DNA of 64,000 nucleotides from an uncultured Gammaproteobacteria bacterium (GTDB lineage Bacteria > Patescibacteriota > Patescibacteriia > Magasanikbacterales > GWA2-37-8): contig CAYOXC010000001.1 of assembly GCA_964407865.1 (NCBI GenBank), positions 203,978 to 267,977 on the forward strand, given 5' to 3'. The number at the start of each line of letters is the position of its first letter. Positions within the stretch are counted from its first letter, which is position 1. Made by a program: the position numbers and the translations under genes. Below the pieces are notes generated by a model. It was given only the letters and a program-made list of their open reading frames with translations. It was not told the origin of the DNA and did not search any database. Below are positions 1-64,000 of this stretch, one piece after another.

Positions 1-114
1 AACAACTGGAGCACCGCTAATGTCGTTTTTATATAATATCTTAAAAACCTCAGAATACGGAGTTCCTTTTTTAATTGCAATAAAATTTTTATCCATTATT
101 TCTCGTACTTTCAT
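1..114 (-). CDS. partial CDS (N-terminus only): CBS-domain-like protein running off the window start
   Basis: ATG at 112-114 on the minus strand. Translation MKVREIMDKNFIAIKKGTPYSEVFKILYKNDISGAPVV resembles a CBS-domain N-terminus. No clear RBS. Confidence 0.3.
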   Translation of the reverse strand, partial: MKVREIMDKNFIAIKKGTPYSEVFKILYKNDISGAPVV

Positions 115-162
115 AATCTAAATTCATATAAATGATAGTAAAATACTATCAAATAAAATAAA

Positions 163-957
163 TTAATTCAATAGAATAAGCCAGAATATTAGAGCGACGA
201 CAATTCTATAAATACCGAACGGAATAAATGTATGATTTTGAACAAATTTCAATAAAAACTTTACGGATATATAGGCCACTACAAATGAAACCAAAAAACC
301 AACCCCGAGCATGAGCCATTGATAAATATTAAAATAATAGCTGGATTTTGTTAAATCTAAAGCAGTTGCTGCTAGCATTGTTGGGACTGCTAATAGAAAA
401 GAAAACTCAACTATTGTCTTTCGTTTTAGACCTACAATCAGACCGCCTAATATAGTGGCTGCAGAGCGCGAAACTCCCGGTACAACGGCAAAGCACTGAA
501 ATATACCAATTGCGACGGCTTGTTTATAGGATATATCCTCTATTTCATGCAATTCTTCTTTTTTTTCTTTATGCATTAATTCAAAAATTATCAATGCTAT
601 TCCACCTAAAAATAAAGCATAAAGAACAATGATGGAACTTGTTAAAAAATATGTTTTAATAACGTTGTATAGCAATAAACCAACTATTGCTGCTGGAACG
701 AAAGCAACTCCCACGGTTAAAAATATTTTTTTGTTATTTAAAACGCGCTTGAAGTATAAAACAATTACAGAACAAATAGCTCCTAGTTGAATAAAAATTT
801 CAAAACTAGATAAAAAATCTGAACTTTTAATACCAAGTAGATCTGATACCAATATTAAATGGCCCGTTGATGAAATCGGTAAAAATTCGCTTATACCTTC
901 AACAAGACCTAAGATTATTGCCTGAAATATACTCATATAAAAAATATTATACCACAA
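163..957 (-). CDS. uppP: undecaprenyl-diphosphatase (BacA/UppP)
   Basis: 264-aa polytopic membrane protein carrying the conserved GVSRSAATI and SEFLPISSTGH motifs typical of UppP. Confidence 0.85.
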   Translation of the reverse strand: MWYNIFYMSIFQAIILGLVEGISEFLPISSTGHLILVSDLLGIKSSDFLSSFEIFIQLGAICSVIVLYFKRVLNNKKIFLTVGVAFVPAAIVGLLLYNVIKTYFLTSSIIVLYALFLGGIALIIFELMHKEKKEELHEIEDISYKQAVAIGIFQCFAVVPGVSRSAATILGGLIVGLKRKTIVEFSFLLAVPTMLAATALDLTKSSYYFNIYQWLMLGVGFLVSFVVAYISVKFLLKFVQNHTFIPFGIYRIVVALIFWLILLN

Positions 958-1160
958 CCATCAACTATCATAATAGACTTAATAACTTGCCAAATTTTAA
1001 TTATTATGATATACTGCCTGAACAATAAATATTAATCATACATTTTATGAATAGCGCCCTTAAGGCAAGGATCAAGCATGCCAAAAAAAATACAAAAATG
1101 GGCAAAAAGTTACGCTCAAAAACCAAGAAGTTAACTGAAAAAAGGAAGATAAAATATTAA

Positions 1161-1192
1161 AAAAACCCCGTCCTTGCGCCGGGGTTTTTTAT
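1161..1192. terminator. GC-rich hairpin (ccccg...cgggg) flanked by an A-run and a T-run; bidirectional terminator
   Basis: Sequence aaaaaaccccgtccttgcgccggggtttttt lies directly downstream of the minus-strand gene ending at 1193. Confidence 0.6.
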
Positions 1193-1720
1193 TTATGGTT
1201 CTACTTGCAGTCTGCCAGATCCCGCATCATCACACACTATATAATTCAAGCCTACTGTTTTCGCGGTTGCTATAACGAAACTATAGGCCCCGATGTTATA
1301 AGTACTGGCTCCTACTTTAATTCTATGTGCTTTATTGTCGCGATTGTCAAGCATAAAGCTAGCACCCTTTTTTATAGTTAATACTCCGGGTGTGGCTCTG
1401 CAATTAACAAATTGAAAACGATAACCCGAAGCGCTGTATTGTTTTAATGCGTCAGCATAGGATTGAGTCACTGCCCCAGGCGCAGTTGTTTTTGTCGGTG
1501 TTGTTTTCTTGACCGTTCCATTTTTATTTTCAGTACTGGTCGTACTTGTTGCTGTAATATCGGTTGATGTGGTTAGAATATTTTCTTCTAAATTCACTAG
1601 GATCTGATCAGGCGCATTTTCTGACGACTTCGGCCGTGCAAATAAAACAAAGCTTAAAAATATAGCAACAAGAATAGCAATCGCACCAACTTCAATAATC
1701 TTATTTCTTTCTATTTTCAT
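1193..1720 (-). CDS. hypothetical secreted or membrane-anchored protein (N-terminal TM segment, Thr-rich linker)
   Basis: ORF 1193..1762 trimmed to the internal start MKIERNK, to avoid a 38-nt overlap with the upstream gene. N-terminal hydrophobic segment followed by a TSTT-rich low-complexity region. Confidence 0.45.
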   Translation of the reverse strand: MKIERNKIIEVGAIAILVAIFLSFVLFARPKSSENAPDQILVNLEENILTTSTDITATSTTSTENKNGTVKKTTPTKTTAPGAVTQSYADALKQYSASGYRFQFVNCRATPGVLTIKKGASFMLDNRDNKAHRIKVGASTYNIGAYSFVIATAKTVGLNYIVCDDAGSGRLQVEP

Positions 1721-1724
1721 ATTT

Positions 1725-3077
1725 TTAAAGAGATATCTGAATTTCATTGGAATACACGCCACAAGTACCGCCTAAGTACTCACAAACTCTTACAAAATAA
1801 ACACCACTGCCGTCAAAAGCACTTACTGATGCCGTGCTTTGCTTAGGGTCAGTAAAATATAAATAAGTATCGCCTGTTCTCAGCGGGTATGTAGGACCTG
1901 TTTTTTTAGACCAGACCAATTTAAATCCCTGAGATGATTCTCCTGTAGTATTCCATTTAACCATACCTTCACCGAGATAAGAAAGCGAAATATTTGAAAC
2001 ACGCTGATCTGTTACTGCTAGTTGAACTTTTATCTCATTAGAGTAAACTCCGCATTTTCCCCCCAAATACTCACAGACTCTTACATAATAACTGCCACTG
2101 CCAGAAAAAGCTTCAAGCGAAGAATTTTTTTGATCAGGATTTGTATAATAAAGATATTTATCACCTGATCTCGTCGGATATGTCGGATGTGCATTTTTTG
2201 ACCAAACCACTTTATAACCCTGCGAAGAATATCCGTTGATAACCCACGAAATACTTGCACCGCCGGTCGATTTAAGACTAATGGAGTTAACTGCACCCGA
2301 AACAACCGGTGTTTTTACGGTTTCCACTGGTTTCGTTGTCTTTACCGATGTTTCAGTTTTATTATCGGTATTATTTTCCTCATCCGTTATTAATGATTTA
2401 TCCAAATTTAAATTCCACTTAACAAAGGCATCATTATTATCACTAGTGGTTATTTTAGCCACTCGATTTTCAGCGTTTTTATCTTCGGCATTAACTGAAT
2501 AATATTTACTACCTGCCTCGACTAATACTTCTTTTTCATCTGATCCAAGCACCTTGACTTTACTGTCATAAACCTCCACACCTTTCTTGTTTTCCGTATT
2601 GACCGTTTTGTAAGCGGTACCGACTGACTGATAACTAATATTTTCAACCATCACTTCAAATGACCTATTATTTAATTCAGCAACTCGTGTGTAAACCTGG
2701 CCTTTATCGTTTAAAATAACAAAATTTGTAGAATTTAAAGATGATAGCGTAATTCCGCTATTAGCATTTAGTCTAATCGCACTACCATCATCGAGATTTA
2801 AAATAGCTCGACCATCACCGACAACTTCCATTGAATCTCCCTCACTCAACGCTAAACCAATATTCGCTCTTTTCCATTCTCCGTCAGCAGATTTATATTC
2901 AACCGCACCCTCAACCAGGGCGATCTGACCGCCAATTTTATTAACAGTTTCCTCTTGATTTTCTGGTTCTACGACAGTGTCTGGCCGACTAAAAAAATAA
3001 AAGGCTGTTAATACCACTGCTAAAAAAACAAAAAATATTACTCTTCCCCAAATACTTGGGTTAGTATTTTTTTCCAT
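1725..3077 (-). CDS. secreted FecR-domain-like protein with two tandem ~65-aa Cys-containing C-terminal repeats
   Basis: N-terminal TM segment. FecR-like segment (GQIALVEGAVEY...GDSMEVVGDGRAILNLDDGSAIRL). C-terminal duplicated module GYKVVWSK...VRVCEYLGGKCGVYSNEIKVQL and GFKLVWSK...VRVCEYLGGTCGVYSNEIQISL. Confidence 0.6.
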   Translation of the reverse strand: MEKNTNPSIWGRVIFFVFLAVVLTAFYFFSRPDTVVEPENQEETVNKIGGQIALVEGAVEYKSADGEWKRANIGLALSEGDSMEVVGDGRAILNLDDGSAIRLNANSGITLSSLNSTNFVILNDKGQVYTRVAELNNRSFEVMVENISYQSVGTAYKTVNTENKKGVEVYDSKVKVLGSDEKEVLVEAGSKYYSVNAEDKNAENRVAKITTSDNNDAFVKWNLNLDKSLITDEENNTDNKTETSVKTTKPVETVKTPVVSGAVNSISLKSTGGASISWVINGYSSQGYKVVWSKNAHPTYPTRSGDKYLYYTNPDQKNSSLEAFSGSGSYYVRVCEYLGGKCGVYSNEIKVQLAVTDQRVSNISLSYLGEGMVKWNTTGESSQGFKLVWSKKTGPTYPLRTGDTYLYFTDPKQSTASVSAFDGSGVYFVRVCEYLGGTCGVYSNEIQISL

Positions 3078-3213
3078 AAAAATAAAGCTTATTTGAATTA
3101 AGCTCTCTCAATTTTACTATATTATGCTACCATATCAGTATTATAAAGTCAAAAATATATTGACATTGGGTTGTATATAGCTGTATAATTTTAACGCTTG
3201 TTTCAAAATATAT

Positions 3214-3285
3214 TCCGGGGTAGCGCAGCGGTAGCGCAGTTGGCTGTTAACCAATTGGTCGTGGGTTCGAATCCCACCCCCGGAG
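3214..3285 (+). tRNA. tRNA-Asn (anticodon GTT), no encoded CCA
   Basis: Cloverleaf parsed by hand: acceptor tccgggg/ccccgga, D-stem gcgc/gcgc, anticodon loop ctGTTaa, T-arm gtggg-ttcgaat-cccac, discriminator g. Confidence 0.85.
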
Positions 3286-3297
3286 CGAATGAAAAAA

Positions 3298-3319
3298 CAA
3301 GCCTGCAAGGCTTGTTTTT
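3298..3319 (+). terminator. rho-independent terminator after tRNA-Asn
   Basis: Hairpin caagcctgcaaggcttg followed by ttttt. Confidence 0.7.
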
Positions 3320-3330
3320 GAGTGAGCGAC

Positions 3331-3499
3331 GGGGAGCGACCAAACTGCTTTGGTCGCGTGTGGGATGAGAACGCCGGAGCGATGTCGCGCCGACTTTGCT
3401 GGGAGGCGCGACCGCGAGGCGGTGGCTAGACAAAATTTTCGGAAGAAAATTTTAGTCGAAGCCGAATCCCTAATAGCGAAGCGCCCACCCCCGGAGCAT
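3331..3499 (+). repeat. structured repeat element C, copy 1; candidate ncRNA embedded in a tRNA-Asn-like frame
   Basis: A ~110-nt core (3370-3470) matches 37490-37590 at roughly 90% identity. It has a conserved 7-8-bp GC stem (gtcgcgc[c]...[g]gcgcgac) and an aaaatttt/aaaatttt hairpin with a c/tGGAAg loop. A compensatory change occurs between copies (gac..gtc versus ggc..gcc). A 9-bp hairpin precedes the core. The 3' end repeats the tRNA-Asn terminus cccacccccggagc. Confidence 0.5.
3484..3499 (+). repeat. partial direct copy of the tRNA-Asn 3' end (att-like scar), copy 2
   Basis: cccacccccggagc is identical to tRNA-Asn 3275-3288. It is followed by its own terminator hairpin. Confidence 0.6.
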
Positions 3500-3505
3500 A
3501 TTAAA

Positions 3506-3535
3506 AACACCACCCTTGCGGTGGTGTTTTTAATA
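3506..3535 (+). terminator. rho-independent terminator after repeat C copy 1
   Basis: Hairpin aaacaccacccttgcggtggtgttttt. Confidence 0.7.
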
Positions 3536-3589
3536 TATTCTGAGGATGCGGGATGAGAAGTTTATACCCCGAGAGCGAAGCGGAGGGGT

Positions 3590-3606
3590 AAATCCCACCC
3601 CCGGAG
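3590..3606 (+). repeat. partial direct copy of the tRNA-Asn 3' end, copy 3 (with a core-deleted C-like flank at 3545-3589)
   Basis: aatcccacccccggagc. Preceded by gggatgagaa...gcgaagcg, which parallels the flanks of C copy 1. Followed by the hairpin at 3614-3647. Confidence 0.55.
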
Positions 3607-3613
3607 CAAATAA

Positions 3614-3647
3614 AATAGCATGGATTTATCCCATGCTATTTTATTTT
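3614..3647 (+). terminator. rho-independent terminator
   Basis: Hairpin tagcatgg-atttat-cccatgcta followed by ttttatttt. Confidence 0.65.
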
Positions 3648-3871
3648 GTTTCGTGGTGATGATTCGAACGGCAAGGAATAAAAACGGGATTTTTCACTTG
3701 TCGAGTAAAGTTCACGAATTAAAATTGTAATAATAATAAATAAGTAATTATAACCGATAAACATTATCTAAAAACATACCAATTATTGAAGCATTTGAAA
3801 TATACGGATTAATGAGTTAATATAAAACAAATTGTTCTTTTACAAAACAAACACCAAAAAAGGATACAAGG

Positions 3872-5695
3872 GTGAAGAATATGGTTATCAAAAGAAAAAA
3901 AACAAAAGTGCTGATGGTTTACCCGTCATTTCCACCATCGTTCTGGAGCTTCAGTGAATCGATGAAACTGCTCGGACTTGGGGCAATAATGCCACCGACT
4001 GGCCTAGTAACAGTTGCTGCCATGCTTCCAAAAGAATATTTCGACATATTGCCGATCGCTGACCTAAATATCAAACCATTATCGGATAGCGACCTTGAAC
4101 AAGTTGATATGGTTATGATATCTGCCATGGTAGCTCAAAGGAAATCGTTTCGTGAAACTATTGAGCGAGCAAAATGTCACGGTAAAACCGTTGTTGTCGG
4201 CGGTCCTTACCCAACTTCTTACAAAGAAGAAGTACTGCAAACGAGAGCCGATCATCTTATTCTGGGCGAAGCAGAATTAACTCTTGAGCCATTTATTACA
4301 GATTGGCTGAATGGTTGCGCTGAACAAATCTACGACGAAAAAAGCGTTCACCCCCGCTCAAATGTAGTATTGACGCGTGAGGGCAAACCGCTAATGTCGT
4401 ATTCGCCTGTCCCCCGCTGGGATTTGGTTGACTTGTCGCAGTACTCATCAATGACAATGCAGTTTTCCAGAGGATGCCCTTTCAACTGTGAATTCTGTGA
4501 TATAACTGCGCTTTTCGGCCACATTTCTCGGACCAAAACACCTGCTCAAATAAATAGCGAACTAGACGAGATCTATAAGGCTGGCTGGCGTGGCTCAATT
4601 TTTATGGAAGATGATAACTTCATCGGAAATAAATTGAAAGTTCGTGAACTTCTGCCATCGATTGCCGAATGGCAAAACCGACACAACTACCCCTTTTCGT
4701 TCTACACAGAGGCCAGTCTCGATCTCGCAAATGAAAATATGCGCGATATCAGGGAAAACATGGTTTACGCCGGTTTTCAGGAGGTATTCGTTGGTATAGA
4801 ATCAGTTAACCCTGATGTGCTGAACCAAATGGGAAAAAAACAAAATAAGGGCGATCTTGGCGAAAAAGTAAAAATTCTCCAGCAGGCTGGGCTTGAAGTT
4901 ACTGGTGGCTTTATTATCGGCAACGACGAGGATAAGCCCTCAGTATTTAACGAGCTCTTCTCCTTCATCCAAAAAAATGGAATCGTTATTGCCATGGCTG
5001 GTCTTTTGACTGCTTTTCGAAATACCTTACTCTACAAGCGCCTTGCTTCTGAAGGAAGAATAAGAGCTGAAACATCAGGCAATAACGTTCATCGGTTTGA
5101 GTTCAATTTTGACCCCAAACTTGATGAGCGGATACTGATTGAAGGCTATGTTGAGCTGCTCCAACAACTCTATTCTTCGCGCAATTATTATGACCGCTGT
5201 CGCACCTTAAGACAGAGGCTGTCTCGCCGCTACCGCAAGATTAACATAAATTACAAAGTTCTAATTGCTGCGGCGAAAATAATAATCCTGAACATCTTCA
5301 AGCGGCCTGATTGGTACTTCATCAAGTATATTGCACGCACTCTTATTAGCGCACCCTTAAAAACAAGTGAAGCGCTCAGACAAGCGATCCAATTCGCCCA
5401 CTTCAAAAAAATCACGCAAGCAGCTGTCGATGCTCATCGCTATCCTGTGCAAGTTGAGTCTCTAATCAAGCGATTTAAAAGACGCGCGTCTGCTCTGCAA
5501 GGTGATGCCAATAAGTGCCTGAAAAAATTGTCGCGTTTGGAGAGGCAGACTATCAAAAAAGCAACTAAAATCTACCACTCTCTCGATCCTGATTTTCGCG
5601 CCGGAGCAAAGGCATACTATGAAAACTGCCGCTTGCGGCTTCATTCCTATGCTGACAGTTATCGGCAAAAATGGCTTGCCCTACCCACCGCTTAA
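3872..5695 (+). CDS. B12-binding-domain radical SAM protein (class B rSAM, DUF4070-like C-terminal extension)
   Basis: N-terminal cobalamin-binding-like region and a CPFNCEFC (CxxxCxxC) radical-SAM cluster motif. GTG start with an upstream aagga; an alternative ATG lies at 3881. Confidence 0.85.
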   Translation: MKNMVIKRKKTKVLMVYPSFPPSFWSFSESMKLLGLGAIMPPTGLVTVAAMLPKEYFDILPIADLNIKPLSDSDLEQVDMVMISAMVAQRKSFRETIERAKCHGKTVVVGGPYPTSYKEEVLQTRADHLILGEAELTLEPFITDWLNGCAEQIYDEKSVHPRSNVVLTREGKPLMSYSPVPRWDLVDLSQYSSMTMQFSRGCPFNCEFCDITALFGHISRTKTPAQINSELDEIYKAGWRGSIFMEDDNFIGNKLKVRELLPSIAEWQNRHNYPFSFYTEASLDLANENMRDIRENMVYAGFQEVFVGIESVNPDVLNQMGKKQNKGDLGEKVKILQQAGLEVTGGFIIGNDEDKPSVFNELFSFIQKNGIVIAMAGLLTAFRNTLLYKRLASEGRIRAETSGNNVHRFEFNFDPKLDERILIEGYVELLQQLYSSRNYYDRCRTLRQRLSRRYRKININYKVLIAAAKIIILNIFKRPDWYFIKYIARTLISAPLKTSEALRQAIQFAHFKKITQAAVDAHRYPVQVESLIKRFKRRASALQGDANKCLKKLSRLERQTIKKATKIYHSLDPDFRAGAKAYYENCRLRLHSYADSYRQKWLALPTA

Positions 5696-5722
5696 TTTGA
5701 CGTGTTTGTTTGCCTACCCCAA

Positions 5723-5749
5723 CCCCGCTATTTCTTAGCGGGGTTTTTT
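5723..5749 (+). terminator. rho-independent terminator of the rSAM gene
   Basis: Hairpin ccccgctatttcttagcgggg followed by tttttt. Confidence 0.75.
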
Positions 5750-5893
5750 ATGTCATTATCTAATTAAAAAAGCGGTTTTATTTAGGCCTATTACTTGACA
5801 AGATATAATGAATATGCTATCTCTAAACAAAATTTTATTGTAAAATATTCCTAAAAAAACGAAGAAGAGGTTCTTTAAAAAAGGAGAGTTACG

Positions 5894-6340
5894 GTGAAAA
5901 ACAAAAAAAAGAGAGAACAACGTGTCGTCAAAAAAGTATTACCGTCCTATCTCTGCCTAGTAACAATCCGGTCGCCAAACAGAAACCTGATTACAAACCC
6001 GGATGTATTAAAGCGTTTTTCCGACAGGCTTATTGACTCAATAAATATGAGACCTGTCGGAATGCCGCGTGTTGATTCTTTACCCTGCGGAATTCCTGGT
6101 ATAAAATCGTACTCGATTAACCAGCCGCTGATTGAATCAATTCTATCTATAGATACTTGGCCTGAGCTAGGACATAACGGATACTTTGTCATTCTTCTGC
6201 ACTCCTGTAGTAAGTTCGACATCCAATCAATTGTTAAAACGATCGATTGTATCTTCCCCGGCTCGGAAGTAATAAAATTAACATATGTCGATCACACGGT
6301 CGACATAAAGGAGGTGTACTATGAAACGGTGCAGGCGTAA
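5894..6340 (+). CDS. AdoMetDC-family (SpeH-like) pyruvoyl-dependent decarboxylase homolog
   Basis: LIESILSIDTWPELGHNGY aligns with the SpeH ESHL(T/S)IH(S/T)(F/W)PE(H/Y)GY self-cleavage and active-site region. The His five residues after the pyruvoyl Ser is Asp here. GTG start with an aaggagag RBS. Confidence 0.55.
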   Translation: MKNKKKREQRVVKKVLPSYLCLVTIRSPNRNLITNPDVLKRFSDRLIDSINMRPVGMPRVDSLPCGIPGIKSYSINQPLIESILSIDTWPELGHNGYFVILLHSCSKFDIQSIVKTIDCIFPGSEVIKLTYVDHTVDIKEVYYETVQA

Positions 6341-6373
6341 GACCGACAACGGAGAGGAACCTTTTTCTAGAAA

Positions 6374-6417
6374 CCCCTGTCTAAAGCTTAACAAGCAAAA
6401 GACAGGGGTATTTTTTT
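6374..6417 (+). terminator. rho-independent terminator
   Basis: Hairpin cccctgtc...gacagggg followed by ttttttt. Confidence 0.7.
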
Positions 6418-6460
6418 ATAAAAATAATAACACCCGCCAAACGGCGAGTGTTTTGTCTTC

Positions 6461-7792
6461 TTAAAACTCTGTCAAAACATCATCTTCATCAGGTTTTTTA
6501 ACTCCACGAAAAACAACGTCACATATATTTTCTACTCCAAATTGACGGCCATCAAGAAAACCGCTCATAGCTGCCTCAGCTAACCAACCGGAAGAGACCC
6601 AGTCATACAACCACTCATTTGTGTGTCGATGATCATCTTGGAATATACCAGCACCGACAGTCTTCAACCATGTTTTATTAAATTTTTCCTGCGAACCGAT
6701 TGGAGGAGCAGTGATAATGGGAAGGCCTAATGCGCTATAAAAAACCAATTCACTCGGTTTTGTCCAAAGAATATCAGTATGCCTCAAACACTCATTAAAC
6801 CGTTTAAAATAATCTTCTTTATGAAATTCAAAAATTATATCTAAATTTCTTTCAAAAGCTTTTTTCATGCCAAGTTCTTTTATTCTCTTATAAAAATAAC
6901 TGTATGCATCATTGCGCGTTCCAGCTACTAATACAAAATTTATTTGATTGTCTAAAATCTTCTTTTTTAAACTCAAAAGAATTCCATCAGCCAAACCTCG
7001 TTGTGCGCCAGCGCCACCAACAGCAAAAGTTACCGTAAACGGATGTTTATGTCGCGCGTCAATTTTAATTTCCTTTAGAAATTGTTTTATCGTTTCAGAA
7101 TATTTTTTTCTATAGTGCTTCTCTGGATCTAAATTTACCAAGCGCTCAGCCAAATCAGAACGCAACCGCTTCAAGTTATGACCACCGAGATTTTCTTCAG
7201 GCAATGGAAATCCAGTTAAAAATATATTCTCACTCTTTACTCCATATAATTTCAACCTCTCAACAACTCTACGACATGGTGCTAAATATTTAATACGACT
7301 ACGCTCCGGATGAAGCGGTACCCAAGCACGACTTATATCTGAATCACAAACAATAGTGTAAATTTCATTCTTGAAGCCGTGCTCTTCCGCAAAGAATGAA
7401 ACGGCAAAAAAAGAGGTGATAAGAGGTATGTCCTCTTGATTTAAAAAATTTATCAAATCTTTTCCCCAACCATTTTTAATAAAACGATACATTTGACTAA
7501 CCTGAAAAATTGGTTTAGATAAATCACGACGCGGATAAAAATCAGGTATCGCCTGAAACTTATCATAAACATTAAAAATCTGCTGGCCAATAATGGGAAT
7601 ATTTGTTAGCCGGGAAACAAACTCATAAAATCTTCTTGAGTTACGCCAAACCCTTAAATCACGGCGCGGTATGCCCTGATAATTATTGGCGTTGATAACT
7701 TTGCCGGTGGGCGATAGTTTGCGCAAAGGATATGTAGCGCGTTGATGGCCATAGCCCATGTCGACTGTTATGATCCAAGCTTTATTTGTCAT
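6461..7792 (-). CDS. glycosyltransferase, MGDG-synthase/UgtP-like (GT28 family)
   Basis: N-terminal IITVDMGYGHQRA motif typical of MGDG synthase / processive diacylglycerol glycosyltransferases. 443 aa. Confidence 0.55.
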   Translation of the reverse strand: MTNKAWIITVDMGYGHQRATYPLRKLSPTGKVINANNYQGIPRRDLRVWRNSRRFYEFVSRLTNIPIIGQQIFNVYDKFQAIPDFYPRRDLSKPIFQVSQMYRFIKNGWGKDLINFLNQEDIPLITSFFAVSFFAEEHGFKNEIYTIVCDSDISRAWVPLHPERSRIKYLAPCRRVVERLKLYGVKSENIFLTGFPLPEENLGGHNLKRLRSDLAERLVNLDPEKHYRKKYSETIKQFLKEIKIDARHKHPFTVTFAVGGAGAQRGLADGILLSLKKKILDNQINFVLVAGTRNDAYSYFYKRIKELGMKKAFERNLDIIFEFHKEDYFKRFNECLRHTDILWTKPSELVFYSALGLPIITAPPIGSQEKFNKTWLKTVGAGIFQDDHRHTNEWLYDWVSSGWLAEAAMSGFLDGRQFGVENICDVVFRGVKKPDEDDVLTEF

Positions 7793-8510
7793 ATATATTC
7801 CTCCTTACTTTTTTATTGATTGCTAAAATGAAACCCATATTTTTATCAAATTTTGAAGGATATGTCTGCACGCTAAAACCGTTTTTACGCATTATCTCTT
7901 CAAGATTTCTGTGTTGATTCTTTTTAAAGTCATGATACTCAAAAATCATTGATGAAATTTTTTTAAATACTTTTTTTGGCCATGCCGATATTATGTGATT
8001 TTCAGCGCCTTCTATGTCCATTTTTAATACATCGATCATATTTTCACTACAATCCTCCAATAAATTCTCCAAGGTAATTGTTTTGACTTTTATAATTTTA
8101 CCAGAATTTTCAGTAAGCGATTTATCAGCGGAAAATATCAATCTATGATTATGACTATCTTTTGATACCAAAAAATTTCCAAAACCATTTTCTAAAGAAA
8201 GTGCACATTTAAGAGTCTTAATGCTAGATATGTTGTTAACCAATAAATTTTCCTTTAAAATTTTGTAATTTTCATTTTCTGGCTCTACTGCAATTATCTT
8301 AACTTTGCTATTTAATGCATTACAATAAAGCGAAAAAAGCCCAATGTGCGCTCCTACATCGATAATTAATCTTTTTGCGTTGATGATATACGGTTCAGCG
8401 GCGCGATACTCTCTGAATTTAAAAATTTCATTTGAAACACTTTCAAAAGCTGTTTTTCCTGGATTAACCTTAAAACGTCGCCCAAATTTAGCGATATTTA
8501 TATATGGCAT
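7782..8510 (-). CDS. FkbM-family methyltransferase
   Basis: IDVGAHIGLFS and LKMDIEGAE motifs. Confidence 0.8.
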   Translation of the reverse strand: MPYINIAKFGRRFKVNPGKTAFESVSNEIFKFREYRAAEPYIINAKRLIIDVGAHIGLFSLYCNALNSKVKIIAVEPENENYKILKENLLVNNISSIKTLKCALSLENGFGNFLVSKDSHNHRLIFSADKSLTENSGKIIKVKTITLENLLEDCSENMIDVLKMDIEGAENHIISAWPKKVFKKISSMIFEYHDFKKNQHRNLEEIMRKNGFSVQTYPSKFDKNMGFILAINKKVRRNIYDK

Positions 8511-8610
8511 ATTTATAACAACTTAATTATATCATCAATTTTATCAATAACAAAACCGGGATAAACCCGGTTATGTATAAATAAGGTGCAGAAGAAACAG
8601 GTCGGGGAGG

Positions 8611-9048
8611 CTACATGTCCACAAGAATAACATCTAACACAGAAAGTCTGCGATTCAGGTGACCGCGGAAAGTTGAGGCCTGGTCTTCTACCCAGATCAA
8701 CTCGGAACTAACATGAGAAAGCTGATCTGGGTCACAGCGGTCGTTTGAACAAAGACTAACATCGTTCAGCTGATCAATCAGCCGATTAATACCGGAATAT
8801 TTTACACGACCCCCCCTCTTAATTCTGGCATCATGAATTTGAACGATGATATTTGCACACTCTGCTCCAATTACATCCAGCAATGCTACCAACTCACTGA
8901 AGCTATTCGCATAACCATTCAGTGAATCCTTGGCTTGACTGGTAAAACGACTTATTTCAGACACTGCTCTTTCCAGCTCAAACAATTTTTCTTTCTTGCC
9001 AATATGTTTCCCCCCTGATTTTTTTATCTTCTTTTTTTCTTTTTTCAT
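8611..9048 (-). CDS. hypothetical protein with a Lys-rich N-terminus; locally elevated GC
   Basis: ORF 8611..9144 trimmed to the start MKKEKKK, because the longer form overlaps tRNA-Gln. No recognisable family. Confidence 0.4.
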   Translation of the reverse strand: MKKEKKKIKKSGGKHIGKKEKLFELERAVSEISRFTSQAKDSLNGYANSFSELVALLDVIGAECANIIVQIHDARIKRGGRVKYSGINRLIDQLNDVSLCSNDRCDPDQLSHVSSELIWVEDQASTFRGHLNRRLSVLDVILVDM

Positions 9049-9105
9049 TTTTTGCCCTCCTTGTGTATTTTTTGTGAAAAAAAGAAAAGCGGCACGTGCC
9101 GCACG

Positions 9106-9176
9106 TTCCGGGGCTTGGAATCGAACCAAGATATAGAGCTTCAAAGGCTCTCGTCCTACCTTTAGACGACCCCGGA
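9106..9176 (-). tRNA. tRNA-Gln (anticodon TTG)
   Basis: Acceptor tccgggg/ccccgga, anticodon loop ctTTGaa, T-arm cttgg-ttcgatt-ccaag. Confidence 0.8.
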
Positions 9177-9179
9177 ATA

Positions 9180-10088
9180 CTAAACTTTTAGCTGTTTTCT
9201 CATGGCTAACAAGCTAGAAATCGTTGTCAGTCCTAAAACAGCCAAAGCTTGCACTCCGAACAGTGTGAGAATATTAGAATTATAATAATTTGTCAAGCTA
9301 AACTGGTTTGGAAATACTATCGCTAAATATGGATCAATCAGGTGCAAACCTAAATATATTATTAAAACAGTAATGCCAATACTTAAAATAGTAAAAATTA
9401 TCGATTCAACTACATAAGGCCCTCTTATAAACCAATTACTAGCGCCAACTAATCTCTTAATGCTTATTTCAATTCGATGGGTATAAATGGCCACTCGAAT
9501 GGTGTTAAAAATAATTAAAAATGAAATAATGGCAAACAACACAGACAAGCCAAAACCAAGTTTTTCAATTCTGTTAGTGATTGCCTGAATTTTTTCGATC
9601 CCCTCCTCGTGTCCTTCAAAACTTTTTGCTTCTATCATGTTTTCGTATTCAGGCACATCCAAAGCTGAAAGTACTTTTTTATAATCTTCCGGCTCTCTAG
9701 TTCTTATTATTAATGTCGGACCAAAAGGGTTGTCTCCAAGTTCATTAAGGGCTGACAAAACATCTTCGCTCAACTTGTGCCTTTCCTCAAATGACACTAA
9801 GACATCCTCGCGTGAAAGCATGTTAATTGAGGTTACTTCCGCAAACTGTCCGATATATTTTTTTAACTCACCAACTTCATTATCGGTGGTCTCAGGCTTA
9901 AAATATAGACTAACATTAATTTGACTTTTTACTAAACCTACTGCTTCCTTGGTAACAACATCAACCAGCCATAAAATATTCACTGACAAAAGCATTAAAA
10001 CTAAAATCAAGACAGTCATAAAAGACAGACCGATATTACGTCCGAGATCCTGAAGAGCGAATTTTAAAACTCTCCAAAAAGAATTCAT
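9180..10088 (-). CDS. ftsX: cell-division ABC transporter permease FtsX
   Basis: Four-TM FtsX-like topology with a periplasmic loop. Start/stop overlap with the upstream ftsE. Confidence 0.85.
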   Translation of the reverse strand: MNSFWRVLKFALQDLGRNIGLSFMTVLILVLMLLSVNILWLVDVVTKEAVGLVKSQINVSLYFKPETTDNEVGELKKYIGQFAEVTSINMLSREDVLVSFEERHKLSEDVLSALNELGDNPFGPTLIIRTREPEDYKKVLSALDVPEYENMIEAKSFEGHEEGIEKIQAITNRIEKLGFGLSVLFAIISFLIIFNTIRVAIYTHRIEISIKRLVGASNWFIRGPYVVESIIFTILSIGITVLIIYLGLHLIDPYLAIVFPNQFSLTNYYNSNILTLFGVQALAVLGLTTISSLLAMRKQLKV

Positions 10089-10765
10089 AAGCGATATTTT
10101 CCTTCTCGCTCATCTGAAACAATTTCACCGTTGCGCAAGGTAACAACACGTCGGCGTAAATCATTTACGATTTCGCGATTGTGAGTAGCTAAAAGCACAG
10201 TTGTCCCAAATTCATTAACCTTTTTTAAAATTTCAATAATTTCTATCGTATTTAAAGAATCTAGGTTACCTGTTGGTTCATCTGCAATCATAATTTTCGG
10301 ACGATGAGCGAGTGATCTGGCAATTGCGACTCGCTGTTGTTCGCCTCCAGACAATTGCAGAGGATATCTATGTACTTTATCTGCCAATCCCACAATATCA
10401 AGCACCTGAGGTACTACTTTTTTTATTCTATTCGACGGCTCACCGGCAACCTCAAGGGCAAATGAAACATTTTCATAAACAGTTTTTTTGTGCAGTAGTT
10501 TAAAATCCTGAAATATAACGCCAATCTGGCGGCGCAAAAACGGAATATCACTCGAACCGATATCGGTAATATCCCAATCACCTATCATAATACTGCCTTT
10601 TGTTGGTCTTTCCTCGGCTATTAATAACTTGACTAAAGTGGATTTACCAGTGCCGCTTTGGCCAACAATAGATAAAAACTCACCCGGCTCAACATACAGG
10701 TTTACATCGCGCAGACCGATTGAATCACGACTATATATTTTACTTACAGCTTCAAGTTTTATCAT
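10085..10765 (-). CDS. ftsE: cell-division ABC transporter ATPase FtsE
   Basis: Walker A GQSGTGKST, signature LSGGEQQRVAIARS, Walker [13 protein letters not shown]. Confidence 0.9.
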   Translation of the reverse strand: MIKLEAVSKIYSRDSIGLRDVNLYVEPGEFLSIVGQSGTGKSTLVKLLIAEERPTKGSIMIGDWDITDIGSSDIPFLRRQIGVIFQDFKLLHKKTVYENVSFALEVAGEPSNRIKKVVPQVLDIVGLADKVHRYPLQLSGGEQQRVAIARSLAHRPKIMIADEPTGNLDSLNTIEIIEILKKVNEFGTTVLLATHNREIVNDLRRRVVTLRNGEIVSDEREGKYRL

Positions 10766-10869
10766 AAAAATCCTGTTGTCATTATAACACTAAATTATAA
10801 TTAAACAAAACATTAAAACAACAAAATTGTGTATAAATTTTTAATAATACAACCAGTTTTTTTTATTTG

Positions 10870-10941
10870 AGCCGACCGCGGGACTTGAACCCGCAACCTA
10901 CGGTTTACGATACCGTTGCTCTACCGTTGAGCTAGGTCGGC
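10870..10941 (-). tRNA. tRNA-Thr (anticodon CGT)
   Basis: Acceptor gccgacc/ggtcggc, anticodon loop atCGTaa, T-arm gcggg-ttcaagt-cccgc. Confidence 0.8.
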
Positions 10942-11079
10942 GTAATACAGCTGAGTTTATCCCCTAACGACCCGCAAAGTCTGCTACTGGGGATATCTCG
11001 GCATGCTGAACAGGATAAGTAAAATATGAATAAGACGTTGCACATCTCTCCAGTGCAGATCGTCTAACCCGTCACCACG

Positions 11080-11150
11080 AGCGGACGATGGGAATCGAAC
11101 CCACGCCTCAACCTTGGGAAGGTCGCATACTACCATTATACTACGCCCGC
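11080..11150 (-). tRNA. tRNA-Gly (anticodon CCC)
   Basis: Acceptor gcgggcg/cgtccgc, anticodon loop ttCCCaa, T-arm gtggg-ttcgatt-cccat. Close to the canonical tRNA-Gly sequence. Confidence 0.8.
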
Positions 11151-11158
11151 TTAAAAAA

Positions 11159-11186
11159 GGCGGGTTGTATAACCCGCCCATTTTAT
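11159..11186. terminator. bidirectional hairpin terminator
   Basis: ggcgggtt-gtat-aacccgcc, flanked by an A-run and a T-run. Confidence 0.7.
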
Positions 11187-11188
11187 TA

Positions 11189-12226
11189 TTACTCTTGGTT
11201 CAGGCTTTGCTCAACCGGATTATTTATTTTATTTACATACCAGCTAATTTTTGCGCCACGAATTACCTTGTCTAAACTTTGCTCTAATGACGGAAATAGA
11301 AAAATGATATGCCGAGCACGAACTTGTTCAGTATCCACTTTTTTGCCTGACTCATCTTCAATTGGCTCAGTGCGCTTATCGTCGACTCTTATTATGTGAT
11401 AACCAAAAGGAGATTCAACAACTTCTTCACTTAGTTCGCCTTTTGCTAAAGCAAAAGCCGCTGTTTCAAACTGAGGCACCATATCCCCTTTTGAAAACCA
11501 ACCTAAATCTCCACCTTTTTCGGCCGTGCTATCCTCCCCGTATTTCTTTGCCATCTCTTCAAAATCCGCTCCATTTTTTATCTCTGTTAATAAAGCTTGA
11601 GCTTTATTTCTAGCCTCTGCTAATAAATCTGGATTTGTATCTAATTTCTCAGCCAAATTCTGCTGTAATAAAAATGGTCTAATTACTTTCTGTTCATAAG
11701 CTCTTAAAGTCCAACCATAACGATCAAGGAGTTCACTTTCGGCTTCTTCAGGAGAAGCAAACTGGTCTAACATCATTTGTTTTGTGGTTTCAATCTGTTC
11801 ATCTGTTACAGTAACACCGTATACTCGAGCTAATTCGTTTATAAATACATTATTTGCCAAACGCCAAACAACCTGGTCTGACATCTGTTCTTCTGTCAAA
11901 CTACCGGCCATCCCTCCCGCTTTTTTATCATATTCACTTAATCTATGAATAGCTTTTAGATCGCTTAAATATTCACTGTATAAAATAGTCTGCCCATCAA
12001 CCTTTGCTAAAGGCAGTCGAAGTACAGTTGAAACAAAACCAGTCACATTGTCTGTCGCTGCTTGAACATAAACACGCACCACGCCAAACACGGCAAAGGC
12101 AATTACAATTACCCCCAAAAATCCAGCTAAACCGATCAAAAACATTTGGGAATTACGCGACTCCTTGTCCCCTGATTTGCGGGATGATGTTTTTTCCTCC
12201 ATAGTGTTAGAATGTATATTTTCCAT
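11189..12226 (-). CDS. parvulin-type peptidyl-prolyl isomerase (PrsA/SurA-like foldase), membrane-anchored
   Basis: PpiC-type PPIase domain (RARHIIF...GGDLGWFSKGDMVPQFE...GYHIIRV). N-terminal TM segment. Confidence 0.75.
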   Translation of the reverse strand: MENIHSNTMEEKTSSRKSGDKESRNSQMFLIGLAGFLGVIVIAFAVFGVVRVYVQAATDNVTGFVSTVLRLPLAKVDGQTILYSEYLSDLKAIHRLSEYDKKAGGMAGSLTEEQMSDQVVWRLANNVFINELARVYGVTVTDEQIETTKQMMLDQFASPEEAESELLDRYGWTLRAYEQKVIRPFLLQQNLAEKLDTNPDLLAEARNKAQALLTEIKNGADFEEMAKKYGEDSTAEKGGDLGWFSKGDMVPQFETAAFALAKGELSEEVVESPFGYHIIRVDDKRTEPIEDESGKKVDTEQVRARHIIFLFPSLEQSLDKVIRGAKISWYVNKINNPVEQSLNQE

Positions 12227-12232
12227 AATAAA

Positions 12233-12634
12233 TTATTTGCCAATAAATAAATTCCACCATTTAATTGGATTGGAAAGCATGTTAGATTCTAGCATTTTAT
12301 CCTCGGGTTGTCCAACGCTTAAAACTTCTGAAGAATCGCCTTTAATGATTACCAGGCGCTCCCCTTCTTTTTGCATATTAAACTCAGTTCGTGCTTTTTC
12401 TTCAACAAATTCAGGAGATTGTACAAATTTTAAAATTTCTAAAGTCTCAATTTTCTTTGCTTCCAGTTCAGAAGCTTCATTTTTTAACCGGTTAACCTCT
12501 TCTCTAATCTGGTATTCTTGAAAATAAGAACGCAGAATTGCAAAACCAATAAAACATATTGCCAAAAAAACTATCATCAAAAACCAGCGCGAGATAAAAA
12601 AAGCGGTCCATTTATTTTCTTCTCTCTGAGCCAT
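12233..12634 (-). CDS. septum formation initiator (FtsB/DivIC-like)
   Basis: Single N-terminal TM segment followed by a coiled-coil (EVNRLKNEASELEAKKIETLE). Confidence 0.55.
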   Translation of the reverse strand: MAQREENKWTAFFISRWFLMIVFLAICFIGFAILRSYFQEYQIREEVNRLKNEASELEAKKIETLEILKFVQSPEFVEEKARTEFNMQKEGERLVIIKGDSSEVLSVGQPEDKMLESNMLSNPIKWWNLFIGK

Positions 12635-12643
12635 ATTAACAAT

Positions 12644-13288
12644 TTAAATATTTTCATCGTCCTTGCCAAGCCTATTATCTAGACGATTTTTTATTTCAAT
12701 GATATCTATTTCAGACAAACGCGGAATTGATTTATAAAAATGCTTCAGTAATATCTTTGTATTTTGAAAATCCCTGCTTTCACCGCTCTCTCGTGAGAGT
12801 TGCATAATCCACTCCAAAATAATTTGAGGATGTCGAACACTAGACAGAGATACGGCGTAATCTTCGCTTTCAGTATCTGCTACTAAATCTCCCAAACCAA
12901 ACAAGCGTGAATTAAAACCTCGACGTCTAATATGAACATCAACAATATTTTCATAATCAATTGAACTGACCGTATCGGAAAAAATACCGTGCCGTTCAAC
13001 ATCAATCAAGCGTTCGTTTGTTAAAATCCAATAATTTGCATTACGACGATTTCTAGCATCTATCAAAAGTGCCAGAGAAGCAACAATACTGGTAGAAGCA
13101 ACAATTAACCCATACAAGCCCTGTCGAATGAGCCAAAAAGAGAAGAAAGAAAGAGTAAACAAGATTAATAACACCAAGACATGATGCCAAAAAAATTTAA
13201 ACATTGACGGCTTAACGATCTCAATAACATTTTCTTTGTCACGCCATTGAATTTTTTTATTTAGCGACATACACACTCCTGTAACCAT
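12644..13288 (-). CDS. membrane protein with a bacterial PH-like (bPH_2/YdbT-like) domain
   Basis: Two TM segments followed by a PH-like domain (YWILTNERLIDVER...). Confidence 0.45.
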   Translation of the reverse strand: MVTGVCMSLNKKIQWRDKENVIEIVKPSMFKFFWHHVLVLLILFTLSFFSFWLIRQGLYGLIVASTSIVASLALLIDARNRRNANYWILTNERLIDVERHGIFSDTVSSIDYENIVDVHIRRRGFNSRLFGLGDLVADTESEDYAVSLSSVRHPQIILEWIMQLSRESGESRDFQNTKILLKHFYKSIPRLSEIDIIEIKNRLDNRLGKDDENI

Positions 13289-14582
13289 TTTTGTTTAAAA
13301 TCTCTCTGGCGACCTGACGATCGTCCCATGGAATCTTTTTTCCCTTAGCGACAATGCACGGTTCTGTTCCTTTGGCTGTTATAGCTGCCACGTCTCCAGC
13401 CTCTAGTAAGCTAATCGCTTTTTCAATACCCTTACGACGATCGACTTCAATAAAGAGATTTTTATTGTCAATCTTGCCGGCTTGCCGCGCCCCAAACGCC
13501 AACATCTCTGCGATTTCAGTCGGATCTTCATCAAAACAATTAACATCAGTGATTATTACAACATCGCATAAACGCCCGGCAATTTCGCCCATTAAACTGC
13601 GCTTACCTTTATCCCGACCGCCTCCATCAGAGCCGATTACTCCTAAAACTTTGTGTTCTTGCCCAACTATCTTACGTAAACTAGAAAATAATTCTTTCAA
13701 ACTCATCGGTTCGTGGGCGTAATCAACAACAACCTTAAATGGTTGTCCTTCATTTATAAATTCCATTCTTCCCTCGATTGATTTAACCGATGATATGCCG
13801 TTAGCTAACATTTCATCCTCTATTCCTTGCGACCGAGCAACGGCTATTGCGGCTAATGCATTGTAGCCGTTAAATGAGCCAGGAATTTTTACAGAAAAAA
13901 TCTTACCGCCAGCCAATTTTATATCAAAACCATTTTCTGTTTCGCCTTCAATCTGTGCTGTTATTAATTTAGTATGCTGTGGCGCAGCGATATTTTTAAA
14001 ACAATATACCCATTTTTCATCTGATTTATTGTTTAAAAAATACTGAAAATTTTCATCATCACCATTAGCAATGATTATCTTTTTTACTTCCTTATTGTCA
14101 ATTATTTTATTTTTTCTTTTGCTTAGGCCGGTAAATATCTTTGCCTTATCACGACGTAAATTTGCGAAACCTCCGTGACGCTCTGAATGTTCTGAACCTA
14201 AATTTGTAAAAACGCATATATCATAATCAATACCAACATGTCTGTGTTGCAAGATTCCTTCTGAAGAAGTTTCAATTACTGCATAACGACAACCAGCTTC
14301 AACCATCTTTTTTAACATTGACTGAATATGACCGCGTCCAAGCATGGTCATTTTTTGTCGATTTAACTCTCGCTTGTCTGCAATTTGAAATTCAACTGTT
14401 GAAAGCAGTCCGACTTTATGACCTCCAGCTTGGAGCGCTGAAGCAACAAACCGGCAGGTCGATGACTTTCCTTTTGTCCCTGTAACACCGACTACAATTA
14501 ATTCTTTTGAGGGACAACCATTTATCCATGCTGAAAAAACAGCAATAAAATAATGGTAAAAACTCTTTAAAATTTTCATCAT
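13257..14582 (-). CDS. Mur ligase family protein (MurE-like)
   Basis: VVGVTGTKGKSST P-loop and VVVDYAHEP (MurE-type DYAHxP) motifs. 441 aa. Confidence 0.65.
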   Translation of the reverse strand: MMKILKSFYHYFIAVFSAWINGCPSKELIVVGVTGTKGKSSTCRFVASALQAGGHKVGLLSTVEFQIADKRELNRQKMTMLGRGHIQSMLKKMVEAGCRYAVIETSSEGILQHRHVGIDYDICVFTNLGSEHSERHGGFANLRRDKAKIFTGLSKRKNKIIDNKEVKKIIIANGDDENFQYFLNNKSDEKWVYCFKNIAAPQHTKLITAQIEGETENGFDIKLAGGKIFSVKIPGSFNGYNALAAIAVARSQGIEDEMLANGISSVKSIEGRMEFINEGQPFKVVVDYAHEPMSLKELFSSLRKIVGQEHKVLGVIGSDGGGRDKGKRSLMGEIAGRLCDVVIITDVNCFDEDPTEIAEMLAFGARQAGKIDNKNLFIEVDRRKGIEKAISLLEAGDVAAITAKGTEPCIVAKGKKIPWDDRQVAREILNKNGYRSVYVAK

Positions 14583-15154
14583 AACCCTTTTAAGCTAACC
14601 TCATAGACAACCTGCTCTAACTTATGGAGAGCTTGCTTTGCCTGGTCAAATTTCTGACGACTATATCCTGTCAAATTCATGTCGACTAATTCAACAATTA
14701 TCATCTCGGCAATATCATGACATTTTTTAACTTTATCAAAATTCTTTTCTGTCGCAGATTTGATTGCATATCTTAAAAGCTCTCCCGGCACATCACACAA
14801 CCCGGTGATATAAATGTCCGCTTCAACCTCCGGGTCTTTAAAACCGCCAACTTTTTCATCCTTTAGACACTGTCTAAAAATAGCAGCCTCAGTATATTCT
14901 TCTAAAGCCGCACGATAAGACCCTTCGTTTTTTAGCTTATTGTCATTCTTGATTATATTGTCCGCTTCTTTAAATCTTTCCACAGCTTCTTGCAACAAAT
15001 TATCGCCTCCTTCAAAATCATCCCGCTGAAAGGCAAAAATAGCCTTTTTTGACTGCTGTTCAATGTCACCCGACAACTTTATCAGTTCTCGCCTATAATT
15101 TGAGTAATTTAATAATTTTTCGCGAATTTTAGAAAAAAATGTCTTATCCAACAT
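14579..15154 (-). CDS. hypothetical protein, translin-like
   Basis: Weak resemblance to the translin fold pattern (AIFAFQRDDFEGG... / GLCDVPGELLRYAI). Confidence 0.35.
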   Translation of the reverse strand: MLDKTFFSKIREKLLNYSNYRRELIKLSGDIEQQSKKAIFAFQRDDFEGGDNLLQEAVERFKEADNIIKNDNKLKNEGSYRAALEEYTEAAIFRQCLKDEKVGGFKDPEVEADIYITGLCDVPGELLRYAIKSATEKNFDKVKKCHDIAEMIIVELVDMNLTGYSRQKFDQAKQALHKLEQVVYEVSLKGL

Positions 15155-15314
15155 ATTTAAAAATGAGCTTTATTATAAGCTTGATACAAATTACTTGATT
15201 TTTTTACAAGAATAGTGTACCATTTGGCAGGTAAAATGTCTATTGACCAATCCATTGACGAAGATATAAAATTTAATACTAGCGTCACAAATTACTAATT
15301 ACAAACTACTAATC

Positions 15315-15387
15315 GGTCCGGTAGCTCAGCTGGTAGAGCAGTTCCCTTTTAAGGAAAAGGTCCTGGGTTCGAATCCCAGCCGGATCA
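15315..15387 (+). tRNA. tRNA-Lys (anticodon TTT)
   Basis: Acceptor ggtccgg/ccggatc, D-arm gctc-agctggta-gagc, anticodon loop ctTTTaa, T-arm ctggg-ttcgaat-cccag. Confidence 0.85.
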
Positions 15388-15449
15388 CAAAATAAAACAC
15401 TCTCGTTTTGCGAGGGTATTTTATTTAGAGAGTCGGTTTGGTGAGAACC
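15371..15449 (+). repeat. 79-bp direct repeat, copy 1 (tRNA-Lys T-loop to 3' end plus downstream terminator)
   Basis: 78 of 79 bases identical to 15550-15628. Confidence 0.85.
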
Positions 15450-15549
15450 CACAAAGGATGTATGTTCAAGAGTTATTTGTCTAAAAGTGATATACGTTGA
15501 TTTGCAGATTTGACCTCGGGAGGTTTTCCTCAAGGGGGCTTGCCCCATC

Positions 15550-15628
15550 GAATCCCAGCCGGATCACAAAATAAAATACTCTCGTTTTGCGAGGGTATTT
15601 TATTTAGAGAGTCGGTTTGGTGAGAACC
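15550..15628 (+). repeat. 79-bp direct repeat, copy 2 (att-like duplication of the tRNA-Lys 3' part)
   Basis: gaatcccagccggatcacaaaataaaatactctcgttttgcgagggtattttatttagagagtcggtttggtgagaacc. Confidence 0.85.
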
Positions 15629-15658
15629 AATAAAGGACTAATTTATTGTCAGAATAAA

Positions 15659-16816
15659 CTAATCGGCTTGTTGCCTTGTTTTTTTATAATAAGTAACAGC
15701 AAGGATAGTCGAAATTGGCATGGCTAATGCTACACCGATACTTCCGACTAAAGTCCGTACGATCTCTGTGGCAATTAACTCGTTGTTTATAACTTGACCG
15801 AAAGAAACAGTACCCGTTGGATTTATGTAAAAAAGCAACAATAAAGGCAGGCTAGCTCCAGTGTAAGTCAAGAAAAGTGTGTTTACTATTGCACCCAAAT
15901 GAGTATTACCAACTTCATAAGCAGATTTAAACACTTCCCTCTTGGACAAATTCGGATTGGCTAAACTAATTTGTTTCACTGATTCAACTTGTCCAACAAT
16001 AATATCGTCCAAAACACCGACTGCACCGATTAATATTCCAGCCAGTAGGAGCCCCTTAAAATCTATCAGACCTCCGCTTGAACCCAACAAAAACACCGCT
16101 TCTTCTTCCGCGAGACCGGTTAACCTGGTCAGATAAGTAAAAATTGAGGATAAACAGAATATTATTATTAATGCTAAAAAAACACTGGCGATAGAAATAT
16201 GAGATTTTTTATTCCATCCTTCAGTTATATATATAATCACCGCCATTATTATCAATGAACCTAAAACACCTGCCACAATCGGACTGCTTCCATTCAATAT
16301 GTTGGGAACAATAAATTTTACAATAACAATAAAACTGACAACAAGACTCAATAACGCCTTAAACCCTTTCTTTTTACCAATAATGACAATAACTAATACA
16401 AAAATCGCAGCCAGCCAAAACAAATATCCTGTACGCACTAAATCAATTATATAATAATCAATTTGTCCATCAATATTTTTTACTTCGCTGACTAAAACAG
16501 TATCGCCGACACGATAATTATTCGCACCAGCCATATCAATATCAGAAATTCCATAAAATGTAACCTCCTTATTGCGCCACTCTTTTTCAAAACCACGTAA
16601 AAGTAAATTTTGCTGTAATGCTGTTGAACCGTCTGCTCGTTCAATATTTTTCTCCTCGAGTACCTTTATCACCCCGGCTTTAAAAATCTTTTCTTCATAA
16701 TTCAAATCATCTACTTCCTCTTGAGCGATCGATGAAGCAGGAAACAGTAAAGCGATGAAAAATATAATGATTATTGTTTTGTTGAGCATTTTAATAATTA
16801 TCCAAACATCAACCAC
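15659..16816 (-). CDS. YibE/F-family membrane protein
   Basis: Signal peptide or TM segment, a periplasmic domain, and a polytopic C-terminal half typical of YibE/F. Confidence 0.7.
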   Translation of the reverse strand: MVDVWIIIKMLNKTIIIIFFIALLFPASSIAQEEVDDLNYEEKIFKAGVIKVLEEKNIERADGSTALQQNLLLRGFEKEWRNKEVTFYGISDIDMAGANNYRVGDTVLVSEVKNIDGQIDYYIIDLVRTGYLFWLAAIFVLVIVIIGKKKGFKALLSLVVSFIVIVKFIVPNILNGSSPIVAGVLGSLIIMAVIIYITEGWNKKSHISIASVFLALIIIFCLSSIFTYLTRLTGLAEEEAVFLLGSSGGLIDFKGLLLAGILIGAVGVLDDIIVGQVESVKQISLANPNLSKREVFKSAYEVGNTHLGAIVNTLFLTYTGASLPLLLLFYINPTGTVSFGQVINNELIATEIVRTLVGSIGVALAMPISTILAVTYYKKTRQQAD

Positions 16817-18006
16817 TCGGGCTTGAAAATTAGAAGCGCGCCTATGATAAGCATTAATAATCCGCCGATAAGCTTGGAGTAACGCGAGTATTTTGTAGAA
16901 ATGCCGGTTATTTGAAGTGTTAGCATGGCTATGATAAATATTATAAGATCGTCAATCATGAAAAACAGAATATACAATAGAATATACAAATAATATTGTA
17001 TGTCGCTTAAATTATTAATTGCTAGTATTTGAGTATATACCGCAGGCAAACCAGCACTACAAACTAACTCAACTAAATTTACGGCGAAAGCCAGTAATAT
17101 AATTCCAAAAAAAGCAATGATTAAACTCTTTTCATGTGACAGTTCCTTTAATTTAGAAAATACTTTCTGTCTTTTTTCTGTATTAGTCACTTCGCAGGTA
17201 TCAGACTTTTTTAAAAAATAATTTTTTAAATTAAAAATACCAGCAAATAATGCCACTGCCCCTATTAATAAACGCACCCAGATTACAAATCCAATAAACA
17301 AGATCAGATTCAACCATGCCGCCATAAAAGTAAAATAAACAAGAGCTGACGCAATAATGAAAGTTGTACCCAAAAACCACATGCGCTTTTTATTTTCCAT
17401 GCCTAACAACAAGCTAATCAAAAATAAAAGCGTCCACATTGCGCACGGATTAAAACCGTCCAATATGCCAATTAAAATAGTAACTAACGGCAATGATACT
17501 GTTAGTGTATCAACCTCACCAATTATGGGTAATTTAATAATTTTTTTTGTCGTCTCATTGCTTTCGTCTGGATCATTTGTTTCATTATCAGATGGTGGCA
17601 CCTCATTCACATTGTTTATAACAGAATTAACACTATCTGGACATGCATTGGTGTGACAATATTCGATTCTTTCTGAAATTTGATTCGGCGTGATTGTTTC
17701 GTTATAACCAATAAAATATTTGTCACCAACCACAGTAAAAGGCACACCATCAACCCGAGCGTTGAGAATTTTGGCGACTTCCCTTAACACTTCACCATTG
17801 GATGAATTTTTATATATTTCAAAATCAATTACATTAATGTACGGATATTTATTTTTGTAAAAATCTAAAAGTTCTTCTTCCTTGGCGCAATGAGGACAAC
17901 CATCGCCCCAAAAAAAATAGACATTGACATCGTCTATGGCAAAAACAAGCTTTGGAAGAAACAAAAAACTTGCGACAAAAAATAAGAATAAAATTCGAAA
18001 TTTCAT
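16798..18006 (-). CDS. thioredoxin/glutaredoxin-like domain fused to a CcdA/DsbD-type transmembrane thiol-disulfide transporter domain
   Basis: N-terminal GCPHCAKEEELL thioredoxin-like motif. C-terminal LGILDGFNPCAMWTL CcdA/DsbD-like TM domain. Confidence 0.7.
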   Translation of the reverse strand: MKFRILFLFFVASFLFLPKLVFAIDDVNVYFFWGDGCPHCAKEEELLDFYKNKYPYINVIDFEIYKNSSNGEVLREVAKILNARVDGVPFTVVGDKYFIGYNETITPNQISERIEYCHTNACPDSVNSVINNVNEVPPSDNETNDPDESNETTKKIIKLPIIGEVDTLTVSLPLVTILIGILDGFNPCAMWTLLFLISLLLGMENKKRMWFLGTTFIIASALVYFTFMAAWLNLILFIGFVIWVRLLIGAVALFAGIFNLKNYFLKKSDTCEVTNTEKRQKVFSKLKELSHEKSLIIAFFGIILLAFAVNLVELVCSAGLPAVYTQILAINNLSDIQYYLYILLYILFFMIDDLIIFIIAMLTLQITGISTKYSRYSKLIGGLLMLIIGALLIFKPEWLMFG

Positions 18007-18177
18007 GAAAATTTATGAGAAAATTTAATTGATGTATAATATATTTTATAATATTAACCTATGATTTGGCAATATGGATATAAAACCGAATCATATTACG
18101 ACTTTGATAGGCAATATATTTCGACAAACAATCTTATACAACCTTGGTGATTTTTATTACACTTTCAAGACCAGCAA

Positions 18178-18210
18178 AAAACCGCTTGAATATTTACAAG
18201 CGGTTTTCAG
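18178..18210 (-). terminator. hairpin terminator downstream of the small acidic ORF
   Basis: aaaaaccgcttg-aatatttac-aagcggtttt. Confidence 0.6.
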
Positions 18211-18225
18211 TAATCAATTTGATTA

Positions 18226-18366
18226 TTAAGCCTGAGAATCTTCTTCAACAGGAGCTTCTTCAACAGGAGCTTCTTCAGCGCCGGTTTCTGGCATAGTAGC
18301 GCCAGTATCTTCTGTAGGAGTGGTAGGGGTTGTATCTTCGTCCCCGTCAAAGTTGTTGTACATCAT
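18226..18366 (-). CDS. small, highly acidic 46-aa ORF (MMYNNFDGDEDTTPTTPTEDTGATMPETGAEEAPVEEAPVEEDSQA)
   Basis: Not in the ORF track because it is under 60 aa. It has its own downstream terminator and an upstream palindrome. Local GC is above the surrounding sequence. Confidence 0.3.
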   Translation of the reverse strand: MMYNNFDGDEDTTPTTPTEDTGATMPETGAEEAPVEEAPVEEDSQA

Positions 18367-18391
18367 AAGATTGCAACACTTTAATAATAAC

Positions 18392-18413
18392 TGTTAGCTA
18401 ATGATAGCTAACA
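18392..18413. promoter_or_regulatory. perfect 9-bp inverted repeat with a 4-bp spacer (TGTTAGCTA-atga-TAGCTAACA); candidate operator in a divergent promoter region
   Basis: Read directly from the sequence. It lies about 26 nt upstream of the small acidic ORF and about 110 nt upstream of the rSAM methylthiotransferase gene. Confidence 0.45.
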
Positions 18414-18523
18414 TTGAATAAAAGTATACATGATAACTTAAATTTTGTCAACCTTTATAAATATTAAAAAAAATTTGAATATAACCTTTTCAAAAATATA
18501 TTCAGTTGCTATAATTAATCACT

Positions 18524-19723
18524 ATGAAAATATCTTTCTATACGCTTGGTTGCAAGCTAAATCAGGCTGAAACAAACGAAATAGCAGACATATTACAAAA
18601 GAATGGTCACTCTATAGTCCCTTTTGCCAAGCCAGCAGATGTGTCTATTATTCGCGCCTGCGCTGTTACTCAAAACGCGAGTCAGACAACAAGGGAAATC
18701 ATTCGCCAAACAAAACGCCGTGGTATTTACGTTATTGCAAGTGGCTGTCTCGAAAATCGCGATCTTCCAGAAATAGATTATATAGCGCAAACTACAGGAG
18801 ATATTATTAAAAAAATTTCAACAATAAAACACGAGGAAAGACGAACGCTGCCGTCAAAAAAAGACGATCTAAAAAATAAAACTAGGAAATTTATCAAAAT
18901 CCAAACAGGCTGCAATTTTAATTGCACTTATTGTGTTATACCTCAATATCGCGGTAAATCAAAAAGCAGACCTTTGAAGCAAATAATTAAAAACATAAAC
19001 GATGCATATAAATCAGGCTTTCATGAAATTGTGTTAACAGGGGTAAACATTTGTCAGTATAAGAATAATAATACTAATTTTGCAGGATTAATTAATAAAA
19101 TTCTGAGCGATACAAAAATTGAAAGAATACGCCTTGGCTCACTAGACCCAAGGTTAATTGACCTGGATTTAATAAATAAGTTTAAAAATACTCGCCTAAT
19201 GCCTCACGCCCATCTGTCGCTTCAATCTGGTTCAGATACGGTGTTAAAAAGAATGAACAGGGGCTATACCATAAAAATATATCTATCTATAGTCAAACGG
19301 CTGAAATCAATAAACCCCCTCTTCTCATTTACCACAGATGTAATTGTCGGTTTTCCCGGAGAATCAGACGCTCAATTTTCTGATAGTATAATTTTTTTAA
19401 AAAAAATAGGATTTTCAAAAATTCATGTTTTTCATTATTCCAAACGTCCAAATACAATTGCTGCAAATTATTCTGATCAAATACAAGACAGTATTAAATC
19501 TAAGCGGGTAAAAAAACTTATTCAAGAATCAAAAAAAATTTCTGATAAATATATCAGAAACTTATATGGTAAAACACGCAATATTCTATTCGAACAAAAG
19601 AAAAATGGATATTGGCTAGGTTATTCACCAGAATATATTCTAATTCGTTATAAATCTTCAAAAAATTTAAAAAATAAAATCGTCAGTTTAAAACTGACGA
19701 AATCAATGCTAAGGGTTGACTAA
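18524..19723 (+). CDS. radical-SAM methylthiotransferase (MiaB/MtaB family)
   Basis: MTTase N-terminal domain, a CNFNCTYC radical-SAM motif, and a TRAM-like C-terminus. Confidence 0.75.
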   Translation: MKISFYTLGCKLNQAETNEIADILQKNGHSIVPFAKPADVSIIRACAVTQNASQTTREIIRQTKRRGIYVIASGCLENRDLPEIDYIAQTTGDIIKKISTIKHEERRTLPSKKDDLKNKTRKFIKIQTGCNFNCTYCVIPQYRGKSKSRPLKQIIKNINDAYKSGFHEIVLTGVNICQYKNNNTNFAGLINKILSDTKIERIRLGSLDPRLIDLDLINKFKNTRLMPHAHLSLQSGSDTVLKRMNRGYTIKIYLSIVKRLKSINPLFSFTTDVIVGFPGESDAQFSDSIIFLKKIGFSKIHVFHYSKRPNTIAANYSDQIQDSIKSKRVKKLIQESKKISDKYIRNLYGKTRNILFEQKKNGYWLGYSPEYILIRYKSSKNLKNKIVSLKLTKSMLRVD

Positions 19724-19735
19724 ACAATAAATTAT

Positions 19736-20812
19736 TTATTTTGTCACCAGTTCATCGATTATGTTACATATGGTATCATCGCTTGGAGTTGGTAATAAAT
19801 CATGAAGTGTCTCGCTCATTGTATTTCTTTTATCTGATTTATGAGCTAACTCTTTTATAACCTCTGCGAGCCTAGCTCCGCTGTCATTAATTTCATCAAT
19901 TTTTATGACAGCATTTTTATCTGCAAAAAATGAAACATTGACTTCCTGGTGCGAAGATGAAATGGGAATTAACACAGCTGCTTTTGAAAGAGCCGCCAGC
20001 TCAGTCAGTGTTCCAAATCCACCGCGCGCAACAACGATATCTGCTACTGCATAGGCATCTGCCATTTCCTCTACAAAAAAATCATAAACAAAATAATTGG
20101 GATATACTTTCTGCAGCTCTAAATATTTATTTTTTGAGTGATTCAAACCTACCAAATGTATAACGTGCCACTCTTTGGGTAAAAACGACAACGCTTCATT
20201 TATCATTGAATTGAGTCGCGAAGCGCCTGTTCCTCCGCCAACAACGAATACCACCGGTTCATTGTCTCGAATATTAAACTTTTCGCAAGACAGTATTTTA
20301 TCGCGTCCGTTTAAATTTCGTACTGGATTGCCAATCCACCGCGTCTTTTTGCGATTAAAATATTTTAAACTTATTTCTAGGGCTACTGTCACTAAATTAG
20401 CGCTTTTTGACATTAATTTATTTGCCAAACCTGCTATAGCATCTTGTTGATGCACCCAAGTTGGAATCCTTAATGCTTTCGCTGCTAAATGCAGAGGTAC
20501 ACTAACAAAACCCCCAGCTGTAATAAGCAAATCTGGCTTTTCTTTTTTGAGCAAATATCGGCATTGCCAGTAAGCAGATATAATCCTAAAAATGTCTATA
20601 AAATTTAGAATTGAAAAATAGCGCCTTAATTTTCCAGATGATATAGCAATAAATTTAAATCCTTCTTTTTCAACCAATATTCGTTCAGGTCCATGCTTCG
20701 TACCAACCCAAAGAAACTCGACAAATGGATGTTTGCGTTTATATGTATTTGCTATTGCAATAAGCGGCGTCACTGGTCCCAATGTACCGCCACCGGATAA
20801 AATTATTTTCAT
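19736..20812 (-). CDS. murG: UDP-N-acetylglucosamine--N-acetylmuramyl-(pentapeptide) pyrophosphoryl-undecaprenol N-acetylglucosamine transferase MurG
   Basis: ORF trimmed to the start MKIILSGGGT. MurG N-terminal G-rich motif and C-terminal GT28 domain. Confidence 0.85.
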   Translation of the reverse strand: MKIILSGGGTLGPVTPLIAIANTYKRKHPFVEFLWVGTKHGPERILVEKEGFKFIAISSGKLRRYFSILNFIDIFRIISAYWQCRYLLKKEKPDLLITAGGFVSVPLHLAAKALRIPTWVHQQDAIAGLANKLMSKSANLVTVALEISLKYFNRKKTRWIGNPVRNLNGRDKILSCEKFNIRDNEPVVFVVGGGTGASRLNSMINEALSFLPKEWHVIHLVGLNHSKNKYLELQKVYPNYFVYDFFVEEMADAYAVADIVVARGGFGTLTELAALSKAAVLIPISSSHQEVNVSFFADKNAVIKIDEINDSGARLAEVIKELAHKSDKRNTMSETLHDLLPTPSDDTICNIIDELVTK

Positions 20813-20952
20813 ATTTACCCTGTTAAATAATCCGATTTTGACCAGCAAAATCGGATTAAAAATTCGTCATAAAATAGACTGACTGTATTTCTCTAGTTTA
20901 ATTATGACAATACCAACTTTCAATATCCGCCTCGAAATTTTGTTTAATGGAA

Positions 20953-22272
20953 TTAATAATCTCTTAACTTTTGGACTATACCCATGTCTTTGATTTTTTC
21001 CAATGCTTTAGCTTCAATCTGCCTGATACGTTCGCGCGTTACGCCAAACTCTTGACCCACTTCCTCCAGCGTATGAGTCACACCGTCAGATAAGCCAAAA
21101 CGCATTTCTAAAATCTTCTGTTCACGAGCAGAAAGATCTCTGATCGCTTCCTTTACATAATCACGCAGTATTTCTAATCCAGCAGCCCTATCCGGAGATA
21201 CGTTTTTGATGTCTTCAATAAAATCCTGCAAAGAAGAATCGTCATCGTCGTCGCCAACTGAAACCTCAAGCGACACAGTATCCTGTGATATTTTTATTAT
21301 ATGATTAATTTTATCAACTTCTTCACCCATTTCCGCTGCCAATTCTTCAGGCGTTGGATCGCGACCCAAATCCTGCAACAGACGTCGTTGCACCTGCTGA
21401 AAACGGTTAATCGTTTCAACCATATGTACTGGAATTCGAATGGTGCGCGATTGGTCAGCCAGCGCCCTGGTGATCGCCTGGCGAATCCACCAAGTGGCGT
21501 AAGTTGAAAATTTATAACCCTTTCGATAATCGAATTTTTTAACTGCTCTAAATAAGCCGATATTGCCTTCTTGTATTAAATCAAGTAGTGATAATGTTTT
21601 ACCAACAAATTTTTTAGCAATTGACACAACCAATCTTAGATTAGCTTCAATTAATTTTCTTTCTGCCGCCCGATCATTTCTTTCCTTTCTTTTAGCTAAA
21701 GATACTTCTTCTTCCCCTGTTAACAGTGGAATTTTACCAATCTCCCTCAAGTACATTTGGATTGAATCTGATGATATTTGTCCCAAATCGAACGGCGAAT
21801 CCATATCAGGCTGCTCACCTTGAAACTCTTTAAGAAGCTCTTTGCGCTCATTGTGAGAACCCAAAAAACCACTCTGACTTTCTACCAAAGTAACTCCATT
21901 TTTTTCTAACAAACCTAAAAAACCCTCATATAAATCTAAATACCTTTCTGGACGTTTGAAGACAGATAGCATTTCGATCTCAGTAATAAAACCTCGTCTC
22001 CTTCCCTTCTCAACTAGGCTCCAAATATCCGTGTCGGTCGGCTCAAGAACTTCTTCAATTTTTATAATCGGCTTTTTTATTTTCTTACGCAGTTTAGTTG
22101 CAGTTGCCGTAGTGCGAGTTTTTTTTGCCTTAACCGAGTTATTCTTTGCCAATATTTTCTTTTTTGACTTTGTCCTAACCGGCTTCTTAACTACCTTACC
22201 CTTCTTCACGGCTGCTTTTTTAACTGCTTTCTTCACCGCTACTTTCTTAGTTGTTCGTTTTGCTTTTGGCAT
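20953..22272 (-). CDS. rpoD: RNA polymerase sigma factor RpoD (sigma70)
   Basis: Regions 2-4 ([14 protein letters not shown], ...[24 protein letters not shown]). Lys-rich N-terminal extension. Directly downstream of dnaG. Confidence 0.9.
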
Positions 22273-22279
22273 AATGGCC

Positions 22280-24061
22280 TTATTTTGTTAACTCCATTAT
22301 TTTTTTTAAAATTTCATTTTCTTTTACTGTATCACCGGCTTCTTGAGCCTTTCCAAGATCAGCTTTTAAAATATTTCTGAGACCTCTTTTCCACCTCTTT
22401 TCTATCTCATTTAGAATGATTTCCGCTTCTCTAAAACGCATATCATAATTCCAATCAGCATAATCTTTCTCCGCCTGCATAAATAGAATTCCAATTAAAT
22501 TTTCGCTTGATGTTCCCTTGATGACATAATCTGAAAAATTAATCGAACCGCTACTATTATATTGCTTTTCAGCAAAATCGTAAAGGGCATTAAAAGGTTC
22601 TTCGCTAAAAAATTCCTGTTTTAAAAACGAATGCATTGAAACAAAAATTCTCGGCTCTTTTACAACTAACGACCAAAATTTGTTTAAGAGCAAATCGATT
22701 TTACTGCTAGAAATCGCGGTTTTTTCAACTTGCTCCACAACCACCTCCTTTTTGATTTGTGGTTTTTGTTTAATTGCTGATTTTTTTACAGACTCCGCCA
22801 GCACAGATGGGTCAACCGTTAATTTTTCTGACAACTTTCTAATCCAAGCGTCTCGCTCAACTGCAAAAGGAATCTTTGCTATCTCATTTAATAAGCTATC
22901 CGCAGCATACTGTTTATTTTTTGGACTATTCAGATCTAGACCTGTCAAAACTTTAGAAAAGTACCAACTCATAATACCTTTAGAATTTTCGACTGCTTCA
23001 AACCAAATTTTAGGATCTATTTTTATACATTCATCAGCGTCTTTTCCTTTTCCTTCTGGAATAATAATCATTCTTACATTTAATCCTGCGATGATGGCAT
23101 TGTCTACTCCGCGCTTTGCGGCATTTTCGCCGGCAACGTCAGCATCAAAAGCTACGGCCAAATTATTTGTGTATCGCTTAATTAATTTTAGCTGCTCATC
23201 TGTTAAAGCAGTCCCTGATGCGGCAATAACATTTTTCATGCCAACTGAATGACAGGCAATCACATCCATCTGACCCTCAACGATAATAGCCAAATCTTTG
23301 CTTTTTATTTCCTGTTTTGCTTTGTTTAATCCATAAAGCAGACGCGATTTGTCAAAAACTGGCGATTGTGGCGTATTAACATACTTTCCGCCAGATCCTT
23401 CTTTTTCATGTAGAAGCCTACCGGTAAAACCGACAACTCCTTCATGAACATCCCAAATCGGAAACATTATTCTGCCACGAAAACGATCATAATGACTGCG
23501 CCGCTCTTCGTTCCTAACTGTCAAACCTGATGCTACAAGATCATCAATACCAAAACCTTTATTGATCATATATTGGGTTAATAAATCCCACTGATCAGGT
23601 ATATAGCCTATCTGCCATTCATTGATATCATTTTCTTTTAATAAACGTTTTTTTTCTAAATAATCTAAGGCTGGTTTTGCTGCCGGCATCTCCATTAAAA
23701 ATCGGTGAAAAAAATTAGCTGCTTTATTGTTTATTTCAAATATCCGATTTTTTTGGCTCTTTAATATTTCATTTTGAAAATTATTTTCTAGTTTAACCCC
23801 TGCTCGATCAGCTAAAATCTTTAAGGATTCAGAAAACTCAAGACCTTCCATCTCCTCTAAAAAACTAAAAATATCACCGCCCTTTCCGCAACCAAAACAA
23901 TGCCAAATCTGCTTTTCCGGATGCACCATAAAGGAGGGTGATTTTTCATGGTGAAACGGACAGTTGGCTTTCCAGTTTGCGCCAGCCTTTTTTAAAGGCA
24001 AGTATTCTTGAATCAACTGGACAATATCTATGCGGTCTTTTATTGCTTGGGTGTCAGCCAT
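22280..24061 (-). CDS. dnaG: DNA primase DnaG
   Basis: Zinc-binding [11 protein letters not shown]...CFGCG motif and a TOPRIM domain (EGQMDV). Confidence 0.9.
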
Positions 24062-24140
24062 AAGGCAAAAATAACCATTAATTTATATGGCATTCTTTAA
24101 TTGATAATAACAGAGACGTGGTTCTATGGCAAGGCGTTCA

Positions 24141-25412
24141 CTATTCCTTTCTTAGGGCTACAATAGGATCATATCGAGAAGCCTTTCTGGCAGGGTAAAT
24201 ACCAAAAATAAGACCGATAATAGCTGAAAAGCTAATAGACAAAATTATTGATGAAATAGGAATTGAATAAATCCAAGCAATGTTATTTTTTATTGCAGCC
24301 CAATAAATTATGAAAGCAAAAAAGGATCCGAGAATAATTCCAGCAATGCTCCCTGCTATGGTCAACATAATGGCTTCACTTAAAAATTGCCACATTATAT
24401 CTTTTTTTGTGGCACCAACAGCTTTGCGTAAACCAATCTCAAATACTCTTTCAGTAACAGACACATACATAATGTTCATAATTCCAACACCTCCTACCAC
24501 CAAGGAAACACAAACCAAAGCCACTAGTAACAAAATAACTCCATCAATAACAGTTTTAACTATCTCAGCTGCCTCCTCCATTGTATTAACGGCAAAATCA
24601 TCCTTATTAGGGTCGGTAATGTCGTGATTTTCACGAACTATTTCTTGTATATCAAGAACTGTATAAGCACTTTGTGAACGCTCTTTCATTTTAGCTAAAA
24701 TGTTCGTGTAGTAATCAACGCCAAGCAATCTTTTTTGTAAAGTTTTTGCCGGCATATAAACAAATTTGTCCATATCCATAAAAGAACTCCCACCTCGCTT
24801 AGCCGCGACACCAATTACCCTAAATGACCTGTTGCGGATTCTGATTATCTTTCCTTCGGCCACATCGTCACCAAAAAATTTTTTCTTCAGACTATTTCCC
24901 AGCACAACTACCTGTGCTATCGATTCTTCCTCTTCTTCCGTATATACACGACCTGACTCAAGTGAAAATTTCTCAACTTCCGCAAACTGATACCCCTCAC
25001 CGGCAATCATTACTTTTTCTGAAGTACCCGCATAAGACATGATTTCTTGGCCAATTATAAATCCATAAGCAGCGCTTATGTTAGGGTGTTTTAAAATATC
25101 ATCACGGTCTTGTTCTTTTAAACTTGTGATCGACAGACCTTGGGCAATACCCATGGCATTTTCGCTTGATGTCTGTTTGGTGCTCGGCACTTTAACTTCA
25201 ATATTCACAGTATTTGGCCCAAACATCTCCATTTCAGCTAAAATCATAGCATTTAAACCTCTTCCCGCGGCCATAATAGCTATTACTACAGCAATTCCAA
25301 TTCCTATTCCAAGAATAGTTAATAAGGAGCGTAATTTTTTAGCTTTTAAAGCGCTGTATGCTAATTGTATGGGCATTTTAAGCATAAAATTATTCGTAGC
25401 GCAAAGCCTCAA
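24141..25412 (-). CDS. ABC transporter permease (MacB/FtsX-like), paralog 2
   Basis: MacB-type periplasmic domain plus an FtsX C-terminal four-helix domain. The true start is probably the internal MPIQ (about 25376), given the upstream gene ends at 25390. Confidence 0.8.
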   Translation of the reverse strand: MRLCATNNFMLKMPIQLAYSALKAKKLRSLLTILGIGIGIAVVIAIMAAGRGLNAMILAEMEMFGPNTVNIEVKVPSTKQTSSENAMGIAQGLSITSLKEQDRDDILKHPNISAAYGFIIGQEIMSYAGTSEKVMIAGEGYQFAEVEKFSLESGRVYTEEEEESIAQVVVLGNSLKKKFFGDDVAEGKIIRIRNRSFRVIGVAAKRGGSSFMDMDKFVYMPAKTLQKRLLGVDYYTNILAKMKERSQSAYTVLDIQEIVRENHDITDPNKDDFAVNTMEEAAEIVKTVIDGVILLLVALVCVSLVVGGVGIMNIMYVSVTERVFEIGLRKAVGATKKDIMWQFLSEAIMLTIAGSIAGIILGSFFAFIIYWAAIKNNIAWIYSIPISSIILSISFSAIIGLIFGIYPARKASRYDPIVALRKE

Positions 25413-26628
25413 TCGGGTCTAATCTGCTTGCCCGTCTAGCCGGCAATAAACCAAACAAAACGCCTAATCCAATTGAGACAAAACAAGCAAGTAAAATTGA
25501 TTGAACAGTAATAATATAATCCCAATTATAGCCCATGCCTTGAGCTATTCTTGCTACAGAATATGAGATAATAACTCCGAGAATGATCCCAATGATACCG
25601 CCAAGCAGTGTAATCATAACGGTTTCAACTAAAAATTGAGAAATGATATGTGAACTCTTAGCACCAACTGCTTTTCTCAAACCAATTTCTCTAGTTCTTT
25701 CTTCAACTGCCGCAAGCATAATGTTCATAATACCGATTCCGCCTACAAGAAGTGCGATAGCAGCCACAAAGGTTAAAAACATTTTTAGGGCATTGGTGAT
25801 ATTTGTTAATACATCAAGACCTTGTGCCATTGAACGAACAGTAAAATCGTCATCTTCCGGCTTATCAATATTATGCCGTTCTCGTAATTTAACTTTTATA
25901 TATTCAACGGCATCATCAACATTATCAGCGTGATCAACTTTTATCCGAGCCATACTCACATAGTCAATGCCCAATAAAATTTTCTGCGCAGTTGAAACAG
26001 GAATATATATCTGATTATCCTGATTTTCAAAGCCACTAGAACCTCTTTTTTTCATTACCCCAATAATATTAAAATTCGTTTTTTTAATTTTAATTTGTCT
26101 GCCTACCGGATCTTCGTCTCCAAAAAGTTCGCGTGATGCCTGGTCACCCAAAATAGCCACACGAGCGGCACCTCTCTCTTCTTCAGAGCCAAAAAATCTT
26201 CCATTAGCAACCGTGGTATTTTCAACATTAGGCAAATCAGCTGATGTCCCGACGAAAGTAATTTCCGCCTTTCTATCACCAGCTGTAACAGTATCAATGC
26301 CGCGTACATAAACTGCTGCCGATACCAAATGAGGATAACTGCCAGACATTACCGCTCTAATATCATCGTACTTTAAAGTGGTAATAACAATTCCATATAC
26401 TGATGCCGGCGGCCCGTCTTCATCTGCTTTTCCCGGCAATATTCCAACTAGATCTGTTCCCATGCTTTTGACCTGATTTATAATAAGACTCTGGGCGCCG
26501 GCTCCAACAGACATGATCACAATCACCGCCATAATTCCAATAATAATGCCAAGCATGGTCAAAAACGACCGCATTTTATTGCGACCGATCAGGTGCCAGA
26601 CAAAATGTGTTGTTTCAACAATATTCAT
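25390..26628 (-). CDS. ABC transporter permease (MacB/FtsX-like), paralog 1
   Basis: Same architecture as the neighbouring permease, with about 35-40% identity to it. Confidence 0.8.
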   Translation of the reverse strand: MNIVETTHFVWHLIGRNKMRSFLTMLGIIIGIMAVIVIMSVGAGAQSLIINQVKSMGTDLVGILPGKADEDGPPASVYGIVITTLKYDDIRAVMSGSYPHLVSAAVYVRGIDTVTAGDRKAEITFVGTSADLPNVENTTVANGRFFGSEEERGAARVAILGDQASRELFGDEDPVGRQIKIKKTNFNIIGVMKKRGSSGFENQDNQIYIPVSTAQKILLGIDYVSMARIKVDHADNVDDAVEYIKVKLRERHNIDKPEDDDFTVRSMAQGLDVLTNITNALKMFLTFVAAIALLVGGIGIMNIMLAAVEERTREIGLRKAVGAKSSHIISQFLVETVMITLLGGIIGIILGVIISYSVARIAQGMGYNWDYIITVQSILLACFVSIGLGVLFGLLPARRASRLDPIEALRYE

Positions 26629-26639
26629 GCTATCTTTCT

Positions 26640-27365
26640 CTATTTAATAAGCTCAGTTGCCCCATTAGCATCGTGACGATTATTTACCGTTTCGTCACCG
26701 GCGATGACCCCGTCCTTAATTCGTAAAATTCTTTTTGCGTGTTCGGCAGTATATCTTTCATGGGTTACCAATATTATCGTATGCCCTTCTTTATTTAAAT
26801 CTTGAAGTATTTTCATTACTTGCAGTCCAGATTTAGAATCTAAATTACCCGTTGGTTCATCGGCAAAAATTACAGATGGTTCGTTAACCAATGCTCGAGC
26901 TATGGCGACTCTCTGTTTTTCACCGCCTGAAAGCTGGTTTGTCATATACTGCAAACGATGTGATAAACCAACGGCGTTAAGCGAGGCTGTGGCTAAACTC
27001 AATCTTTTTTTCTGAGACATTTTTAAATACACCAAAGGAAGCATTACATTTTCGAGAACTGTAGTCCGAGGCAGAAGGTTAAAAGCTTGAAATACAAAAC
27101 CAACCTGATCACTACGCATTGTCGCTAATTGATCATCGGTTAATGTACTTACATCACGGCCTTCAAATAAATACATACCTTCTGATAAGCGGTCAAGAAA
27201 ACCTAAAATATGCATTAGTGTTGATTTTCCAGAACCTGACGGACCCATTATCGCCAAAAACTCTCCCTTATTTATTTTAAAAGAAAGGTTATGTAAAACA
27301 GGTGTAACCACATCTTCATTGACGTATTTTTTACTCAAATTCTTTACCTCAATAATTGGAACCAT
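26640..27365 (-). CDS. ABC transporter ATP-binding protein (MacB/LolD-type)
   Basis: [35 protein letters not shown]. Confidence 0.9.
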
Positions 27366-27366
27366 A

Positions 27367-29163
27367 CTAATTTTGTTCTTTTACACTCAAGATAATTTTA
27401 TCCCCTTCTTCTAGTCCTTCTGTGATTTCAACCTGACCGTCATCTGCTCTAATGCCAAGAGTTATATTTACATCACGAGGATTTCCGTTTTCTAAAACAC
27501 GGACATATTTACCTTCATCACCTGTTCTTACAGCTCTAATCGGGATGTGCAAAACACCCTCTCTTGAAGCGGTAAAGACGGTTACATTAGCAGTCATGCC
27601 CGGTTTAATTTCACGCTCAGCATCATCTAAGGCGACTTTAATTTTATAATAGACCACATCTTGAATTTCGGTAGATGCCGGATCGATAGAAATTACAGTA
27701 CCGTCAAATTTTACATCATCACCATAAGCATCGAGGGTAACTGAAACAATATCTTGCAATTTTAATTTAACGACGTCAGTTTCTGGAACATCAACTTCTA
27801 TCTCAAAATGAGGACTTAAAAGCTCAATGGTATTTTCTGACATTGAAGCAAACTCCCCACGTTTTTTGTAAACCTTGGTTACTACACCGTCAATTGGCGC
27901 TTTAAGAATCGCCTTGTCACGATTTGCTATTGCTTGCGATAGCATTGCCCTAAGCGCTGCCACATCAACTTCTCGAGGCGGATTTAACTTTGAGTTTAGA
28001 CTAGCCACCGCCTGATTATAAGAAGCTTCTCTTATGGCAATGTTGCTCTCAGCGGTTTTTTTAATATTTTCTAAATCCGATTGTGCCTTTTGATATGCTA
28101 TTGAATATGTTGTGTAACTAGTTTTTGCGGTTTCAATATTTTGACGTGCTGAAATTACTGAATTATATTGAGTGTTGGCAGCAGAGCGCGTCGATTCGAT
28201 ATTTGTTTTCTTAGCATCAAGAGTTGATTGAGTAAGTGAACCAGCTGGCACGGTTGCGTTTAAAACATCCCTAACCGAGGCAAGCAGTTCTGAACATTTA
28301 CTCAAGCCCAACTCAGCCTTGTCTAGGGCCAAATCAATAATCGACCGCTCACTCGCTGTGGTTAGGCCAGAAATAGATAATTTTGCCTGATCAACCAACA
28401 ATTTTGTATTATCATATACTATTTTGGCATAAGGCATTTTACTCGCATCAGTAGCTCCTAAATATGATTCGAAATCGTCGTTTGCTACAGTATTGTCAAC
28501 ACCTAAAATATTATCAGCTTGCGTCACACTATTATCCATAGTAGAGACACTTGATTGCAGTGTAACCACGGCACTCTCATAGGCGTTTGATACAATTTCG
28601 CTATTTACCCCTCCCTCAGCCAATTTTAAATTATTATAGGCTGTTTGAACTGCTAGCTCTGCTGTGGCTATAGAATGAATGCCATCTGCCTTAGCTTGTT
28701 CTAACGTTGCTTTAGCCAAATCAACCGCTGACTGATAATAGGCTATATCATCCTTTGTTGCACCAGCCAATCTCTGATTTAAATTCGCACTTGCCTGAGC
28801 TACCGCGGCATCCAAATCAGCTGTATTTAATTTCATTAGAATATCATTTTGTTTAACCTGATCACCCTCCTTAACCCTGACATCGTTAATTTTACCTGAT
28901 AATTCAAATTTTAACTGTAAAGCGTTGGCTGACTGTATTTTACCAGTTGCTTCAACTGTTTGAACCAAATCACCAAGCACAGCATCAACCAATTCATATT
29001 CAATCGGGCGCGTTGCTTTTTTATATTGCCCATAAGCAATCAAGCCAATAAATACGATTATAACGGCGGCTATTATAATCATTTTTTTACTATGCTTATG
29101 CTTAATACCATCAAGCATGCTAATCGCTGGATTACTTTTTTTAATATTTGTATTATCATCCAT
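27367..29163 (-). CDS. HlyD-family periplasmic adaptor (membrane fusion protein) with a long coiled-coil
   Basis: N-terminal TM segment, an extended coiled-coil and a C-terminal beta-barrel domain. Operonic with the ABC ATPase and the two permeases. Confidence 0.8.
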   Translation of the reverse strand: MDDNTNIKKSNPAISMLDGIKHKHSKKMIIIAAVIIVFIGLIAYGQYKKATRPIEYELVDAVLGDLVQTVEATGKIQSANALQLKFELSGKINDVRVKEGDQVKQNDILMKLNTADLDAAVAQASANLNQRLAGATKDDIAYYQSAVDLAKATLEQAKADGIHSIATAELAVQTAYNNLKLAEGGVNSEIVSNAYESAVVTLQSSVSTMDNSVTQADNILGVDNTVANDDFESYLGATDASKMPYAKIVYDNTKLLVDQAKLSISGLTTASERSIIDLALDKAELGLSKCSELLASVRDVLNATVPAGSLTQSTLDAKKTNIESTRSAANTQYNSVISARQNIETAKTSYTTYSIAYQKAQSDLENIKKTAESNIAIREASYNQAVASLNSKLNPPREVDVAALRAMLSQAIANRDKAILKAPIDGVVTKVYKKRGEFASMSENTIELLSPHFEIEVDVPETDVVKLKLQDIVSVTLDAYGDDVKFDGTVISIDPASTEIQDVVYYKIKVALDDAEREIKPGMTANVTVFTASREGVLHIPIRAVRTGDEGKYVRVLENGNPRDVNITLGIRADDGQVEITEGLEEGDKIILSVKEQN

Positions 29164-29177
29164 ATTATATCTAAATA

Positions 29178-30620
29178 TTATTTATTATTTTTTAAATACT
29201 TATTTTTTATTTTATAAAAATATTCTAAGGCTGAATCGTGCTCATTGGGGATAATGCCGTCCAGAATCGCCTCTTCAATGTCTTTTTTAATCATCCCAAC
29301 TACTGGACTAGGTTTAATTTTACACAATTTCATTATCTCTTCTCCTCTAACCGGCGACTGAAAAGCCCTCAACTTATCCTTCTCTATCACTTCAGCGATT
29401 CTTTTTTCTAATCTATCGTAATTTTTTAAACGCTTTTCTTTTTTTAAAGGATTTCCTGTAGTTATGTCAGAACGACCTAAAATTAACAAGTCGTTAAGTT
29501 CATCGCCTAAATTAACTATTAACCTGCGAACAGCTGAATCAGTGATACCTTCGTCCATAAGAGATATTGGCTGCTGGTGCCACCGGACTAATTTTGATAA
29601 ATATAATATCTGATCTCGAGAAAGCCGTAAACGACTACCGATAGATTTAACCATTTTCCTACCTACATGCTCATGCTGATAAAATGTCCAACCGGTTTTT
29701 GGTAAAAATTTCTTTGTTGCTACTTTGCCAATGTCATGAACAAGTCCAGCAAATCGCAAAAAAGTATTATCAGTTTTTTCAGCTATATTATCAACTACTT
29801 TAAAAGTGTGTACTAAATTGTTTTTATGCTGATGGCCATAAACTTCTTCTACCCCATCTAGGGCAGATACCTCAGGTAATACAATGTCTAGTATCCCGGT
29901 CTGAAACAATAAAACTAAACCTATCGACGGCTCATTGCATGAAAGTAGTTTTAACAACTCCTCGGATATTCTTTCTCCTGAAACAATTTTAAGCCGACTA
30001 CAATTTTTATTCATTGCTTTAAGTGACTCTGCTTCAATACCGAAGTTCAGTTGAGCAGCAAATCTAGCTGCGCGCATCATTCTAAGCGGGTCGTCGGTAA
30101 ATGTTTTATCGGGCTCTAGAGGAGTTCTTAAAATCCTATTCTTTATGTCCTGAACCCCTTCACAAGGGTCAATTAATGATTTTTTAATTTGCAGTAATGT
30201 TGGCTTTCTTGTTTTGGTAAATAAATCGATCGGCAATGCCATCGCATTAACAGTAAAATCACGTCGCAATAAATCTTCTTTTAAACTTGCTGTTTTTACC
30301 TTTGGCTTTCGTGACTTTGCTGTATAAGACTCGCTTCTAGCTCCGGCAAACTCAATCACAACTGTATGATCACCCTCGCTTACAATATATCTCGCTGTAT
30401 CAAAATCAGGAAATTCAACTAAACTGCCGGTTATTTTCTTGGACTTATCCAGTTCCTTGGCAAAATCAAGGCCTCCATTTTCAACAACAAAGTCTAAATC
30501 TTTTTTTTGGTCAATACCTAAAATCAAATCGCGCACAAAACCTCCTACAATATAAACCGGCGTTTTGCGCTTTTTCGCAACCGCAGAAATTGCTCTAAAT
30601 ATGTCCGTTGTCTTAACCAT
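29178..30620 (-). CDS. cca: CCA-adding tRNA nucleotidyltransferase (poly(A) polymerase head domain plus HD domain)
   Basis: GGFVRDLILG...DLDFVV nucleotidyltransferase motif. HD domain (HDIGK). Confidence 0.8.
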   Translation of the reverse strand: MVKTTDIFRAISAVAKKRKTPVYIVGGFVRDLILGIDQKKDLDFVVENGGLDFAKELDKSKKITGSLVEFPDFDTARYIVSEGDHTVVIEFAGARSESYTAKSRKPKVKTASLKEDLLRRDFTVNAMALPIDLFTKTRKPTLLQIKKSLIDPCEGVQDIKNRILRTPLEPDKTFTDDPLRMMRAARFAAQLNFGIEAESLKAMNKNCSRLKIVSGERISEELLKLLSCNEPSIGLVLLFQTGILDIVLPEVSALDGVEEVYGHQHKNNLVHTFKVVDNIAEKTDNTFLRFAGLVHDIGKVATKKFLPKTGWTFYQHEHVGRKMVKSIGSRLRLSRDQILYLSKLVRWHQQPISLMDEGITDSAVRRLIVNLGDELNDLLILGRSDITTGNPLKKEKRLKNYDRLEKRIAEVIEKDKLRAFQSPVRGEEIMKLCKIKPSPVVGMIKKDIEEAILDGIIPNEHDSALEYFYKIKNKYLKNNK

Positions 30621-30622
30621 AA

Positions 30623-31657
30623 CTAAACTTTCTTGCTCCGACCAGTTCTTCTTTCGGCCAAACTCTCATCTATTAAACCTTCGGCTACAAGTTCTTTAAT
30701 AGAATTTTCCATTGTTAACATCCCTTCTTTGGCTCCAGTCTGAATGGCTGATTTTATCTGGTTGATATTATTTTCTCTGATCAGATTTGCTACCGCTGAA
30801 TTATTAATTAAAATTTCACGAGCCGGTACTCTACCTCCGTTTTTAGCTGGTAATAAATGTTGAGCTACTACCGCTCTCATGACAGATGAGAGCTGAACAA
30901 GAACCTGTCTTTGTTTTGCTCCCTCAAATACATCGACAATGCGCTCAACTGTTTCTGCGGCGCTTGGGGTATGTAATGTAGAAAATACAAGGTGACCTGT
31001 TTCAGCCGCTGTCAAAACTGTAGATATTGTTTCTGGGTCACGCATTTCTCCAACTAAAATAACGTTTGGATCTTGACGTAGAACATGCTTTAAAGCATTG
31101 GCAAAAGAATTAGTGTCCTTTCCCACCTCTCTTTGTTCAATCAAACTCATTTTATCTTTAAATAAAAATTCAATCGGATCTTCAATAGTTATTATGTGCG
31201 CCTTCCTTTTTTTGTTTATTTCCTCAATCATTGAGGCTAATGTGGTCGATTTGCCGCAACCAGTAGGCCCGGTCACCAATACTAAGCCATCGTACAAATC
31301 AGTTAATTCCACCATTGTTTTATTAAATCTTAAATCATCAGGCGAGGGAATATCCGAGGGAATTAAACGAGCAGCCATGCCAATATTCTCAATTTGAAAA
31401 TGCAAATTTACCCTAAACCTAACGCCGTCAACTTGGTGCGCAAAGTCAAGCTCTTTATCTGTTTCAAACCGCTCCTGCCTTTCCTTGTTAATAAGACTAT
31501 ACAAACTTTCAGTAAGCTCCTTATTATTCAGCGGTTTTTCGGCTAAATTAATCAGATCACCATGAACTCTAATTACTGGTAATTCACCGCCGATAAGATG
31601 TACATCAGAGGCGCCTTGCTTTATTGCCTCCTTAAAATAATGATTGATATCTAGCAT
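30623..31657 (-). CDS. pilT: type IV pilus retraction ATPase PilT
   Basis: GPTGCGKSTTLASMI Walker A, Asp/His boxes, 344 aa. Confidence 0.85.
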   Translation of the reverse strand: MLDINHYFKEAIKQGASDVHLIGGELPVIRVHGDLINLAEKPLNNKELTESLYSLINKERQERFETDKELDFAHQVDGVRFRVNLHFQIENIGMAARLIPSDIPSPDDLRFNKTMVELTDLYDGLVLVTGPTGCGKSTTLASMIEEINKKRKAHIITIEDPIEFLFKDKMSLIEQREVGKDTNSFANALKHVLRQDPNVILVGEMRDPETISTVLTAAETGHLVFSTLHTPSAAETVERIVDVFEGAKQRQVLVQLSSVMRAVVAQHLLPAKNGGRVPAREILINNSAVANLIRENNINQIKSAIQTGAKEGMLTMENSIKELVAEGLIDESLAERRTGRSKKV

Positions 31658-31745
31658 ATTTTATAGTTAATTTGACCTCATTATATCATAATATTTGCGA
31701 TATTGAAAGGAATATAAATTAATGCTAAAATGCCAATTGTTTTCG

Positions 31746-31819
31746 CGGGGTATAGCTCAGTTGGCTAGAGCGCATGCATGGGGTGCATGAGGCCGCAGGT
31801 TCAAGTCCTGTTACCCCGA
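31746..31819 (+). tRNA. tRNA-Pro (anticodon GGG)
   Basis: Acceptor cggggta/taccccg, anticodon loop atGGGgt. Confidence 0.8.
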
Positions 31820-31825
31820 CTAAAA

Positions 31826-31849
31826 AACCGGCCCATGGCCGGTTTTTTG
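31826..31849 (+). terminator. rho-independent terminator
   Basis: aaccggcc-catg-gccggtt followed by tttttt. Confidence 0.75.
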
Positions 31850-31850
31850 A

Positions 31851-32159
31851 TTATTCACCTATTGTTTCTTCATTTTTTATTTTTTCTTCAGCTAATTCTA
31901 TCGCTTCTTTAAAGAGCTTGACTGTCGCGTCTCTGTTTAAATCAAGTGTTCCAAAAGCACTTCTTAGTTCAGGACGAGCAATAATAAAAGCCATGATATC
32001 ATTGTCGTTTTCAACAGAAGGAAACTCCTTATGTTTATTAAAATAAACTACGAAATCGTCTGCCAGTACCTTTTGCATGTTATCTATTTTTGATTGTCTT
32101 TTCTCGACTATTTCAGCTGCAATCCGGCCGGCTGATGTTTCTTTATTAAAATCTGACAT
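31851..32159 (-). CDS. hypothetical 102-aa protein between the two tRNA-Pro genes
   Basis: ORF with acceptable coding composition. No recognisable family. Confidence 0.4.
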   Translation of the reverse strand: MSDFNKETSAGRIAAEIVEKRQSKIDNMQKVLADDFVVYFNKHKEFPSVENDNDIMAFIIARPELRSAFGTLDLNRDATVKLFKEAIELAEEKIKNEETIGE

Positions 32160-32258
32160 ATTAATTAAAATTAATTATAAATTGTATTTTAGAGTATGCT
32201 ATCAAAAATATATAAAATTGACAACGGGCAATATTTATAATACAATATGGCAGATTTT

Positions 32259-32332
32259 CGGGGTATGGCCTAATTGGCTATGGCGCACGCTTCGGGAGTG
32301 TGAGGTTCCGGGTTCGAGTCCCGGTACCCCGA
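32259..32332 (+). tRNA. tRNA-Pro (anticodon CGG)
   Basis: Acceptor cggggta/taccccg, anticodon loop ttCGGga, T-arm ccggg-ttcgagt-cccgg. Confidence 0.8.
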
Positions 32333-32462
32333 CTAAACGGATGTCAAGTGGCAGATGCGGCGGGATTTTGTCACTTCTGTGTATAAGTCACATCGGCAAA
32401 TCGCATTTCTGCCATCTTAGCTACCGTTTGAAATTAAAAAACACCGTTTTTCGGTGTTTTTT
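32333..32462. repeat. repeat B, copy 1 (structured about 130 bp, ends in a bidirectional terminator hairpin)
   Basis: gtcaagtggcagatgcggcgggattttgtcacttctg...aaaaaacaccgtttttcggtgtttttt. About 75-80% identical to 34912-35042. Confidence 0.75.
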
Positions 32463-32493
32463 GAATTTTGTTAAATACTATTGCTTTTTCAAT

Positions 32494-33258
32494 TTACAGT
32501 CGTCTCTCTAATAATTTTTTTTGATCCTTGGCAAAAACCTCCGGATCAGGATTGTTCCAATTGAATTCATTGAATATCTGCATCGTTTTTTCTAAAGATA
32601 GATTAGCGTATTTATCAACCAATTCATCTACACAATATTGGCTTTTTAATACGATAGGGTTGTATTTACATGTATATGCATTAAATAACTCGCGAAAACC
32701 GTGATCCCAAAAACATAAAGTTCGATTTTTAACACCATGCAATTCAATAATAATTTCGATATTACTATTTCTGTCCAGAGATATATTTTCTATCATTTTC
32801 TTAGTAAATAAATATATCTCCGTAACACTATATAGGGCATTTAATACCGATAGATATTTGTTATCAATGGTTTTATCTTTCAATTTTGAAAAAACATAAG
32901 AATTAGCCAACTCTTCTTTTTTTTCCTCGGTCATTCGATAATCCTCGAGCATTGAAAAAAAATGAATAAATTGTCCATCTTGATAGTATTGCCAATATTC
33001 TAAATGCCCCATGTCCGGCCAATTTTCAAGCGACATAACGCTCGAATGAGGCGCCGCTTCAATACCACTTTCACGATTGATGTGCGGATAATCCCAACCT
33101 CTTAGTCTTATATTACTTTTAGTAATAACCTCCTTTAACTCCGGAGTCGTTTTAATTCTTATATCTACACGCTCTACTGGCCGAACGATAATTTTCCAAT
33201 ACCCTTTCTTTTTTATTGTTTCTAATAAATTAATAGACATATATTTAACTAATTTCAT
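32494..33258 (-). CDS. hypothetical protein (cassette 1, gene 3), translationally coupled to the AlbA_2-like gene
   Basis: 254 aa. TAATG stop/start overlap with the upstream gene. No recognisable domain. Confidence 0.55.
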   Translation of the reverse strand: MKLVKYMSINLLETIKKKGYWKIIVRPVERVDIRIKTTPELKEVITKSNIRLRGWDYPHINRESGIEAAPHSSVMSLENWPDMGHLEYWQYYQDGQFIHFFSMLEDYRMTEEKKEELANSYVFSKLKDKTIDNKYLSVLNALYSVTEIYLFTKKMIENISLDRNSNIEIIIELHGVKNRTLCFWDHGFRELFNAYTCKYNPIVLKSQYCVDELVDKYANLSLEKTMQIFNEFNWNNPDPEVFAKDQKKLLERRL

Positions 33259-33980
33259 TATAACAGGCCATCTCTCTTTAGCTCTTTCTCATATTCCTCT
33301 TTAAAGCGAATAGAACTAATTTTTTGAACTGCCTTTTTACTTCGTTTTCCCTGTATTAATCTAGAGCATATAAGATGTAAATCGCTGTTTACTATTTCTT
33401 CTCTGTAACCCAGTAGCCTCGTAACTAGCGCTTTCCACTCTTCGGGTTTTTCAACAGATTTAGACTCGACAGGGTTATTTGCGCGTATATAAACTGACCC
33501 ATGTTTCAAATAATAGGTTTCACGTCGATTCTCTATTATTATTTTATAGTCTTTCTTACATATAACCGGTTCTGAACTATTTGCCTCCAAAATTTGTAAA
33601 ACAATAAATTTCTTTTCCTCGCCCTGCAACTCAACGTTGCCACCGTATAACTTTAATTTGACCGTATCATACAGATATCCATTAATGAATCTGCTAATAT
33701 TATCGATATTATTAAATGAATTGAAATCTTCAACAGTTAAGCCAATTCGTTCAAACTCTTCTGCCTGGCCTTCTCCTCTACCAGGTTGCTTAATTCCTAT
33801 ATAAATATTTCCACCATTAACTGTATTAGCAAAAGCTGTAACAGCTTTAATAACTTCTCCCTTTATACATCTTGAACCTTCGTCTCTGGCACTCCAATTA
33901 AACGGCGGCTTAAATTCAATATTCAAATCTTCACTTCCATATTCAATTGTATTAATCATGTTATCAGTTAACGTCTCCAT
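33258..33980 (-). CDS. AlbA_2 / Schlafen-like putative DNA-binding domain protein (cassette 1, gene 2)
   Basis: N-terminal E..LEFK...AFANT.GG.IYIGI pattern characteristic of the AlbA_2 (Schlafen-like) domain. Confidence 0.55.
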   Translation of the reverse strand: METLTDNMINTIEYGSEDLNIEFKPPFNWSARDEGSRCIKGEVIKAVTAFANTVNGGNIYIGIKQPGRGEGQAEEFERIGLTVEDFNSFNNIDNISRFINGYLYDTVKLKLYGGNVELQGEEKKFIVLQILEANSSEPVICKKDYKIIIENRRETYYLKHGSVYIRANNPVESKSVEKPEEWKALVTRLLGYREEIVNSDLHLICSRLIQGKRSKKAVQKISSIRFKEEYEKELKRDGLL

Positions 33981-34023
33981 ATAAAATGCATTCTTACTTA
34001 ATCAAACATCAATAAAAACTCCT

Positions 34024-34689
34024 TTATAAAATATTACTTTTCCCCAAATTGCATTTTGAACATAATGTCTGTAGATTTTCCAACACAGTTTCACCGTTTC
34101 CGCTCCACGGTTCAATATGGTCAATGTGAAGAACCACACTCTGATCCGTTGCAGGACTTCGACCACATTTTTTGCATGCAAAATTGTCTCTTTTTAAAAC
34201 CTGGTAACGCAAACGCAAAGAAATATCCCGAGGAGTCTTCTTGATCTTTGTAATAGTAGTTTTTTTCTTTAATTTAGATATATCTAGTCCACCGACGTAT
34301 TTGATAAATTCTTTCACCGCCGCGGACCATGAGCCGAATCTTTTTTTATAAGCGCTGGCCTTAATCATCGAAATAGATGAATCCATATCGCCTTGTCTGG
34401 GTTGCTCACCCTTTTTCTGCCAAACCATTAATAGATTGTTAAACAAATCTTCATTTGAATGGCGGCTAATCTTGGCTACACCTAATCCGGCCTGCGCCAA
34501 GGCTGCGTTCCAGGTTCTAAATCGACGTTTTATGCTAGTGGAGCTATATTTGCCGTTTTTATTATAAATCTCCTGGGACAAAGAATCGACTTTTAGTTTT
34601 TTAGCAACCACTTGCAAATCCTTAATTAAGTCTGATGATTTTACAGGTTGATTTGGTGGTGGTATATAAATTATACTATCTGACGACAT
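34024..34689 (-). CDS. HNH endonuclease with two N-terminal homing-endonuclease-associated repeats (cassette 1, gene 1)
   Basis: C-terminal HNH motif CKKCGRS...HIDHIEPWSGNGETVLENLQTLCSKCN. Two KRRFRTWNAALAQAGL / KKRFGSWSAAVKEF repeats. Confidence 0.75.
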   Translation of the reverse strand: MSSDSIIYIPPPNQPVKSSDLIKDLQVVAKKLKVDSLSQEIYNKNGKYSSTSIKRRFRTWNAALAQAGLGVAKISRHSNEDLFNNLLMVWQKKGEQPRQGDMDSSISMIKASAYKKRFGSWSAAVKEFIKYVGGLDISKLKKKTTITKIKKTPRDISLRLRYQVLKRDNFACKKCGRSPATDQSVVLHIDHIEPWSGNGETVLENLQTLCSKCNLGKSNIL

Positions 34690-34706
34690 ATATTTGATGT
34701 TTTGAG

Positions 34707-34911
34707 TATTATGCCACCCGGTCCTAAGAGCGTCAATTACAGCGGTGGTAAGATTCCGGTAGCTGACAATCTGAGATAAACCTCCCGAACACTGTCCAAG
34801 AAATTGAATACGTTAAACAACCCATCTTCGGTGAACAAAGTGGCACCACCTTTTTTGCCCAACATTAGCGGATCTGGTTTTTTCGGTTCGAGAAATACGT
34901 AATCAGGTCGA
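34707..34911. repeat. repeat A, copy 1 (about 200 bp). Carries a minus-strand promoter and ends in a degraded tRNA-Pro 3'-like segment
   Basis: About 95% identical to 37204-37409. The 3' end ggttcgag...gactaaa parallels the tRNA-Pro T-loop to 3' end. Confidence 0.8.
34708..34736 (-). promoter_or_regulatory. sigma70-type promoter (TTGACG, 17-bp spacer, CATAAT) driving cassette 1
   Basis: Minus strand reads ttgacg-ctcttaggaccgggtgg-cataat. The ATG of the HNH gene lies 18 nt downstream of the -10 element. Confidence 0.65.
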
Positions 34912-35042
34912 CTAAAAGGGTGTCAAGTGGCAGAAGCGGCGGGATTTTGTCACTTCTGGGGATAAGTCATATTGAAAAATAAGCATTTCCGCCGTCTAAG
35001 ATACTGTTTGAAATAAAAAACACCGTTTTATGGTGTTTTTTG
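34912..35042. repeat. repeat B, copy 2 (terminator-bearing)
   Basis: gtcaagtggcagaagcggcgggattttgtcacttctg...aaaaaacaccgttttatggtgtttttt. Confidence 0.75.
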
Positions 35043-35975
35043 GTTATTTATAGCTTTTCTTACCTCATCAATTGTTAAAGGTGGATATTTCAAGTGAATT
35101 ACTCTATGACAATTTGAACAAATCAACAAAATATCTTCAACTGAAGTAGTTTCTCCTTCTTTCATAGACGCAACCGGCTTAATATGGTGTCCCTCTATAT
35201 AATTTTGAGCCAATGAACCATATCTGTCCCTAAATGAAAAACCACATATTTCACACCGCAATTCTCCACTTTTTCGCAAAGCAATACTCTTTGCTTCTTT
35301 AACTATCTTTGCATTTCGTTCCCTGGTGTAATGCTTGATTAACTTTCGTTTTCCTTCTTCAACTTGACCGATGGATGTTCTGAAATCAGTGTCACTTGTT
35401 AAGAGATTGCTGTTAGCCAGATACTGATCATAAAATGCTACAACCTTTTTCAAATCATCAACCAACTCTTCATTATCCGGCATATTTGCCAAGCGATATT
35501 CCTTGTAATAAATAATTGGTTCTTCATAATCGGAACCCAGTCCTTTATCCGCAATTTTTGCTTTATCATCGGACTTGAAGCCTGCTAATTGATAATTTGC
35601 TCTAATATTTATTGCCTTAGCCTTTAATTTACTAAATGCGAGTTTTCTACCGTCGTTTTTGATAGGTTTGGTGATTCCTTGCCCAAGACATAAATACAAT
35701 CTCTTGAAATCTGTTGAGTATAGATAAACAACGTAAACACCTTCTTGTGCTCCGTCTGTTTCATTCTTGTTAAAAATACCTATCCAAGGAACTGAGGTCC
35801 AATTACCCATACCAGCAGAACCTTTTATCGTAAAATCTTCTTCCCTTATTATTGGAGAAATAATTTTTTTACTTTCTTCTCTAATAAATTTAGCTAGGGG
35901 GTGATTTGTAAATGGCTCGTTTGATGCAATTGGATATTTTGACCCAATTTCGCTCAATAACTCTCTAAGAGTCAT
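35028..35975 (-). CDS. McrB-N-like (DUF3578) domain fused to an HNH endonuclease; putative type IV (modification-dependent) restriction nuclease (cassette 2, gene 3)
   Basis: N-terminal FTIKGSAGMGNWTSVPWIGIF...GVYVVYLYS (DUF3578 / McrB N-terminal-like). C-terminal HNH motif CEICGFSF...GHHIKPV...CSNCHRVIH. Confidence 0.7.
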   Translation of the reverse strand: MTLRELLSEIGSKYPIASNEPFTNHPLAKFIREESKKIISPIIREEDFTIKGSAGMGNWTSVPWIGIFNKNETDGAQEGVYVVYLYSTDFKRLYLCLGQGITKPIKNDGRKLAFSKLKAKAINIRANYQLAGFKSDDKAKIADKGLGSDYEEPIIYYKEYRLANMPDNEELVDDLKKVVAFYDQYLANSNLLTSDTDFRTSIGQVEEGKRKLIKHYTRERNAKIVKEAKSIALRKSGELRCEICGFSFRDRYGSLAQNYIEGHHIKPVASMKEGETTSVEDILLICSNCHRVIHLKYPPLTIDEVRKAINNQKTP

Positions 35976-36017
35976 ATAAAATATATTTAATAATTTCTTT
36001 TTTTACGCTTTTGTTCA

Positions 36018-36788
36018 CTAATGAGTAGTTGCCTTACACCAATAACACTTTATTTGATGATCTCTTTTTTTCAGATTTTTTAGCCACACCTCATCATGTG
36101 TAGAATCAATCATTAAGTGTTCAATCAACATTTCAATTCTCTCAAGTAATTCTTTTCCAAGAACTGGGCCTTTTTTTAATAAATCTTCATAGTCCCAGCG
36201 ACTTGATAATAGGTGGTGAATAAGATGGTTACGATACTGATAAAATATTAACATCTTCTCAACCAAATTATAGGGTTTCCATATTTTATTACTCGTACAT
36301 TTTGATAGAATATCACTCATAGTTCCAAGAGTTAATCCACATGTATCAACTAAAAAATACGCATTAAAAAGAACATCATCTATTTTTTTAATTTTTGCGG
36401 ATTTTTTTTTATGTTCATAGAACTTATTACGCAAATATGCGTTCGCCTTTCTGATATTCAATTCCCCATCCTTTGTCCATTTTTGATAGCGACAAATATG
36501 GTTCAATATTTTGTCCCTTGATTGTTTTGCATCTAATTTGCCAGTCTCATACAAAGCTTGTAAAAGCGCACAGACTTCATGCTCAAGTAAAATATTGACA
36601 TTAAATAATTGATATTCAAGCCAATATGTAGTCATCTGTTTATCCGCTTTTGTTTTATCTAGGCTCTTTTCTAAACTACCGAAACTTTGTTCCTCTTTAA
36701 TTCTATTCGCCCAATAAAATCGATCAAAACCAGTAATAAATTTTTTATCACTATGCCTTCTTCCTTTAATTTTTTTATTTTTTGGCAT
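36018..36788 (-). CDS. hypothetical protein with a HEPN-like Rx4H motif (Abi-like) (cassette 2, gene 2)
   Basis: 256 aa. A YRNHLIHH segment fits the HEPN R-x(4-6)-H motif. No other recognisable similarity. Confidence 0.45.
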   Translation of the reverse strand: MPKNKKIKGRRHSDKKFITGFDRFYWANRIKEEQSFGSLEKSLDKTKADKQMTTYWLEYQLFNVNILLEHEVCALLQALYETGKLDAKQSRDKILNHICRYQKWTKDGELNIRKANAYLRNKFYEHKKKSAKIKKIDDVLFNAYFLVDTCGLTLGTMSDILSKCTSNKIWKPYNLVEKMLIFYQYRNHLIHHLLSSRWDYEDLLKKGPVLGKELLERIEMLIEHLMIDSTHDEVWLKNLKKRDHQIKCYWCKATTH

Positions 36789-36798
36789 AGAAATACTG

Positions 36799-37173
36799 CT
36801 ACTTATTCAAAATAAATCGTTTAAGTTTCTCTAGCACTCCCAATTCGCTATCTTTGATGTCCTTATGGCGTTTTCGAGCTGCTACAGCTAAAGCATCGGC
36901 GATTTTATCGAGATATTTATCGACTATAATATTAGGGATATGAATCGTGTCGTAATCGTCACGAGTAATTGACCAATAACTTCTATCAAAGTCAGAAATA
37001 ATTTGTTCTGGATCAGTATAATGGTGAATACCATCAACTTCTATATCAATTCTGGCCCAAGGAATAGTTAGGTCTATATGTTTATCTTCATCCCACTTTT
37101 CAAGTTCACAGTATATTTTCCTCTGCCTCAGGGCATTGAAAAGACTCTGGGCCTGCGGGGTCGGATTTGGCAT
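36799..37173 (-). CDS. DUF559 / Vsr-like PD-(D/E)xK endonuclease-domain protein (cassette 2, gene 1)
   Basis: ORF trimmed to the start MPNPTPQ, downstream of promoter A2. IDIEVDG...D motif pattern typical of DUF559 restriction-endonuclease-like domains. Confidence 0.5.
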   Translation of the reverse strand: MPNPTPQAQSLFNALRQRKIYCELEKWDEDKHIDLTIPWARIDIEVDGIHHYTDPEQIISDFDRSYWSITRDDYDTIHIPNIIVDKYLDKIADALAVAARKRHKDIKDSELGVLEKLKRFILNK

Positions 37174-37203
37174 ATTGCTTAAATATTTTGGATTTAATGT
37201 CTT

Positions 37204-37409
37204 TATTATGCCACCCAGACAAATGAGCGTCAATTACAGCGGTGGTAAGATTCCGGCAGCTGATAATCTGAGATAAACCTCCCGAACACTATCTAAGAAA
37301 TTGAATACGTTAAATAACCCATCTTCGGTGAACAAAGTGGTACCCTCTTTTTTGCCCAAGATTAGCGGATCTGGTTTTTTCGGTTCGAGAAATACGTAAT
37401 TAGGTCGAC
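37204..37409. repeat. repeat A, copy 2
   Basis: About 95% identical to 34707-34911. Confidence 0.8.
37205..37233 (-). promoter_or_regulatory. sigma70-type promoter (TTGACG, 17-bp spacer, CATAAT) driving cassette 2
   Basis: Minus strand reads ttgacg-ctcatttgtctgggtgg-cataat. Confidence 0.65.
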
Positions 37410-37446
37410 AATTTAAGAATCGCCGAAAGGCGATTTTTAAATTGGA

Positions 37447-37603
37447 GGGGTATGGCCGAATGAAACTATTCATTCGGCCAAGGGACTCGAACGCCGGAGC
37501 CATGTCGCGCGAGTTTGCTGACGAGCGCGACGGCGAGGCGGTGGCTAGGCAAAATTTTTGGAAGAAAATTTTAGCCGAAGCCGAGTCCTCCCGGTACCCC
37601 GAC
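37447..37603 (+). repeat. structured repeat element C, copy 2, embedded in a tRNA-Pro-like frame (5' ggggtatggcc, 3' tcccggtaccccgac)
   Basis: 5' and 3' ends match tRNA-Pro(CGG). The interior is replaced by a 9-bp hairpin plus the ~110-nt C core shared with 3370-3470. Confidence 0.5.
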
Positions 37604-37606
37604 AAA

Positions 37607-37640
37607 AATAATACCGCCATTTTGTGGCGGTATTATTTTT
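37607..37640. terminator. bidirectional hairpin terminator
   Basis: aataataccgcc-attttgt-ggcggtattatt, flanked by an A-run and a T-run. Confidence 0.7.
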
Positions 37641-37661
37641 TTATTATAAAAATTATTTTGA

Positions 37662-38270
37662 CTAGTCAATTACTTTTAACCCTCCTAGGTCTTCTTTTCG
37701 CACCTCTTTGTAAAGCGGATTCCAAACTAACGCCGGCGATCCATCTTTTTCAACAACATAGTAAGCAAATCCTCTCATCTGTTTAACTAACTCATAATCA
37801 GCATGACCAGGCATACTAACCGGATCGTGTTCTTCAAAATTTACAGGACTATCATCTGCGGTTACAAAATATGTTTCACTGGTATTAACAACTAGATGCC
37901 CCCAGCCTGATTTCATATGAACATTATCACCAGGTTTAACCACAATTGCCTTAAACTCTTCAACAATATCCGGTATGACATTACCATTTTCATCTACCGC
38001 AAGTATCTGCAAAAGTACTACACCCTCGCCAAATAAAATCCAATAATTTTCTTCTAAATCGCCTACATGGTAATGACCGTAGGTTTTTATATATTCTCCA
38101 CCGACAGTTCCGGGTTCCCAAATTGTGATATTCTTTTGCTCCTTACCGCCGCGAATCATGTAGTAGTGAATATCAGGCGCATCCGCATCAGAATTCATTA
38201 ACACCTCTTTCATTTTTTCATTTGTGCGAGCCGCATAATGCTTCCCCACATTTTTGAAATCTATATTCAT
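37662..38270 (-). CDS. cupin-type sugar-phosphate isomerase (cPGI-like)
   Basis: TYGHYHVGDLEENYW and HMKSGWGHLVVN resemble the cupin-type phosphoglucose isomerase metal-binding motifs. Confidence 0.45.
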   Translation of the reverse strand: MNIDFKNVGKHYAARTNEKMKEVLMNSDADAPDIHYYMIRGGKEQKNITIWEPGTVGGEYIKTYGHYHVGDLEENYWILFGEGVVLLQILAVDENGNVIPDIVEEFKAIVVKPGDNVHMKSGWGHLVVNTSETYFVTADDSPVNFEEHDPVSMPGHADYELVKQMRGFAYYVVEKDGSPALVWNPLYKEVRKEDLGGLKVID

Positions 38271-38296
38271 AACTACATATTTAATAAATTAATTAT

Positions 38297-39142
38297 TTAT
38301 GCAAAATACTCTTTAAGTGCTTCCTGCCATGACTGCTGAGGTCTTGTTTTGGTGTTAATTAAAGTTGAATCAATCGGACGAGCGGCCGGATTATTAAATT
38401 CACTCGAAGAAATTGAAATAAGTTTTGGCGACTTGCCAATATGTTTAAAAATCTCTTCTGCCCATTCATACCAACTACATGAGCCACTATTAGCACCGTG
38501 ATATATTCCATAGGGAGTCTTATTTATTATGAGCTCACGCGTAAATCGAGCTAAATCTGGTGCATATGTGGGAGATCCACGTTCGTCACTAACAACTTTC
38601 ACCTCCGTTAAATCTGATTTTTCTAACATAATTTCTACAAAACTTTTTTTACCACCAGACCTGCCTCGACGTCCAAAAATTCTGGACGGTCTTATGATAT
38701 AATATTTTCCACCGATTTTCTCAACATTTGTTTCTCCAAAAAATTTTGACTTTCCATATTCTGAGAGCGGATTTGGCTTATCTGATTCCACATACCCACT
38801 CCCCTTTTTTCCGTCAAAAACATAATCGGTTGAATAATTTACAAAAACAGCATTAATTTGCTTAGCTGATTCAGCCATGATTTTTGGCGCATCTGCGTTT
38901 ATGGTATAAGCCAATTCCCTCTCTTTGGTATCAGTTTCTGCCAAGTCAACACTATTATAACCAGAAGCATTAATAATAATCTGCGGTCTTTCGTTTAAAA
39001 TTTTTAGAGGCAATTCATCAGATGATATATCCAAATCGTCCTTATCAAGTCCGACGACAATATATGTATTTTTTAAAAACTCTCTAACCAATTCCTGGCC
39101 GAGAGTTCCCCTGGCTCCAAAAATTAAAACTTTTTCTTTCAT
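38297..39142 (-). CDS. rfbD: dTDP-4-dehydrorhamnose reductase
   Basis: GARGTLG Rossmann motif. 281 aa RmlD-like. Sits in a dTDP-sugar cluster. Confidence 0.7.
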   Translation of the reverse strand: MKEKVLIFGARGTLGQELVREFLKNTYIVVGLDKDDLDISSDELPLKILNERPQIIINASGYNSVDLAETDTKERELAYTINADAPKIMAESAKQINAVFVNYSTDYVFDGKKGSGYVESDKPNPLSEYGKSKFFGETNVEKIGGKYYIIRPSRIFGRRGRSGGKKSFVEIMLEKSDLTEVKVVSDERGSPTYAPDLARFTRELIINKTPYGIYHGANSGSCSWYEWAEEIFKHIGKSPKLISISSSEFNNPAARPIDSTLINTKTRPQQSWQEALKEYFA

Positions 39143-39144
39143 AT

Positions 39145-39549
39145 TTATGAACCAATAATCTTTCGATACTCTTCATAGTCCTCAACATAATCACTTCTAT
39201 CCTCCCGATAATTATGTGAAGAAACAGCTAAAAGAACCGCATCGTCACTAAAATCCTTAAAACCATGCCAAACATAATTACCGACATAAATAGCGTCACC
39301 AGGTGACTCGAGCGGTACATCCTCTTTGCCGTTTCCCTTATCAATAATGCCGACTGCCCTGCCTTTAGCCATAATAAATAATTCTTTTTCTTCTTTATGG
39401 CAGTGCTGATTGGTGGCTTGCCTGCAATTTTGAATAAAATATATCTTCTCAACTTTAAAATCAATATAATCTTTTAACTCGGCAAAGCTATAAGTTGCTT
39501 TATCGTTAACGACTACTTTTAACGATAATTTTTTAAAAATTAAATCCAT
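39145..39549 (-). CDS. cupin sugar 3,4-ketoisomerase (FdtA/WxcM-like)
   Basis: ORF trimmed to the start MDLIFKK. FdtA-like small cupin located between rmlB and rmlD homologs. Confidence 0.5.
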   Translation of the reverse strand: MDLIFKKLSLKVVVNDKATYSFAELKDYIDFKVEKIYFIQNCRQATNQHCHKEEKELFIMAKGRAVGIIDKGNGKEDVPLESPGDAIYVGNYVWHGFKDFSDDAVLLAVSSHNYREDRSDYVEDYEEYRKIIGS

Positions 39550-39553
39550 ATTA

Positions 39554-40645
39554 TTATATTGTGTTTTCTCCAGAAATAATTTTTTCCTCGTGATTTTTTT
39601 CTCGTTTTTCTCTGGTGGGTGCGTGGTTAATTTTATATGCATCTTCGTGCTTTGACCATAAATTTTCCACCCAATCACGATTGGTCAAATACCAATTAAT
39701 TGTTTCAGACATACCGACATCAAATTGGGCCCTATCGTAAACAGGTTTCCAGCCCAGAGCTTCTAGCTTGGAGGCATCAATGGCGTAGCGCAAATCATTA
39801 CCCGGGCGATCCTCGACAAACTCAATCATGCTCTCAGGCTTGTTCATCGCAGATAGAATTATTTTAGCAATTTCTAAATTATTGCGCTCATTATCAACGC
39901 CAACATTATATATTTCACCTGGCTTTCCCTTGTGAAGCATCAAATCAAGCGCGGTACAGTGGTCACGAACATAAATCCAATCTCTTACATTAACTCCCGA
40001 ACCATGAATTAAGATCGGTTTATTTTTTAACAATCGGAAAATAGAAGAAGGAATTAGCTTTTCAGGATACTGATAAGGACCATAGTTGTTAGAGCAATGT
40101 GTGACAATAACCGGAATTTTATGCGTAACAAAATATGAACGACAAATCATGTCACCCCCAGCTTTGGCGGCAGCATATGGCATATTTGGTTCAACAGGTG
40201 TTTCTTCGGTAAAACGCCTCTCGTCATCTAGGGCTAATGTGCCGTAAACCTCGTCTGTTGATACATTAACAAATTTCTTAATATCATAATTACGCGCTAA
40301 ATTTGCTAACATCAAGACGCCGTAAGTATTTGTCATGACGAACTCTGAGCAATCACCAAAAATAGACCGATCAACATGAGTTTCAGCCGCAAAATTTATT
40401 ATGTGATCAATGTTATATTTTTCGACTACCTCGGCCAATAACTTGTAATCACAAATATCGCCGTGAATAAAAGTATAACGCGTCGAATATTCCAATTTAT
40501 TTTCTATGGCCTTTAAATTTTCCAGATTGCCGGCATAGGTCAACTTATCATAATTCACCACTTCATAATACGGATATTTTTCCAGAATATGATGAATAAA
40601 GTTCGAGCCGATGAACCCAGCGCCTCCACAAACTAATATTTTCAT
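39554..40645 (-). CDS. rfbB: dTDP-glucose 4,6-dehydratase
   Basis: MKILVCGGAGFIGSNF..., extended SDR YxxxK, 363 aa. Confidence 0.9.
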   Translation of the reverse strand: MKILVCGGAGFIGSNFIHHILEKYPYYEVVNYDKLTYAGNLENLKAIENKLEYSTRYTFIHGDICDYKLLAEVVEKYNIDHIINFAAETHVDRSIFGDCSEFVMTNTYGVLMLANLARNYDIKKFVNVSTDEVYGTLALDDERRFTEETPVEPNMPYAAAKAGGDMICRSYFVTHKIPVIVTHCSNNYGPYQYPEKLIPSSIFRLLKNKPILIHGSGVNVRDWIYVRDHCTALDLMLHKGKPGEIYNVGVDNERNNLEIAKIILSAMNKPESMIEFVEDRPGNDLRYAIDASKLEALGWKPVYDRAQFDVGMSETINWYLTNRDWVENLWSKHEDAYKINHAPTREKREKNHEEKIISGENTI

Positions 40646-40661
40646 AGCACACTAAATATTA

Positions 40662-41756
40662 TTACCACCAGATTAATATTTTAAGCAAAAACCAATAAAT
40701 TGTAAAGACTATATTGGCAAAAATACGAACAATAAAAGGTATTTTTAAATCAGCAATGCCGACAGTGGTGTGAGTAGATGCTAATAACTGGCGGTCTGAA
40801 ATCTTTCGTTTTGTTTGAATAATCTTTCTTTTTTTAAGCCAACTACTCCAATTCTTCGGATTACACCAATACGCATATACATTAAATAATTCCCTATGCC
40901 ACCCTTGAATTACCGATACAATAATTAACCCTAGATTAAAAAGGATTTCTAATGGCAAAAGCAAAATAATTGTTGGCCATTTATAAAACAGTAATTTAAG
41001 AGCATGGCGATTGCGTTCAATCCAAAAAAATTTATTTGGTTTATTAGAAAAATCATATTGATGATAAAAGATAGCCTGAGCCGCTAAACTAATTTTGTAA
41101 CCCAACAATTTTAGTCTAATAGAATATTCAGTATCTTCGTGATAAAGAAAAAAATCCTCATCCCAATAACCAAATTCTTTTAATAGATCAGCTCGCATAA
41201 ACGCTGCAGCTCCGCTAGTATAGCCAATTGAATATACTTGTAAATAATCATTAGTTTTACGCTCCCGATAATTTGAGCAATAACCAAAACCCAAATAATG
41301 AAAAGCATTGCCAAAAGAATTGATTAATTCGGTTTCCGGATAAAGACAAATTAATGGTTGGCATTCACCAATTTCTCTGTCTAGCCCCATCACCTCAACC
41401 ATTTTTTGAATGGCGTTGTCCGCCAAATATCCGTCTGCATTATGCAAAAATATGTAATCAGCACCATGCAGAACCGCATATCTGGCTCCAAAATTGTTAC
41501 CAGCTGAAAAACCAATATTGCTGTCAGGTGTTAAAACCACTGTTTCAGGCAACGTGTCTTTTTTGTAATCCACTTCACTTTGTATAAACTTAAGTTCAGA
41601 CAATCCATCCTTTCTTGGCCCATTATAGACAATCACTAACATCAGATTTTCTCTGTTGTATGACTGACTAATCACAGCATCAAGCGCGCGAGCCAAATAT
41701 TTTTTTGGCTCATCGGCCCAACATAAATATATTATCGCCACTTTCGAAGATGCCAT
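40662..41756 (-). CDS. glycosyltransferase family 2 with C-terminal TM helices
   Basis: GT-A fold motifs (DxD-like region). Confidence 0.7.
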   Translation of the reverse strand: MASSKVAIIYLCWADEPKKYLARALDAVISQSYNRENLMLVIVYNGPRKDGLSELKFIQSEVDYKKDTLPETVVLTPDSNIGFSAGNNFGARYAVLHGADYIFLHNADGYLADNAIQKMVEVMGLDREIGECQPLICLYPETELINSFGNAFHYLGFGYCSNYRERKTNDYLQVYSIGYTSGAAAFMRADLLKEFGYWDEDFFLYHEDTEYSIRLKLLGYKISLAAQAIFYHQYDFSNKPNKFFWIERNRHALKLLFYKWPTIILLLPLEILFNLGLIIVSVIQGWHRELFNVYAYWCNPKNWSSWLKKRKIIQTKRKISDRQLLASTHTTVGIADLKIPFIVRIFANIVFTIYWFLLKILIWW

Positions 41757-41759
41757 AGA

Positions 41760-42584
41760 TTAATGAGTATAATAACGGCGATTATTGCGCCACTTCATAA
41801 AATACTTAAGCCAACTCAAAATATGAACTCTGGTAAAACGATTTTTGAGTACTGCACGAATAATACCGGGAACTTTTGCCGATGCTCGTCCGTGAGTATG
41901 CAACAAATATATGTCATGAACATAATAAACTGCCCAACCCGCTTCCCAAAGACGACGGCATAAATCACTGTCTTCAGCGTACATAAAATAGCGCTCATCA
42001 AAACCGCCCACCTGTTTATAAGCATCCCTACGAAAAAGCATCGCTGAACCCATCACCCAATCAACCGGAATAGTACTGTTGTGGTCAAAATCTTTCATTA
42101 AATATTTATCAGTTGATATTTTCCCGATTCTGGTCTGACCCAAGCTGGTTCGAGAAAATACCGGCTGAAAAAATGACGGAAAACGATAACATGAATATTG
42201 AAGAGAGTTGTCAGGATAAAAAATTTTGGGTCCAGCGATACCAACACGAGGATTACTGTCCATAAACTGAATAAATTTCTTCAAAAAATTCTGACCCGGC
42301 GGAAAAGAAGTATCTGGATTAAGTATAAAATAATAACGCGCTTCATTATTTTCCAACGCTCGATTGTGTGAATAGCCAAAACCCTTATTTGTTTTATGTT
42401 TTATGACGGATAAATTTGGATATTTATTTGTCAGCTCTTCAACATTCTCGCCAGAAGCATTGTCGATTATTACAACAGCAAAACTCAAACCAGAGTCATT
42501 TGCATCCAAATAAAAAGAATTAAGAGATTTCTCAATCTCTTCGCGCTCTTTGGTGTTTACAATTGTCACGCAAACATCAAACAT
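41760..42584 (-). CDS. glycosyltransferase family 2
   Basis: VVIIDNASGENVEEL plus the YAEDSDLCRRL motif. Confidence 0.75.
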   Translation of the reverse strand: MFDVCVTIVNTKEREEIEKSLNSFYLDANDSGLSFAVVIIDNASGENVEELTNKYPNLSVIKHKTNKGFGYSHNRALENNEARYYFILNPDTSFPPGQNFLKKFIQFMDSNPRVGIAGPKIFYPDNSLQYSCYRFPSFFQPVFSRTSLGQTRIGKISTDKYLMKDFDHNSTIPVDWVMGSAMLFRRDAYKQVGGFDERYFMYAEDSDLCRRLWEAGWAVYYVHDIYLLHTHGRASAKVPGIIRAVLKNRFTRVHILSWLKYFMKWRNNRRYYTH

Positions 42585-42587
42585 AAA

Positions 42588-43679
42588 CTAAAGCCACCAA
42601 CGTCTCAGGCCCTTCCAATACATACGCCTGGATTTAACAACTACACGGCGTGATTGCCGCAAATATTTACCTTCCTTAAAAATCTGCAACCAACCGAGAA
42701 AAATAATTTTTGGATCGGTTAAAAGAATATATATAAACTTCTTAAATTCGTACCAAATAATTAAAGGAAGATCAATCAGAAAATTTTGCCAGTATTCGTT
42801 TTTATACAATGTTCTCAAATGATTTTTATATGAATGAAAACGAACAAAATATGATTGGGTTGTCTTGTTTCTCAGGGCCGCCCAATCACTCATTTTTTTA
42901 GGTCCAGCACCAGTCCGATTATGATAAACTATGGCATTTAAAATAACATAGGAAACATACCCGGCGTTGCGCAGTCTATAAGCCAAATCAAGATCCTCTT
43001 TATATGAATGATATGTCGGATCAAATATATTTTCGCCCGGTAGAAGAACTTGATCAATAATGTTTTTTCGGTAAACAGCAAAAGCGCCTGAAACACCGAA
43101 CACCTCTAAAGTCTGCTTGTCATAAATTTTTTGAACTTCTAGCGAGGAACTATCATTCGCCCATTCATACCTGGTCAGCCATTCAACTGCCCGCCGATTA
43201 CGAAATAAGCGTATACCGACTGCATCTATTTGCGAGGTAAAACCCTGTCGCGCTGCTCTCAGATAATCAACACCACTTTGGCTAGCTACACGAGATAATT
43301 CAAAATCCCAACGCATTAACCTGGGTGCCACGGCAGTAGTGTTTGAATGCCTATCCATAAAATCAATAATTTTTTCTAAGACATCTGGCATAATAAACGT
43401 ATCTGCGTTTAAAAGAGCAAAGAACGGAGTTCGGCATAATTTATATGCCTGGTTATTGCCAATAGCAAAACCCTGATTAACACTGTTTTCTATCAGGCGA
43501 TACTCAATACCGGATTGATCTAACTCACTTTTTATCAGCTCTTTTGTTTTATCTGTTGAACCGTTATCAACCACAATCATTTCAAAATCTTTGAAAATTT
43601 GATTTTTTAACGAAGCAACTAAATAGCTAATGTATTCCGCTCCATTTCTAACTACTATGCTCAAAGTTAATTTATGCAT
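42588..43679 (-). CDS. glycosyltransferase family 2
   Basis: SIVVRNGAEY..IVVDNGSTD, KEDLDLAYRL. Confidence 0.75.
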   Translation of the reverse strand: MHKLTLSIVVRNGAEYISYLVASLKNQIFKDFEMIVVDNGSTDKTKELIKSELDQSGIEYRLIENSVNQGFAIGNNQAYKLCRTPFFALLNADTFIMPDVLEKIIDFMDRHSNTTAVAPRLMRWDFELSRVASQSGVDYLRAARQGFTSQIDAVGIRLFRNRRAVEWLTRYEWANDSSSLEVQKIYDKQTLEVFGVSGAFAVYRKNIIDQVLLPGENIFDPTYHSYKEDLDLAYRLRNAGYVSYVILNAIVYHNRTGAGPKKMSDWAALRNKTTQSYFVRFHSYKNHLRTLYKNEYWQNFLIDLPLIIWYEFKKFIYILLTDPKIIFLGWLQIFKEGKYLRQSRRVVVKSRRMYWKGLRRWWL

Positions 43680-43693
43680 ACTTAATCAAATTA

Positions 43694-44536
43694 CTATTTT
43701 GAAAAAATAATCACAAGAAAAATTCCAACTGGCCTAAAGATGGCAATCCAAATCCATTTATACCAGGGTTCCCATTTTTTAAAATATTCCAACATGCTCT
43801 TTGTAAAAATTTTCTGTTTCCACAAAGTTTCTTTTTTCTTAAAACTTTGTCCGACAAAATCAACACAGGATATCACAGGCGTATAAACTACCTTCATTCC
43901 TAATTTTTTACACTCCCTACAAATATCGACATCTTCAAACCAAATATAATAACGCGGATCAAAAGCCCAGCCGAGCTTCTGGAAAAGTTCTCTACGCATT
44001 AGCAAGAAAGATCCTCTAACCGAATCTACTTCCCTTTCTTTGTTTGGGTCAAAATCACTATAAAGATACTTACTCAACAATTTTGGAAATAAATGTGATA
44101 GTTTCAACAAAATTGCTATTTGATCAACTAATTTGGGAAATCGACGAGGTTTAGCTTGTTCATTAAAATTTCCTTCTTCATTCAATAATTTACAACTTAC
44201 AATACCGACCTCAGGCCTCGACCTTAACCAATTAACAATTTTATCCAGACTCTTTTCCTCAACCCTCATGTCTGGATTCAAAAAAAGAAAAAAATCTCCC
44301 TTCGCTTTAGCCACCGCCTGATTATTAGCGTGGCCAAACCCTTCATTTTTTAAATTAGTAATAATATTTACGGCGGGAAACTGATTCTTGACCGTTTCTG
44401 GCGTTCCGTCATAGGAACCATTGTCAACAACCCACTGTTCAAACGATAAATTAGAGATACCGTTAATTACTGACTTAATCTGAGACAAAATATATTTTTT
44501 ATCATTGTGAGTTACGGTAATAATCGACAGATCCAT
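43694..44536 (-). CDS. glycosyltransferase family 2
   Basis: SIITVTHNDK...VVDNGSYDGT, FEDVDICRE. Confidence 0.8.
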   Translation of the reverse strand: MDLSIITVTHNDKKYILSQIKSVINGISNLSFEQWVVDNGSYDGTPETVKNQFPAVNIITNLKNEGFGHANNQAVAKAKGDFFLFLNPDMRVEEKSLDKIVNWLRSRPEVGIVSCKLLNEEGNFNEQAKPRRFPKLVDQIAILLKLSHLFPKLLSKYLYSDFDPNKEREVDSVRGSFLLMRRELFQKLGWAFDPRYYIWFEDVDICRECKKLGMKVVYTPVISCVDFVGQSFKKKETLWKQKIFTKSMLEYFKKWEPWYKWIWIAIFRPVGIFLVIIFSK

Positions 44537-44650
44537 ATTTGATAATTAGGCAGTTGCAAAAATACAAAATATAGCTTTATTCAAGCAGTTTTTAGCTTAA
44601 CACAGCAAAACTATCATATCATATGTTTAGTAAATGTCAAAATCAAAAAA

Positions 44651-44675
44651 CCTCCTTAGCAAGGAGGCAAAATTA
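44651..44675 (-). terminator. hairpin terminator downstream of the ftsW-like gene
   Basis: cctcctt-agc-aaggagg, with a T-run on the minus strand. Confidence 0.6.
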
Positions 44676-44696
44676 AGGTAGCAATTTATATAAACG

Positions 44697-45806
44697 TTAC
44701 CTTGAAGCCCTGTTAATGCTTGCGATTATTCCAACAGCCGCCAAACATATCATAAGAGAAGTGCCTCCATGGCTTACAAAAGGTAAAGTTACTCCAGTTA
44801 AGGGCAGAAGCCCTACCATTGCCCCAATATTTATGAATGATTGCCAAAAAAACCATATGATTATTCCTGAAACAACAAGGGAACTATAGTCATCCGGCGC
44901 ATCTTTTGCAATCTTAAACCCTCGCCAGGCAATGACTAAAATTAAAGCAGCTAATCCGATGGAAAATAAAAACCCCATTTCTTCAGCAACAACAGCATAA
45001 ATTGAATCCGAATGCGCCTCGGGTAAATATAAATGTTTCTGTCTTGAGTGGCCAAAGCCAAGACCCCAAAATCCTCCTGAACCGACTGCCAAAAAAGACT
45101 GATTAACATGATAACCAACACCCTGAGGATCTAATTCTGGGTGTAAAAATATCGTTAATCTATTCATTCTGTAAGGTGCGACAACGATCATAACAGCAAC
45201 TAAAGCTACTCCAATAGCGATTAAAACAGCTAAATACGATTTTGGAATTCTGGCCACATACAAAAGGCCGATTGCAATACCGCCCAGAACCACCAGAGTT
45301 CCAATGTCCGGCTGCAAGGCAATTAAAGCTAATAGCGGAGCTATAATACCGAGGACAGGTAAAAGGCCATTTTTCCAATCAGTTAAATCACGCTCAGGAT
45401 CAGTGAGTAAAAGAGATAATATCATTATTAAAGAAAGTTTTGCTAATTCCGCAGGCTGAAAATGAACAAAACCAAAATCGATCCAAGAATTGGCATACTT
45501 ATTAAAATCAGCGCCAATACCTGGTATAAAGACAAGTATTAATAAAGCGAGACAGGCAAAATAAAATACCCAAGTAATTTTTTTCCAAAAATCATGGCGG
45601 AACCTTGCTAAAATTATAAATAATAAAAAGCCAGGCGCTACCCCGTAAAAAATTTGACGCTTAACAAAATAATACGTATCTCCAAAACGAGAATAGCCAT
45701 AAGGGGCGCTGGCAGATATTAAAGCCGCCAAACCGAACAGTGTCAGGATGGCGATGTAAACCAAAAATAAACGGTCTGCTTTTTTTCGAGCCGATTCAAT
45801 AGCCAT
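44697..45806 (-). CDS. SEDS-family peptidoglycan glycosyltransferase (FtsW/RodA)
   Basis: Ten-TM SEDS architecture. Confidence 0.85.
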   Translation of the reverse strand: MAIESARKKADRLFLVYIAILTLFGLAALISASAPYGYSRFGDTYYFVKRQIFYGVAPGFLLFIILARFRHDFWKKITWVFYFACLALLILVFIPGIGADFNKYANSWIDFGFVHFQPAELAKLSLIMILSLLLTDPERDLTDWKNGLLPVLGIIAPLLALIALQPDIGTLVVLGGIAIGLLYVARIPKSYLAVLIAIGVALVAVMIVVAPYRMNRLTIFLHPELDPQGVGYHVNQSFLAVGSGGFWGLGFGHSRQKHLYLPEAHSDSIYAVVAEEMGFLFSIGLAALILVIAWRGFKIAKDAPDDYSSLVVSGIIIWFFWQSFINIGAMVGLLPLTGVTLPFVSHGGTSLMICLAAVGIIASINRASR

Positions 45807-45809
45807 AAT

Positions 45810-46163
45810 TTAGAGATTTATATCTACTGTAAAATATACAGCTACAGCTAAAAAAATTTCAAAAACCGAAACAAAGACTGTTAGAAAACGAGATACGATT
45901 TTATCTTTGTTATAACAATATATCGCCGCTAAATAATTTATGACAAGTATTAATAAGCCAACCAAGGGTAAAAATAAAATACGCCACCATTCACCCACTA
46001 AATCAATGCCAAAAATTACATTATAATGAAGAAATAATATATCAGATTTAAAGCCAAGCTTGGCAAATATGTATATCCACATAAAAAACTCCGCCACAAT
46101 CGAAACGGTAAGCGGTAAATATACCCAAGGATCCTTAATGAAGACTTTAAGTAAATAAAACAT
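45810..46163 (-). CDS. small polytopic membrane protein (about 117 aa)
   Basis: The ATG at 46161-46163 lies 2 nt after the Clp-like stop. The ORF track extends it to a TTG start. Confidence 0.45.
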   Translation of the reverse strand: MFYLLKVFIKDPWVYLPLTVSIVAEFFMWIYIFAKLGFKSDILFLHYNVIFGIDLVGEWWRILFLPLVGLLILVINYLAAIYCYNKDKIVSRFLTVFVSVFEIFLAVAVYFTVDINL

Positions 46164-46165
46164 AA

Positions 46166-48967
46166 TCAAGCTACGGTTAACGAACCTTCACTGCCGATAA
46201 TTACTTTATCACGACGCTTTAACTCACCAGACAAAAGCATTTCAGCTAAATTATTTTCAACTCTTTCTTGCAAAGCTCGGCGCATTGGTCGAGCTCCAAA
46301 TTCCGGATCATAACCGACTGAAGCAAGAAAATCTAATGCAATGTCTTCAACAACCAACTCAATCCCCTTCTCATCCAAATCTTTCGCCACTCGCATCAAC
46401 ATAAGAGAAGCGATCTGTTTAATATTTTCAAGAGTAAGCGCTTTAAATAACACGATACCATCAAAACGATTTAAAAATTCAGGTCTAAAATATTCTTTGA
46501 GCTCTCCGTGCAACAACCTCTCTTTAATAGCTTCGCTTGATAATCCAGCACGCATTTGTTCTTGGACATAAGAAGTGCCCGCATTTGATGTGGCAATAAT
46601 AATAACATTCGTAAAATCAACAACCTTGCCTGTGCTATCTGTCAACCTGCCATCGTCCATTACTTGTAAAAATAAATTTAATATATCTGGATCAGCTTTT
46701 TCAATCTCATCGAGTAGGAGCAGGGCAAACGGCTGTCGACGAATAGCTTCCGTTAAAATACCAGTTCCCTTTTCTCCGGGCGCACCGATTAAACGATATA
46801 TGCCTGTTTTATCTTGATATTCACTCATATCCAAGCGAATCATTCTTTCTTCTCCGCCAAAATATGTAGCGGCAATTGTTTTCGCTAACTCCGTTTTGCC
46901 TACACCAGTCGGACCAAGAAACAAAAAGTTCGCTATCGGTCTTTTCTTTGATCTTATTTCAACACGAGCGCGGCGAAGTGCATTGGCTACTAAATCTACT
47001 GCCTCATCTTGCCCGATCACTCTTAGATGCATTTCTTCCTCTAATTTAAGTAATTTATCTGATTCGGCAGCAGTAACAGTGGTCGCTGGTATACCTGTTT
47101 TATCAGCTACTACTTTTGCCACCTCTTCCCCACTTACCAACGAATCCGAACCTTTTTTATTATGAGTATAAGCGGCGGCCTCACTCGCTACTTCTAATGC
47201 ACTACCTGGCAAATAATTTTCATGCAAAAAGCGCGACGCTAGTTCAACGGATTTCTCTACAGCATCATATGAAAAGAAAACATTGTTCTTATGCTCTAAA
47301 AAACCGACTTTTGATTCTAAAACCTGAATTGATTGATTTTCATCCATTTCATCTACTTCAACCTTTGCAAAAACGTTTCCTAAAGCCGAGTCAGTAATAT
47401 GTTTGGCAAAATTATCGTCAGTTGTTGTGGCTATAGTTAGAAAACGTCCTCCCTTTAAAAAGTCGGCTAAGGTTCCGGCTACATCAAGACTGCTTCCCTC
47501 TCCGGCAGAAACACCGACTAATTCATGGATGTTATGAATAAATAAAATAACATTTCGCGCTCGAGCAATTTCATTCATGATAACAATGAGTCTTTCGATT
47601 GCTCCAGCTGGACTGGTGCCGGAAAGCAAAGAAGCAACATTAAGACGTATCAAACGTTTATCTTGAAGTCTTTGAGGCACGTCACCGGATATCATTCGTT
47701 CCGCTAATCCTTCAACAATAGTTCTTTTACCCACACCATGCGAACCGGTTAAAATAACATTAGCAGAACCACCCTCGATAACCCTAAAAATTTCTTCAAT
47801 TTCTTGATCTCGAGCAACACAAAATTCATAATGTCCAAGCTGGGCCAAGCGCGTCATGTCCTCGCTAAAATTATTAAGGTATGGAGTGGCTAAGGCAGTC
47901 ATGGCTTTGTCCATACCATACTTTGATCGATGGCCGGCTGCTCTGGCTTGTTTAACATACTGACGGTAAAGACGTTCACGAATTCTTGCCCACTCCACTA
48001 CGTTGACTAATTTATCTTTATCAATATTCAAATCAAACATAAGTTCCTGCAAGGGTTCTGATTGCTTTATGCAGGCAATCAGAAGTTCGGTAACACCAAC
48101 ATAATCGAGATGTGCTTCATAAGCTTCTTCGTAGGCTCTAAAAATTATCTGCCAAACGTCAGGAGATATTAAAGGAATGCTATTTTGTGACTGGAGTTGT
48201 CCGGGTGCGCCAAACAAAGGTGCTATGTTATTTTGCAAACCTTTAGCTGGAATACCTAAACGAATAAATATGTTGCTTATTCGATTAAATGAGAGAAGTG
48301 AATAAAACAAATGCGACGGCTCGACTGCTGAATAATTGCGACTATCTGCAAATTTATATGACTCAGCTAAAACCGCCATTGCCTCTTCAGTAAACGCCTT
48401 GTCTATTTTTATTTTTAATCCTGATTTAATTTTTTTAACTTGACTCCAATCAGGCATCAATTCTTCTTTATCGCTTTCTGATTTACGGTCATAGTCAAAC
48501 TTTTCAACCTGACCACGTGTCTTTTTTTCAACTACCAGACGATACCATAAAAAAATTAAAAAAGCAGCGCCAAGCCAGAATAAAAATTTCGGCGCACTAT
48601 CTACCGAGGACATGAGTACTAAAGGATTAAGCGATCCACTTGGCAAATTATCAAAAATTCCTGAACGATATATTAAAAAGGCACTCCAAATCCATGCATT
48701 CAGCCACAGTACTACCAAAGTAATGCGCCTGATTTTATTCCAAATACGCCTTCCGTTTAACAATGCTAAATTATAACGAGTTAAAGCAAACGACCACTCT
48801 TGCCACTTATCTCTTTTTTTCTGACCGATAGAAGACCCACTGCATTCCCCGCAACGTCCAAAACCCCTAAGACCTGTCCCTTTACAAGAAGGACAAGAAA
48901 CTAAATTTAAAGGTGTGACTTTCTCAAAAAGCATATTATAAAATTGAACGGTACATGCCAAAAGCAA
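46166..48967 (-). CDS. membrane-anchored Clp/Hsp100-like AAA+ protein with an N-terminal zinc ribbon, two TM helices, a Clp_N domain, a degenerate D1 and a canonical D2
   Basis: CPSCKGTG...CGECSG zinc ribbon. D1 Walker A reads GSHGVGKRT (Arg replaces the Thr/Ser). D1 Walker B reads FIHNIH (replaces hhhhDE). D2 is canonical (GPTGVGKTELAKT, LLLLDEIEKA). No IGF/LGF ClpP-binding loop detected. Confidence 0.8.
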   Translation of the reverse strand: MLLACTVQFYNMLFEKVTPLNLVSCPSCKGTGLRGFGRCGECSGSSIGQKKRDKWQEWSFALTRYNLALLNGRRIWNKIRRITLVVLWLNAWIWSAFLIYRSGIFDNLPSGSLNPLVLMSSVDSAPKFLFWLGAAFLIFLWYRLVVEKKTRGQVEKFDYDRKSESDKEELMPDWSQVKKIKSGLKIKIDKAFTEEAMAVLAESYKFADSRNYSAVEPSHLFYSLLSFNRISNIFIRLGIPAKGLQNNIAPLFGAPGQLQSQNSIPLISPDVWQIIFRAYEEAYEAHLDYVGVTELLIACIKQSEPLQELMFDLNIDKDKLVNVVEWARIRERLYRQYVKQARAAGHRSKYGMDKAMTALATPYLNNFSEDMTRLAQLGHYEFCVARDQEIEEIFRVIEGGSANVILTGSHGVGKRTIVEGLAERMISGDVPQRLQDKRLIRLNVASLLSGTSPAGAIERLIVIMNEIARARNVILFIHNIHELVGVSAGEGSSLDVAGTLADFLKGGRFLTIATTTDDNFAKHITDSALGNVFAKVEVDEMDENQSIQVLESKVGFLEHKNNVFFSYDAVEKSVELASRFLHENYLPGSALEVASEAAAYTHNKKGSDSLVSGEEVAKVVADKTGIPATTVTAAESDKLLKLEEEMHLRVIGQDEAVDLVANALRRARVEIRSKKRPIANFLFLGPTGVGKTELAKTIAATYFGGEERMIRLDMSEYQDKTGIYRLIGAPGEKGTGILTEAIRRQPFALLLLDEIEKADPDILNLFLQVMDDGRLTDSTGKVVDFTNVIIIATSNAGTSYVQEQMRAGLSSEAIKERLLHGELKEYFRPEFLNRFDGIVLFKALTLENIKQIASLMLMRVAKDLDEKGIELVVEDIALDFLASVGYDPEFGARPMRRALQERVENNLAEMLLSGELKRRDKVIIGSEGSLTVA

Positions 48968-49289
48968 TAATAATTGGCAGTGCTAGCCAGACGCAAAAAA
49001 GAGATAAGCAAACACATAACCAAAATAACAAGGCGATGCTACGAGCTATTACTTGAACAAATCTCATCAAAAAACTAATTATCCTACCCTGAATATCGTA
49101 TTGACCGTACATTGGCACGAAAATATTTTTTAACCACAAACCAGGCATGAGCTGTGAGTTGCCAGCTCTAAAAAAACCAAAACATGCGGTCGCGGCATAT
49201 TTTAGCCCACCTGAATACCACCAAACGGGAAAGTAAAGGGTCTGCAAAATTGTATCAAGAAAAATTTTCTGAAATACTACAAAAAACAT
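48936..49289 (-). CDS. small polytopic membrane protein
   Basis: 117 aa, four predicted helices. Overlaps the Clp-like gene start by 32 nt. Confidence 0.4.
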   Translation of the reverse strand: MFFVVFQKIFLDTILQTLYFPVWWYSGGLKYAATACFGFFRAGNSQLMPGLWLKNIFVPMYGQYDIQGRIISFLMRFVQVIARSIALLFWLCVCLSLFCVWLALPIIIAFGMYRSIL

Positions 49290-49371
49290 AGACTTTTGCT
49301 ATGGCTAAATTATATCACAAATAAAAACACCGGCAAATACACCGGCGCTTTTTTGTAATATGTTTTTCACA

Positions 49372-49743
49372 TTACCTCTTAGCAACTATTGAATCCACGG
49401 CACTCATATATGTAATATTACTAACTCTGGATAACCCTGATGTGGATATTCTTTTTTCTAAATTCGGCAAGGCATTATAAGTTGCAACCTCTACGCTAAT
49501 CTGCCTGATTTCCTGTCTTAAAGTTTCATTATTTCTCTGCAAATCCCTCATCTCATAACCAATGCCGGCCGCCGAACTCACCTGACAAACATAGATCACC
49601 AACAAAACACCGAGCAAGCTAAGATATGACACGCGTGCAGCGTTGCCAACCAGCCATTTCGGCATACCATAACCGCGCCAAATTAATTGAATTTGACGTC
49701 GACTATGTTCTAATTGATATTTTATCCTCCTAGTTAATGTCAT
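49372..49743 (-). CDS. cell-division protein FtsL-like
   Basis: Single TM segment plus a coiled-coil (LRQEIRQISVEV). Positioned immediately after rsmH, as in the dcw cluster. Confidence 0.5.
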   Translation of the reverse strand: MTLTRRIKYQLEHSRRQIQLIWRGYGMPKWLVGNAARVSYLSLLGVLLVIYVCQVSSAAGIGYEMRDLQRNNETLRQEIRQISVEVATYNALPNLEKRISTSGLSRVSNITYMSAVDSIVAKR

Positions 49744-50663
49744 AATTTTTCTAATATACGCAATTTGGCACTGCGTGAACGAGGGTTGCGAACTACCTCG
49801 TCCTCACTTGCTACTATTGGTTTTTTTGTAATAATTGTTGCCACCTCAACTGGCAGCGATTGAAAATATTGTTTTACAATTCTATCTTCTAAAGAATGAA
49901 AAGTTATAACCGCCAGGCGTCCTTTGGTTGACAGCACCTTAAGAGCTTGGGGTAATGCTTGTTTTAATACCTCAAGCTCCTGATTAACAACAATCCTTAA
50001 TGCTTGGAAAACTTTTGTGGCCGGGTGAATATTGCCTCTAAGCCACGGCACCTCTTTTGTTGAATACAGCTTATTCCGATATACACCGAGAATTATTCCT
50101 ACTAACTGTTTAGTCGTTTCAATTGCTTCCTTATTGCGATATAGATCAATAGCCTCTGCTATCTCTTGACTATACTTTTCTTCTCCAAAACGTCTAAAAA
50201 TTTCTTCAATTTCCTTAATTGACCACTGGTTGATAATTTTTGCAGCCGTATCAGTTGTGCCGTTCGCAGGTGTATAGCGCATGTCCAATGGCTCATCTCC
50301 ACCAAGTGGCGGCTCGAAGCTGAAACCCCTATTCCTCTCCTCAAACTGAGGCGAAGACCAACCTAAATCCATAAGCACCGCTTGAATAGGAAAAAAATTA
50401 TGTTCAGCTACAATTTTTTCTAAATTTACAAAATTATCCCGGGCAAATAATGCTTGCTCGCCAAACCGATACAAATATCTTTTAGCTCTTAAAAGAGACT
50501 CTGGATCGGCGTCAATCCCTAGCAATCTACCGTCCGGTTCAATTGCTGAAAGCATTGCTTCCGCATGTCCCCCGTCACCTAAAGTACAATCAACAACATT
50601 GTCGCCTGATTTTAGTGACAATGCTTCTAATACTTCTTTTTGTAATACAGGGATATGCCTCAT
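49740..50663 (-). CDS. rsmH: 16S rRNA (cytosine1402-N4)-methyltransferase RsmH (MraW)
   Basis: HIPVL...DCTLGDGGHAEAML. Confidence 0.9.
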   Translation of the reverse strand: MRHIPVLQKEVLEALSLKSGDNVVDCTLGDGGHAEAMLSAIEPDGRLLGIDADPESLLRAKRYLYRFGEQALFARDNFVNLEKIVAEHNFFPIQAVLMDLGWSSPQFEERNRGFSFEPPLGGDEPLDMRYTPANGTTDTAAKIINQWSIKEIEEIFRRFGEEKYSQEIAEAIDLYRNKEAIETTKQLVGIILGVYRNKLYSTKEVPWLRGNIHPATKVFQALRIVVNQELEVLKQALPQALKVLSTKGRLAVITFHSLEDRIVKQYFQSLPVEVATIITKKPIVASEDEVVRNPRSRSAKLRILEKL

Positions 50664-50720
50664 AAATATAATCTACAGTCCATTGACTGTTATTAAGTTT
50701 GTGATTTTTTAATGTACTAC

Positions 50721-51152
50721 CTATACTCCAAGTTCAGCCATACGCTCGGCAATTTCGCCACTTTCTTTCTCGGTTTGAGATTTATAAGCTTTCCAATTAT
50801 CACTATCCCAAAATTCAAGACGATTTAATAATCCGGCAACTACGATATTTTTTCTAAGCTGGGCAAACTGACGTAAATATTCAGGAATAATTATTCGACC
50901 CTGCTTGTCAAGTTCCACATCCATGGCTCCAGCCAACATTAAACGCGCAAAGGCACGGCTGTTCGCCTGACTAATTGGCAAAGCTGCTAATTTCTCAGCT
51001 AATTTTTGCCACTCATTTTTACTGTAAAGGAAAAGACAATTATCCAACCCTCGCGTTACTACTGCTCCTTTAGCCAATTCACGCCTAAATTTGACCGGAA
51101 TTGCAAGCCGTCCTTTATCATCCAATGAATGTGAATATTCACCTATAAACAT
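50721..51152 (-). CDS. mraZ: transcriptional regulator MraZ
   Basis: Trimmed to the start MFIGEY. Duplicated MraZ motifs (LDDKGRLAIP / LDKQGRIIIP). Confidence 0.9.
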   Translation of the reverse strand: MFIGEYSHSLDDKGRLAIPVKFRRELAKGAVVTRGLDNCLFLYSKNEWQKLAEKLAALPISQANSRAFARLMLAGAMDVELDKQGRIIIPEYLRQFAQLRKNIVVAGLLNRLEFWDSDNWKAYKSQTEKESGEIAERMAELGV

Positions 51153-51293
51153 AGTATATTTACCACTTCTCCCCACTACTATCCATTTTATACCACAACA
51201 CTACATTAGTCAACACAATTAACCATATCTATTTTGGCTAAAATAAAACAAAAAACACCCGTTTTTCAACGGGTGTGGATAACTTATTTTACT

Positions 51294-52661
51294 TTATAAC
51301 TCAATCGTTTTTTTTCGGTTAGCAAGACTAGTTTTTATTCCAAATTCAGTGGTTAATTTTCTGGCTAACGGCTCCCCTTGTTCTGGATCCCCGTGATTCA
51401 AGCAAACTGCATGCGGCGCCGATCCATTGTTTTTTATCCATTCAAGAAGCCTGGCGCTATCAGCGTGCGCTGACATTACATCATGATAAACAATCGAACA
51501 TTTAACAGGCACTTTCTCGCGAAAAATTTTAACATAGCTTTCGCCCTCTAATATGCGCCTACCAAGCGTATGTGGCGCCTGAAAGCCGGTGAAAAAAAGT
51601 GTGGTCTTCGGATCTGACAAATATCGCAGGGCATGATGCAAAATTCTACCGCCATTCATCATTCCAGCGCCAGCAATAATTATCTTCTGTCCACGCACAC
51701 TATTTATTTTTTTTGACTGGTCAGCAGTGTAGCAAACGGTCAATCCTTTAAAATGAAAAAGGTCGTCGCCCGTAAATAAGAATTTTTTCGCTTCCTCGTC
51801 AAAATACTTTGTATGCTGGTTGAATATAGCGGTAGCATTTATCGCCAGTGGACTATCTAAAAAAATAGGTAAATTTGACGGTAATACTTTATCAAAATCA
51901 ATCAACTCATTAAGATCGTATAAAATTTCTTGTGTTCTTTCTACAGAAAAAGCCGGGATTAAAATAGTTCCCCCTCGACTTACTGCGTCTTTAATAACCT
52001 TTTTAATAATATCCTTTCGGTTAAATCTTGTTTCATGAAGCCGGTCACCATAAGTCGACTCACAAATAAGCAGGTCAATACTATCAGGTAGCTTATCTGC
52101 ATCACGCAGAATCGGCACTTTGACATTTCCCACATCGCCGGAAAATACAATCTTTTTTCCTTCCACCATCATTTCAATAAAAGCTGACCCAAAAACATGT
52201 CCTGCTTCATAAAATCTAAAAGATATTCCACTTCCCTTGTCGTCAATACTTGTAGTCTCATAATAATCAACGCTTTTGAGAGAAGCGACCGTTTCATTTA
52301 CATCATCGAGCGAATAAAGAATCGGACTGCCTAATTTCTTATTGTTATATTCCATCACACTGTACGCATCCTCTAATACAATTTTTATTAAATCAACTGT
52401 TGGTGGAGTTGCGTAAACAGGACCCTCATAACCGCCTTTTATAAGCAAAGGCAGTCGGCCAATATGGTCTAAGTGAGCGTGGGTTATAATAACAGCCGTT
52501 AACAAAGATGGGTCAAAAGAAAATGATTCCTCATTTCTGTTTTCGGCAAAATCACCGCCTTGAAACAAGCCGCAATCAACTAAAATTTTAGTACTCTCTG
52601 TTTCAAGTAGGGTGGCTGAACCGGTCACTTCGCCTGCTGCGCCATGAAAACTTATATTCAT
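51294..52661 (-). CDS. MBL-fold beta-CASP ribonuclease (RNA-metabolising metallo-beta-lactamase)
   Basis: HAHLDHIG motif 2, a beta-CASP region and an RMMBL-like C-terminus. 455 aa. Confidence 0.75.
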   Translation of the reverse strand: MNISFHGAAGEVTGSATLLETESTKILVDCGLFQGGDFAENRNEESFSFDPSLLTAVIITHAHLDHIGRLPLLIKGGYEGPVYATPPTVDLIKIVLEDAYSVMEYNNKKLGSPILYSLDDVNETVASLKSVDYYETTSIDDKGSGISFRFYEAGHVFGSAFIEMMVEGKKIVFSGDVGNVKVPILRDADKLPDSIDLLICESTYGDRLHETRFNRKDIIKKVIKDAVSRGGTILIPAFSVERTQEILYDLNELIDFDKVLPSNLPIFLDSPLAINATAIFNQHTKYFDEEAKKFLFTGDDLFHFKGLTVCYTADQSKKINSVRGQKIIIAGAGMMNGGRILHHALRYLSDPKTTLFFTGFQAPHTLGRRILEGESYVKIFREKVPVKCSIVYHDVMSAHADSARLLEWIKNNGSAPHAVCLNHGDPEQGEPLARKLTTEFGIKTSLANRKKTIEL

Positions 52662-52744
52662 ATTTTTTGCGTAAATGCAGGCTTATTATATCATACATTA
52701 TCCCCTACACAAATCTCGATATTTCTGTTAAAATTGCCTCATCT

Positions 52745-53479
52745 ATGAGTTATGAAACAGAAGACTTAATAAACAGCGTTGAGATAGTTGAACCGCCGAT
52801 AAAAGAGCTAAAAAAACGCGGACGCTGGATGACAACAGCCTGCCTTTCTGGCGCAGGCTGTGTAGTTATATTTGTCATTGGAATTATTCTCGGGGTTAAA
52901 ATGTTTATTGGCGCGGGCCCAAAACAAATTAAAAATCTTCCAAATAATTTTCCTGCAGACATCCCGCTTTATGACCAGTATAATATCGATAAAATTACAT
53001 TTATTTCTGGTCGCTACAAAAGCAGGTCGATTGAACTGGCTGCCCTCTTTCCTAAAATTGCCTTATCCCCTTTGATATTTTCTGAACACGATCAAGCGCC
53101 AACCCCACAAAATAAATCAGGAATAATGAAAGAGATATTTCTTCTTTTAGTTAAACCGGTTGGCGATAGTCGTGATATGGTACAAGTTGAATGGTTTAAT
53201 ATTTCGAGCCAGCCCGATGAAATGGTTGACTATTACAAAAACAAATTGAACAGTAATAATTTTACTATTGATTCTGAAACGATCGGCGAAACTTATCGAC
53301 AATTTACATTCAGGCGTGGTGATTCCTTGTCAGGAACGCTTTATGTAGAACCAAGCAAAGGCAATAAAATTGACTATGCCTTTATTATCGTAAATTTACC
53401 TCCGCCAATCAATGATAATGTTACCGATAGCAATGCGACATCTTCGTCAATAAAAAGTACAGAGCATGATACTATCTAA
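52745..53479 (+). CDS. hypothetical single-pass membrane protein
   Basis: Trimmed to the start MSYETED. One TM segment, then a soluble domain of unknown function. Confidence 0.4.
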   Translation: MSYETEDLINSVEIVEPPIKELKKRGRWMTTACLSGAGCVVIFVIGIILGVKMFIGAGPKQIKNLPNNFPADIPLYDQYNIDKITFISGRYKSRSIELAALFPKIALSPLIFSEHDQAPTPQNKSGIMKEIFLLLVKPVGDSRDMVQVEWFNISSQPDEMVDYYKNKLNSNNFTIDSETIGETYRQFTFRRGDSLSGTLYVEPSKGNKIDYAFIIVNLPPPINDNVTDSNATSSSIKSTEHDTI

Positions 53480-55085
53480 CCTCAATAATCAATCAAAAAC
53501 AATCACTGGTGCAGCCATGATCATATCAGCAGCGACTTTGGTCGCTCGTTTTGTTGGTTTGCTTCGTGATAGAATACTAGCTCATTATTTCGGTGCTAGC
53601 CAAATGATGGATGCTTATTATGCTGCATTTAAAATTCCGGATTTGGTTTACACCCTGCTCATCGTCGGTGCGCTTACAGCAGGTTTTATTCCAACATTCA
53701 CTCGCCTTTTTACCCAAACTGAAAAAAAGGCTGAGGCCTGGAAGTTAGCCAACAATGTATTCAACATCGCCGGAATATCGCTGATTGTATTATGTACTAT
53801 TGGTATTTTAATATCCCCATTGTTAATACCATTTATTGCGCCCGGTTTTGATTCAAGTAGCCAGGAGTTAGCCGGTAGCTTTACCAGAGTCATGTTTCTC
53901 TCCCCTCTCTTTTTGGGCTTATCGATGACTTTGGGTGGAATTCTACAGTCGCTTAGGCGTTTTGTCCTCTATTCAATAGCTCCGATTTTTTATAATCTTG
54001 GAATTATTTTTGGTGCCGTAGTATTAGTAAAATTTATTGGTCCAAGCGGCTTGGCCTGGGGTGTCGTTCTCGGTGCTTTTCTTCACTTAACGCTAATGAT
54101 CATTGGCGCAAAAAATTCCGGCTGGCAGTGGAAACCTATCTTTAATCTAAAAGACAAAGAAACAAAACAAGTCGGAAAATTAATGCTACCGCGCACTGTT
54201 GGATCGGCAATTTCTGAAATCAACATCTTAATCACCACAATGCTAGCCTCGCTTTTGCCTATTGGCAGTGTGGCTGTGTATAATTACGCCTCTAATTTAC
54301 AAGCAGTACCAACCGGTATTATTGGCATTCCTTTTGCTTTAGCCGTTTTTCCTGTTCTAGCGGCCGCTGCAGCAAAAAATGATTTAACTGATTTTGCTGT
54401 TAAGTTATCAAGCACGGCTAGAAAAATACTTTTTTTAATTATTCCACTATCAGTGATTGTTATGCTGCTCAGAGCCCAAATTGTACGAGTTGTGCTTGGT
54501 ACCGGACAATTTGATTGGACAGCTACAATATCTACGGCTAATGCTCTAGCTTTTTTTTCATTCGGTCTTTTTGCTCAATCTCTAATACCACTTTTTGCTC
54601 GCGCTTTTTACTCTCTTTCTGATACAAAAACACCTCTAATTACCAGCATCATCGCTGAAATAATAGCCATAGCGGCAGCTGTTATTCTTATGCGTAAAAT
54701 CGGCGTTGCTGGCTTGGCTCTAGCCTCATCAATTGGTGCGGCAATAAACATACTTCTTCTCATTACTTTCATTAGACGCCGCCTGCCAACTATTGAGGGT
54801 TACAAAATCGCATATTCTCTTATTAGAATCTCACTGGCAACAATTCTAATGGCTTTAACAATTCAACTATTGAAATATCCACTGGCTCAAATATTTAACT
54901 TGGACTATTTTTACGGTGTTCTGGGTCAAGGATTGGTGGCGGGCCTTGCCGGACTCCTAATCTACGTGCTAACATGCTCTCTACTCCGCCTTCCGGAATG
55001 GATTGAGCTAAAAGGTGCTCTTGAGCGCCGTTGGTTTAAAGCTAAAAACGTCGAAACGACGGATATTATTGATTCAAGAGAGTAA
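53466..55085 (+). CDS. murJ: lipid II flippase MurJ
   Basis: 14-TM MVF/MurJ architecture. N-terminal RDRILAHYFGAS...DAYYAAFKIPD. Confidence 0.85.
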   Translation: MILSNLNNQSKTITGAAMIISAATLVARFVGLLRDRILAHYFGASQMMDAYYAAFKIPDLVYTLLIVGALTAGFIPTFTRLFTQTEKKAEAWKLANNVFNIAGISLIVLCTIGILISPLLIPFIAPGFDSSSQELAGSFTRVMFLSPLFLGLSMTLGGILQSLRRFVLYSIAPIFYNLGIIFGAVVLVKFIGPSGLAWGVVLGAFLHLTLMIIGAKNSGWQWKPIFNLKDKETKQVGKLMLPRTVGSAISEINILITTMLASLLPIGSVAVYNYASNLQAVPTGIIGIPFALAVFPVLAAAAAKNDLTDFAVKLSSTARKILFLIIPLSVIVMLLRAQIVRVVLGTGQFDWTATISTANALAFFSFGLFAQSLIPLFARAFYSLSDTKTPLITSIIAEIIAIAAAVILMRKIGVAGLALASSIGAAINILLLITFIRRRLPTIEGYKIAYSLIRISLATILMALTIQLLKYPLAQIFNLDYFYGVLGQGLVAGLAGLLIYVLTCSLLRLPEWIELKGALERRWFKAKNVETTDIIDSRE

Positions 55086-55093
55086 AATAATCT

Positions 55094-56878
55094 ATGAATG
55101 AAAAAATTAGAAATTTCTGTATTATTGCCCACATCGACCATGGAAAAAGCACTTTGGCCGATCGTTTTTTAGAGTTAACCAAAACCGTGTCTGAACGAGA
55201 TATGAAAAGCCAACTCTTGGATTCAATGGATCTAGAACGTGAACGTGGAATTACCATTAAACTTGCTCCGGTTCGAATGATATACAACGATACCATATTA
55301 AACATGATTGACACGCCGGGTCATGTGGATTTTAACTATGAGGTTTCTCGCTCTCTAGCCGCTGTTGAAGGGGCAGTTCTTTTGGTTGATGCTACACAAG
55401 GAGTGCAAGCGCAAACAATAGGTAATCTTTATCTGGCCCTTGAACAAAATCTAACAATCATACCGGTTGTTAATAAAATTGACATGCCTCTGGCAAATAT
55501 TACTAAAGCACAAGAGGAGATCATTCATCTAACTGGTTGTTCTGAAGAAGATATTATTTTAGCCTCAGGAAAAACAGGTCAAGGTGTGGAAAAAATTCTT
55601 CAAGCATTAACCCAAAAAATTCCAGCACCAGCTGAAAATTCTTCAAAGCGTCCGCGAGCCCTAATTTTTGATTCAGAATACAATGAATACAAGGGTGTTG
55701 TCGCCTCAGTCCGCATTGTAGATGGTGAGTTTAATAAAAACGACAAAATATTACTGATGACAACTGACACGCCAGCTGAAGTGATTGAACTTGGTTATTA
55801 CACCCCCAACTTTAAGCCAGCAAAAATTTTAAAAAATGGTGAGATCGGATATATTGTTACGGGCTTAAAAGAAGTACAGGACTGTCGAGTTGGAGACACT
55901 ATAACTACATATTCTGGTGCTGCAGAAAACCCTCTGCCTGGTTATAAAGAGGTTAAGCCGATGGTTTATGCCGGTATATTCCCTAAAGAAGGAAATGAAT
56001 ATCAAGATCTCCGCGACGCAATTGAAAAGCTAAAATTAAACGATTCTGCTCTATATTATGAACCTGAGCATTCACAAGCACTCGGATTTGGCTTTCGTTG
56101 TGGATTTTTAGGCATGCTACATTTGGATATTTTTCAAGAACGACTGAAACGAGAACACAATTTAGATATTGTTATCACTGTCCCCAGTGTCGCATACAAG
56201 GTTGTCAAAACAAACAATGAGGAAATAATAGTGCACGGCCCAGAAAACCTGCCCGACCAGTCACATATAAAAAGCATCACTGAACCATGGATGAAACTGG
56301 ACATAATTACACCAAAAGAATATGTCGGCAATGTAATGGGTCTTGTTTCTGAAAAAAAAGGACGCTACACCAACACAGATTATTTATCGTCTGGTTCTGA
56401 TCAACGAGCGGTGATGCATTACGAAATTCCTCTAGCTTCGCTTATAACGGATTTTTATGATAAATTAAAAACAGTAACATCGGGCTATGCCTCGATGAGC
56501 TATGAGTTCTATAAATATGAAGACACAAAGATAGTTAAGCTTGATATCTTAATAGCCGAACAGCCGACAGAAGAACTGGCTACTCTGGTTTGGCAAGAAG
56601 ACGCTTACCGTGTCGGTAAAAAAATCGTCGAGTCTATAAAATCCTCAATCCCCCGCCAGCAGTTTGAATTAAAAATCCAGGCGGCAATCGGCGGTAAAAT
56701 TATCGCATCTGAAAGGCTATCTGCCTACCGCAAAGATGTATTAGCCAAATTATACGGCGGCGATGTTACCAGAAAAATGAAGCTTTTGGCAAAACAAAAA
56801 AAAGGAAAAAAGAAAATGGCAGCCAGAGGCAAAATTGAAATTCCAACAGAAACATATTTAAAAGTTTTAAAAAGATAA
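55094..56878 (+). CDS. lepA: elongation factor 4 (LepA)
   Basis: IRNFCIIAHIDHGKSTLADR G-domain and a LepA C-terminal domain. Confidence 0.95.
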   Translation: MNEKIRNFCIIAHIDHGKSTLADRFLELTKTVSERDMKSQLLDSMDLERERGITIKLAPVRMIYNDTILNMIDTPGHVDFNYEVSRSLAAVEGAVLLVDATQGVQAQTIGNLYLALEQNLTIIPVVNKIDMPLANITKAQEEIIHLTGCSEEDIILASGKTGQGVEKILQALTQKIPAPAENSSKRPRALIFDSEYNEYKGVVASVRIVDGEFNKNDKILLMTTDTPAEVIELGYYTPNFKPAKILKNGEIGYIVTGLKEVQDCRVGDTITTYSGAAENPLPGYKEVKPMVYAGIFPKEGNEYQDLRDAIEKLKLNDSALYYEPEHSQALGFGFRCGFLGMLHLDIFQERLKREHNLDIVITVPSVAYKVVKTNNEEIIVHGPENLPDQSHIKSITEPWMKLDIITPKEYVGNVMGLVSEKKGRYTNTDYLSSGSDQRAVMHYEIPLASLITDFYDKLKTVTSGYASMSYEFYKYEDTKIVKLDILIAEQPTEELATLVWQEDAYRVGKKIVESIKSSIPRQQFELKIQAAIGGKIIASERLSAYRKDVLAKLYGGDVTRKMKLLAKQKKGKKKMAARGKIEIPTETYLKVLKR

Positions 56879-56890
56879 ACGAGAATATTT

Positions 56891-56989
56891 ATGAAGCGTA
56901 AAACAATAAAATCGCTATGGATAATTATTGCCTTGCTGGGCATATTTGCCATGCTTCTTTTCTCAATTTTACCAGCTCTTCAATTTTAA
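56891..56989 (+). CDS. possible 32-aa hydrophobic micropeptide (MKRKTIKSLWIIIALLGIFAMLLFSILPALQF)
   Basis: ORF lies between lepA and recJ and encodes a single predicted TM helix. Not in the ORF track (under 60 aa). Confidence 0.2.
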   Translation: MKRKTIKSLWIIIALLGIFAMLLFSILPALQF

Positions 56990-57004
56990 TTTAATCTGGT
57001 TTTT

Positions 57005-58777
57005 ATGAAAAAATGGCTGGTACAACAAAAACCGCCAGAAAGTTTTTTATCTTCTCACCCTGAACTACCGCCGACTGTGGCACAACTTTTGTGGAATCGC
57101 CAACTTCGCTCTCAAGAGCAAATAGATGAATTTCTAAATCCCGACTACTCAACTGATGTGCACGATCCTTTTTTATTTAGTGGAATGAAAAAAGCAGTTG
57201 AAATAATTTTTTCAGCCATTGTAAATAATGAAAAAATAGTAGTACATGGCGACTATGATGCTGACGGGGTTAGCGCTTCGGCAATACTCATAAAAACATT
57301 AAAAATCCTAGGATCGAAAAATTATTCTGTTTTTATTCCACATCGAGAAGACGACGGATACGGCCTAAACAATAACACGGTTAAAAGTTTTATTGAGCAA
57401 AATATTAATTTGGTTATTACCTGCGATTGCGGCATAACCAATATTGATCAAATCAAGGATCTAAAGGAAGCTGGAATTAAAGTTATCGTAACCGATCATC
57501 ACGCTCCGGCTAAAAATTTGCCAATGGCCGATGCCATAATTCACGCTCTCATTCCCGGAGAAAAATATCCTGATAAAGGTCTAGCTGGCGCTGCTGTTGC
57601 CTTTAAACTAGCCCAGGGATTGATAAAAAAACACAACAAAAACTCTGAGACGCTACCCGACAATCAATCACACGAAGGTTTTGAAAAATGGCTACTTGAT
57701 CTTGTAGCAATCGCCACTATCGGCGACATGGTACCGCTTATTGGTGAATCACGCACCTTGGCTCGCTACGGATTAACTGTCCTAAACAAAACGCGTAATT
57801 TAGGCTTAAAAGAACTACTGTTAGTCTCTTCGATTACAGATGAGACAGGGCAACCAAAAAGAGGCGCTATTAGCGCGGAAAATGTAAGTTTTCAAATTGT
57901 ACCACGCTTAAACGCAGCCGGGCGCATGGATCATGCTAACTCAGCTTTTGGGTTACTTATGGCTGAAGACGAAGCAACCGCTTCTAATCTTGCTAAACAA
58001 CTAAACCAAAACAACATTGAACGACAGAAATTGACTGAACAACTCCTCAATCAAGCGATAAAGCAAATTAAAAAATTAAAGCAGGAAAATAGCCAAGCGC
58101 TATTTGTTTTTGACAAAAAATGGCCAGCCGGGCTTCTTGGTTTAATGGCCGGCAAATTAAAAGATCTTTATTACAAACCGTCTTTTGTGATGACTGAAAT
58201 TGATGGTGAAATTGTTGGATCGGCTAGAAGCATTCCGGAATTCAGCTTGGTTGAATCTTGGAAAGACATGGAAGAATTGTTTTCAAAATTCGGCGGACAT
58301 AAAACAGCTGGTGGCTTTTCATTAAAATCAAAAGAGCTTCTCGAAACCATGAAAGAAAAAACTTTAGCTGCTGTAAAGAAAACTGTGGGTGAAATAGAAC
58401 TAACACCTCAAATTATCATTGACGCTGAAGTTAATCTTGAAGACGTTGATTGGAAACTGTATGATCTGTTACAAAAATTTGAACCATTTGGTCAGGCTAA
58501 TGAAGAGCCGTTATATACAGCTTCCGGGCTTACAGTAATGCAAATTGAGCCAGTTGGTCAAGATGGAAAGCATTTAAAACTAATGGTTAAGCACAATTCA
58601 CATTTAGTTCGCAAAACCATTGCTTTTGGTTTTGGTGACAATAACAAACATCCGTCTGATTGGAAAAAAGCACTTAAACCTGGGGATAAAATTGATTTAG
58701 TTTTTACTGTAGGGGTCAACGAGTGGAATGGTAACCGTGAGCTAGAACTATCTGTAAAAGACATTAAAAAACATTAA
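57005..58777 (+). CDS. recJ: single-stranded-DNA-specific exonuclease RecJ
   Basis: DHH motifs (VHGDYDADGVSA, DHH) plus a DHHA1 domain. Confidence 0.9.
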   Translation: MKKWLVQQKPPESFLSSHPELPPTVAQLLWNRQLRSQEQIDEFLNPDYSTDVHDPFLFSGMKKAVEIIFSAIVNNEKIVVHGDYDADGVSASAILIKTLKILGSKNYSVFIPHREDDGYGLNNNTVKSFIEQNINLVITCDCGITNIDQIKDLKEAGIKVIVTDHHAPAKNLPMADAIIHALIPGEKYPDKGLAGAAVAFKLAQGLIKKHNKNSETLPDNQSHEGFEKWLLDLVAIATIGDMVPLIGESRTLARYGLTVLNKTRNLGLKELLLVSSITDETGQPKRGAISAENVSFQIVPRLNAAGRMDHANSAFGLLMAEDEATASNLAKQLNQNNIERQKLTEQLLNQAIKQIKKLKQENSQALFVFDKKWPAGLLGLMAGKLKDLYYKPSFVMTEIDGEIVGSARSIPEFSLVESWKDMEELFSKFGGHKTAGGFSLKSKELLETMKEKTLAAVKKTVGEIELTPQIIIDAEVNLEDVDWKLYDLLQKFEPFGQANEEPLYTASGLTVMQIEPVGQDGKHLKLMVKHNSHLVRKTIAFGFGDNNKHPSDWKKALKPGDKIDLVFTVGVNEWNGNRELELSVKDIKKH

Positions 58778-58807
58778 AATAATCTTCGTAATATATACAT
58801 AAAAAAA

Positions 58808-58836
58808 TAATAGAACTCCAAATGGAGCTCTATTAT
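58808..58836. terminator. bidirectional hairpin terminator
   Basis: aatagagctcca-tttg-gagttctatt on either strand. Lies between convergent genes. Confidence 0.65.
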
Positions 58837-58856
58837 TTTAATATATCTCACTAATT

Positions 58857-59168
58857 TTATTTTTTTCTGATATCCTTAGCCATCTTATCCCAGCGTTTTT
58901 GTAATTGCCGTATTAAGTTATTTTTCATATCCTGTGCTAATTCTTTTTTAACAGCGTATTCTTCAACTGCTCGCTCAACTAAGGCATCCCACATTTCTTT
59001 GGTCGGTCCTTCAAGTTGTTTAATACTCTCTTTAAGCTCATTGTAAAGAGGCTCGAGATGGGCAGCTATCTTTGCGCGATATTCTTTTCCCTTGGTAGTT
59101 GCGTTTAACCACATCAAGGCTGCGCCCAAAATACCACCTACTACTAATCCTTTTTTGAATCGACCCAT
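58857..59168 (-). CDS. YtxH-like small membrane-anchored protein
   Basis: N-terminal KKGLVVGGILGAALMWL followed by a coiled-coil. Confidence 0.45.
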   Translation of the reverse strand: MGRFKKGLVVGGILGAALMWLNATTKGKEYRAKIAAHLEPLYNELKESIKQLEGPTKEMWDALVERAVEEYAVKKELAQDMKNNLIRQLQKRWDKMAKDIRKK

Positions 59169-59189
59169 ATATTAGAATAGATTAAATAA

Positions 59190-60029
59190 TTAACCGCAAC
59201 TCGCGTCTGTGTTCGCGCCAACAGCTGTTCCAAAACCTGGCCCGGCGCTTTGCGTACTCAAGGTTTCAGAGCACTCAGCTGGTGGATTGTTGAATGCACC
59301 GCAAATTGCTTGTTTAACTGCTTCCGGACTTCTGTTCGAATCAATCTGAACTCCGTTAATCACCAGCGTTGGAGAGCCTGCTACACCATATTCCTCATTA
59401 AGATCCTGATGAACTGGATAAATCGGAAAACGTCCGCTTAACCAACTTTCTTTGTCGTTGTATTTGGCGGTGATACCAAACTGCTTATCAGCGCTCGCTA
59501 CACATGCATTCATTTTACTTTCATTAACACCGGCTTCTTTTAGACAAGATTTATAATCATCTTTCGTGGTAAAACATGTGAGGTACTTTATAAACTTATC
59601 CTGCTGTTCCTTTTGGATACAATACTGCCGTGTGTTTTCATCTATTTCCTGCTTTTCGTGCATCGCATAACTGACGAACTTAATGTCCATTTCTGCCTTG
59701 CCTTTTAATAATTCCATGACTGGTAAAAATGCTTTTTCCATTTGTAATCCGTAAGGACAATAAGACATAACAAACAATTCAGCTTGTGGCTTGTCAGATT
59801 TCGGCGCTTGAGCAACCGGCAAACTGTCATTCTGACCGGCTACTGCTTGCTGCCCAACATTTTTAGTTTTAGAAGCAGCCACACAATTTAATCCTCTGGT
59901 TAAGGCCAAAACTGTGAGAACAATGAAACCAATCGTACAGATAACTAAAAGTCCACTAACAATGCCAAGCACGAGAGCACTTTTAGGCTCCAGTAATTCA
60001 AAAAATCTCCTTTGATCTTTATTTTCCAT
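59190..60029 (-). CDS. membrane-anchored thioredoxin-fold (DsbA-like) protein with a CPYG variant motif
   Basis: N-terminal TM segment. FVMSYCPYGLQMEK lies at the position of the DsbA CxxC. Additional Cys pairs at the C-terminus. Confidence 0.5.
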   Translation of the reverse strand: MENKDQRRFFELLEPKSALVLGIVSGLLVICTIGFIVLTVLALTRGLNCVAASKTKNVGQQAVAGQNDSLPVAQAPKSDKPQAELFVMSYCPYGLQMEKAFLPVMELLKGKAEMDIKFVSYAMHEKQEIDENTRQYCIQKEQQDKFIKYLTCFTTKDDYKSCLKEAGVNESKMNACVASADKQFGITAKYNDKESWLSGRFPIYPVHQDLNEEYGVAGSPTLVINGVQIDSNRSPEAVKQAICGAFNNPPAECSETLSTQSAGPGFGTAVGANTDASCG

Positions 60030-60031
60030 AA

Positions 60032-60667
60032 TTATTTATTAATTAATATGTCATAAATAGATACGCAAGCTAACGCTTCCATATCTTCTTTAGTTAATTT
60101 TATATTATTACCAGTATTAGTCAAGTGGATATTCTTAGATATTATTCGCTGCTTCTCTTCTTCTAAATTGATTATTTTCGATCTGTCGGTCAAACGGCGC
60201 GCAAATCTCGTCTTGTTAAAACTTAAAATATCAAAACAAATTATTGCGTCTGCGATGTCATAAATTTTTTTATCATTTCTGTAATTATACCAACGAACAA
60301 AATATGAAAATAAATCAGATAACATCATCTCTCGCCAATATGTAACAACCAATGGCTGCTTATTGCCAATTTCCTTCCACTTGATAATTTTAGGAATAAG
60401 TCCAAGTGCTGGTAAGTGCAGGTGGATTATATCAAAATCATCAAACGAACTGATCACTGCATCGCTTTTAAATAATCCAACGAATTTTACACCAGGTACA
60501 ACTTGTTTCAGAGATGTTTTTTGCTTTGAACTAACCGCTCCATATTGCAAAGTAAAAGCTTCAACTTCAATACCAAGTTCTTTTTGTTTATTAACTACAG
60601 CCATTGCATTGTTGCGGATATCATCAAAGTACTCAAAGGCGGATGGAATAATATGGAGTACGCGCAT
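60032..60667 (-). CDS. glycosyltransferase-like protein (GT4 N-terminal domain only)
   Basis: Begins MRVLHIIPSAFEYF, like GT4 N-terminal domains. Too short for a full GT-B enzyme. Confidence 0.4.
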   Translation of the reverse strand: MRVLHIIPSAFEYFDDIRNNAMAVVNKQKELGIEVEAFTLQYGAVSSKQKTSLKQVVPGVKFVGLFKSDAVISSFDDFDIIHLHLPALGLIPKIIKWKEIGNKQPLVVTYWREMMLSDLFSYFVRWYNYRNDKKIYDIADAIICFDILSFNKTRFARRLTDRSKIINLEEEKQRIISKNIHLTNTGNNIKLTKEDMEALACVSIYDILINK

Positions 60668-60668
60668 A

Positions 60669-61496
60669 TCACTTTTTTACCGCCCTGATAAAATAATTAG
60701 GCGAAGGCAACCGAGATAATAATATTGATTCTAGTGTAACCAAGCTGTTAACCGTATATTTAAAAAATTTAAAAAACGCACCTTTTCTAACAGATAATTC
60801 TCTAAAATATTTCTCATTGTTTAAATGTTCGCCAGATATTTTTTGCATTCGCTGCATGCCGTAAAAAGCAATCAATCCAATAATCTGACCAAAAAAATGT
60901 TCACTATAAGATTTGTCTATTATATAAAAACCAACTTTGTCTAAAACTTTCTCAACATCCTTGCGTGTAAATATATTAATATGTCCAGCAAAAATCTTTG
61001 TTAAATCGTTCTTTAAACCAAACTTATCGAGTATGTTCCAAGCCGAAAGAAAATCTTTTTCACAGGGAACAAACACAAAAATTTTTCCACTTCTTTTAAG
61101 AACTCGCTTAATCTCAATTAAAAAATTTTCAGGCCACGAAACATGCTCTAAAACATCAAAGAAAAAAACGACATCAAACTCATCTTCTTCATAAGGCAAA
61201 GCACTCTCAGTGCATTGACGGTAGTTAACCCCATCTTTCATGGACTTAGCTTGACCAATCGCTTCACTGCTAATATCCGTCCCAAAACATTCTAGTTCCG
61301 GCCGTGCTGATTTAAGCGCTTTAATAAATGATCCTGCGCCACAACCAACCTCTAATACGCGTGAACCGCTCTTTTCTTTCACAAGCGCTTTTAATAAACG
61401 GCGTAAGCGAATATTGGTTGGATTAGACCAGTTTAAACTTGCATCTGCCTTACCCCAAATTGATTTTTCATAATCAAAAGACACAATTTTTCGCAT
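60669..61496 (-). CDS. class I SAM-dependent methyltransferase
   Basis: VLEVGCGAGSF motif I and DVVFFFDVLEH. Confidence 0.8.
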   Translation of the reverse strand: MRKIVSFDYEKSIWGKADASLNWSNPTNIRLRRLLKALVKEKSGSRVLEVGCGAGSFIKALKSARPELECFGTDISSEAIGQAKSMKDGVNYRQCTESALPYEEDEFDVVFFFDVLEHVSWPENFLIEIKRVLKRSGKIFVFVPCEKDFLSAWNILDKFGLKNDLTKIFAGHINIFTRKDVEKVLDKVGFYIIDKSYSEHFFGQIIGLIAFYGMQRMQKISGEHLNNEKYFRELSVRKGAFFKFFKYTVNSLVTLESILLSRLPSPNYFIRAVKK

Positions 61497-61502
61497 TAGA
61501 TA

Positions 61503-62618
61503 TTAAATATAATCCTGATAAATTTTTTCTAAACTATCAATATGACTATTCCATGAACAATCCATTAATTTAGCTCGAGCGCGCGAGGATATCTCTTGTC
61601 GCTCTACGCCAGATAATGAAAATATCATTTCTGCTTTTTCAACCCAGTCATTCTGATCATCAAGCTTGGCTAAAAAACCATCAACGCCGTCTATTATTCG
61701 ACTCTTGATGCCGGGAATATTATTTGCCAAGACAACTCCACCCGAAGCCATGGCTTCAACTGCAACTAGCGAAAAAGATTCAGAACGCGATGGTACTGCG
61801 ACTAAATCTGCCGCTCTATAAAAGGCTGATAATCTTTTTTCATCATTAACAGACCCGATAAAAATTACTCTTTTCTCATAAACGGTATTTTTTACTAAAG
61901 CCTTGAGTCGTTTTTCATCATAACCTCCTCCAACTATCAAGAGCACTGTCTCGTCTTTAAATCGAGGAAATATTTCAAATAAAAATTCTAAATTTTTAAC
62001 AGCTAAAAAATTGCCTACAAATAAAACCGTTTTTTTTTCTTTTAATTCCGGTAAACCCGTACTACTCCAGTCGCTGTTGTCCGGCTTAAAAATATCTGTG
62101 TCAACACAATTTGGTAGAATCAATAATTTTTTCTTATCAATATATCTGCCACATTTTGATACATTAAAATAATCTTCATCAACGGCAATAACTCGATCGG
62201 CTAAACGAAATAATATTTTTGAATATAGTAAATCGTACAAATTTTGTAAAATTCTTTTTAAACCATTTCCTTGAGGATCCATATGATATGTTACAACAAA
62301 AGGAAAACCAATTAATTTTTTTGCAGTAATTAAGGAACCCGCCGCTCCATAAAAAGGATAGTGCAAATGTACCAAGTCGAAACCGGCAAGCTCTCGACTA
62401 AGATTGACCAGCCAACCGCCATCGCCGATTCGCAATAAGGGCTTAATTCTGCGGACCTTAAAAGGAAATTTTTCATCAGCATACTGACAAGATCCATAAT
62501 CAAGCGTGATAACCGTAACCTGGTGCTTATCTGATAAACGTTTCGCCTCTTCAAAACAGACGCGGCCCATACCGCCGATGTGCGGAGGAAATGTAGAAAC
62601 AAGAAATGCAATTCTCAT
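61503..62618 (-). CDS. glycosyltransferase family 4
   Basis: GT-B fold. C-terminal ESFSLVAVEAMASG motif. Confidence 0.8.
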   Translation of the reverse strand: MRIAFLVSTFPPHIGGMGRVCFEEAKRLSDKHQVTVITLDYGSCQYADEKFPFKVRRIKPLLRIGDGGWLVNLSRELAGFDLVHLHYPFYGAAGSLITAKKLIGFPFVVTYHMDPQGNGLKRILQNLYDLLYSKILFRLADRVIAVDEDYFNVSKCGRYIDKKKLLILPNCVDTDIFKPDNSDWSSTGLPELKEKKTVLFVGNFLAVKNLEFLFEIFPRFKDETVLLIVGGGYDEKRLKALVKNTVYEKRVIFIGSVNDEKRLSAFYRAADLVAVPSRSESFSLVAVEAMASGGVVLANNIPGIKSRIIDGVDGFLAKLDDQNDWVEKAEMIFSLSGVERQEISSRARAKLMDCSWNSHIDSLEKIYQDYI

Positions 62619-62643
62619 AAATATAGCAACTGATTATCGAAAG

Positions 62644-63516
62644 TTATAAAATAACACCCTCCCGATCTTCCTCAAATGTTGAATCATGTAACATATAAAC
62701 ATCCGCACCAAAATCATCAAGACCGACAAGCTCAGCTTCTTGTCTTAGAATCATTTCATAAGGACGACAAAACTGACAACCTGCATCGCCCCCTTGGCAG
62801 CGAAAACGATTAAGCTGTCTAGCCAATTTTATCCGCAATGCAACATCCATCACCTTATTTACACTTTCTTTCAAACTTGGCAAAGACCGCTCTGCCAATC
62901 GATCGCTAATACCAAGATACCAATAGCTCGCTTTGCTGACTGAACGCTTTTGGCAATTAACGACTAAAAGATGATAAATTGGAAGTTGTAATGAATCGTC
63001 GTTTTCCTCAGACTTACCTGTTTTAAAATCAATAATATGCACACTGTCGATATCAGGCAAATATTCAAGCCAATCAATTTTTCCACATAGAATAATTCCC
63101 TCCTCTTCCGATAACCAAAAATATGGCAAATCCATATTAATTTTTACCGATAATTCCGCAATCGGTCCAGGGTGGGCCATCACTCGACGCATCATTTCTT
63201 CTCCTCTTTGTTTATAACGATATTCAACTTCATCGCTTACAAATCCACCTCGCTTACCCGAAACCTTAACCCAAGCGTCATTAAATTTTTTAACCAAAGA
63301 GTCATTTAGACGTTTCTCTCTGGGCAAAATTGACAAAGACTCAAGTACCTCATGAACAATTTGACCCAAAGACAAAGAGGGTGAAACAATTTTAATTTTA
63401 TGAGTCGTTTGAGGGTCTCGATAAATATTTTTAAGATAATACGCTCTTTGACATCGTAAAAAATCGCTTATTGAGCTATGTGAAACCCAGACGGCATTAT
63501 ATTTATCAAGTGCCAT
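62644..63516 (-). CDS. PD-(D/E)xK nuclease-family protein with a C-terminal Cys cluster (RecB/Cas4-like fold)
   Basis: IIDFKTGK and QLPIYHLL core motifs. C-terminal CQGGDAGCQFC. Confidence 0.5.
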   Translation of the reverse strand: MALDKYNAVWVSHSSISDFLRCQRAYYLKNIYRDPQTTHKIKIVSPSLSLGQIVHEVLESLSILPREKRLNDSLVKKFNDAWVKVSGKRGGFVSDEVEYRYKQRGEEMMRRVMAHPGPIAELSVKINMDLPYFWLSEEEGIILCGKIDWLEYLPDIDSVHIIDFKTGKSEENDDSLQLPIYHLLVVNCQKRSVSKASYWYLGISDRLAERSLPSLKESVNKVMDVALRIKLARQLNRFRCQGGDAGCQFCRPYEMILRQEAELVGLDDFGADVYMLHDSTFEEDREGVIL

Positions 63517-63522
63517 ATTATT

Positions 63523-63846
63523 TTATTCCTCCTTTAAAGCAATTTCCCGAGTTAATCGTGTAATTTCCCTTTTCTGTTTTTCCTGATTTATCATCAGTCT
63601 AAATATTAAGAAAAATATAATAACCAATGAAACGTAAACAACCAAATCAGCACCACGTCCGATTCCCAAAATTCTAGCTAAATAAAATGTTGCATCCGGC
63701 CAGATAACAATTACAGCAGCTGCCAACCAAAAAATAATCCAATAAAATAAGTTTCCTAGTGTAATATCACGGTTTAGCCATCTTGCAATTGCCTTAGCTA
63801 TGGCAAAAGCAAAAAATATTAACAGCAAAATTTGAATTAGCATCAT
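63523..63846 (-). CDS. DUF2304-family small membrane protein
   Basis: Three TM helices. Typically found next to GT2 glycosyltransferases. Confidence 0.55.
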   Translation of the reverse strand: MMLIQILLLIFFAFAIAKAIARWLNRDITLGNLFYWIIFWLAAAVIVIWPDATFYLARILGIGRGADLVVYVSLVIIFFLIFRLMINQEKQKREITRLTREIALKEE

Positions 63847-63847
63847 A

Positions 63848-64000
63848 CTATTTAATTATTTTTGAAAATAATAAATCTTTTAATATATACAGACCACTTA
63901 AAAATCCCTGGCCATACTCCCTATAAATAACCCTAATCGAAACCTCGGCAAATTTTAATTTTTTTTCCGCAATAATTTTTACAATTTCAGAATTATGCGC
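63848..64000 (-). CDS. partial CDS: C-terminus of a GT2 (dolichyl-phosphate-sugar synthase-like) glycosyltransferase running off the window end
   Basis: Translation ...AEKKLKFAEVSIRVIYREYGQGFLSGLYILKDLLFSKIIK* matches the C-terminal amphipathic region of GT2 enzymes that precede DUF2304. Confidence 0.45.
   Translation of the reverse strand, partial: AHNSEIVKIIAEKKLKFAEVSIRVIYREYGQGFLSGLYILKDLLFSKIIK

Follow-up and report, generated by a model that had tools for sequence, protein, structure and literature searches.

T-loop-targeting elements, including phage Ms6 and genomic islands, use tRNA and tmRNA genes as their targets (PMC1762012; bioRxiv 10.1101/2020.11.02.365908). Integron attC and the attP(+) of CTX phage are recombination sites that act as folded single strands (PMC3458562, PMC5027507). 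Among non-coding RNAs, the bacterial Y RNA YrlA is known to be tRNA-like (PMC4201824). Here, we analyzed a structured element that occurs twice behind tRNA genes in a stretch of 64,000 nt (the window) assigned to an uncultured Gammaproteobacteria bacterium, and compared it with each of these systems. A preliminary description of the same DNA had presented it as a repeat with covarying stems, embedded in a tRNA-like frame.

The first copy is located behind tRNA-Asn(GTT) (3214..3286; all features given here are on the plus strand), an intact gene called by ARAGORN and by the Rfam tRNA model (73.3 bits), which does not encode CCA and whose promoter at 3160-3189 matched the consensus at 12 of 12 positions in a promoter scan. 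A spacer, D1 (3292..3319), with a terminator-like hairpin and a T-tract separates the gene from the first unit. This unit begins with a leader, GAGTGAGCGACGGGGA (3320..3335), in which an acceptor-5'-like strand, GACGGGG (3328-3334), can pair with distal CCCCGGA at five of seven positions. Then follow a hairpin (H) of 9 bp with the loop CUGC (3336..3357), a left arm of 13 nt, GTGGGATGAGAAC (3360..3372), the conserved core (3373..3462), delimited by fold, covariance model and family alignment, and a right arm, CGAATCCC..CCCACCCCCGGAGC (3463..3497). Positions 53-65 of tRNA-Asn recur in the left arm as their reverse complement, save that GA faces G57-A58, which gives tandem G.A pairs. The right arm directly repeats tRNA-Asn, starting at C56 and running to the 3' end, and is split at 3471-3483 by a 13-nt insertion, TAATAGCGAAGCG. 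Behind the unit is a two-way terminator-like hairpin composed of an A-tract, a stem and a T-tract (3503..3531); the terminator scan listed it on the minus strand only. A second unit in the same frame (3548..3607) has the left arm GCGGGATGAGAAG, the right arm AATCCCACCCCCGGAGC and, as cargo, a 30-nt hairpin (3561-3590). It is followed by another terminator (3608-3646), and a degenerate orphan left arm, GGTGATGATTCGAAC (3655..3669), marks the end of the array.

The anchor of the second copy, tRNA-Pro(CGG) (32259..32333; ARAGORN and repeats), lies 5.2 kb upstream because two tandem islands of ~2.58 kb intervene (32334-34912 and 34913-37409). These islands contain Schlafen/AlbA_2, HNH and MrcB-HNH genes, and no integrase was detected in either of them by Pfam. 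The order of parts is the same as in copy 1: an acceptor-5'-like strand, GGGGTA (37447..37452), which pairs with distal TACCCC (six of seven positions), hairpin H of 11-12 bp (37454..37479), the left arm GGGACTCGAAC (37482..37492), which is the exact reverse complement of GTTCGAGTCCC in tRNA-Pro(CGG), the core (37493..37581; fold and covariance model), the right arm CGAGTCC(T)CCCGGTACCCCGAC (37582..37603), which repeats the 3' part of tRNA-Pro(CGG) from C56, and a terminator with a stem and a T-tract (37604-37640). Intrinsic terminators had been noted behind both copies, and both could be located (3503-3531 and 37604-37640).

The two cores (3373-3462 and 37493-37581, ~90 nt) were 90% identical, as first reported, whereas their flanks were just 56-58% identical. 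A covariance-model search had been suggested on the basis of the two copies; the model used here was built from 14 relatives instead. Applied to the 64,000-nt window, it recovered copies 1 and 2 with 159 and 157 bits (E ~1e-43) and no third copy, all other matches scoring at most 12 bits. Near-matches to a 14-mer at 26983, 28001 and 44307 were all inside coding sequence and were rejected as chance. Both copies share a fold in which a closing helix, the 5' hairpin H and helix P1 surround a two-hairpin core, and this fold was more stable than shuffled sequences (z of -5.7 for copy 1 and -7.7 for copy 2). In the core, helices P2a/P2b/P2c and P3a/P3b meet P1 in a three-way junction, and a GGAA loop caps P3 in copy 1. 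Several details of the preliminary description were reproduced by sequence and folds: the GC stem reads GTCGCGC(C)/(G)GCGCGAC in both copies, the apical loop is C/U-GGAA-G, and the AT stem, gAcaaaatttt..aaaattttagTc in copy 1 and gGc..agCc in copy 2, contains a compensatory change from A-U to G-C. A hairpin does precede each core, and its sequences in the two copies are unrelated; the length of 9 bp assigned to both holds for copy 1 only. Overlapping ORFs are artefacts, as had been supposed: helix lengths differ by numbers that are not multiples of three and the changes in pairs are compensatory.

Relatives were collected by pattern scans. A 23-nt pattern matched 13 loci in a genome collection, mostly in assemblies of Candidatus Magasanikbacteria, and a metagenome scan with two anchors gave at least 120 loci, so that more than 130 further loci were obtained by the two scans together. 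It should be noted that the patterns need invariant junction sequences, and diversity is therefore under-sampled and the counts of unit-bearing tRNAs are biased. The matches listed comprised 141 cores in 134 sources, and all of these cores have the same direction as their tRNA. A same-strand tRNA ended within 400 nt upstream of 106 of the 141 listed cores, at a distance of mostly 23-102 nt; 15 listed cores were at contig ends and 20 had no tRNA within 400 nt upstream. Three of these 20 are preceded by tmRNA (L015, L086 and L110), and for some others a tRNA is found 1-5 kb upstream with an island between. The host tRNAs represent at least 16 amino-acid types, in addition to tmRNA. With regard to a phage or plasmid origin, pattern scans of IMG/VR, PLSDB and INPHARED gave no matches. 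On the basis of these results, the family is apparently widespread and uncatalogued and occurs behind tRNA or tmRNA genes of candidate-phyla-radiation (CPR) bacteria. The labels of metagenome-assembled genomes as Gammaproteobacteria or Saccharibacteria are probably wrong for several sources.

Rfam 15 was searched with the window and 26 related loci at gathering and permissive thresholds, and no family covered the element. The only passing matches were tRNA and, in L015, tmRNA; the best matches to the element, such as rnk_pseudo with 21.7 bits against 55, were at chance level. Weak matches to sX4 fell on the tRNA-Ser part and were discarded, and SRP RNA, tmRNA, hammerhead and K-turn/box C/D structures were compared by eye and dropped. 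The original view of a structured, covarying RNA that belongs to no known RNA family was thus supported by Rfam 15 and by the family alignment. No published description of the element was found in a full-text literature search, which, its coverage being incomplete, is absence of evidence only.

Further comparison of the loci revealed a common frame. Moving 3' from the tRNA, a unit consists of a spacer, which may contain a terminator, in some units an acceptor-complementary strand, hairpin H, the left arm, the core and the right arm. The right arm repeats the 3' part of the anchor tRNA, beginning with C56, and the left arm is the reverse complement of positions 53-65. Among the matches listed, right arm and tRNA shared an uninterrupted stretch of 15 nt or more in 60 of 90 loci, and in the examples aligned the identity usually ended at the tRNA 3' end. 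The direct repeat spanned 18 to about 90 nt and invariably started at C56. The right arm was often interrupted by insertions, for example in window copy 1, L011 and L032. Between positions 55 and 56, the core stands in for the T-loop; the D and anticodon arms are replaced by hairpin H. While the proposed tie to tRNA genes and the framing by local tRNA sequence were confirmed by comparing arms across loci, the core had been placed in the anticodon region, which is incorrect, and the left frame had been taken for a tRNA-like 5' half, whereas it is the reverse complement of the T-arm.

The left arm follows its tRNA closely. T-loops TTCGATT, TTCAAAT, TCCGAAT and TTCAAGT are accompanied by the left arms AATCGAA, ATTTGAA, ATTCGGA and ACTTGAA, respectively, and the unusual T-loop TGCGAAT is followed as well. 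The possibility that the left arm is a direct copy of the T-stem 5' strand and loop could be rejected, because non-palindromic T-loops show the reverse complement. Position 55, which is absent from the right arm, was followed in eight of eight variant cases. The tRNA T-arm and the right arm differed at 67 positions among the matches listed; at 58 of these, the left arm was complementary to the tRNA, at 4 to the right arm and at 5 to neither. Given this 58 to 4 bias, the behavior of position 55 and the broken right arms, it is the T-arm of the functional tRNA that the left arm is maintained to match. In 39 of the 66 listed loci with G57-A58, GA lies opposite these bases, which gives tandem G.A pairs, and 26 of the 66 have Watson-Crick pairs at 57-58. 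An acceptor-5'-like strand (at least 6/7 identity) before H was present in 9 of 83 units among the matches listed, compared with ~1.2 expected by permutation, and was missing where H abuts the tRNA. Duplication of the whole repeat module (3' part, spacer and left arm) at every insertion was considered and found not to be general. It holds at tRNA-Lys in the window and in L112, and a second left arm downstream was seen in only 9 of 82 units among the matches listed, against 6 on the opposite-strand control.

Arrays of units were found at the tRNA-Asn locus of the window and in L100, L105, L107 and L112. The array of L112, behind tRNA-Lys, is long, and its unit with the core studied here (core C) is 2.5 kb from the tRNA with four other units between them; unlike in this related locus, a nearly identical core-C unit directly abuts tRNA-Lys in L002. 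The same frame also holds other cargos. Behind tRNA-Lys in the window, it holds a cargo of 89 nt, and a 90-nt repeat at this gene (15369-15458 and 15548-15637) starts in the T-loop, spans the terminator and extends to the left arm. In L058, L100 and L112, the frame is occupied by a second RNA-like cargo family, and L112 additionally contains three small cassettes that, by eye, resemble a promoter followed by an ORF. Divergent cores in L048, L075 and L104 have GCCC/GGGC as P3a, not GGCU/AGCC. Islands are situated between tRNA and element in copy 2, L112, L026 and L008. No integrase, recombinase, reverse transcriptase or transposase could be identified by Pfam in 43 ORFs around the elements.

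We then considered selection on the RNA fold. Among the matches listed, 102 distinct sequences were aligned to the covariance model, an alignment that is model-fitted and so leans towards structure; standard pairs occupied 94.2% of cells, compared with 73.3% in shuffles. With partners slid by 1-3 columns, pairing fell to 34-47%, and both this control and the raw sequences agreed with the model-fitted covariation. For the same listed matches, 38 of 47 pairs showed changes on both sides, helix 1 (H) was 97.4% paired with all nine pairs covarying, and P2a (CGCC/GGCG) was invariant. Covariation was heavy in H, P2b, P2c and P3b, and the loci also contain GGAA (GNRA) and UUCG loops along with several tandem G.A motifs. 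A kissing interaction between the H and P2 loops was rejected, as no covariation was observed. Because G.U pairs outnumber A.C pairs 110 to 34 among the matches listed, the tRNA-sense strand is the strand that folds. In an orthologous locus (L136), the element lies behind tRNA-Asn in the same layout, with compensatory stem differences and an uninterrupted right arm that lacks the 13-nt insertion; since the neighboring radical-SAM protein is just 61% identical, the element has been retained for a long time. Further copies and covariation in relatives, on which the preliminary description had made its interpretation depend, were both found. Purifying selection acts on the core, hairpin H and the left arm as parts of a fold of the plus strand. 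Similarity between cores was 0.95 within a contig and 0.73 between contigs among the matches listed, while arms and H differ; the core evolves in concert within a genome, with the arms staying locus-specific.

A T-tract lies between tRNA and element, behind a terminator-like hairpin as in the window, in 33 of 78 units among the matches listed and is absent in the other 45 (58%), in which co-transcription with the tRNA would be expected because no T-tract separates them. Judging from this arrangement, the element is very probably made as RNA, most loci lying in a tRNA 3' trailer without a terminator between. In the window, terminators precede and follow both copies, and a promoter scan found no promoter of their own for either. 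When the tRNA-Asn and element transcript was folded as a whole, the left arm and the acceptor-like strand were contested between the 3' part of the tRNA and the right arm.

Compared with T-loop-targeting integrative elements, the units are similar in that the target gene is left whole, its displaced 3' part becomes a direct repeat starting from the T-loop, and tandem units pile up. However, they are only ~150-250 nt long and carry no integrase, for which they are too small; their cargo is a structured RNA, and they hold an inverted copy of the T-arm ~90 nt from the junction. With attC and CTX attP(+), they have in common paired inverted segments that rebuild a duplex site, strand asymmetry, cassette arrays and an enzyme that would be encoded elsewhere. 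The duplex of left and right arms corresponds to tDNA positions 56-65, and to 72 where the acceptor-like strand is present. In contrast with both of these sites, the mimicked sequence is the T-arm and acceptor of the neighboring tRNA, not dif or attI. The center is a conserved three-way junction and not the variable spacer of integron attC, and the R''/R' boxes (RYYYAAC and GTTRRRY) were not found, the only agreement being the left-arm ..AAC and the tRNA GTT; the bases at the right junction are AGC, not the GTT of integrons. No intI was identified among neighboring ORFs by Pfam. Unlike integron cassettes, the cargo is non-coding, and the gene cassettes of L112 carry, as judged by eye, promoter-like sequences. 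Overall, the element may be grouped with tRNA-targeting integrative elements, and there is a real chance that it belongs to a new class.

Other known elements agreed less well. MITEs and the Correia, RUP, BOX and REP repeats are likewise short non-coding sequences that occur in multiple copies and whose transcripts form hairpins. A match to a known IS or MITE terminal repeat had been considered at the outset; the arms of the element vary per locus with the local tRNA (56-58% identity between the window copies) and are not constant terminal inverted repeats, and the repeat is a tRNA 3' part of 18 to about 90 nt, not a short duplication of fixed length, so MITEs were rejected. A functional tRNA or a pseudogene was rejected as well, because neither ARAGORN nor the Rfam tRNA model called the element, there is no cloverleaf and the T-loop is replaced. 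An acceptor/T-stem-like helix also frames a non-tRNA RNA in YrlA, mascRNA and viral TLS. Small RNAs from tRNA 3' trailers exist, for example 3'ETS-leuZ, and the element RNA similarly sits in a tRNA transcription unit. Unlike in these tRNA-like non-coding RNAs, the T-loop is replaced, there is no elbow between D-loop and T-loop, and the tRNA-like parts are copies of the adjacent gene that vary together with it; a Y RNA of the YrlA type was excluded on account of the replaced T-loop, the absence of a Y RNA match in Rfam and the lack of rsr or a Ro/Rsr context nearby. Against a retron or an LTR primer site, no reverse transcriptase was found among neighboring ORFs by Pfam, no TGG precedes the acceptor-like strand, and H interrupts the complement. 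In archaea, transposed tRNA introns occupy non-canonical positions, including the T-loop, in many tRNA species, and box C/D guides in pre-tRNA introns act in cis, some having a segment complementary to their own pre-tRNA. The element resembles both in its T-loop position, its many tRNAs and its segment complementary to the tRNA that it accompanies. It differs from archaeal introns in its bacterial hosts, the uninterrupted upstream tRNA, owing to which no splicing would be needed, and the lack of an evident bulge-helix-bulge.

On the basis of sequence comparison, we tentatively favor, at slightly below an even chance, the explanation that the element is one cargo of miniature, recombinase-less cassettes of Magasanikbacteria-like CPR bacteria, which insert into tRNA and tmRNA genes at the T-loop. 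The mobile form would be a circle containing the tRNA part from C56 to the 3' end, the spacer, the acceptor-like strand (in some cases), H, the left arm and the core. A single strand exchange at 55|56 would join the carried 3' part to the gene, so that the tRNA stays intact, and the old 3' part would be displaced behind the core and become the direct repeat. Within one strand, the left arm could pair with a copy of the 3' part, close the core and present a double-stranded mimic of the target, and a candidate enzyme would be supplied in trans. Later insertions would accumulate closest to the tRNA and generate arrays. For copy 1, the predicted circle junction, which joins core and right arm to spacer D1, is ..GAAGCCGAATCCCACCCCCGGAGCGAATGAAAAAAC without the 13-nt insertion.

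By reasoning, a circular unit and one exchange at 55|56 would give exactly the observed order of parts and would account for the tRNA and tmRNA targets, the arrays and the decay of displaced arms; the inverted arm would be understandable with a single strand as substrate, folded so as to rebuild the target duplex. Hairpin-primed synthesis, template switching, IS91/HUH enzymes and strand-annealing repair were rejected, as none of them can give a left arm that reaches 53 together with a right arm from 56. Insertion by such cassettes is supported by the position of 106 of 141 listed cores behind a same-strand tRNA of 16 types and of three after tmRNA, the direct repeat from C56, the inverted arm tracking T-loops and position 55, the arrays, the reshuffling between L002 and L112, and the other cargos in the same frame. 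Neighborhoods without a recombinase also count in its favor. A selected RNA as the cargo would agree with the 94.2% pairing, the 110:34 G.U bias, the retention in L136 and the 45 of 78 listed units without a T-tract, although both window copies are preceded by terminators and lack a promoter of their own. On the other hand, strand exchange is inferred only, and neither a free or circular form nor an empty site nor an enzyme was seen. A change of target would require that the carried 3' part and the left arm both change, conservation of the core far exceeds that of the variable center of integron attC, and RNA-type motifs would be superfluous in a pure DNA recombination site. Besides, the 0.95 versus 0.73 core identity is obtainable by gene conversion without transposition, and orthologous retention and the 58 versus 4 bias of the left arm would suit a host-serving RNA equally well.

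Such an RNA is the main alternative, which we regard as possible but doubtful. It would be a non-coding RNA in the tRNA 3' trailer that serves the host, with the 13-nt left arm, sometimes extended by the acceptor-complementary strand, acting as an antisense or guide for the neighboring T-arm and the core recruiting a protein. Possible roles include control of maturation, quality control, and guided modification or cleavage near G57-A58; the direct repeat would be a processing handle of the RNase Z/P type or would sequester the antisense arm, and new copies would be rare and homogenized by gene conversion. The preference of the left arm for the tRNA (58 versus 4 positions; position 55 in 8/8) speaks for such a function, as do GA facing G57-A58 in 39 of 66 listed loci and recurring over many tRNA types, the strong covariation with G.U bias on the tRNA-sense strand, the orthologous element kept in a distant relative, the 58% of listed units without a terminator between tRNA and element, and the competition of the tRNA 3' part for the left arm in the full-transcript fold. 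However, a trivial 30-nt hairpin and protein-coding cassettes in the same frame look like the work of an insertion mechanism, and the order of arrays varies between close relatives. In addition, a folded T-arm is poorly suited as a 13-nt antisense target, full Watson-Crick pairing at 57-58 was present in 26 of 66 listed loci, and a candidate partner protein was not found. Host-serving RNA and cassette insertion are compatible; the architecture of the units is insertion-like, and their RNA-type fold is under purifying selection.

A broader reading, which we consider rather unlikely, is that CPR tRNA and tmRNA genes anchor a new cassette system, in which RNAs or small genes would be carried between inverted and direct copies of the T-arm, with core C as a guide-like RNA or a self-propagating RNA element. 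As a guide, its antisense arm would read the T-arm, either for RNA-guided insertion or for action on the tRNA.

The two remaining explanations are much weaker. In the Neurospora Mauriceville retroplasmid, cDNA synthesis starts at a tRNA-like end and tRNA sequences are captured. A SINE-like retroelement, whose tRNA-like acceptor/T-arm end would start a trans-acting reverse transcriptase for target-primed insertion at tRNA genes, might be comparable to this plasmid in its 3' end. Staggered nicks would then explain why the direct repeats differ in length (about 18 to about 90 nt), and snap-back synthesis would, by reasoning, produce the inverted arm and hence an inverted-plus-direct layout. This scenario is nevertheless very unlikely, because the neighborhoods examined contain no reverse transcriptase gene, right arms have no added CCA, simple snap-back does not produce a left arm to 53 with a right arm from 56, and the inverted copy is interrupted by hairpin H. 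Finally, it is hardly credible that the units are relics, that is, att-adjacent DNA left at the P-arm/attR end of T-loop-targeting integrase islands since deleted: although a direct repeat from the T-loop is the classic signature of T-loop integrases such as that of phage Ms6 (PMC1762012) and islands lie between tRNA and element in copy 2, L112, L026 and L008, most units are just 23-102 nt from the tRNA, the intervening islands have no integrase gene, classical attP has no inverted core copy 90 nt away, and decay is at odds with 94% pairing, compensatory changes, G.U bias and conservation above that of neighboring proteins.

The genomes of CPR bacteria are tiny, but units accompany a considerable fraction of the tRNA genes sampled, a fraction that is biased as the loci were chosen for the element. 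The three-way-junction RNA is better preserved than neighboring proteins and stands outside all Rfam 15 families. If mimicry of the target by a folded strand is true, it would extend the principle of integrons and CTX phage to tRNA genes, and insertion of this kind would explain how integrase-less islets, including cassettes of defense genes, gather behind CPR tRNAs. If the left arm acts as antisense, the element would be a bacterial locus-specific RNA directed at the tRNA T-arm, and if the core is guide-like or self-propagating, it would represent a mobile system of a new class, one that mimics its target or is directed by RNA.

Cargos other than the three-way-junction core of element C were found in the same frame, in which the material between an inverted copy of the tRNA T-arm (left arm) and a direct copy of the tRNA 3' part (right arm) varies. 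Behind tRNA-Lys(TTT), positions 15369-15637 of the window hold two copies of a 90-nt module (97% identity) that flank an 89-nt cargo (15459-15547). This module consists, in order, of the T-loop, the 3' end, a terminator, the acceptor-like strand GAGTCGG and the left arm TGGTGAGAAC; hairpin H, which belongs to the element C frame, is absent. The array behind tRNA-Asn includes a tiny second unit (3548-3607), whose cargo is a 30-nt hairpin containing GCGAAGC, and is closed by a degenerate orphan left arm (3655-3669). GCGAAGC mini-hairpins are also common in spacers, and one lies in the 13-nt insertion at 3471-3483.

Among the related loci identified by pattern scans, L058 (3744-3890), L100 and L112 (oriented 2740-2860) carry a second conserved RNA-like cargo family in this frame, GAAC-(T/G/A)GGGAAAGGG(A/T)GAAAACG..AGTTTTC..GAGGAA(A)GG..GAAAACCCGAAGG.., which had no Rfam match. 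Comparison of L112 with L002 revealed a long array behind tRNA-Lys (L112, oriented 1875-4760), in which small cassettes, resembling a promoter followed by an ORF, alternate with a ~130-nt module (a terminator, then ..GTTTGCCAATTCCAAGCGGTGTGGGT.., then an inverted T-arm). Every cassette has AAAGTTTGCCAnnTGTCCCGATAAGGTTCAC at its end, and no Pfam match was found for the ORFs. Two short sequences also recurred. The leader motif GAACGAAGTGAG(G/C) lies directly 3' of tRNA ends at many loci (for example, L004, L053, L056, L107, L115, L125, L127 and window 3320-3335), and a ~40-nt module, GAGGARRTACTRARGGCCAGYAGGCCGWATGTACT, is inserted inside core helix P3 in L065 and L088 and stands alone behind the tRNA 3' repeat, after the right arm, in L078.

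Larger insertions are present behind tRNA-Pro(CGG), where two abutting tandem islands of ~2.58 kb each (32334-34912, immediately 3' of the tRNA, and 34913-37409) have the left end in common (32330-32494 in the first, 34909-35073 in the second), as well as a right end of 206 nt (34707-34912 vs 37204-37409, 93% identical). Within each right end, GGTTCGAG..GAC directly repeats a portion of the 3' part of tRNA-Pro. The islands encode Schlafen/AlbA_2, an HNH protein with homing-endonuclease repeats, MrcB_N+HNH and further unassigned ORFs, and no integrase was found among their genes. A minus-strand frame stays open in both copies of the right end, reading ..YVFLEPKKPDPLxLGKKxGxTLFTEDGLFNVFNFLDSVREVYLRLSAxGILPPL*, and may represent a small gene or a piece of one; 5 of the ~13 differences between the copies are non-synonymous. 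An ORF of 128 aa at 37234-37620, which continues through element C, is an artefact. After the tRNA-Pro(CGG) of L118, a plain direct repeat spanning the entire T-arm and the 3' end (GAGGTTCCGAGTTCGAGTCTCGGTACCCCGAC) brackets a 53-nt insert and the inverted arm is absent; this is a classical-looking att-type scar, unlike the element C frame, though at the same kind of site.

Two minus-strand genes of the window were also noted. One, adjoining tRNA-Lys (14579-15154), encodes a protein of the Translin family (Pfam E = 6e-20), which is seldom seen in bacteria and whose eukaryotic members have been associated with RNA processing. The other (29178-30620) encodes a CCA-adding enzyme with PolyA_pol head and HD domains, and its presence fits the observation that neither the tRNA genes nor the right arms of the elements encode CCA.

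Follow-up and report, generated by a model that had tools for sequence, protein, structure and literature searches.

Mobile elements at tRNA genes

CIMEs and the tandem accretion of integrative elements (ICESt1/CIME type) at the 3′ ends of tRNA genes have been described (PMC5704250); a CIME is defined by retained attL/attR direct repeats and by descent from an ICE or IME. In a streamlined genome, serial integrations and decayed remnants build tRNA-linked islands; the tycheposons of Prochlorococcus have partial tRNAs of approximately 40 nt on their flanks and encode a recombinase of the tyrosine or large serine type together with a replication module (bioRxiv 10.1101/2020.12.28.424599). The locus described here lies in a Magasanikbacteria (CPR) genome, within a 64-kb stretch of DNA (the window) belonging to a 463-kb contig. 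It contains two gene modules whose best reading, as units added successively at a tRNA end, resembles CIME accretion or tycheposon remnants. Like CIMEs, the modules are located at a tRNA 3′ end, lack integration genes, and stand head-to-tail with the newer element beside the tRNA. Unlike CIMEs, they have borders that share only CGAC and no known ICE or IME relative, and the units are only 2.5 kb long, each with its own promoter and terminator. With tycheposon remnants they share a streamlined genome and a tRNA-linked variable island with defence or adaptive cargo and no integrase, and, as in tycheposons, serial insertion would displace older units outward. They differ from tycheposons in having no recombinase, replication module, or partial tRNAs of approximately 40 nt.

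The original prediction also likened the locus to integrons. Ordered, co-oriented cassettes with unrelated cargo, recurring boundaries, and no nearby integrase do recall integron cassette arrays and CALINs, but here each cassette is a three-gene operon with its own promoter and terminator, and the array lies at a tRNA end. Direct reading of the junction sequence revealed no attC consensus (RYYYAAC/GTTRRRY), the B hairpin is not conserved, and intI is absent, so that the likeness does not hold.

A lineage-specific insertion at tRNA-Pro(CGG)

The insertion site comprises the following features.

31746–31820, plus strand: tRNA-Pro(GGG), with a two-way terminator downstream
31851–32159, minus strand: orphan ORF of 102 aa between the two tRNA-Pro genes
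32218–32246, plus strand: promoter-like site TTGACA-17-TACAAT (11/12), just 5′ of tRNA-Pro(CGG)
32259–32333, plus strand: tRNA-Pro(CGG), whose last four bases, CGAC (32330–32333), form the left island junction
37418–37438, plus strand: terminator-like hairpin aatcgcc-gaaa-ggcgatt+TTT (compare L009, L005, and L058)
37443–37603, plus strand: C2, a tRNA-trailing structured RNA, whose 3′ part (37589–37603) copies the tRNA-Pro 3′ end
37604–37640, plus strand: C2 terminator with a 17-bp stem

Comparison with related genomes revealed a 5,076-bp block (32334–37409) that begins at the very nucleotide following tRNA-Pro(CGG) and represents a lineage-specific insertion. The block is missing from six related Magasanikbacteria genomes (L005, L007, L008, L022, L054, and L058) that retain the order CCA enzyme, PilT, tRNA-Pro(GGG), tRNA-Pro(CGG), (terminator), and C2-like RNA. 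In L008, nothing separates tRNA-Pro(CGG) from C2, and the GPI-like and rfb genes come immediately afterwards, as in the window. Since the block is absent and the gene order is kept in these relatives, it must have been inserted after tRNA-Pro(CGG), where the island had been predicted. The reconstructed empty site, CCCCGAC/AATTTAAGAATCG, also given as the tRNA-Pro 3′ end followed by AATTTAAG.., is similar to CCCCGAC/AATTTAAAATCCG in L009. The hairpin at 37418–37438 is read as the putative ancestral terminator of tRNA-Pro(CGG), now 5 kb away from the tRNA. The insertion parts the tRNA from both this putative terminator and the conserved C2 RNA. The two tRNA-Pro genes are adjacent in most relatives, unlike in the window, where the 102-aa ORF lies between them.

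Two sibling modules and their junctions

The island consists of two head-to-tail sibling modules of approximately 2.5 kb each (32334–34912 and 34913–37409), with the same layout of repeat B, three minus-strand genes, and repeat A. The repeats are as follows.

32334–32463 (32330–32463 including CGAC), plus strand: repeat B1, ending in a two-way terminator (32434–32464)
34707–34912, no strand assigned: repeat A1, with a minus-strand promoter (34736–34708) and the distal end GGTTCGAG..GGTCGAC
34913–35042 (34909–35042 including CGAC), plus strand: repeat B2, with a two-way terminator (35014–35042)
37204–37409, no strand assigned: repeat A2, with a minus-strand promoter (37233–37205) and a terminal GGTCGAC that forms the right island junction

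Each repeat occurs exactly twice in the window. The two copies of A predicted originally are present, at an identity of 92.7% (15 mismatches over 206 nt) rather than about 95%; B1 and B2 are 86% identical. Otherwise, the sequence features claimed (tRNAs, repeats, promoters, terminators, and unrelated cargos) proved real. Both A copies contain the near-consensus promoter TTGACG-17-CATAAT with an extended −10 TG, and both B copies end in a hairpin with an A-run and a T-run on either side, which makes termination possible in both directions. Each module is read as a self-contained transcription unit: the sigma-70-type promoter on the cargo side of A would drive the module genes, and the terminator in B would stop the operon and restore termination for transcription entering from the tRNA side. 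B1 acts as the present 3′ trailer of tRNA-Pro(CGG).

The A end reads ..GGTTCGAGAAATACGTAATYAGGTCGAC, the tRNA end reads ..GGTTCGAGTCCCGGTACCCCGAC, and B starts with TAAA. The three junctions are tRNA..CGAC/TAAA(B1), A1..GGTCGAC/TAAA(B2), and A2..GGTCGAC/AATTT(flank), with CGAC as the sole sequence common to all. The distal end of A1 is similar to the T-loop-to-3′ end of the tRNA; GGTTCGAG and CGAC are common to the A end and the tRNA, and these elements within repeat A are all that the internal "partial tRNA" predicted at the A1/B2 junction amounts to. The B start TAAAC corresponds to natural tRNA-Pro flanks in L005 and L006 and 3′ of tRNA-Pro(GGG).

The recurrence of CGAC, together with the absence of an integrase, would fit a non-autonomous transposon family that targets CGAC at the tRNA end and duplicates these 4 bp on every insertion; CGAC-module-CGAC-module-CGAC would then result from two such events in succession. 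However, the 4-nt match is to some extent inevitable, since CGAC is the terminus of A. Terminal inverted repeats are missing from the modules, subterminal structure is missing from A (z>0), and B2 does not retain the long stem of B1. As predicted, none of the 62 ORFs of at least 90 aa in the window looks like an integrase, recombinase, or transposase. We consider such target-specific transposition very unlikely.

The tandem order could also have been produced by misjoining two strain alleles of one island through the shared repeats, and short-read contigs (L001–L004 and L069–L071) indeed all end within repeat A. This reading is contradicted by independently assembled Logan contigs. L069 extends from cargo 2 by way of B2 and across the junction to A, where it shows the base specific to A1 (CCTGATT). 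L001 leads from the GPI-like gene past C2 to A, here with the base specific to A2 (CCTAATT). Moreover, the allele model expects a tRNA/B2 join, not the observed A/B2 join. Since independent contigs span both A1/B2 and A2/flank, assembly error does not account for the tandem order, and we regard its chance as negligible.

Cargo genes

The six cargo genes form two mutually unrelated three-gene sets, confirming that cassettes without similarity lie between the same borders.

34024–34689, minus strand: module 1 gene 1, HNH endonuclease of 221 aa with two homing-endonuclease-associated repeats (Pfam)
33258–33980, minus strand: module 1 gene 2, SLFN_AlbA_2 domain protein (Pfam)
32494–33258, minus strand: module 1 gene 3, 254-aa protein with no family match
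36799–37173, minus strand: module 2 gene 1, 124-aa protein whose fold gives a weak Vsr/DUF559-like signal
36018–36788, minus strand: module 2 gene 2, 256-aa orphan whose one homologue, a stand-alone protein, is 45% identical
35028–35975, minus strand: module 2 gene 3, MrcB_N (former DUF3578) and HNH, 315 aa (Pfam)

Pfam supports the predicted HNH, AlbA_2/Schlafen-like, and DUF3578-HNH labels. The 315-aa protein (MrcB_N, E=1.9e-49; HNH, E=5e-9; weak PADLOC match to mREase_IV) has a solid predicted type IV methyl-directed restriction architecture. As in such enzymes, a McrB-type N-terminal reader is fused to HNH; here, the protein is a predicted single-chain fusion that lacks both the McrB GTPase and McrC. 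Among the cargo described as defence-type, this protein is the only solid case. The 254-aa gene overlaps the AlbA_2 gene as its conserved partner, and the pair behaves as a portable two-gene unit found near restriction genes in three other contexts. The structure model of the 254-aa protein has high confidence and no significant fold match. In contrast to the prediction, no HMM library supports "HEPN-like" for the 256-aa protein, which matches no family in any of them, or "DUF559-like" for the 124-aa protein. For the latter, Foldseek gave a weak hint, the DUF559-type endonuclease 3hrl (E=0.15), followed by I-Bth0305I and Vsr, none of them significant (model pLDDT 68.6).

The position of the nucleases raises the idea of homing-driven acquisition ("intronless homing"). 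A module nuclease would cut the empty tRNA-Pro/C2 junction in incoming or sister DNA, and double-strand break repair would copy the module, with the tRNA and C2 as homology arms and without need of an integrase or att sites. SegB, a homing endonuclease of phage T4, resides within a cluster of tRNA genes. In each module, the gene that directly follows the A promoter codes for a small free-standing nuclease, which has PF18780 HNH_repeat twice (E=3e-22) plus HNH in module 1 and is possibly a Vsr/I-Bth0305I-like enzyme in module 2; the conserved flanks could serve as arms, and the window contains no recombinase. However, HNH domains are just as typical of restriction enzymes, the 124-aa nuclease call is weak, and homing leaves unexplained both the shared A and B ends of the two modules and their exact end-to-end abutment at CGAC. 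We therefore judge homing unlikely.

Unrelated cargo inside the same borders also agrees with the cassette-exchange hotspot of the original prediction, taken here as a population-variable locus whose fixed landing pads are A and B. Cargo would be swapped by homologous recombination within them, and the tandem state would arise from unequal exchange of two alleles. The portability of the AlbA_2 pair and the variation of locus content between related species point in this direction. Yet the exact A-end/B-start join, with only CGAC in common, is not creatable by unequal homologous exchange. The use of A and B as general exchange borders is not borne out: two modules in one genome are all that is seen, and searches of 57 related loci, viral contigs (exact match of single blocks from A, the A end, and B), JGI metagenomes (exact match of one B block only), and phage and plasmid records gave no copy. 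Contigs from the four runs SRR14492170-73, which form one series and presumably belong to one study, encode the same cargo proteins and show no alternative cargo. At 90% identity, each of the six cargo proteins is a singleton, giving no sign of recent spread. An exchange hotspot is thus an improbable origin, on a par with homing.

Proposed serial accretion of modules

The most likely account, to which we assign slightly less than an even chance, is that two sibling non-autonomous modules were added serially at the tRNA end by site-specific recombination. The similarity of A (93%) and B (86%) around unrelated cargo and the precise end-to-end junctions argue for it. Against it, the 4-bp CGAC is short for the overlap region of a tyrosine recombinase, no recombinase is encoded in the 64 kb, no other copy of A or B and no version of the unit with an integrase appeared in anything searched, neither an excised circle nor a read from an empty site has come to light, and the cargo G+C (0.31–0.38) is not atypical of the genome, whose mean per gene is 0.373 ± 0.03. 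We infer that the modules are integrative elements of one family that entered successively. The crossover would fall in or beside CGAC, where the A end, GGTTCGAG..CGAC, mimics the T-loop-to-3′ end of the tRNA, and the recombinase would act in trans from outside the vicinity. The process would equal tandem accretion of CIME-like elements. The modules now appear fixed and private to the lineage.

C2, a tRNA-trailing structured RNA

C2 consists of an acceptor-like 5′ strand, a hairpin, a three-way-junction core, and the tRNA-Pro 3′-end copy. The window contains a second member of the family.

3324–3497, plus strand: second copy of the C2 RNA family, behind tRNA-Asn, ending with a 14-nt copy of the tRNA-Asn 3′ end

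The family has at least 120 metagenome matches with strong covariation and no match in Rfam 15; C2 itself is not detected by ARAGORN or by the Rfam tRNA, tmRNA, and YrlA models. Family members lie directly 3′ of tRNAs of about 20 amino-acid identities and copy the last 19–21 nt of whichever tRNA precedes. The exact 15-nt copy of the tRNA-Pro 3′ end predicted at the far end is indeed present, but as the 3′ end of C2, which is found in island-free relatives, and not as an integration scar. Since C2 adjoins tRNA-Pro(CGG) in relatives without the island, it predates the island. The proposed alternation of tRNA, island, partial tRNA, island, and partial tRNA consequently does not represent serial att duplication; the true borders share only CGAC.

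Like the tRNA-like domain of tmRNA, YrlA, and mascRNA, C2 forms an acceptor-stem-like helix from its 5′ and 3′ ends, has a 3′ end identical to that of a tRNA, and is encoded beside tRNAs. Unlike them, it has a single hairpin in place of the D and anticodon arms and a three-way-junction core of approximately 100 nt in place of the T-loop, and its ends match whichever tRNA is upstream. Sublocation classes of tRNA-targeting integrases, including T-loop-type att sites, were reportedly defined by Williams. C2 resembles such crossover repeats in its duplicated block of 19–21 nt from the mid T-loop (C56) to the tRNA 3′ end. It differs in that just approximately 160 nt separate tRNA and repeat, no integrase is associated with the family in more than 60 loci, covariation is of the RNA type with G·U pairs on the tRNA-sense strand, and C2 co-evolves with the neighbouring tRNA across species. 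Absent from Rfam 15 and yet widespread, the C2 RNA family represents the greatest novelty in the region.

Insertion at the tRNA-Pro(CGG) terminus

The island lies directly behind the second of two tRNA-Pro genes and consists of two modules, each reading repeat B, cargo and repeat A. The region contains the following features (window positions).

31746-31820, tRNA-Pro(GGG), called by ARAGORN and Rfam
32218-32246, strong promoter of tRNA-Pro(CGG)
32259-32333, tRNA-Pro(CGG), called by ARAGORN and Rfam
32334-34912, module 1 (2,579 bp)
32330-32463, repeat B1, terminator-bearing border
32494-34689, minus strand, three cargo ORFs
34707-34912, repeat A1, promoter-bearing border
34913-37409, module 2 (2,497 bp)
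34909-35042, repeat B2, terminator-bearing border
35028-37173, minus strand, three cargo ORFs
37204-37409, repeat A2, promoter-bearing border
37443-37603, C2, structured RNA

A search with the neighbouring CCA-adding enzyme retrieved 57 loci of Candidatus Magasanikbacteria (CPR), in the nearest of which this enzyme is 66–72% identical at the protein level. Six of these relatives (L005, L007, L008, L022, L054 and L058) exhibit the order CCA enzyme, PilT, tRNA-Pro(GGG), tRNA-Pro(CGG) and a C2-like element, the last located approximately 10–40 nt past tRNA-Pro(CGG). In L008, GPI-like and rfb genes come next after this element, as in the window. Repeats A and B and the six cargo genes occur in none of the related loci, and blastn of A and B against all 192 fetched loci returned nothing beyond terminator-like chance matches. 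Removal of 32334-37409 in silico joins CCCCGAC to AATTTAAGAATCGCCGAAAGGCGATTTTT, giving the tRNA, a terminator and then C2. The rebuilt join resembles that in another fetched locus, L009 (CCCCGAC followed by AATTTAAAATCCG), and a read across the empty site is predicted to take the form CCCCGAC followed by AATTTAAGAATCG. The block is thus situated at a tRNA 3′ end and missing from the orthologous site of relatives. This absence, together with the tRNA–terminator–C2 order restored by excision, shows the block to be a lineage-specific insertion of 5,076 bp that starts precisely where tRNA-Pro(CGG) ends.

An assembly artefact might be invoked for the tandem order, and contigs of the same population from Logan, a set of independent short-read assemblies, do break inside A. 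One contig (L069) runs from cargo 2 through B2 and the junction into A with an A1-specific base, and another (L001) leads from the GPI-like gene across C2 into A with an A2-specific base. These base-specific crossings indicate that the A1/B2 junction exists in an independent assembly. Misassembly is contradicted by them and is extremely improbable.

Borders of the modules

The two copies of repeat A differ at 15 of 206 nt and those of repeat B are 86% identical, with no third copy of either within the 64-kb window. Both A copies carry a minus-strand TTGACG-17-CATAAT promoter with an extended −10 TG (score 10/12), and this pair ranks among the four best promoter-like sites of the region. Both B copies end in a GC-rich hairpin between an A-run and a T-run. 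A is the promoter source for the cargo, and the B terminator serves the cargo operon and the tRNA alike. Other identities of the repeats were considered and rejected. A does not fold as a structured RNA (z > 0 on both strands). Its minus strand holds a 57-codon open frame, where third codon positions account for six of ten substitutions, a pattern that is suggestive at most; as a gene fragment it found no homologue in a word-indexed search, and phmmer over 1.84 billion representative proteins returned only itself. B1 has a stable fold (z = −6.6), but B2 does not preserve its long stem, and compensatory changes and consensus boxes are absent, which argues against a hairpin of the attC or IS200 type. 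Exact-block scans, three of viral contigs and one of JGI metagenomes, also gave nothing for A and B beyond terminator-like chance matches.

The left junction joins the tRNA end CCCCGAC to TAAACGG, the middle junction joins the end of A1, AGGTCGAC, to TAAAAGG, and the right junction joins the same end of A2, AGGTCGAC, to AATTTAA. No sequence other than CGAC recurs at all three. The final 28 nt of A (GGTTCGAG-N16-CGAC) are laid out like the tRNA (GGTTCGAG-N11-CGAC), while the start of B resembles natural tRNA-Pro flanks, namely TAAAC in L005 and L006 and TAAAA after tRNA-Pro(GGG). The original prediction interpreted partial tRNAs at the borders as att scars of serial integration. This interpretation does not hold, since the borders share CGAC only and the exact 15-nt copy of the tRNA-Pro 3′ end at 37589-37603 belongs to C2. 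C2 predates the island; its presence without the island in six relatives rules it out as an integration scar of the island.

Cargo of the modules

Pfam confirms two HNH_repeat domains with HNH, SLFN_AlbA_2, and MrcB_N with HNH among the six cargo proteins. In the fused protein, MrcB_N (168 bits) and HNH (36.5 bits) both score above the Pfam cut-offs, and this fusion of a MrcB_N DNA reader to HNH is an architecture of type IV restriction. The 254-aa, 256-aa and 124-aa proteins have no family match in Pfam, NCBIfam or PHROGs. The only PADLOC match among these three, a weak one of the 254-aa protein to PtuA (E = 0.001, 16.5 bits), was taken as not meaningful, and its confident structural model (pLDDT 93.3) has no significant PDB fold match. 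The HEPN label first given to the 256-aa protein found no match in Pfam, NCBIfam, PADLOC, PHROGs or PDB sequences; a single homologue, 45% identical, stands alone in another CPR genome. For the 124-aa protein, which matches no HMM, the best Foldseek hit is 3hrl (E = 0.15, probability 0.84) on a model of pLDDT 68.6, a weak signal for a Vsr/DUF559/I-Bth0305I-like fold.

The AlbA_2 and 254-aa genes share one base (ATG/TAA at 33258), and the pair turns up in three settings unrelated to one another: next to aspS, next to DpnI and within a type III R-M/AAA_15 cluster. Given this recurrence, the two genes form a portable unit to which the HNH gene does not belong. AlbA_2 genes adjoining or overlapping a gene for a 240–254-aa protein (32494-33980 and the fetched loci L062, L064 and L066) are found in uncultured, partly CPR genomes and form a candidate defence or toxin–antitoxin unit.

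All six cargo proteins are singletons at 90% identity among approximately 15 billion sequences, and the cargo G+C content lies inside the genome's own range. An origin as prophage or plasmid DNA was rejected, with no blastn match in 50,697 phage or 72,556 plasmid records; PHROGs matches of the island are confined to HNH domains. The 64 kb yielded no recombinase or transposase when island proteins were compared with Pfam, NCBIfam, PADLOC and PHROGs and window ORFs were inspected by eye, the ten least obvious being additionally scanned with Pfam. Transposition targeted to CGAC would make the tetranucleotide shared by the junctions its target, and carries only a slight probability. The nucleases encoded by the modules could instead have driven entry by homing, which we consider unlikely.

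Comparison with known systems and origin of the island

The tandem pair of nuclease modules bounded by a promoter and a terminator at tRNA-Pro, with no integrase, is genuine. The observation behind the original prediction is confirmed, and its interpretation is partly supported. An integrase-mediated tRNA island is expected to have attL/attR of at least about 15 bp from the tRNA and a tyrosine or serine recombinase in or beside it; here CGAC is the only shared sequence and the enzyme is lacking. A CIME no longer carries genes for integration and transfer, which are absent here too, and still has attL and attR, whereas att sites beyond CGAC and the GGTTCGAG mimic are not recognisable, and related loci and viral, JGI metagenome, phage and plasmid records contain no relative of A or B that would link the island to an ICE or IME. 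The hallmarks of a tycheposon, an integrase, a replication module and partial-tRNA flanks, are likewise not seen. The proposed resemblance to integrons fails: integron and CALIN cassettes end in attC sites with a GTTRRRY core and are mostly promoterless under Pc, whereas the A and B ends, read directly, lack this consensus and each module has its own TTGACG-17-CATAAT promoter and terminator. Of the cassette-exchange system also proposed, what stands is that A and B bound unrelated cargo; the reading rests on two copies in one genome, and recombinational exchange is an improbable origin for the island.

That two sibling units abut precisely, end to end, at the tRNA terminus argues for a site-directed process rather than unequal homologous exchange, and the tRNA-like end of A and the tRNA-flank-like end of B lead to the same view. 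We tentatively propose, as the best fit and at somewhat less than an even chance, that two non-autonomous integrative modules entered serially at the tRNA 3′ end, with a recombinase acting in trans. This serial-insertion model is weakened by the shortness of the shared core (4 bp), by the lack of the enzyme and by the absence of other family members. CIME accretion at tRNA genes provides an analogue of module stacking (PMC5704250), and the stacking and decay of tycheposons an analogue of the module series (bioRxiv 10.1101/2020.12.28.424599).

A structured RNA family trailing tRNA genes

C2 folds with z = −10.4. Rfam 15 gave no covariance-model match at E ≤ 1, with chance-level matches on the terminator only, ARAGORN and Rfam RF00005 detected no tRNA or tmRNA cloverleaf, and phage records held no relative, so C2 was rejected as a known RNA. 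A second family copy, delimited as 3324-3482 or 3324-3497 and directly behind tRNA-Asn(GTT), has a core 88% identical to C2, its own terminator and a terminal 14-nt copy of the tRNA-Asn 3′ end. A degenerate two-block pattern matched at least 120 metagenome stretches, and a covariance model identified 66 copies in the loci searched. An RNAalifold structure built from nine copies, taken from the window and its relatives, has compensatory changes at 26 of its 45 pairs. In the 66-copy alignment, fitted to the covariance model, 39 of 45 pairs show double changes, 92.7% of cells pair (71.5% in shuffles), and the covariation score is 0.50, where shuffles give 0.16 and slid controls no more than 0.11; the controls and an independent MAFFT result agree. 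U·G pairs are abundant on the tRNA-sense strand (for example, UG 46 and UA 15 at one pair), pointing to an RNA transcribed from the tRNA's strand.

A same-strand tRNA lies within approximately 120 nt upstream in 60 of 75 copies, covering about 20 amino-acid identities. The 3′ end of the element equals the last 19–21 nt of the upstream tRNA, with the left border fixed at T-loop C56 (median 19 nt, n = 47), and in 10 of 47 cases the repeat extends at least 15 nt into the tRNA terminator. In the examples read, a strand that matches the tRNA 5′ acceptor strand, and can pair with the copy of the 3′ strand, is often present at the 5′ end. In the closing stem, the copied T-loop/T-stem bases pair with their complement, and a conserved GAAC abutting GCCGGAG follows. 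Among the other copies with no intact tRNA within approximately 120 nt, some show just a piece of a tRNA immediately upstream. A distance of several kb (5.1 kb) to the matching tRNA was found for the window's C2 alone, and it marks the island as the intruder. Clustering of 433 neighbouring ORFs from 62 loci revealed no protein family recurrent beside these RNAs, and a recombinase accompanying them was accordingly rejected. We found no described tRNA-trailing RNA in CPR in the literature, the coverage of which was incomplete, so that novelty is not thereby proven.

C2 might be the DNA-level remnant of a T-loop-type att site, which would explain the 19–21-nt repeat and would leave unexplained why the covariation is of RNA type, why the element co-evolves with the adjacent tRNA across species and why integrases are absent. 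We infer only that a C2-type RNA may be a tRNA-like minihelix co-transcribed or processed with the tRNA. A bolder proposal, to which we give a low probability, is that the family is a new class of functional tRNA-end mimics and that the tRNA/C2 junction is an integrase-independent entry point for A/B-type modules, together forming a new system of gene acquisition or tRNA-locus maintenance in CPR. In this mimic proposal, the 5′ strand and closing stem would act as address segments for the 3′ 19–21 nt of the upstream tRNA.

Other tRNA-linked arrangements

The tRNA-Asn copy is nearer to the tRNA-Pro(GGG)-linked copy in L008 (88% over 137 nt) than to the window's C2, which hints at movement between tRNA loci. 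A mini-element, X2 (3540-3645), lies behind the tRNA-Asn copy and is built from GGGATGAGAAG, a short hairpin, 17 nt copied from the tRNA-Asn 3′ end and a terminator, keeping the T-stem/GAGAA motif of the C2 family without the core. With X2 and the C2-type copy, tRNA-Asn is trailed by three units of tRNA 3′ end and terminator in a row. At 15371-15630, an 80-nt direct repeat (an 18-nt tRNA 3′ end, the terminator and GGTGAGAACC) behind tRNA-Lys(TTT) brackets an unrelated AT-rich insert of approximately 100 nt. The C2 model has no match there, and this may be the same kind of tRNA-trailing arrangement with a different core.

The two tRNA-Pro genes lie 60–130 nt apart in most relatives. In the window, the gap between them holds a two-way terminator, a minus-strand orphan ORF of 102 aa and a promoter-like site (32224-32196). 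That stretch (31821-32258) is another small self-contained expression unit directly after a tRNA. In L007 (6528-8025), 1.35 kb separate two tRNA-Pro(CGG) genes. The upstream one is a hybrid in which a CGG-type body continues, from the T-loop on, as a 3′ end of tRNA-Pro(GGG) type (GTTCAAGTCC joined to CGCTAGCCCGAC), which looks like recombination inside the T-loop. L006, compared with the closely similar L005 (approximately 8480-8750), lacks the C2-type core and keeps the tRNA terminator and the first approximately 15 nt (GGATGGGTGGGGCCGAG). A deletion between the long direct repeats of the element is the apparent cause, giving a presence/absence polymorphism of the RNA.

Where no terminator intervenes, GAAC(G/A)AAGTGAG often fills the spacer between tRNA and element (L008, L054, L113, L124 and L129). 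Repeat A contains GAACAAAGTGG (34832-34842 and 37329-37339), a likeness to this motif that may be coincidence. The C2-type RNAs of L077 (approximately 1190-1390) and L137 (415-639) have no intact tRNA upstream; in front of each lies a small antisense ORF, homologous between the two (..GDDV..EP..IKELR..HPEWFE.P.P.S..GKNE.DY), that adjoins a 9-nt tRNA-like 3′ end. The A peptide shows no similarity to this ORF.

Implications

CPR/Patescibacteria have tiny genomes, and their gain of defence genes is sparsely documented as far as the literature searched shows. The locus precisely documents the states before and after a gain of 5 kb at a tRNA end, with no integrase in reach, in which the gained units bring their own promoter and a terminator that mends the tRNA transcription unit. 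Among known tRNA-linked accretion islands, this one represents a new variant, and the tRNA-trailing RNA is the more surprising object. Short copies of tRNA 3′ ends are unreliable as att scars in such genomes. The displaced RNA belongs to a widespread, strongly covarying family that follows the identity of the neighbouring tRNA. If functional, the C2 family would represent tRNA-like RNAs of a new kind and serve as a useful marker of how tRNA loci were ancestrally arranged.

Follow-up and report, generated by a model that had tools for sequence, protein, structure and literature searches.

Three nuclease-type genes, including a predicted modification-dependent McrB-N-HNH enzyme, in a repeat-bounded cassette at tRNA-Pro(CGG) of a Magasanikbacteria genome

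Organization of the locus

The stretch of DNA analyzed here (64 kb, hereafter the window) originates from a Magasanikbacteria (Patescibacteria) genome, and all coordinates are window positions. Cassette 2 extends over 2.5 kb from a promoter-like site to a terminator and contains three nuclease-type genes on the minus strand. The three open reading frames were re-read from the sequence, and the extent given for them in a preliminary description of this DNA (35028-37173) was correct, as was its account of the genes as consecutive and closely spaced: the gaps are 10 nt between gene 1 (36799..37173, minus strand) and gene 2 (36018..36788, minus strand) and 42 nt between gene 2 and gene 3 (35028..35975, minus strand). 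Gene 1 (124 aa) was assigned through its homologue family as a small DUF559/Vsr-like putative PD-(D/E)xK endonuclease. Gene 2 (256 aa) is predicted from an alignment and an AF2 model to be all-alpha, with an Rx4H motif (R186...H191) followed by SSR (R197), and represents a candidate HEPN-like family. Gene 3 (315 aa) combines a McrB-N (DUF3578/ADAM) reader with an HNH nuclease, as judged from Pfam and PDB matches.

A promoter-like site (TTGACG, 17 nt, TG-CATAAT; 37205..37233, minus strand) was recognized by its match to the consensus, 31 nt upstream of the gene 1 ATG, and an identical site precedes cassette 1 (34736→34708). The tally of promoter-like sites over the whole region was not above that of shuffles, so the site is credible only by its duplication and position. 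In this form, the "promoter A2" of the preliminary description is present as a predicted element at 37233→37205. Tight packing under one promoter-like site is also expected of a real operon-encoded system. At the other end, the stop codon of gene 3 sits within a hairpin with an A-tract and a T-tract (35014..35042), which resembles a bidirectional terminator and has a homologous counterpart after cassette 1 (32434-32464). With its promoter-like site, three genes, and bidirectional terminator hairpin, cassette 2 forms an expression unit complete in itself, and genes 1-3 are probably co-transcribed.

The cassette belongs to unit 2 (34913..37409), which comes second in a tandem pair of ~2.5-kb units. 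Unit 1 (cassette 1; 32334..34912, minus strand) has the same flanks and different cargo, namely a 221-aa HNH_repeat+HNH protein, a 240-aa SLFN_AlbA_2 protein, and a 254-aa protein without a family match; beyond the HNH motif, the cargo of the two units showed no homology. The units start right after the 3' end of tRNA-Pro(CGG) (32259..32333, plus strand), and the insertion junction lies exactly behind the tRNA sequence ...CCCCGAC, which is followed by TAAA. Both units have in common a 206-nt promoter flank and a ~165-nt terminator flank. In unit 2, the former is repeat D1' (37204..37409), which is 93% identical to 34707-34912 and carries the promoter-like site at its inner end, and the latter includes repeats D3'/D4' (34913..35042), which are 85% identical to 32334-32463, the sequence directly after tRNA-Pro(CGG). 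Past unit 2 lies a structured element of 160 nt (E; 37444..37604, plus strand), which copies tRNA-Pro(CGG) at both its 5' and its 3' end.

Sequence analysis of gene 3

Gene 3 matched Pfam MrcB_N (E=1.9e-49, residues 10-185) and HNH (E=5.3e-9, residues 241-294), as well as the E. coli McrB-N structure 3ssc (E=1.9e-5, phmmer) and the McrA structure 6ghc (E=2e-3), and the McrB-N-like (DUF3578)-HNH fusion proposed earlier was thereby recovered. The translation contains the pattern CxxC...HH...N...CxxCH, as CEIC...EGHH...CSNCH; together with the Pfam HNH and McrA 6ghc matches, this pattern indicates that the endonuclease domain is intact.

The binding pocket of E. coli McrB-N was compared at W49, Y64, and L68, which align to W64, Y81, and L85 of gene 3, Tyr117 being outside the aligned stretch. 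In McrB-N, it is Tyr64 and Leu68 that discriminate the methyl group (PMC3424535). Conservation extends to the phosphate-contact residues S38, T45, and S46. The reader domain and the conserved 5mC-pocket residues argue firmly for a modification-dependent nuclease, as had been suggested from the domain fusion, and gene 3, a single-chain type IV restriction enzyme by its sequence, is the best-understood part of the cassette. Since the pocket residues are conserved, the McrB-N/ADAM domain would be expected to flip 5mC, 5hmC, or 4mC out of incoming DNA and bind the base, and the McrA-like HNH domain joined to it would cleave close by, probably as a dimer. A methyltransferase domain was absent from all six proteins that the two units encode (Pfam, PADLOC, NCBIfam).

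The joining of reader and HNH domain in one chain is not new: ADAM/DUF3578 has already been listed as one of the reader types with which HNH domains are combined in modification-dependent enzymes (bioRxiv 10.1101/2025.04.06.647449). As a compact 315-aa enzyme from a candidate phylum, gene 3 is a cheap candidate for a modification-dependent restriction tool.

Gene 2 and its family

Among 5.8 billion clusters, gene 2 had a single close homologue (45% identity), to which 44 distant relatives were added; a word-indexed search with the gene 2 alignment returned 6 proteins only. The family is confined to Patescibacteria-type contigs, and gene 2 founds a small Patescibacteria family without a Pfam match. 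In an alignment of 38 sequences (about 25% identity), R186 and H191 were invariant, R197, E58, P143, and G155 were nearly invariant, and position 187, after the Arg, was N in most sequences. The RNHLIH motif, in which the preliminary description had seen a possible HEPN signature, is more than a chance occurrence, because R186 and H191 are invariant across 38 divergent relatives.

The HEPN motif has been located to where helix-3 ends and the loop to helix-4 begins, with an Rx4-6H criterion, a polar residue after the R, and an acidic residue upstream (PMC3710099). The Rx4-6H pattern with a polar residue after R is present in gene 2. An AF2 model obtained with the 38-sequence alignment was all-alpha (pLDDT 89.4, pTM 0.85), and in it the motif ends the helix 175-191, which is followed by a loop (192-199) and a helix (200-230). 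Compared by secondary structure only, with no superposition, this predicted placement is compatible with the HEPN description in PMC3710099.

No significant Pfam, PDB-sequence, or Foldseek match of gene 2 to any HEPN family or structure was obtained, and the confident AF2 model had no Foldseek match in PDB or BFVD. Sub-threshold matches of gene 2 relatives were scattered over DUF3644, RiboL-PSP, Csm6_HEPN, LA2681, Cas13c, and CARF_HEPN; one sub-threshold HEPN-family match spans the motif region (relative P0029, residues 151-185). The PDB-sequence matches of the full-length and motif-region gene 2 profiles to Lon, NEMO, and complex I were discarded as spurious, and the Csm6 likeness from a first AF2 run (2 sequences, pLDDT 70.9) was meaningless (Foldseek E>=1.6).

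The motif of the HEPN proposal has thus been borne out by its conservation, but no match to a HEPN fold or profile was obtained for gene 2, although the modeled helix topology is compatible with one. On the conserved motif and the helix topology only, HEPN identity is likely but unproven. Gene 2 would most likely be a metal-independent HEPN-type RNase that acts through its invariant Arg and His. A function in RNA processing, and not as an abortive-infection toxin, would be just as possible, because relatives of gene 2 stand alone among housekeeping genes. If gene 2 is a HEPN protein, a standalone, partner-less branch is added to the superfamily; if it is not, its fold would be a new one, with a candidate active site.

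Gene 1 and its family

A longer, 144-aa reading of gene 1 begins at a TTG that falls at the start of the -35 box, and the homologues begin with MPNPTPQ. For both reasons gene 1 was read as 124 aa from the ATG. The search yielded 21 homologues, all of them small proteins from Patescibacteria or metagenomes. The protein encoded in the window had no Pfam (E<=0.1), NCBIfam, or PADLOC match, but DUF559 was matched by 15 of the 21 homologues (best 5e-6, close to the curated cut-off or below it) and MTES_1575 by 14 of the 21. A weak match (E=0.2) was obtained between the family profile and the DUF559 structure 3hrl. Across the 21 sequences, D34, E45, G48, H51, D61, and R64 were invariant and D47 was conserved at >=90%, and the D...ExDG..H motif aligned with that of 3hrl. 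The earlier DUF559/Vsr-like assignment consequently stands at the level of the family, but not for the window protein itself, which is below threshold, and gene 1 is described here as a putative small DUF559/Vsr-like endonuclease at the family level only.

Genomic context of the three families

The close homologue of gene 2 lies alone among housekeeping genes, and four more members of its family are also standalone, as are the DUF559-like homologues of gene 1. Full-length McrB-N-HNH relatives of gene 3 (55% and 46% identity) are standalone on two unrelated contigs, one of which contains EF-1alpha-like and ribosomal-protein-S10-like ORFs (translations read by eye) and is probably archaeal. Profiles of the gene 1 and gene 2 families were used in HMM searches over 173 fetched loci. 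Both families were found only in the loci fetched for each and in three contigs of the window's own population; they were absent beside 75 relatives of the HNH protein and from 80 PilT-homologue loci, ~35 of them from Magasanikbacteria. Among the 173 loci, no pair of the three families occurred together outside the window's population.

The preliminary description had proposed a composite restriction/abortive-infection module and had itself named a conserved association of the genes elsewhere as one half of its test, the other half being a HEPN fold for the middle protein, for which no significant match but a compatible topology was obtained; the association was looked for and was not found, each gene having relatives that stand alone in unrelated neighborhoods, with none of the ~170 related loci carrying them in combination. 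In the proposed module, the type IV nuclease would sense modified phage DNA, the HEPN RNase would serve as a second-line suicide effector, and the DUF559 nuclease would assist or regulate. The closeness of the genes on one strand, between one promoter-like site and one terminator, is in keeping with such a system, as is the frequent embedding of HEPN domains in R-M operons (PMC3710099), and cassette 1 is loosely parallel in carrying an HNH nuclease, a Schlafen-like AlbA_2 protein, and a further protein. Against these points, no two of the three families co-occur outside this organism, every family is also found standalone, the McrB-N-HNH architecture occurs on its own in distant lineages, and no PADLOC system model was matched, which together make one integrated system improbable. 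Because the gene 2 family is rare and five other informative neighborhoods were sampled for it, an association limited to this lineage could exist and have gone unseen. A system of three cooperating nucleases would, if true, be a new defence system; the evidence says otherwise.

Cassette 2 is better read as a miniature accreted defence island of three independently evolving nuclease-type genes than as a co-evolved system, and we put the probability of this reading at about 0.6. The defence role of the cassette is proposed here, and the enzymatic activities of all three proteins are predictions from their sequences.

The same neighborhoods could also suggest that only gene 3 acts in defence, gene 1 being a DNA-repair-type Vsr-like nickase and gene 2 an RNA-processing RNase, both of them ordinary Patescibacteria enzymes located in a variable region. 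Relatives of genes 1 and 2 lie near genes for release factor, PriA, deformylase, ligase, tRNA synthetases, and topoisomerase, with no toxin-antitoxin partner or conserved neighbor, and both families are limited to Patescibacteria-type contigs. Here, however, genes 1 and 2 are within a repeat-bounded unit that is missing from related genomes, their families are sparse and patchy (21 matches for gene 1, 44 representatives for gene 2), a pattern that suits accessory genes more than core ones, and two of the neighborhoods contain toxin/immunity-type genes (ParE, SUKH, SocA_Panacea). We regard this alternative as unlikely and favor the accreted island.

Insertion at tRNA-Pro(CGG)

In two relatives (loci L019 and L027), the site is empty: the E element comes straight after tRNA-Pro(CGG), and no cassette lies between them. 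The E element is conserved and recurs behind other tRNA genes, copying their 3' ends. At this locus it marks what originally lay downstream of the tRNA, and thereby the right border of the insertion. It matched no Rfam family at the gathering or E-value threshold, with terminator-driven noise only, and was absent from the viral contigs searched; identities as tmRNA, SRP RNA, or RNase P RNA were considered and rejected on size and motifs. The ends of the units (GGTTCGAG-N20-GGTCGAC) were compared with that of tRNA-Pro(CGG) (GGTTCGAG-N11-CCCCGAC), the likeness being short (8 + 4 nt). By sequence, the D1' end thus resembles the tRNA-Pro 3' end copied in degenerate form, over a short identity.

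The six cassette proteins were absent from the 80 PilT-homologue loci mentioned above (~35 from Magasanikbacteria). A lineage-wide defence hot spot at tRNA-Pro was considered and rejected, as the 4-6 kb between two tRNA-Pro genes (L043, L031) are occupied by housekeeping enzymes. D1 was also examined as the remnant of a protein gene: it has a 57-codon minus-strand open frame, the copies differ by 4 synonymous versus ~6 non-synonymous changes, which is not decisive, and no Pfam match and no pattern match in genome or metagenome collections was found. A truncated AlpA/Xis-like helix-turn-helix in D1 was considered and dropped.

No integrase or recombinase was found in the units or in the other window genes scanned. 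The units may be mobile. Tentatively, the two tandem units and E could be products of one undescribed Magasanikbacteria mobility system that inserts DNA right after tRNA 3' ends and copies the end to the far side, a possibility on which we place little weight. The units would then be recombinase-less "plug-in" expression cassettes through which defence-type cargo is swapped at tRNA-Pro(CGG), and E would be a minimal non-coding member, a structured RNA or DNA, carrying a segment antisense to the T-loop of the tRNA it follows (Pro, Asn, or Ser). The tandem units and E hint at how tiny-genome Patescibacteria may gain or exchange accessory genes without recombinases in the inserted DNA.

The units might instead be selfish, recombinase-less mobile cassettes whose first-gene nucleases, DUF559-like in unit 2 and HNH in unit 1, home or addict, spreading or stabilizing the unit at tRNA-Pro. 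The presence at a single tRNA 3' end of two identically flanked units with unlike cargo, unit ends that resemble this 3' end, relatives without the insertion, and the Pfam "homing endonuclease associated repeat" plus HNH in the first gene of unit 1 are all consistent with this explanation. On the other hand, the flanks were found at no second site or genome: the degenerate 10-residue pattern of the D1 peptide gave 0 matches in the genome and metagenome collections, and blastn with the unit flanks recovered only the window and contigs of the same population. A homing role is putative, and DUF559 proteins are not known to act as homing enzymes. Selfish cassettes are the least probable of the explanations weighed, and the accretion of independent nuclease-type genes is preferred.

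Comparison with known systems

Gene 3 is comparable to EcoKMcrA and other reader-HNH type IV enzymes in joining a flipped-base reader to a McrA-like HNH domain with zinc-binding CxxC pairs, and this reader-plus-nuclease logic is that of type IV enzymes (PMC11090510). It differs from McrBC in having neither a GTPase motor nor a McrC partner, and from EcoKMcrA in that its reader is McrB-N and not the McrA N-domain. The "finger" Tyr41 of E. coli McrB-N is Met in gene 3, so its sequence-context preference may differ from that of E. coli McrB.

With HEPN RNases (Abi2/AbiD-F, Csm6/Csx1, RnlA, EC042_2821/DUF3644), gene 2 shares a predicted all-alpha structure, the Rx4H motif with Asn after Arg, and a conserved acidic residue upstream, and its modeled succession of motif-ending helix, loop, and long helix is compatible with theirs. 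It differs from them in an extra near-invariant SSR 6 residues past the His, a conserved N-terminal HSD motif, the lack of a MNT, CARF, or antitoxin partner, and the restriction of its family to Patescibacteria-type contigs. Gene 1 resembles DUF559/Vsr-like PD-(D/E)xK proteins (PF04480; 3hrl) in its small size and its D...ExDG..H...D..R motif, whereas the protein itself is below every curated threshold and lacks the adjacent cytosine methyltransferase expected for a true Vsr repair role; DUF559 (PF04480) is itself a family of no assigned function.

The tandem arrangement is looser in its likeness to integron cassettes, since the units carry their own promoter-like site and terminator where an integron cassette is promoterless, have no attC and no IntI, and are flanked by 206-nt and ~165-nt direct repeats. 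The closer parallel would be with tRNA-gene islands in tandem accretion and with CIMEs, which are integrase-less cis-mobilisable elements. They differ from the present units, for which no integrase was found in the window parts scanned and the tRNA-end repeat is short and degenerate. Alike are the head-to-tail order, at a tRNA 3' end, of units that share their ends but not their cargo, the internal junction (D1 end/D3 start), which looks like a reconstituted attachment site, and the absence of the insertion from relatives.

Tandem units at the tRNA-Pro(CGG) gene

The surroundings of the three-gene cassette 2, i.e., flanking repeats and an insertion at tRNA-Pro(CGG) (32259-32333), changed the picture of the cassette. 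Approximately 165 nt following the tRNA gene (32334-32494, with a terminator hairpin; flank repeat D3) were repeated at 34913-35042 with 85% identity, and a 206-nt promoter-bearing block (34707-34912; flank repeat D1) was repeated at 37204-37409 with 93% identity. Given these two repeat pairs, the region consists of two head-to-tail units of ~2.5 kb each, unit 1 (32334-34912) and unit 2 (34913-37409), the latter containing cassette 2. On the minus strand, the order in each unit was promoter flank, three genes, and terminator flank, and the cargoes of the units were unrelated. The cargo of unit 1 (32494-34689, minus strand) comprised a 221-aa HNH_repeat and HNH protein, a 240-aa Schlafen-type AlbA_2 protein, and a 254-aa protein without a family. 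The 221-aa protein carried homing-endonuclease-associated repeats and HNH, with the IscB HNH region as its best NCBIfam match (1.5e-11). No PADLOC system model matched the unit 1 cargo.

Both units started with TAAA(A/C)GG directly after ...CGAC and ended with ...GGTTCGAG-N20-GGTCGAC, and the end of tRNA-Pro(CGG) was GGTTCGAG-N11-CCCCGAC. The insertion point of the tandem units was exactly the 3' end of this tRNA gene, and the internal junction, where the D1 end meets the D3 start (34912/34913), resembles a reconstituted attachment site. After unit 2, a 34-nt hairpin was followed by a structured element of ~160 nt, E (37444-37604).

The organism is a Magasanikbacteria-type Patescibacterium, and its best PilT identity among 185,579 species representatives was 73%. 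The order PilT, CCA-enzyme, tRNA-Pro(GGG), and tRNA-Pro(CGG) was preserved in related genomes, two of which (loci L019 and L027) had an E homologue directly after tRNA-Pro(CGG). None of the six cassette proteins of units 1 and 2 was found in these related loci, and the two units were therefore inserted between this tRNA and E. Site-specific integration, homologous exchange via the common flanks, and a duplication with later replacement of the cargo are all routes by which the units may have arrived. Neither the units nor the other scanned window genes yielded a recombinase. A degenerate pattern search and blastn did not find the unit flanks outside the window and contigs of the same population.

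Both D1 copies contained an open frame of ~57 codons (34737-34912 and 37234-37409, minus strand), ending 30 nt before the promoter-like site, with the C-terminus ...LFTEDGLFNVFNFLDSVREVYLRLSA(T/A)GILPPL*. All four differences between the copies in its central 26 codons were synonymous, and a degenerate 10-residue pattern search gave no homologue. The spacing between the GGG and CGG tRNA-Pro genes was 17-19 nt in L019 and L028 compared with 438 nt in the window (31821-32258), where the spacer held a 102-aa minus-strand ORF without a family. A CGAC/TAAA junction followed both tRNA-Pro genes of the window.

A structured element at tRNA 3' ends

The most unusual observation of the analysis was E. 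RNAalifold predicted 52 pairs for three homologues, the window copy at 37444-37604 (+) and those in L019 (9445-9621, -) and L027 (9425-9581, -), all downstream of tRNA-Pro(CGG); 14 of the pairs had compensatory changes. A covariance model was built from these three, and the search added two copies, one behind tRNA-Asn(GTT) in the window (3327-3489, +) and one abutting tRNA-Ser(GGA) in L022 (4873-5023, +). The terminal 12-19 nt of each copy equaled the end of the preceding tRNA, and an internal segment, antisense to the T-loop region of the same tRNA, paired with this terminal copy. In the element at 37444-37604, both ends, 5' GGGGTATGGCC and 3' CCCGGTACCCCGAC, reproduced the corresponding ends of tRNA-Pro(CGG). 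The conserved core consisted of GAACGCCGGAGCGATG, a hairpin, CGCGAGGCGGTGGCTAG, and a hairpin with a GGAAG loop. In the five-sequence alignment, which was fitted to the model and is thus biased toward structure, 92.6% of the cells were paired vs 38-46% with the partners slid, and double changes occurred in 23 of the 52 pairs; the observed values were reached in none of 500 shuffles. No Rfam family matched E, and it was not found in viral contigs. E looks like an undescribed element tied to tRNA 3' ends, and it is possibly mobile.

In L019 (9380-9660, -), E was followed by a further copy of the 35-nt terminator and of its own first ~24 nt, and therefore the sequence following ...CACCCCGAC was identical behind the tRNA and behind E. 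This duplication signature is consistent with an insertion at the tRNA end. Another Magasanikbacteria genome (L038, 5870-5997, -) carried a different hairpin-rich insert of 125 nt behind tRNA-Pro(CGG), with repeated CCCGAC motifs; 16 nt of the tRNA 3' end recurred at its boundary, together with the same subsequent bases, and no homology to E was detectable. The upside of the analysis lies with the tandem same-flank units and E. A new insertion system directed at tRNA 3' ends and reflected in both seems unlikely, at about the level of an outside chance.

Layout of cassette 2

The three consecutive, close-set genes of the preliminary description were borne out, and the span 35028-37173 was the exact stop-to-start of the trio. 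All on the minus strand, gene 1 (36799-37173, 124 aa from ATG), gene 2 (36018-36788, 256 aa), and gene 3 (35028-35975, 315 aa) were separated by 10 and 42 nt, respectively. An alternative 144-aa reading of gene 1 started from TTG. The ATG is the correct start: the homologues begin with MPNPTPQ or MPQPTPQ, gene callers picked the ATG in each of three independent Logan contigs, and a -35-like hexamer begins at the TTG.

That hexamer belongs to a promoter-like site (37233->37205, minus strand; TTGACG, 17 nt, TG-CATAAT), identical to the one before the neighboring cassette 1 (34736->34708). Such matches were not commoner in the whole region than in shuffles (19 vs 21.3), and the case for the promoter proposed earlier therefore rests on where it lies and on its duplication; the scan alone would not carry it. 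A hairpin between an A-tract and a T-tract (35014-35042) contained the gene 3 stop codon and had a homologue at 32434-32464. No clear Shine-Dalgarno sequence was seen upstream of the cassette genes.

Co-occurrence of the three genes

Five other neighborhoods of the gene 2 family (P0002, P0059, P0032, P0031, and P0027) all differed, being mainly housekeeping, and had no McrB-N, HNH, or DUF559 genes nearby. Each ORF in the full set of 173 loci fetched to that point was searched with family HMMs for gene 1 and gene 2, and matches were confined to own-family loci and three Logan contigs, which belonged to the window's own population. Members of these two families were found neither in 75 loci around gene 3 relatives nor in 80 loci around PilT homologues (~35 Magasanikbacteria). 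The trio is therefore known from this organism only, and outside it each of the three families was a single-gene unit. The preliminary description, which had proposed a composite restriction/abortive-infection module and taken association elsewhere as its test, was partly confirmed as an observation of the genes; the module itself failed that test and is not supported.

Co-transcription of the three genes is plausible here, and a functional dependence of the genes on one another is not supported. Cassette 2 is best read as a small island formed by accretion, in which independent nuclease genes share one promoter. The island would be anchored by gene 3, as a type IV restriction enzyme combining McrB-N and HNH in a single chain, and would also encode a DUF559-like endonuclease and, from a new Patescibacteria family, a likely HEPN-type RNase.

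In L011 (5599-6543, +), the distant gene 2 family member P0059 was followed by an overlapping 314-aa gene without a Pfam family, and the two could form a two-gene arrangement in that branch; the region also had ParE-like, SUKH/SMI1, NADAR, and GIY-YIG genes. A Trypsin_2-type protease gene adjoined gene 2 family members in L014 (3454-5666), which also had a zinc-ribbon protein nearby, and L018 (4071-5666); this adjacency may be a coincidence.

Gene 2 and the HEPN question

Only one close homologue of gene 2 (P0002, 45% identity) was found among 5.8 billion clusters, and an exhaustive HMMER search with a two-sequence profile, covering 1.84 billion representatives, gave 44 relatives at E<=1e-3, all of 150-250 aa. 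M1, R186, and H191 were the sole invariant positions in an alignment of 38 sequences with ~25% identity to the query, and E58, P143, G155, and R197 were at least 90% conserved. The previously noted RNHLIH (Rx4H) motif (surrounding consensus F-N-x-x-R-N-x-x-x-H-N-L-L-S-S-R) is therefore a genuine signature defining the family. The ColabFold model on this alignment was confident and all-alpha (pLDDT 89.4, pTM 0.85), with the motif at the end of helix 175-191; a loop and then a helix of 30 residues come next.

The reference description of HEPN domains (PMC3710099) has three features in agreement with gene 2: the amino acid behind the Arg is polar (N, D, or H in most cases); the motif lies where helix 3 ends and the loop toward helix 4 starts, with which the secondary structure of the model is compatible; and a conserved acidic residue lies upstream, with helices 2 and 3 often separated by inserts. 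Pfam and PADLOC scans of the family members gave only scattered sub-threshold matches, including the HEPN families DUF3644 (two), RiboL-PSP (two), Csm6_HEPN, LA2681, Cas13c, and CARF_HEPN; one match spanned the motif region. Full-length and motif-region profiles had no relevant match among PDB sequences, and Foldseek of the model against PDB and BFVD gave E>=0.4 throughout. Thus, the HEPN reading keeps its conserved motif and compatible helix placement and lacks one defining feature, a significant match to a HEPN family or structure; we consider gene 2 to be HEPN-like with roughly 70% probability.

An H...C-x-W-C-K C-terminal tail (residues 244-252) was common to the gene 2 protein of the window and P0002 and absent from the rest of the family; it could be a small metal-binding addition.

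Gene 1 and gene 3 compared with known nucleases

The gene 1 protein itself, described earlier as having a DUF559/Vsr-like domain, had no match in Pfam, NCBIfam, or PADLOC. Its 21 homologues were all 106-174 aa, some being named "very-short-patch-repair endonuclease" in two sources, and individual scans detected DUF559 in 15 (best 5e-6) and MTES_1575 in 14 of them. The family profile gave a weak match to 3hrl, a DUF559 structure (E=0.2), in which the motif columns lined up; D34, E45, G48, H51, D61, and R64 were invariant and D47 almost so. The DUF559/Vsr-like assignment is reasonable at the family level. No nuclease partners were present in two neighborhoods of gene 1 homologues.

For gene 3, the Pfam check agreed with the DUF3578-HNH fusion: residues 10-185 matched MrcB_N (DUF3578; E=1.9e-49) and residues 241-294 matched HNH (E=5.3e-9). 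Against PDB sequences (phmmer), residues 46-101 matched the E. coli McrB N-terminal domain 3ssc (1.9e-5) and residues 233-296 matched E. coli McrA 6ghc (2e-3). Full-length relatives with 55% and 46% identity were found in two mutually unrelated metagenome contigs, standalone in both; one contig, with EF-1alpha-like and ribosomal-protein-S10-like ORFs (read from translations), is probably archaeal. Most remaining matches covered the HNH half only.

In E. coli McrB-N, Trp49 and Leu68 form the lining of the flipped-base pocket, and Tyr64 and Leu68, kept in homologues, touch the 5-methyl group (PMC3424535). W49, Y64, and L68 align to W64, Y81, and L85 of gene 3, which also matched the phosphate-contact residues S38, T45, and S46; the "finger" Tyr41 is replaced by Met. 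Type IV enzymes are defined by a specificity domain and a nuclease (PMC11090510), and the reader-plus-HNH architecture is previously known, ADAM/DUF3578 being one of the readers recruiting dimeric HNH domains (2025 preprint, bioRxiv 10.1101/2025.04.06.647449). Because of its domains, pocket residues, published architecture, and standalone relatives, gene 3 is predicted to be another example of this already known enzyme type, working without a partner.
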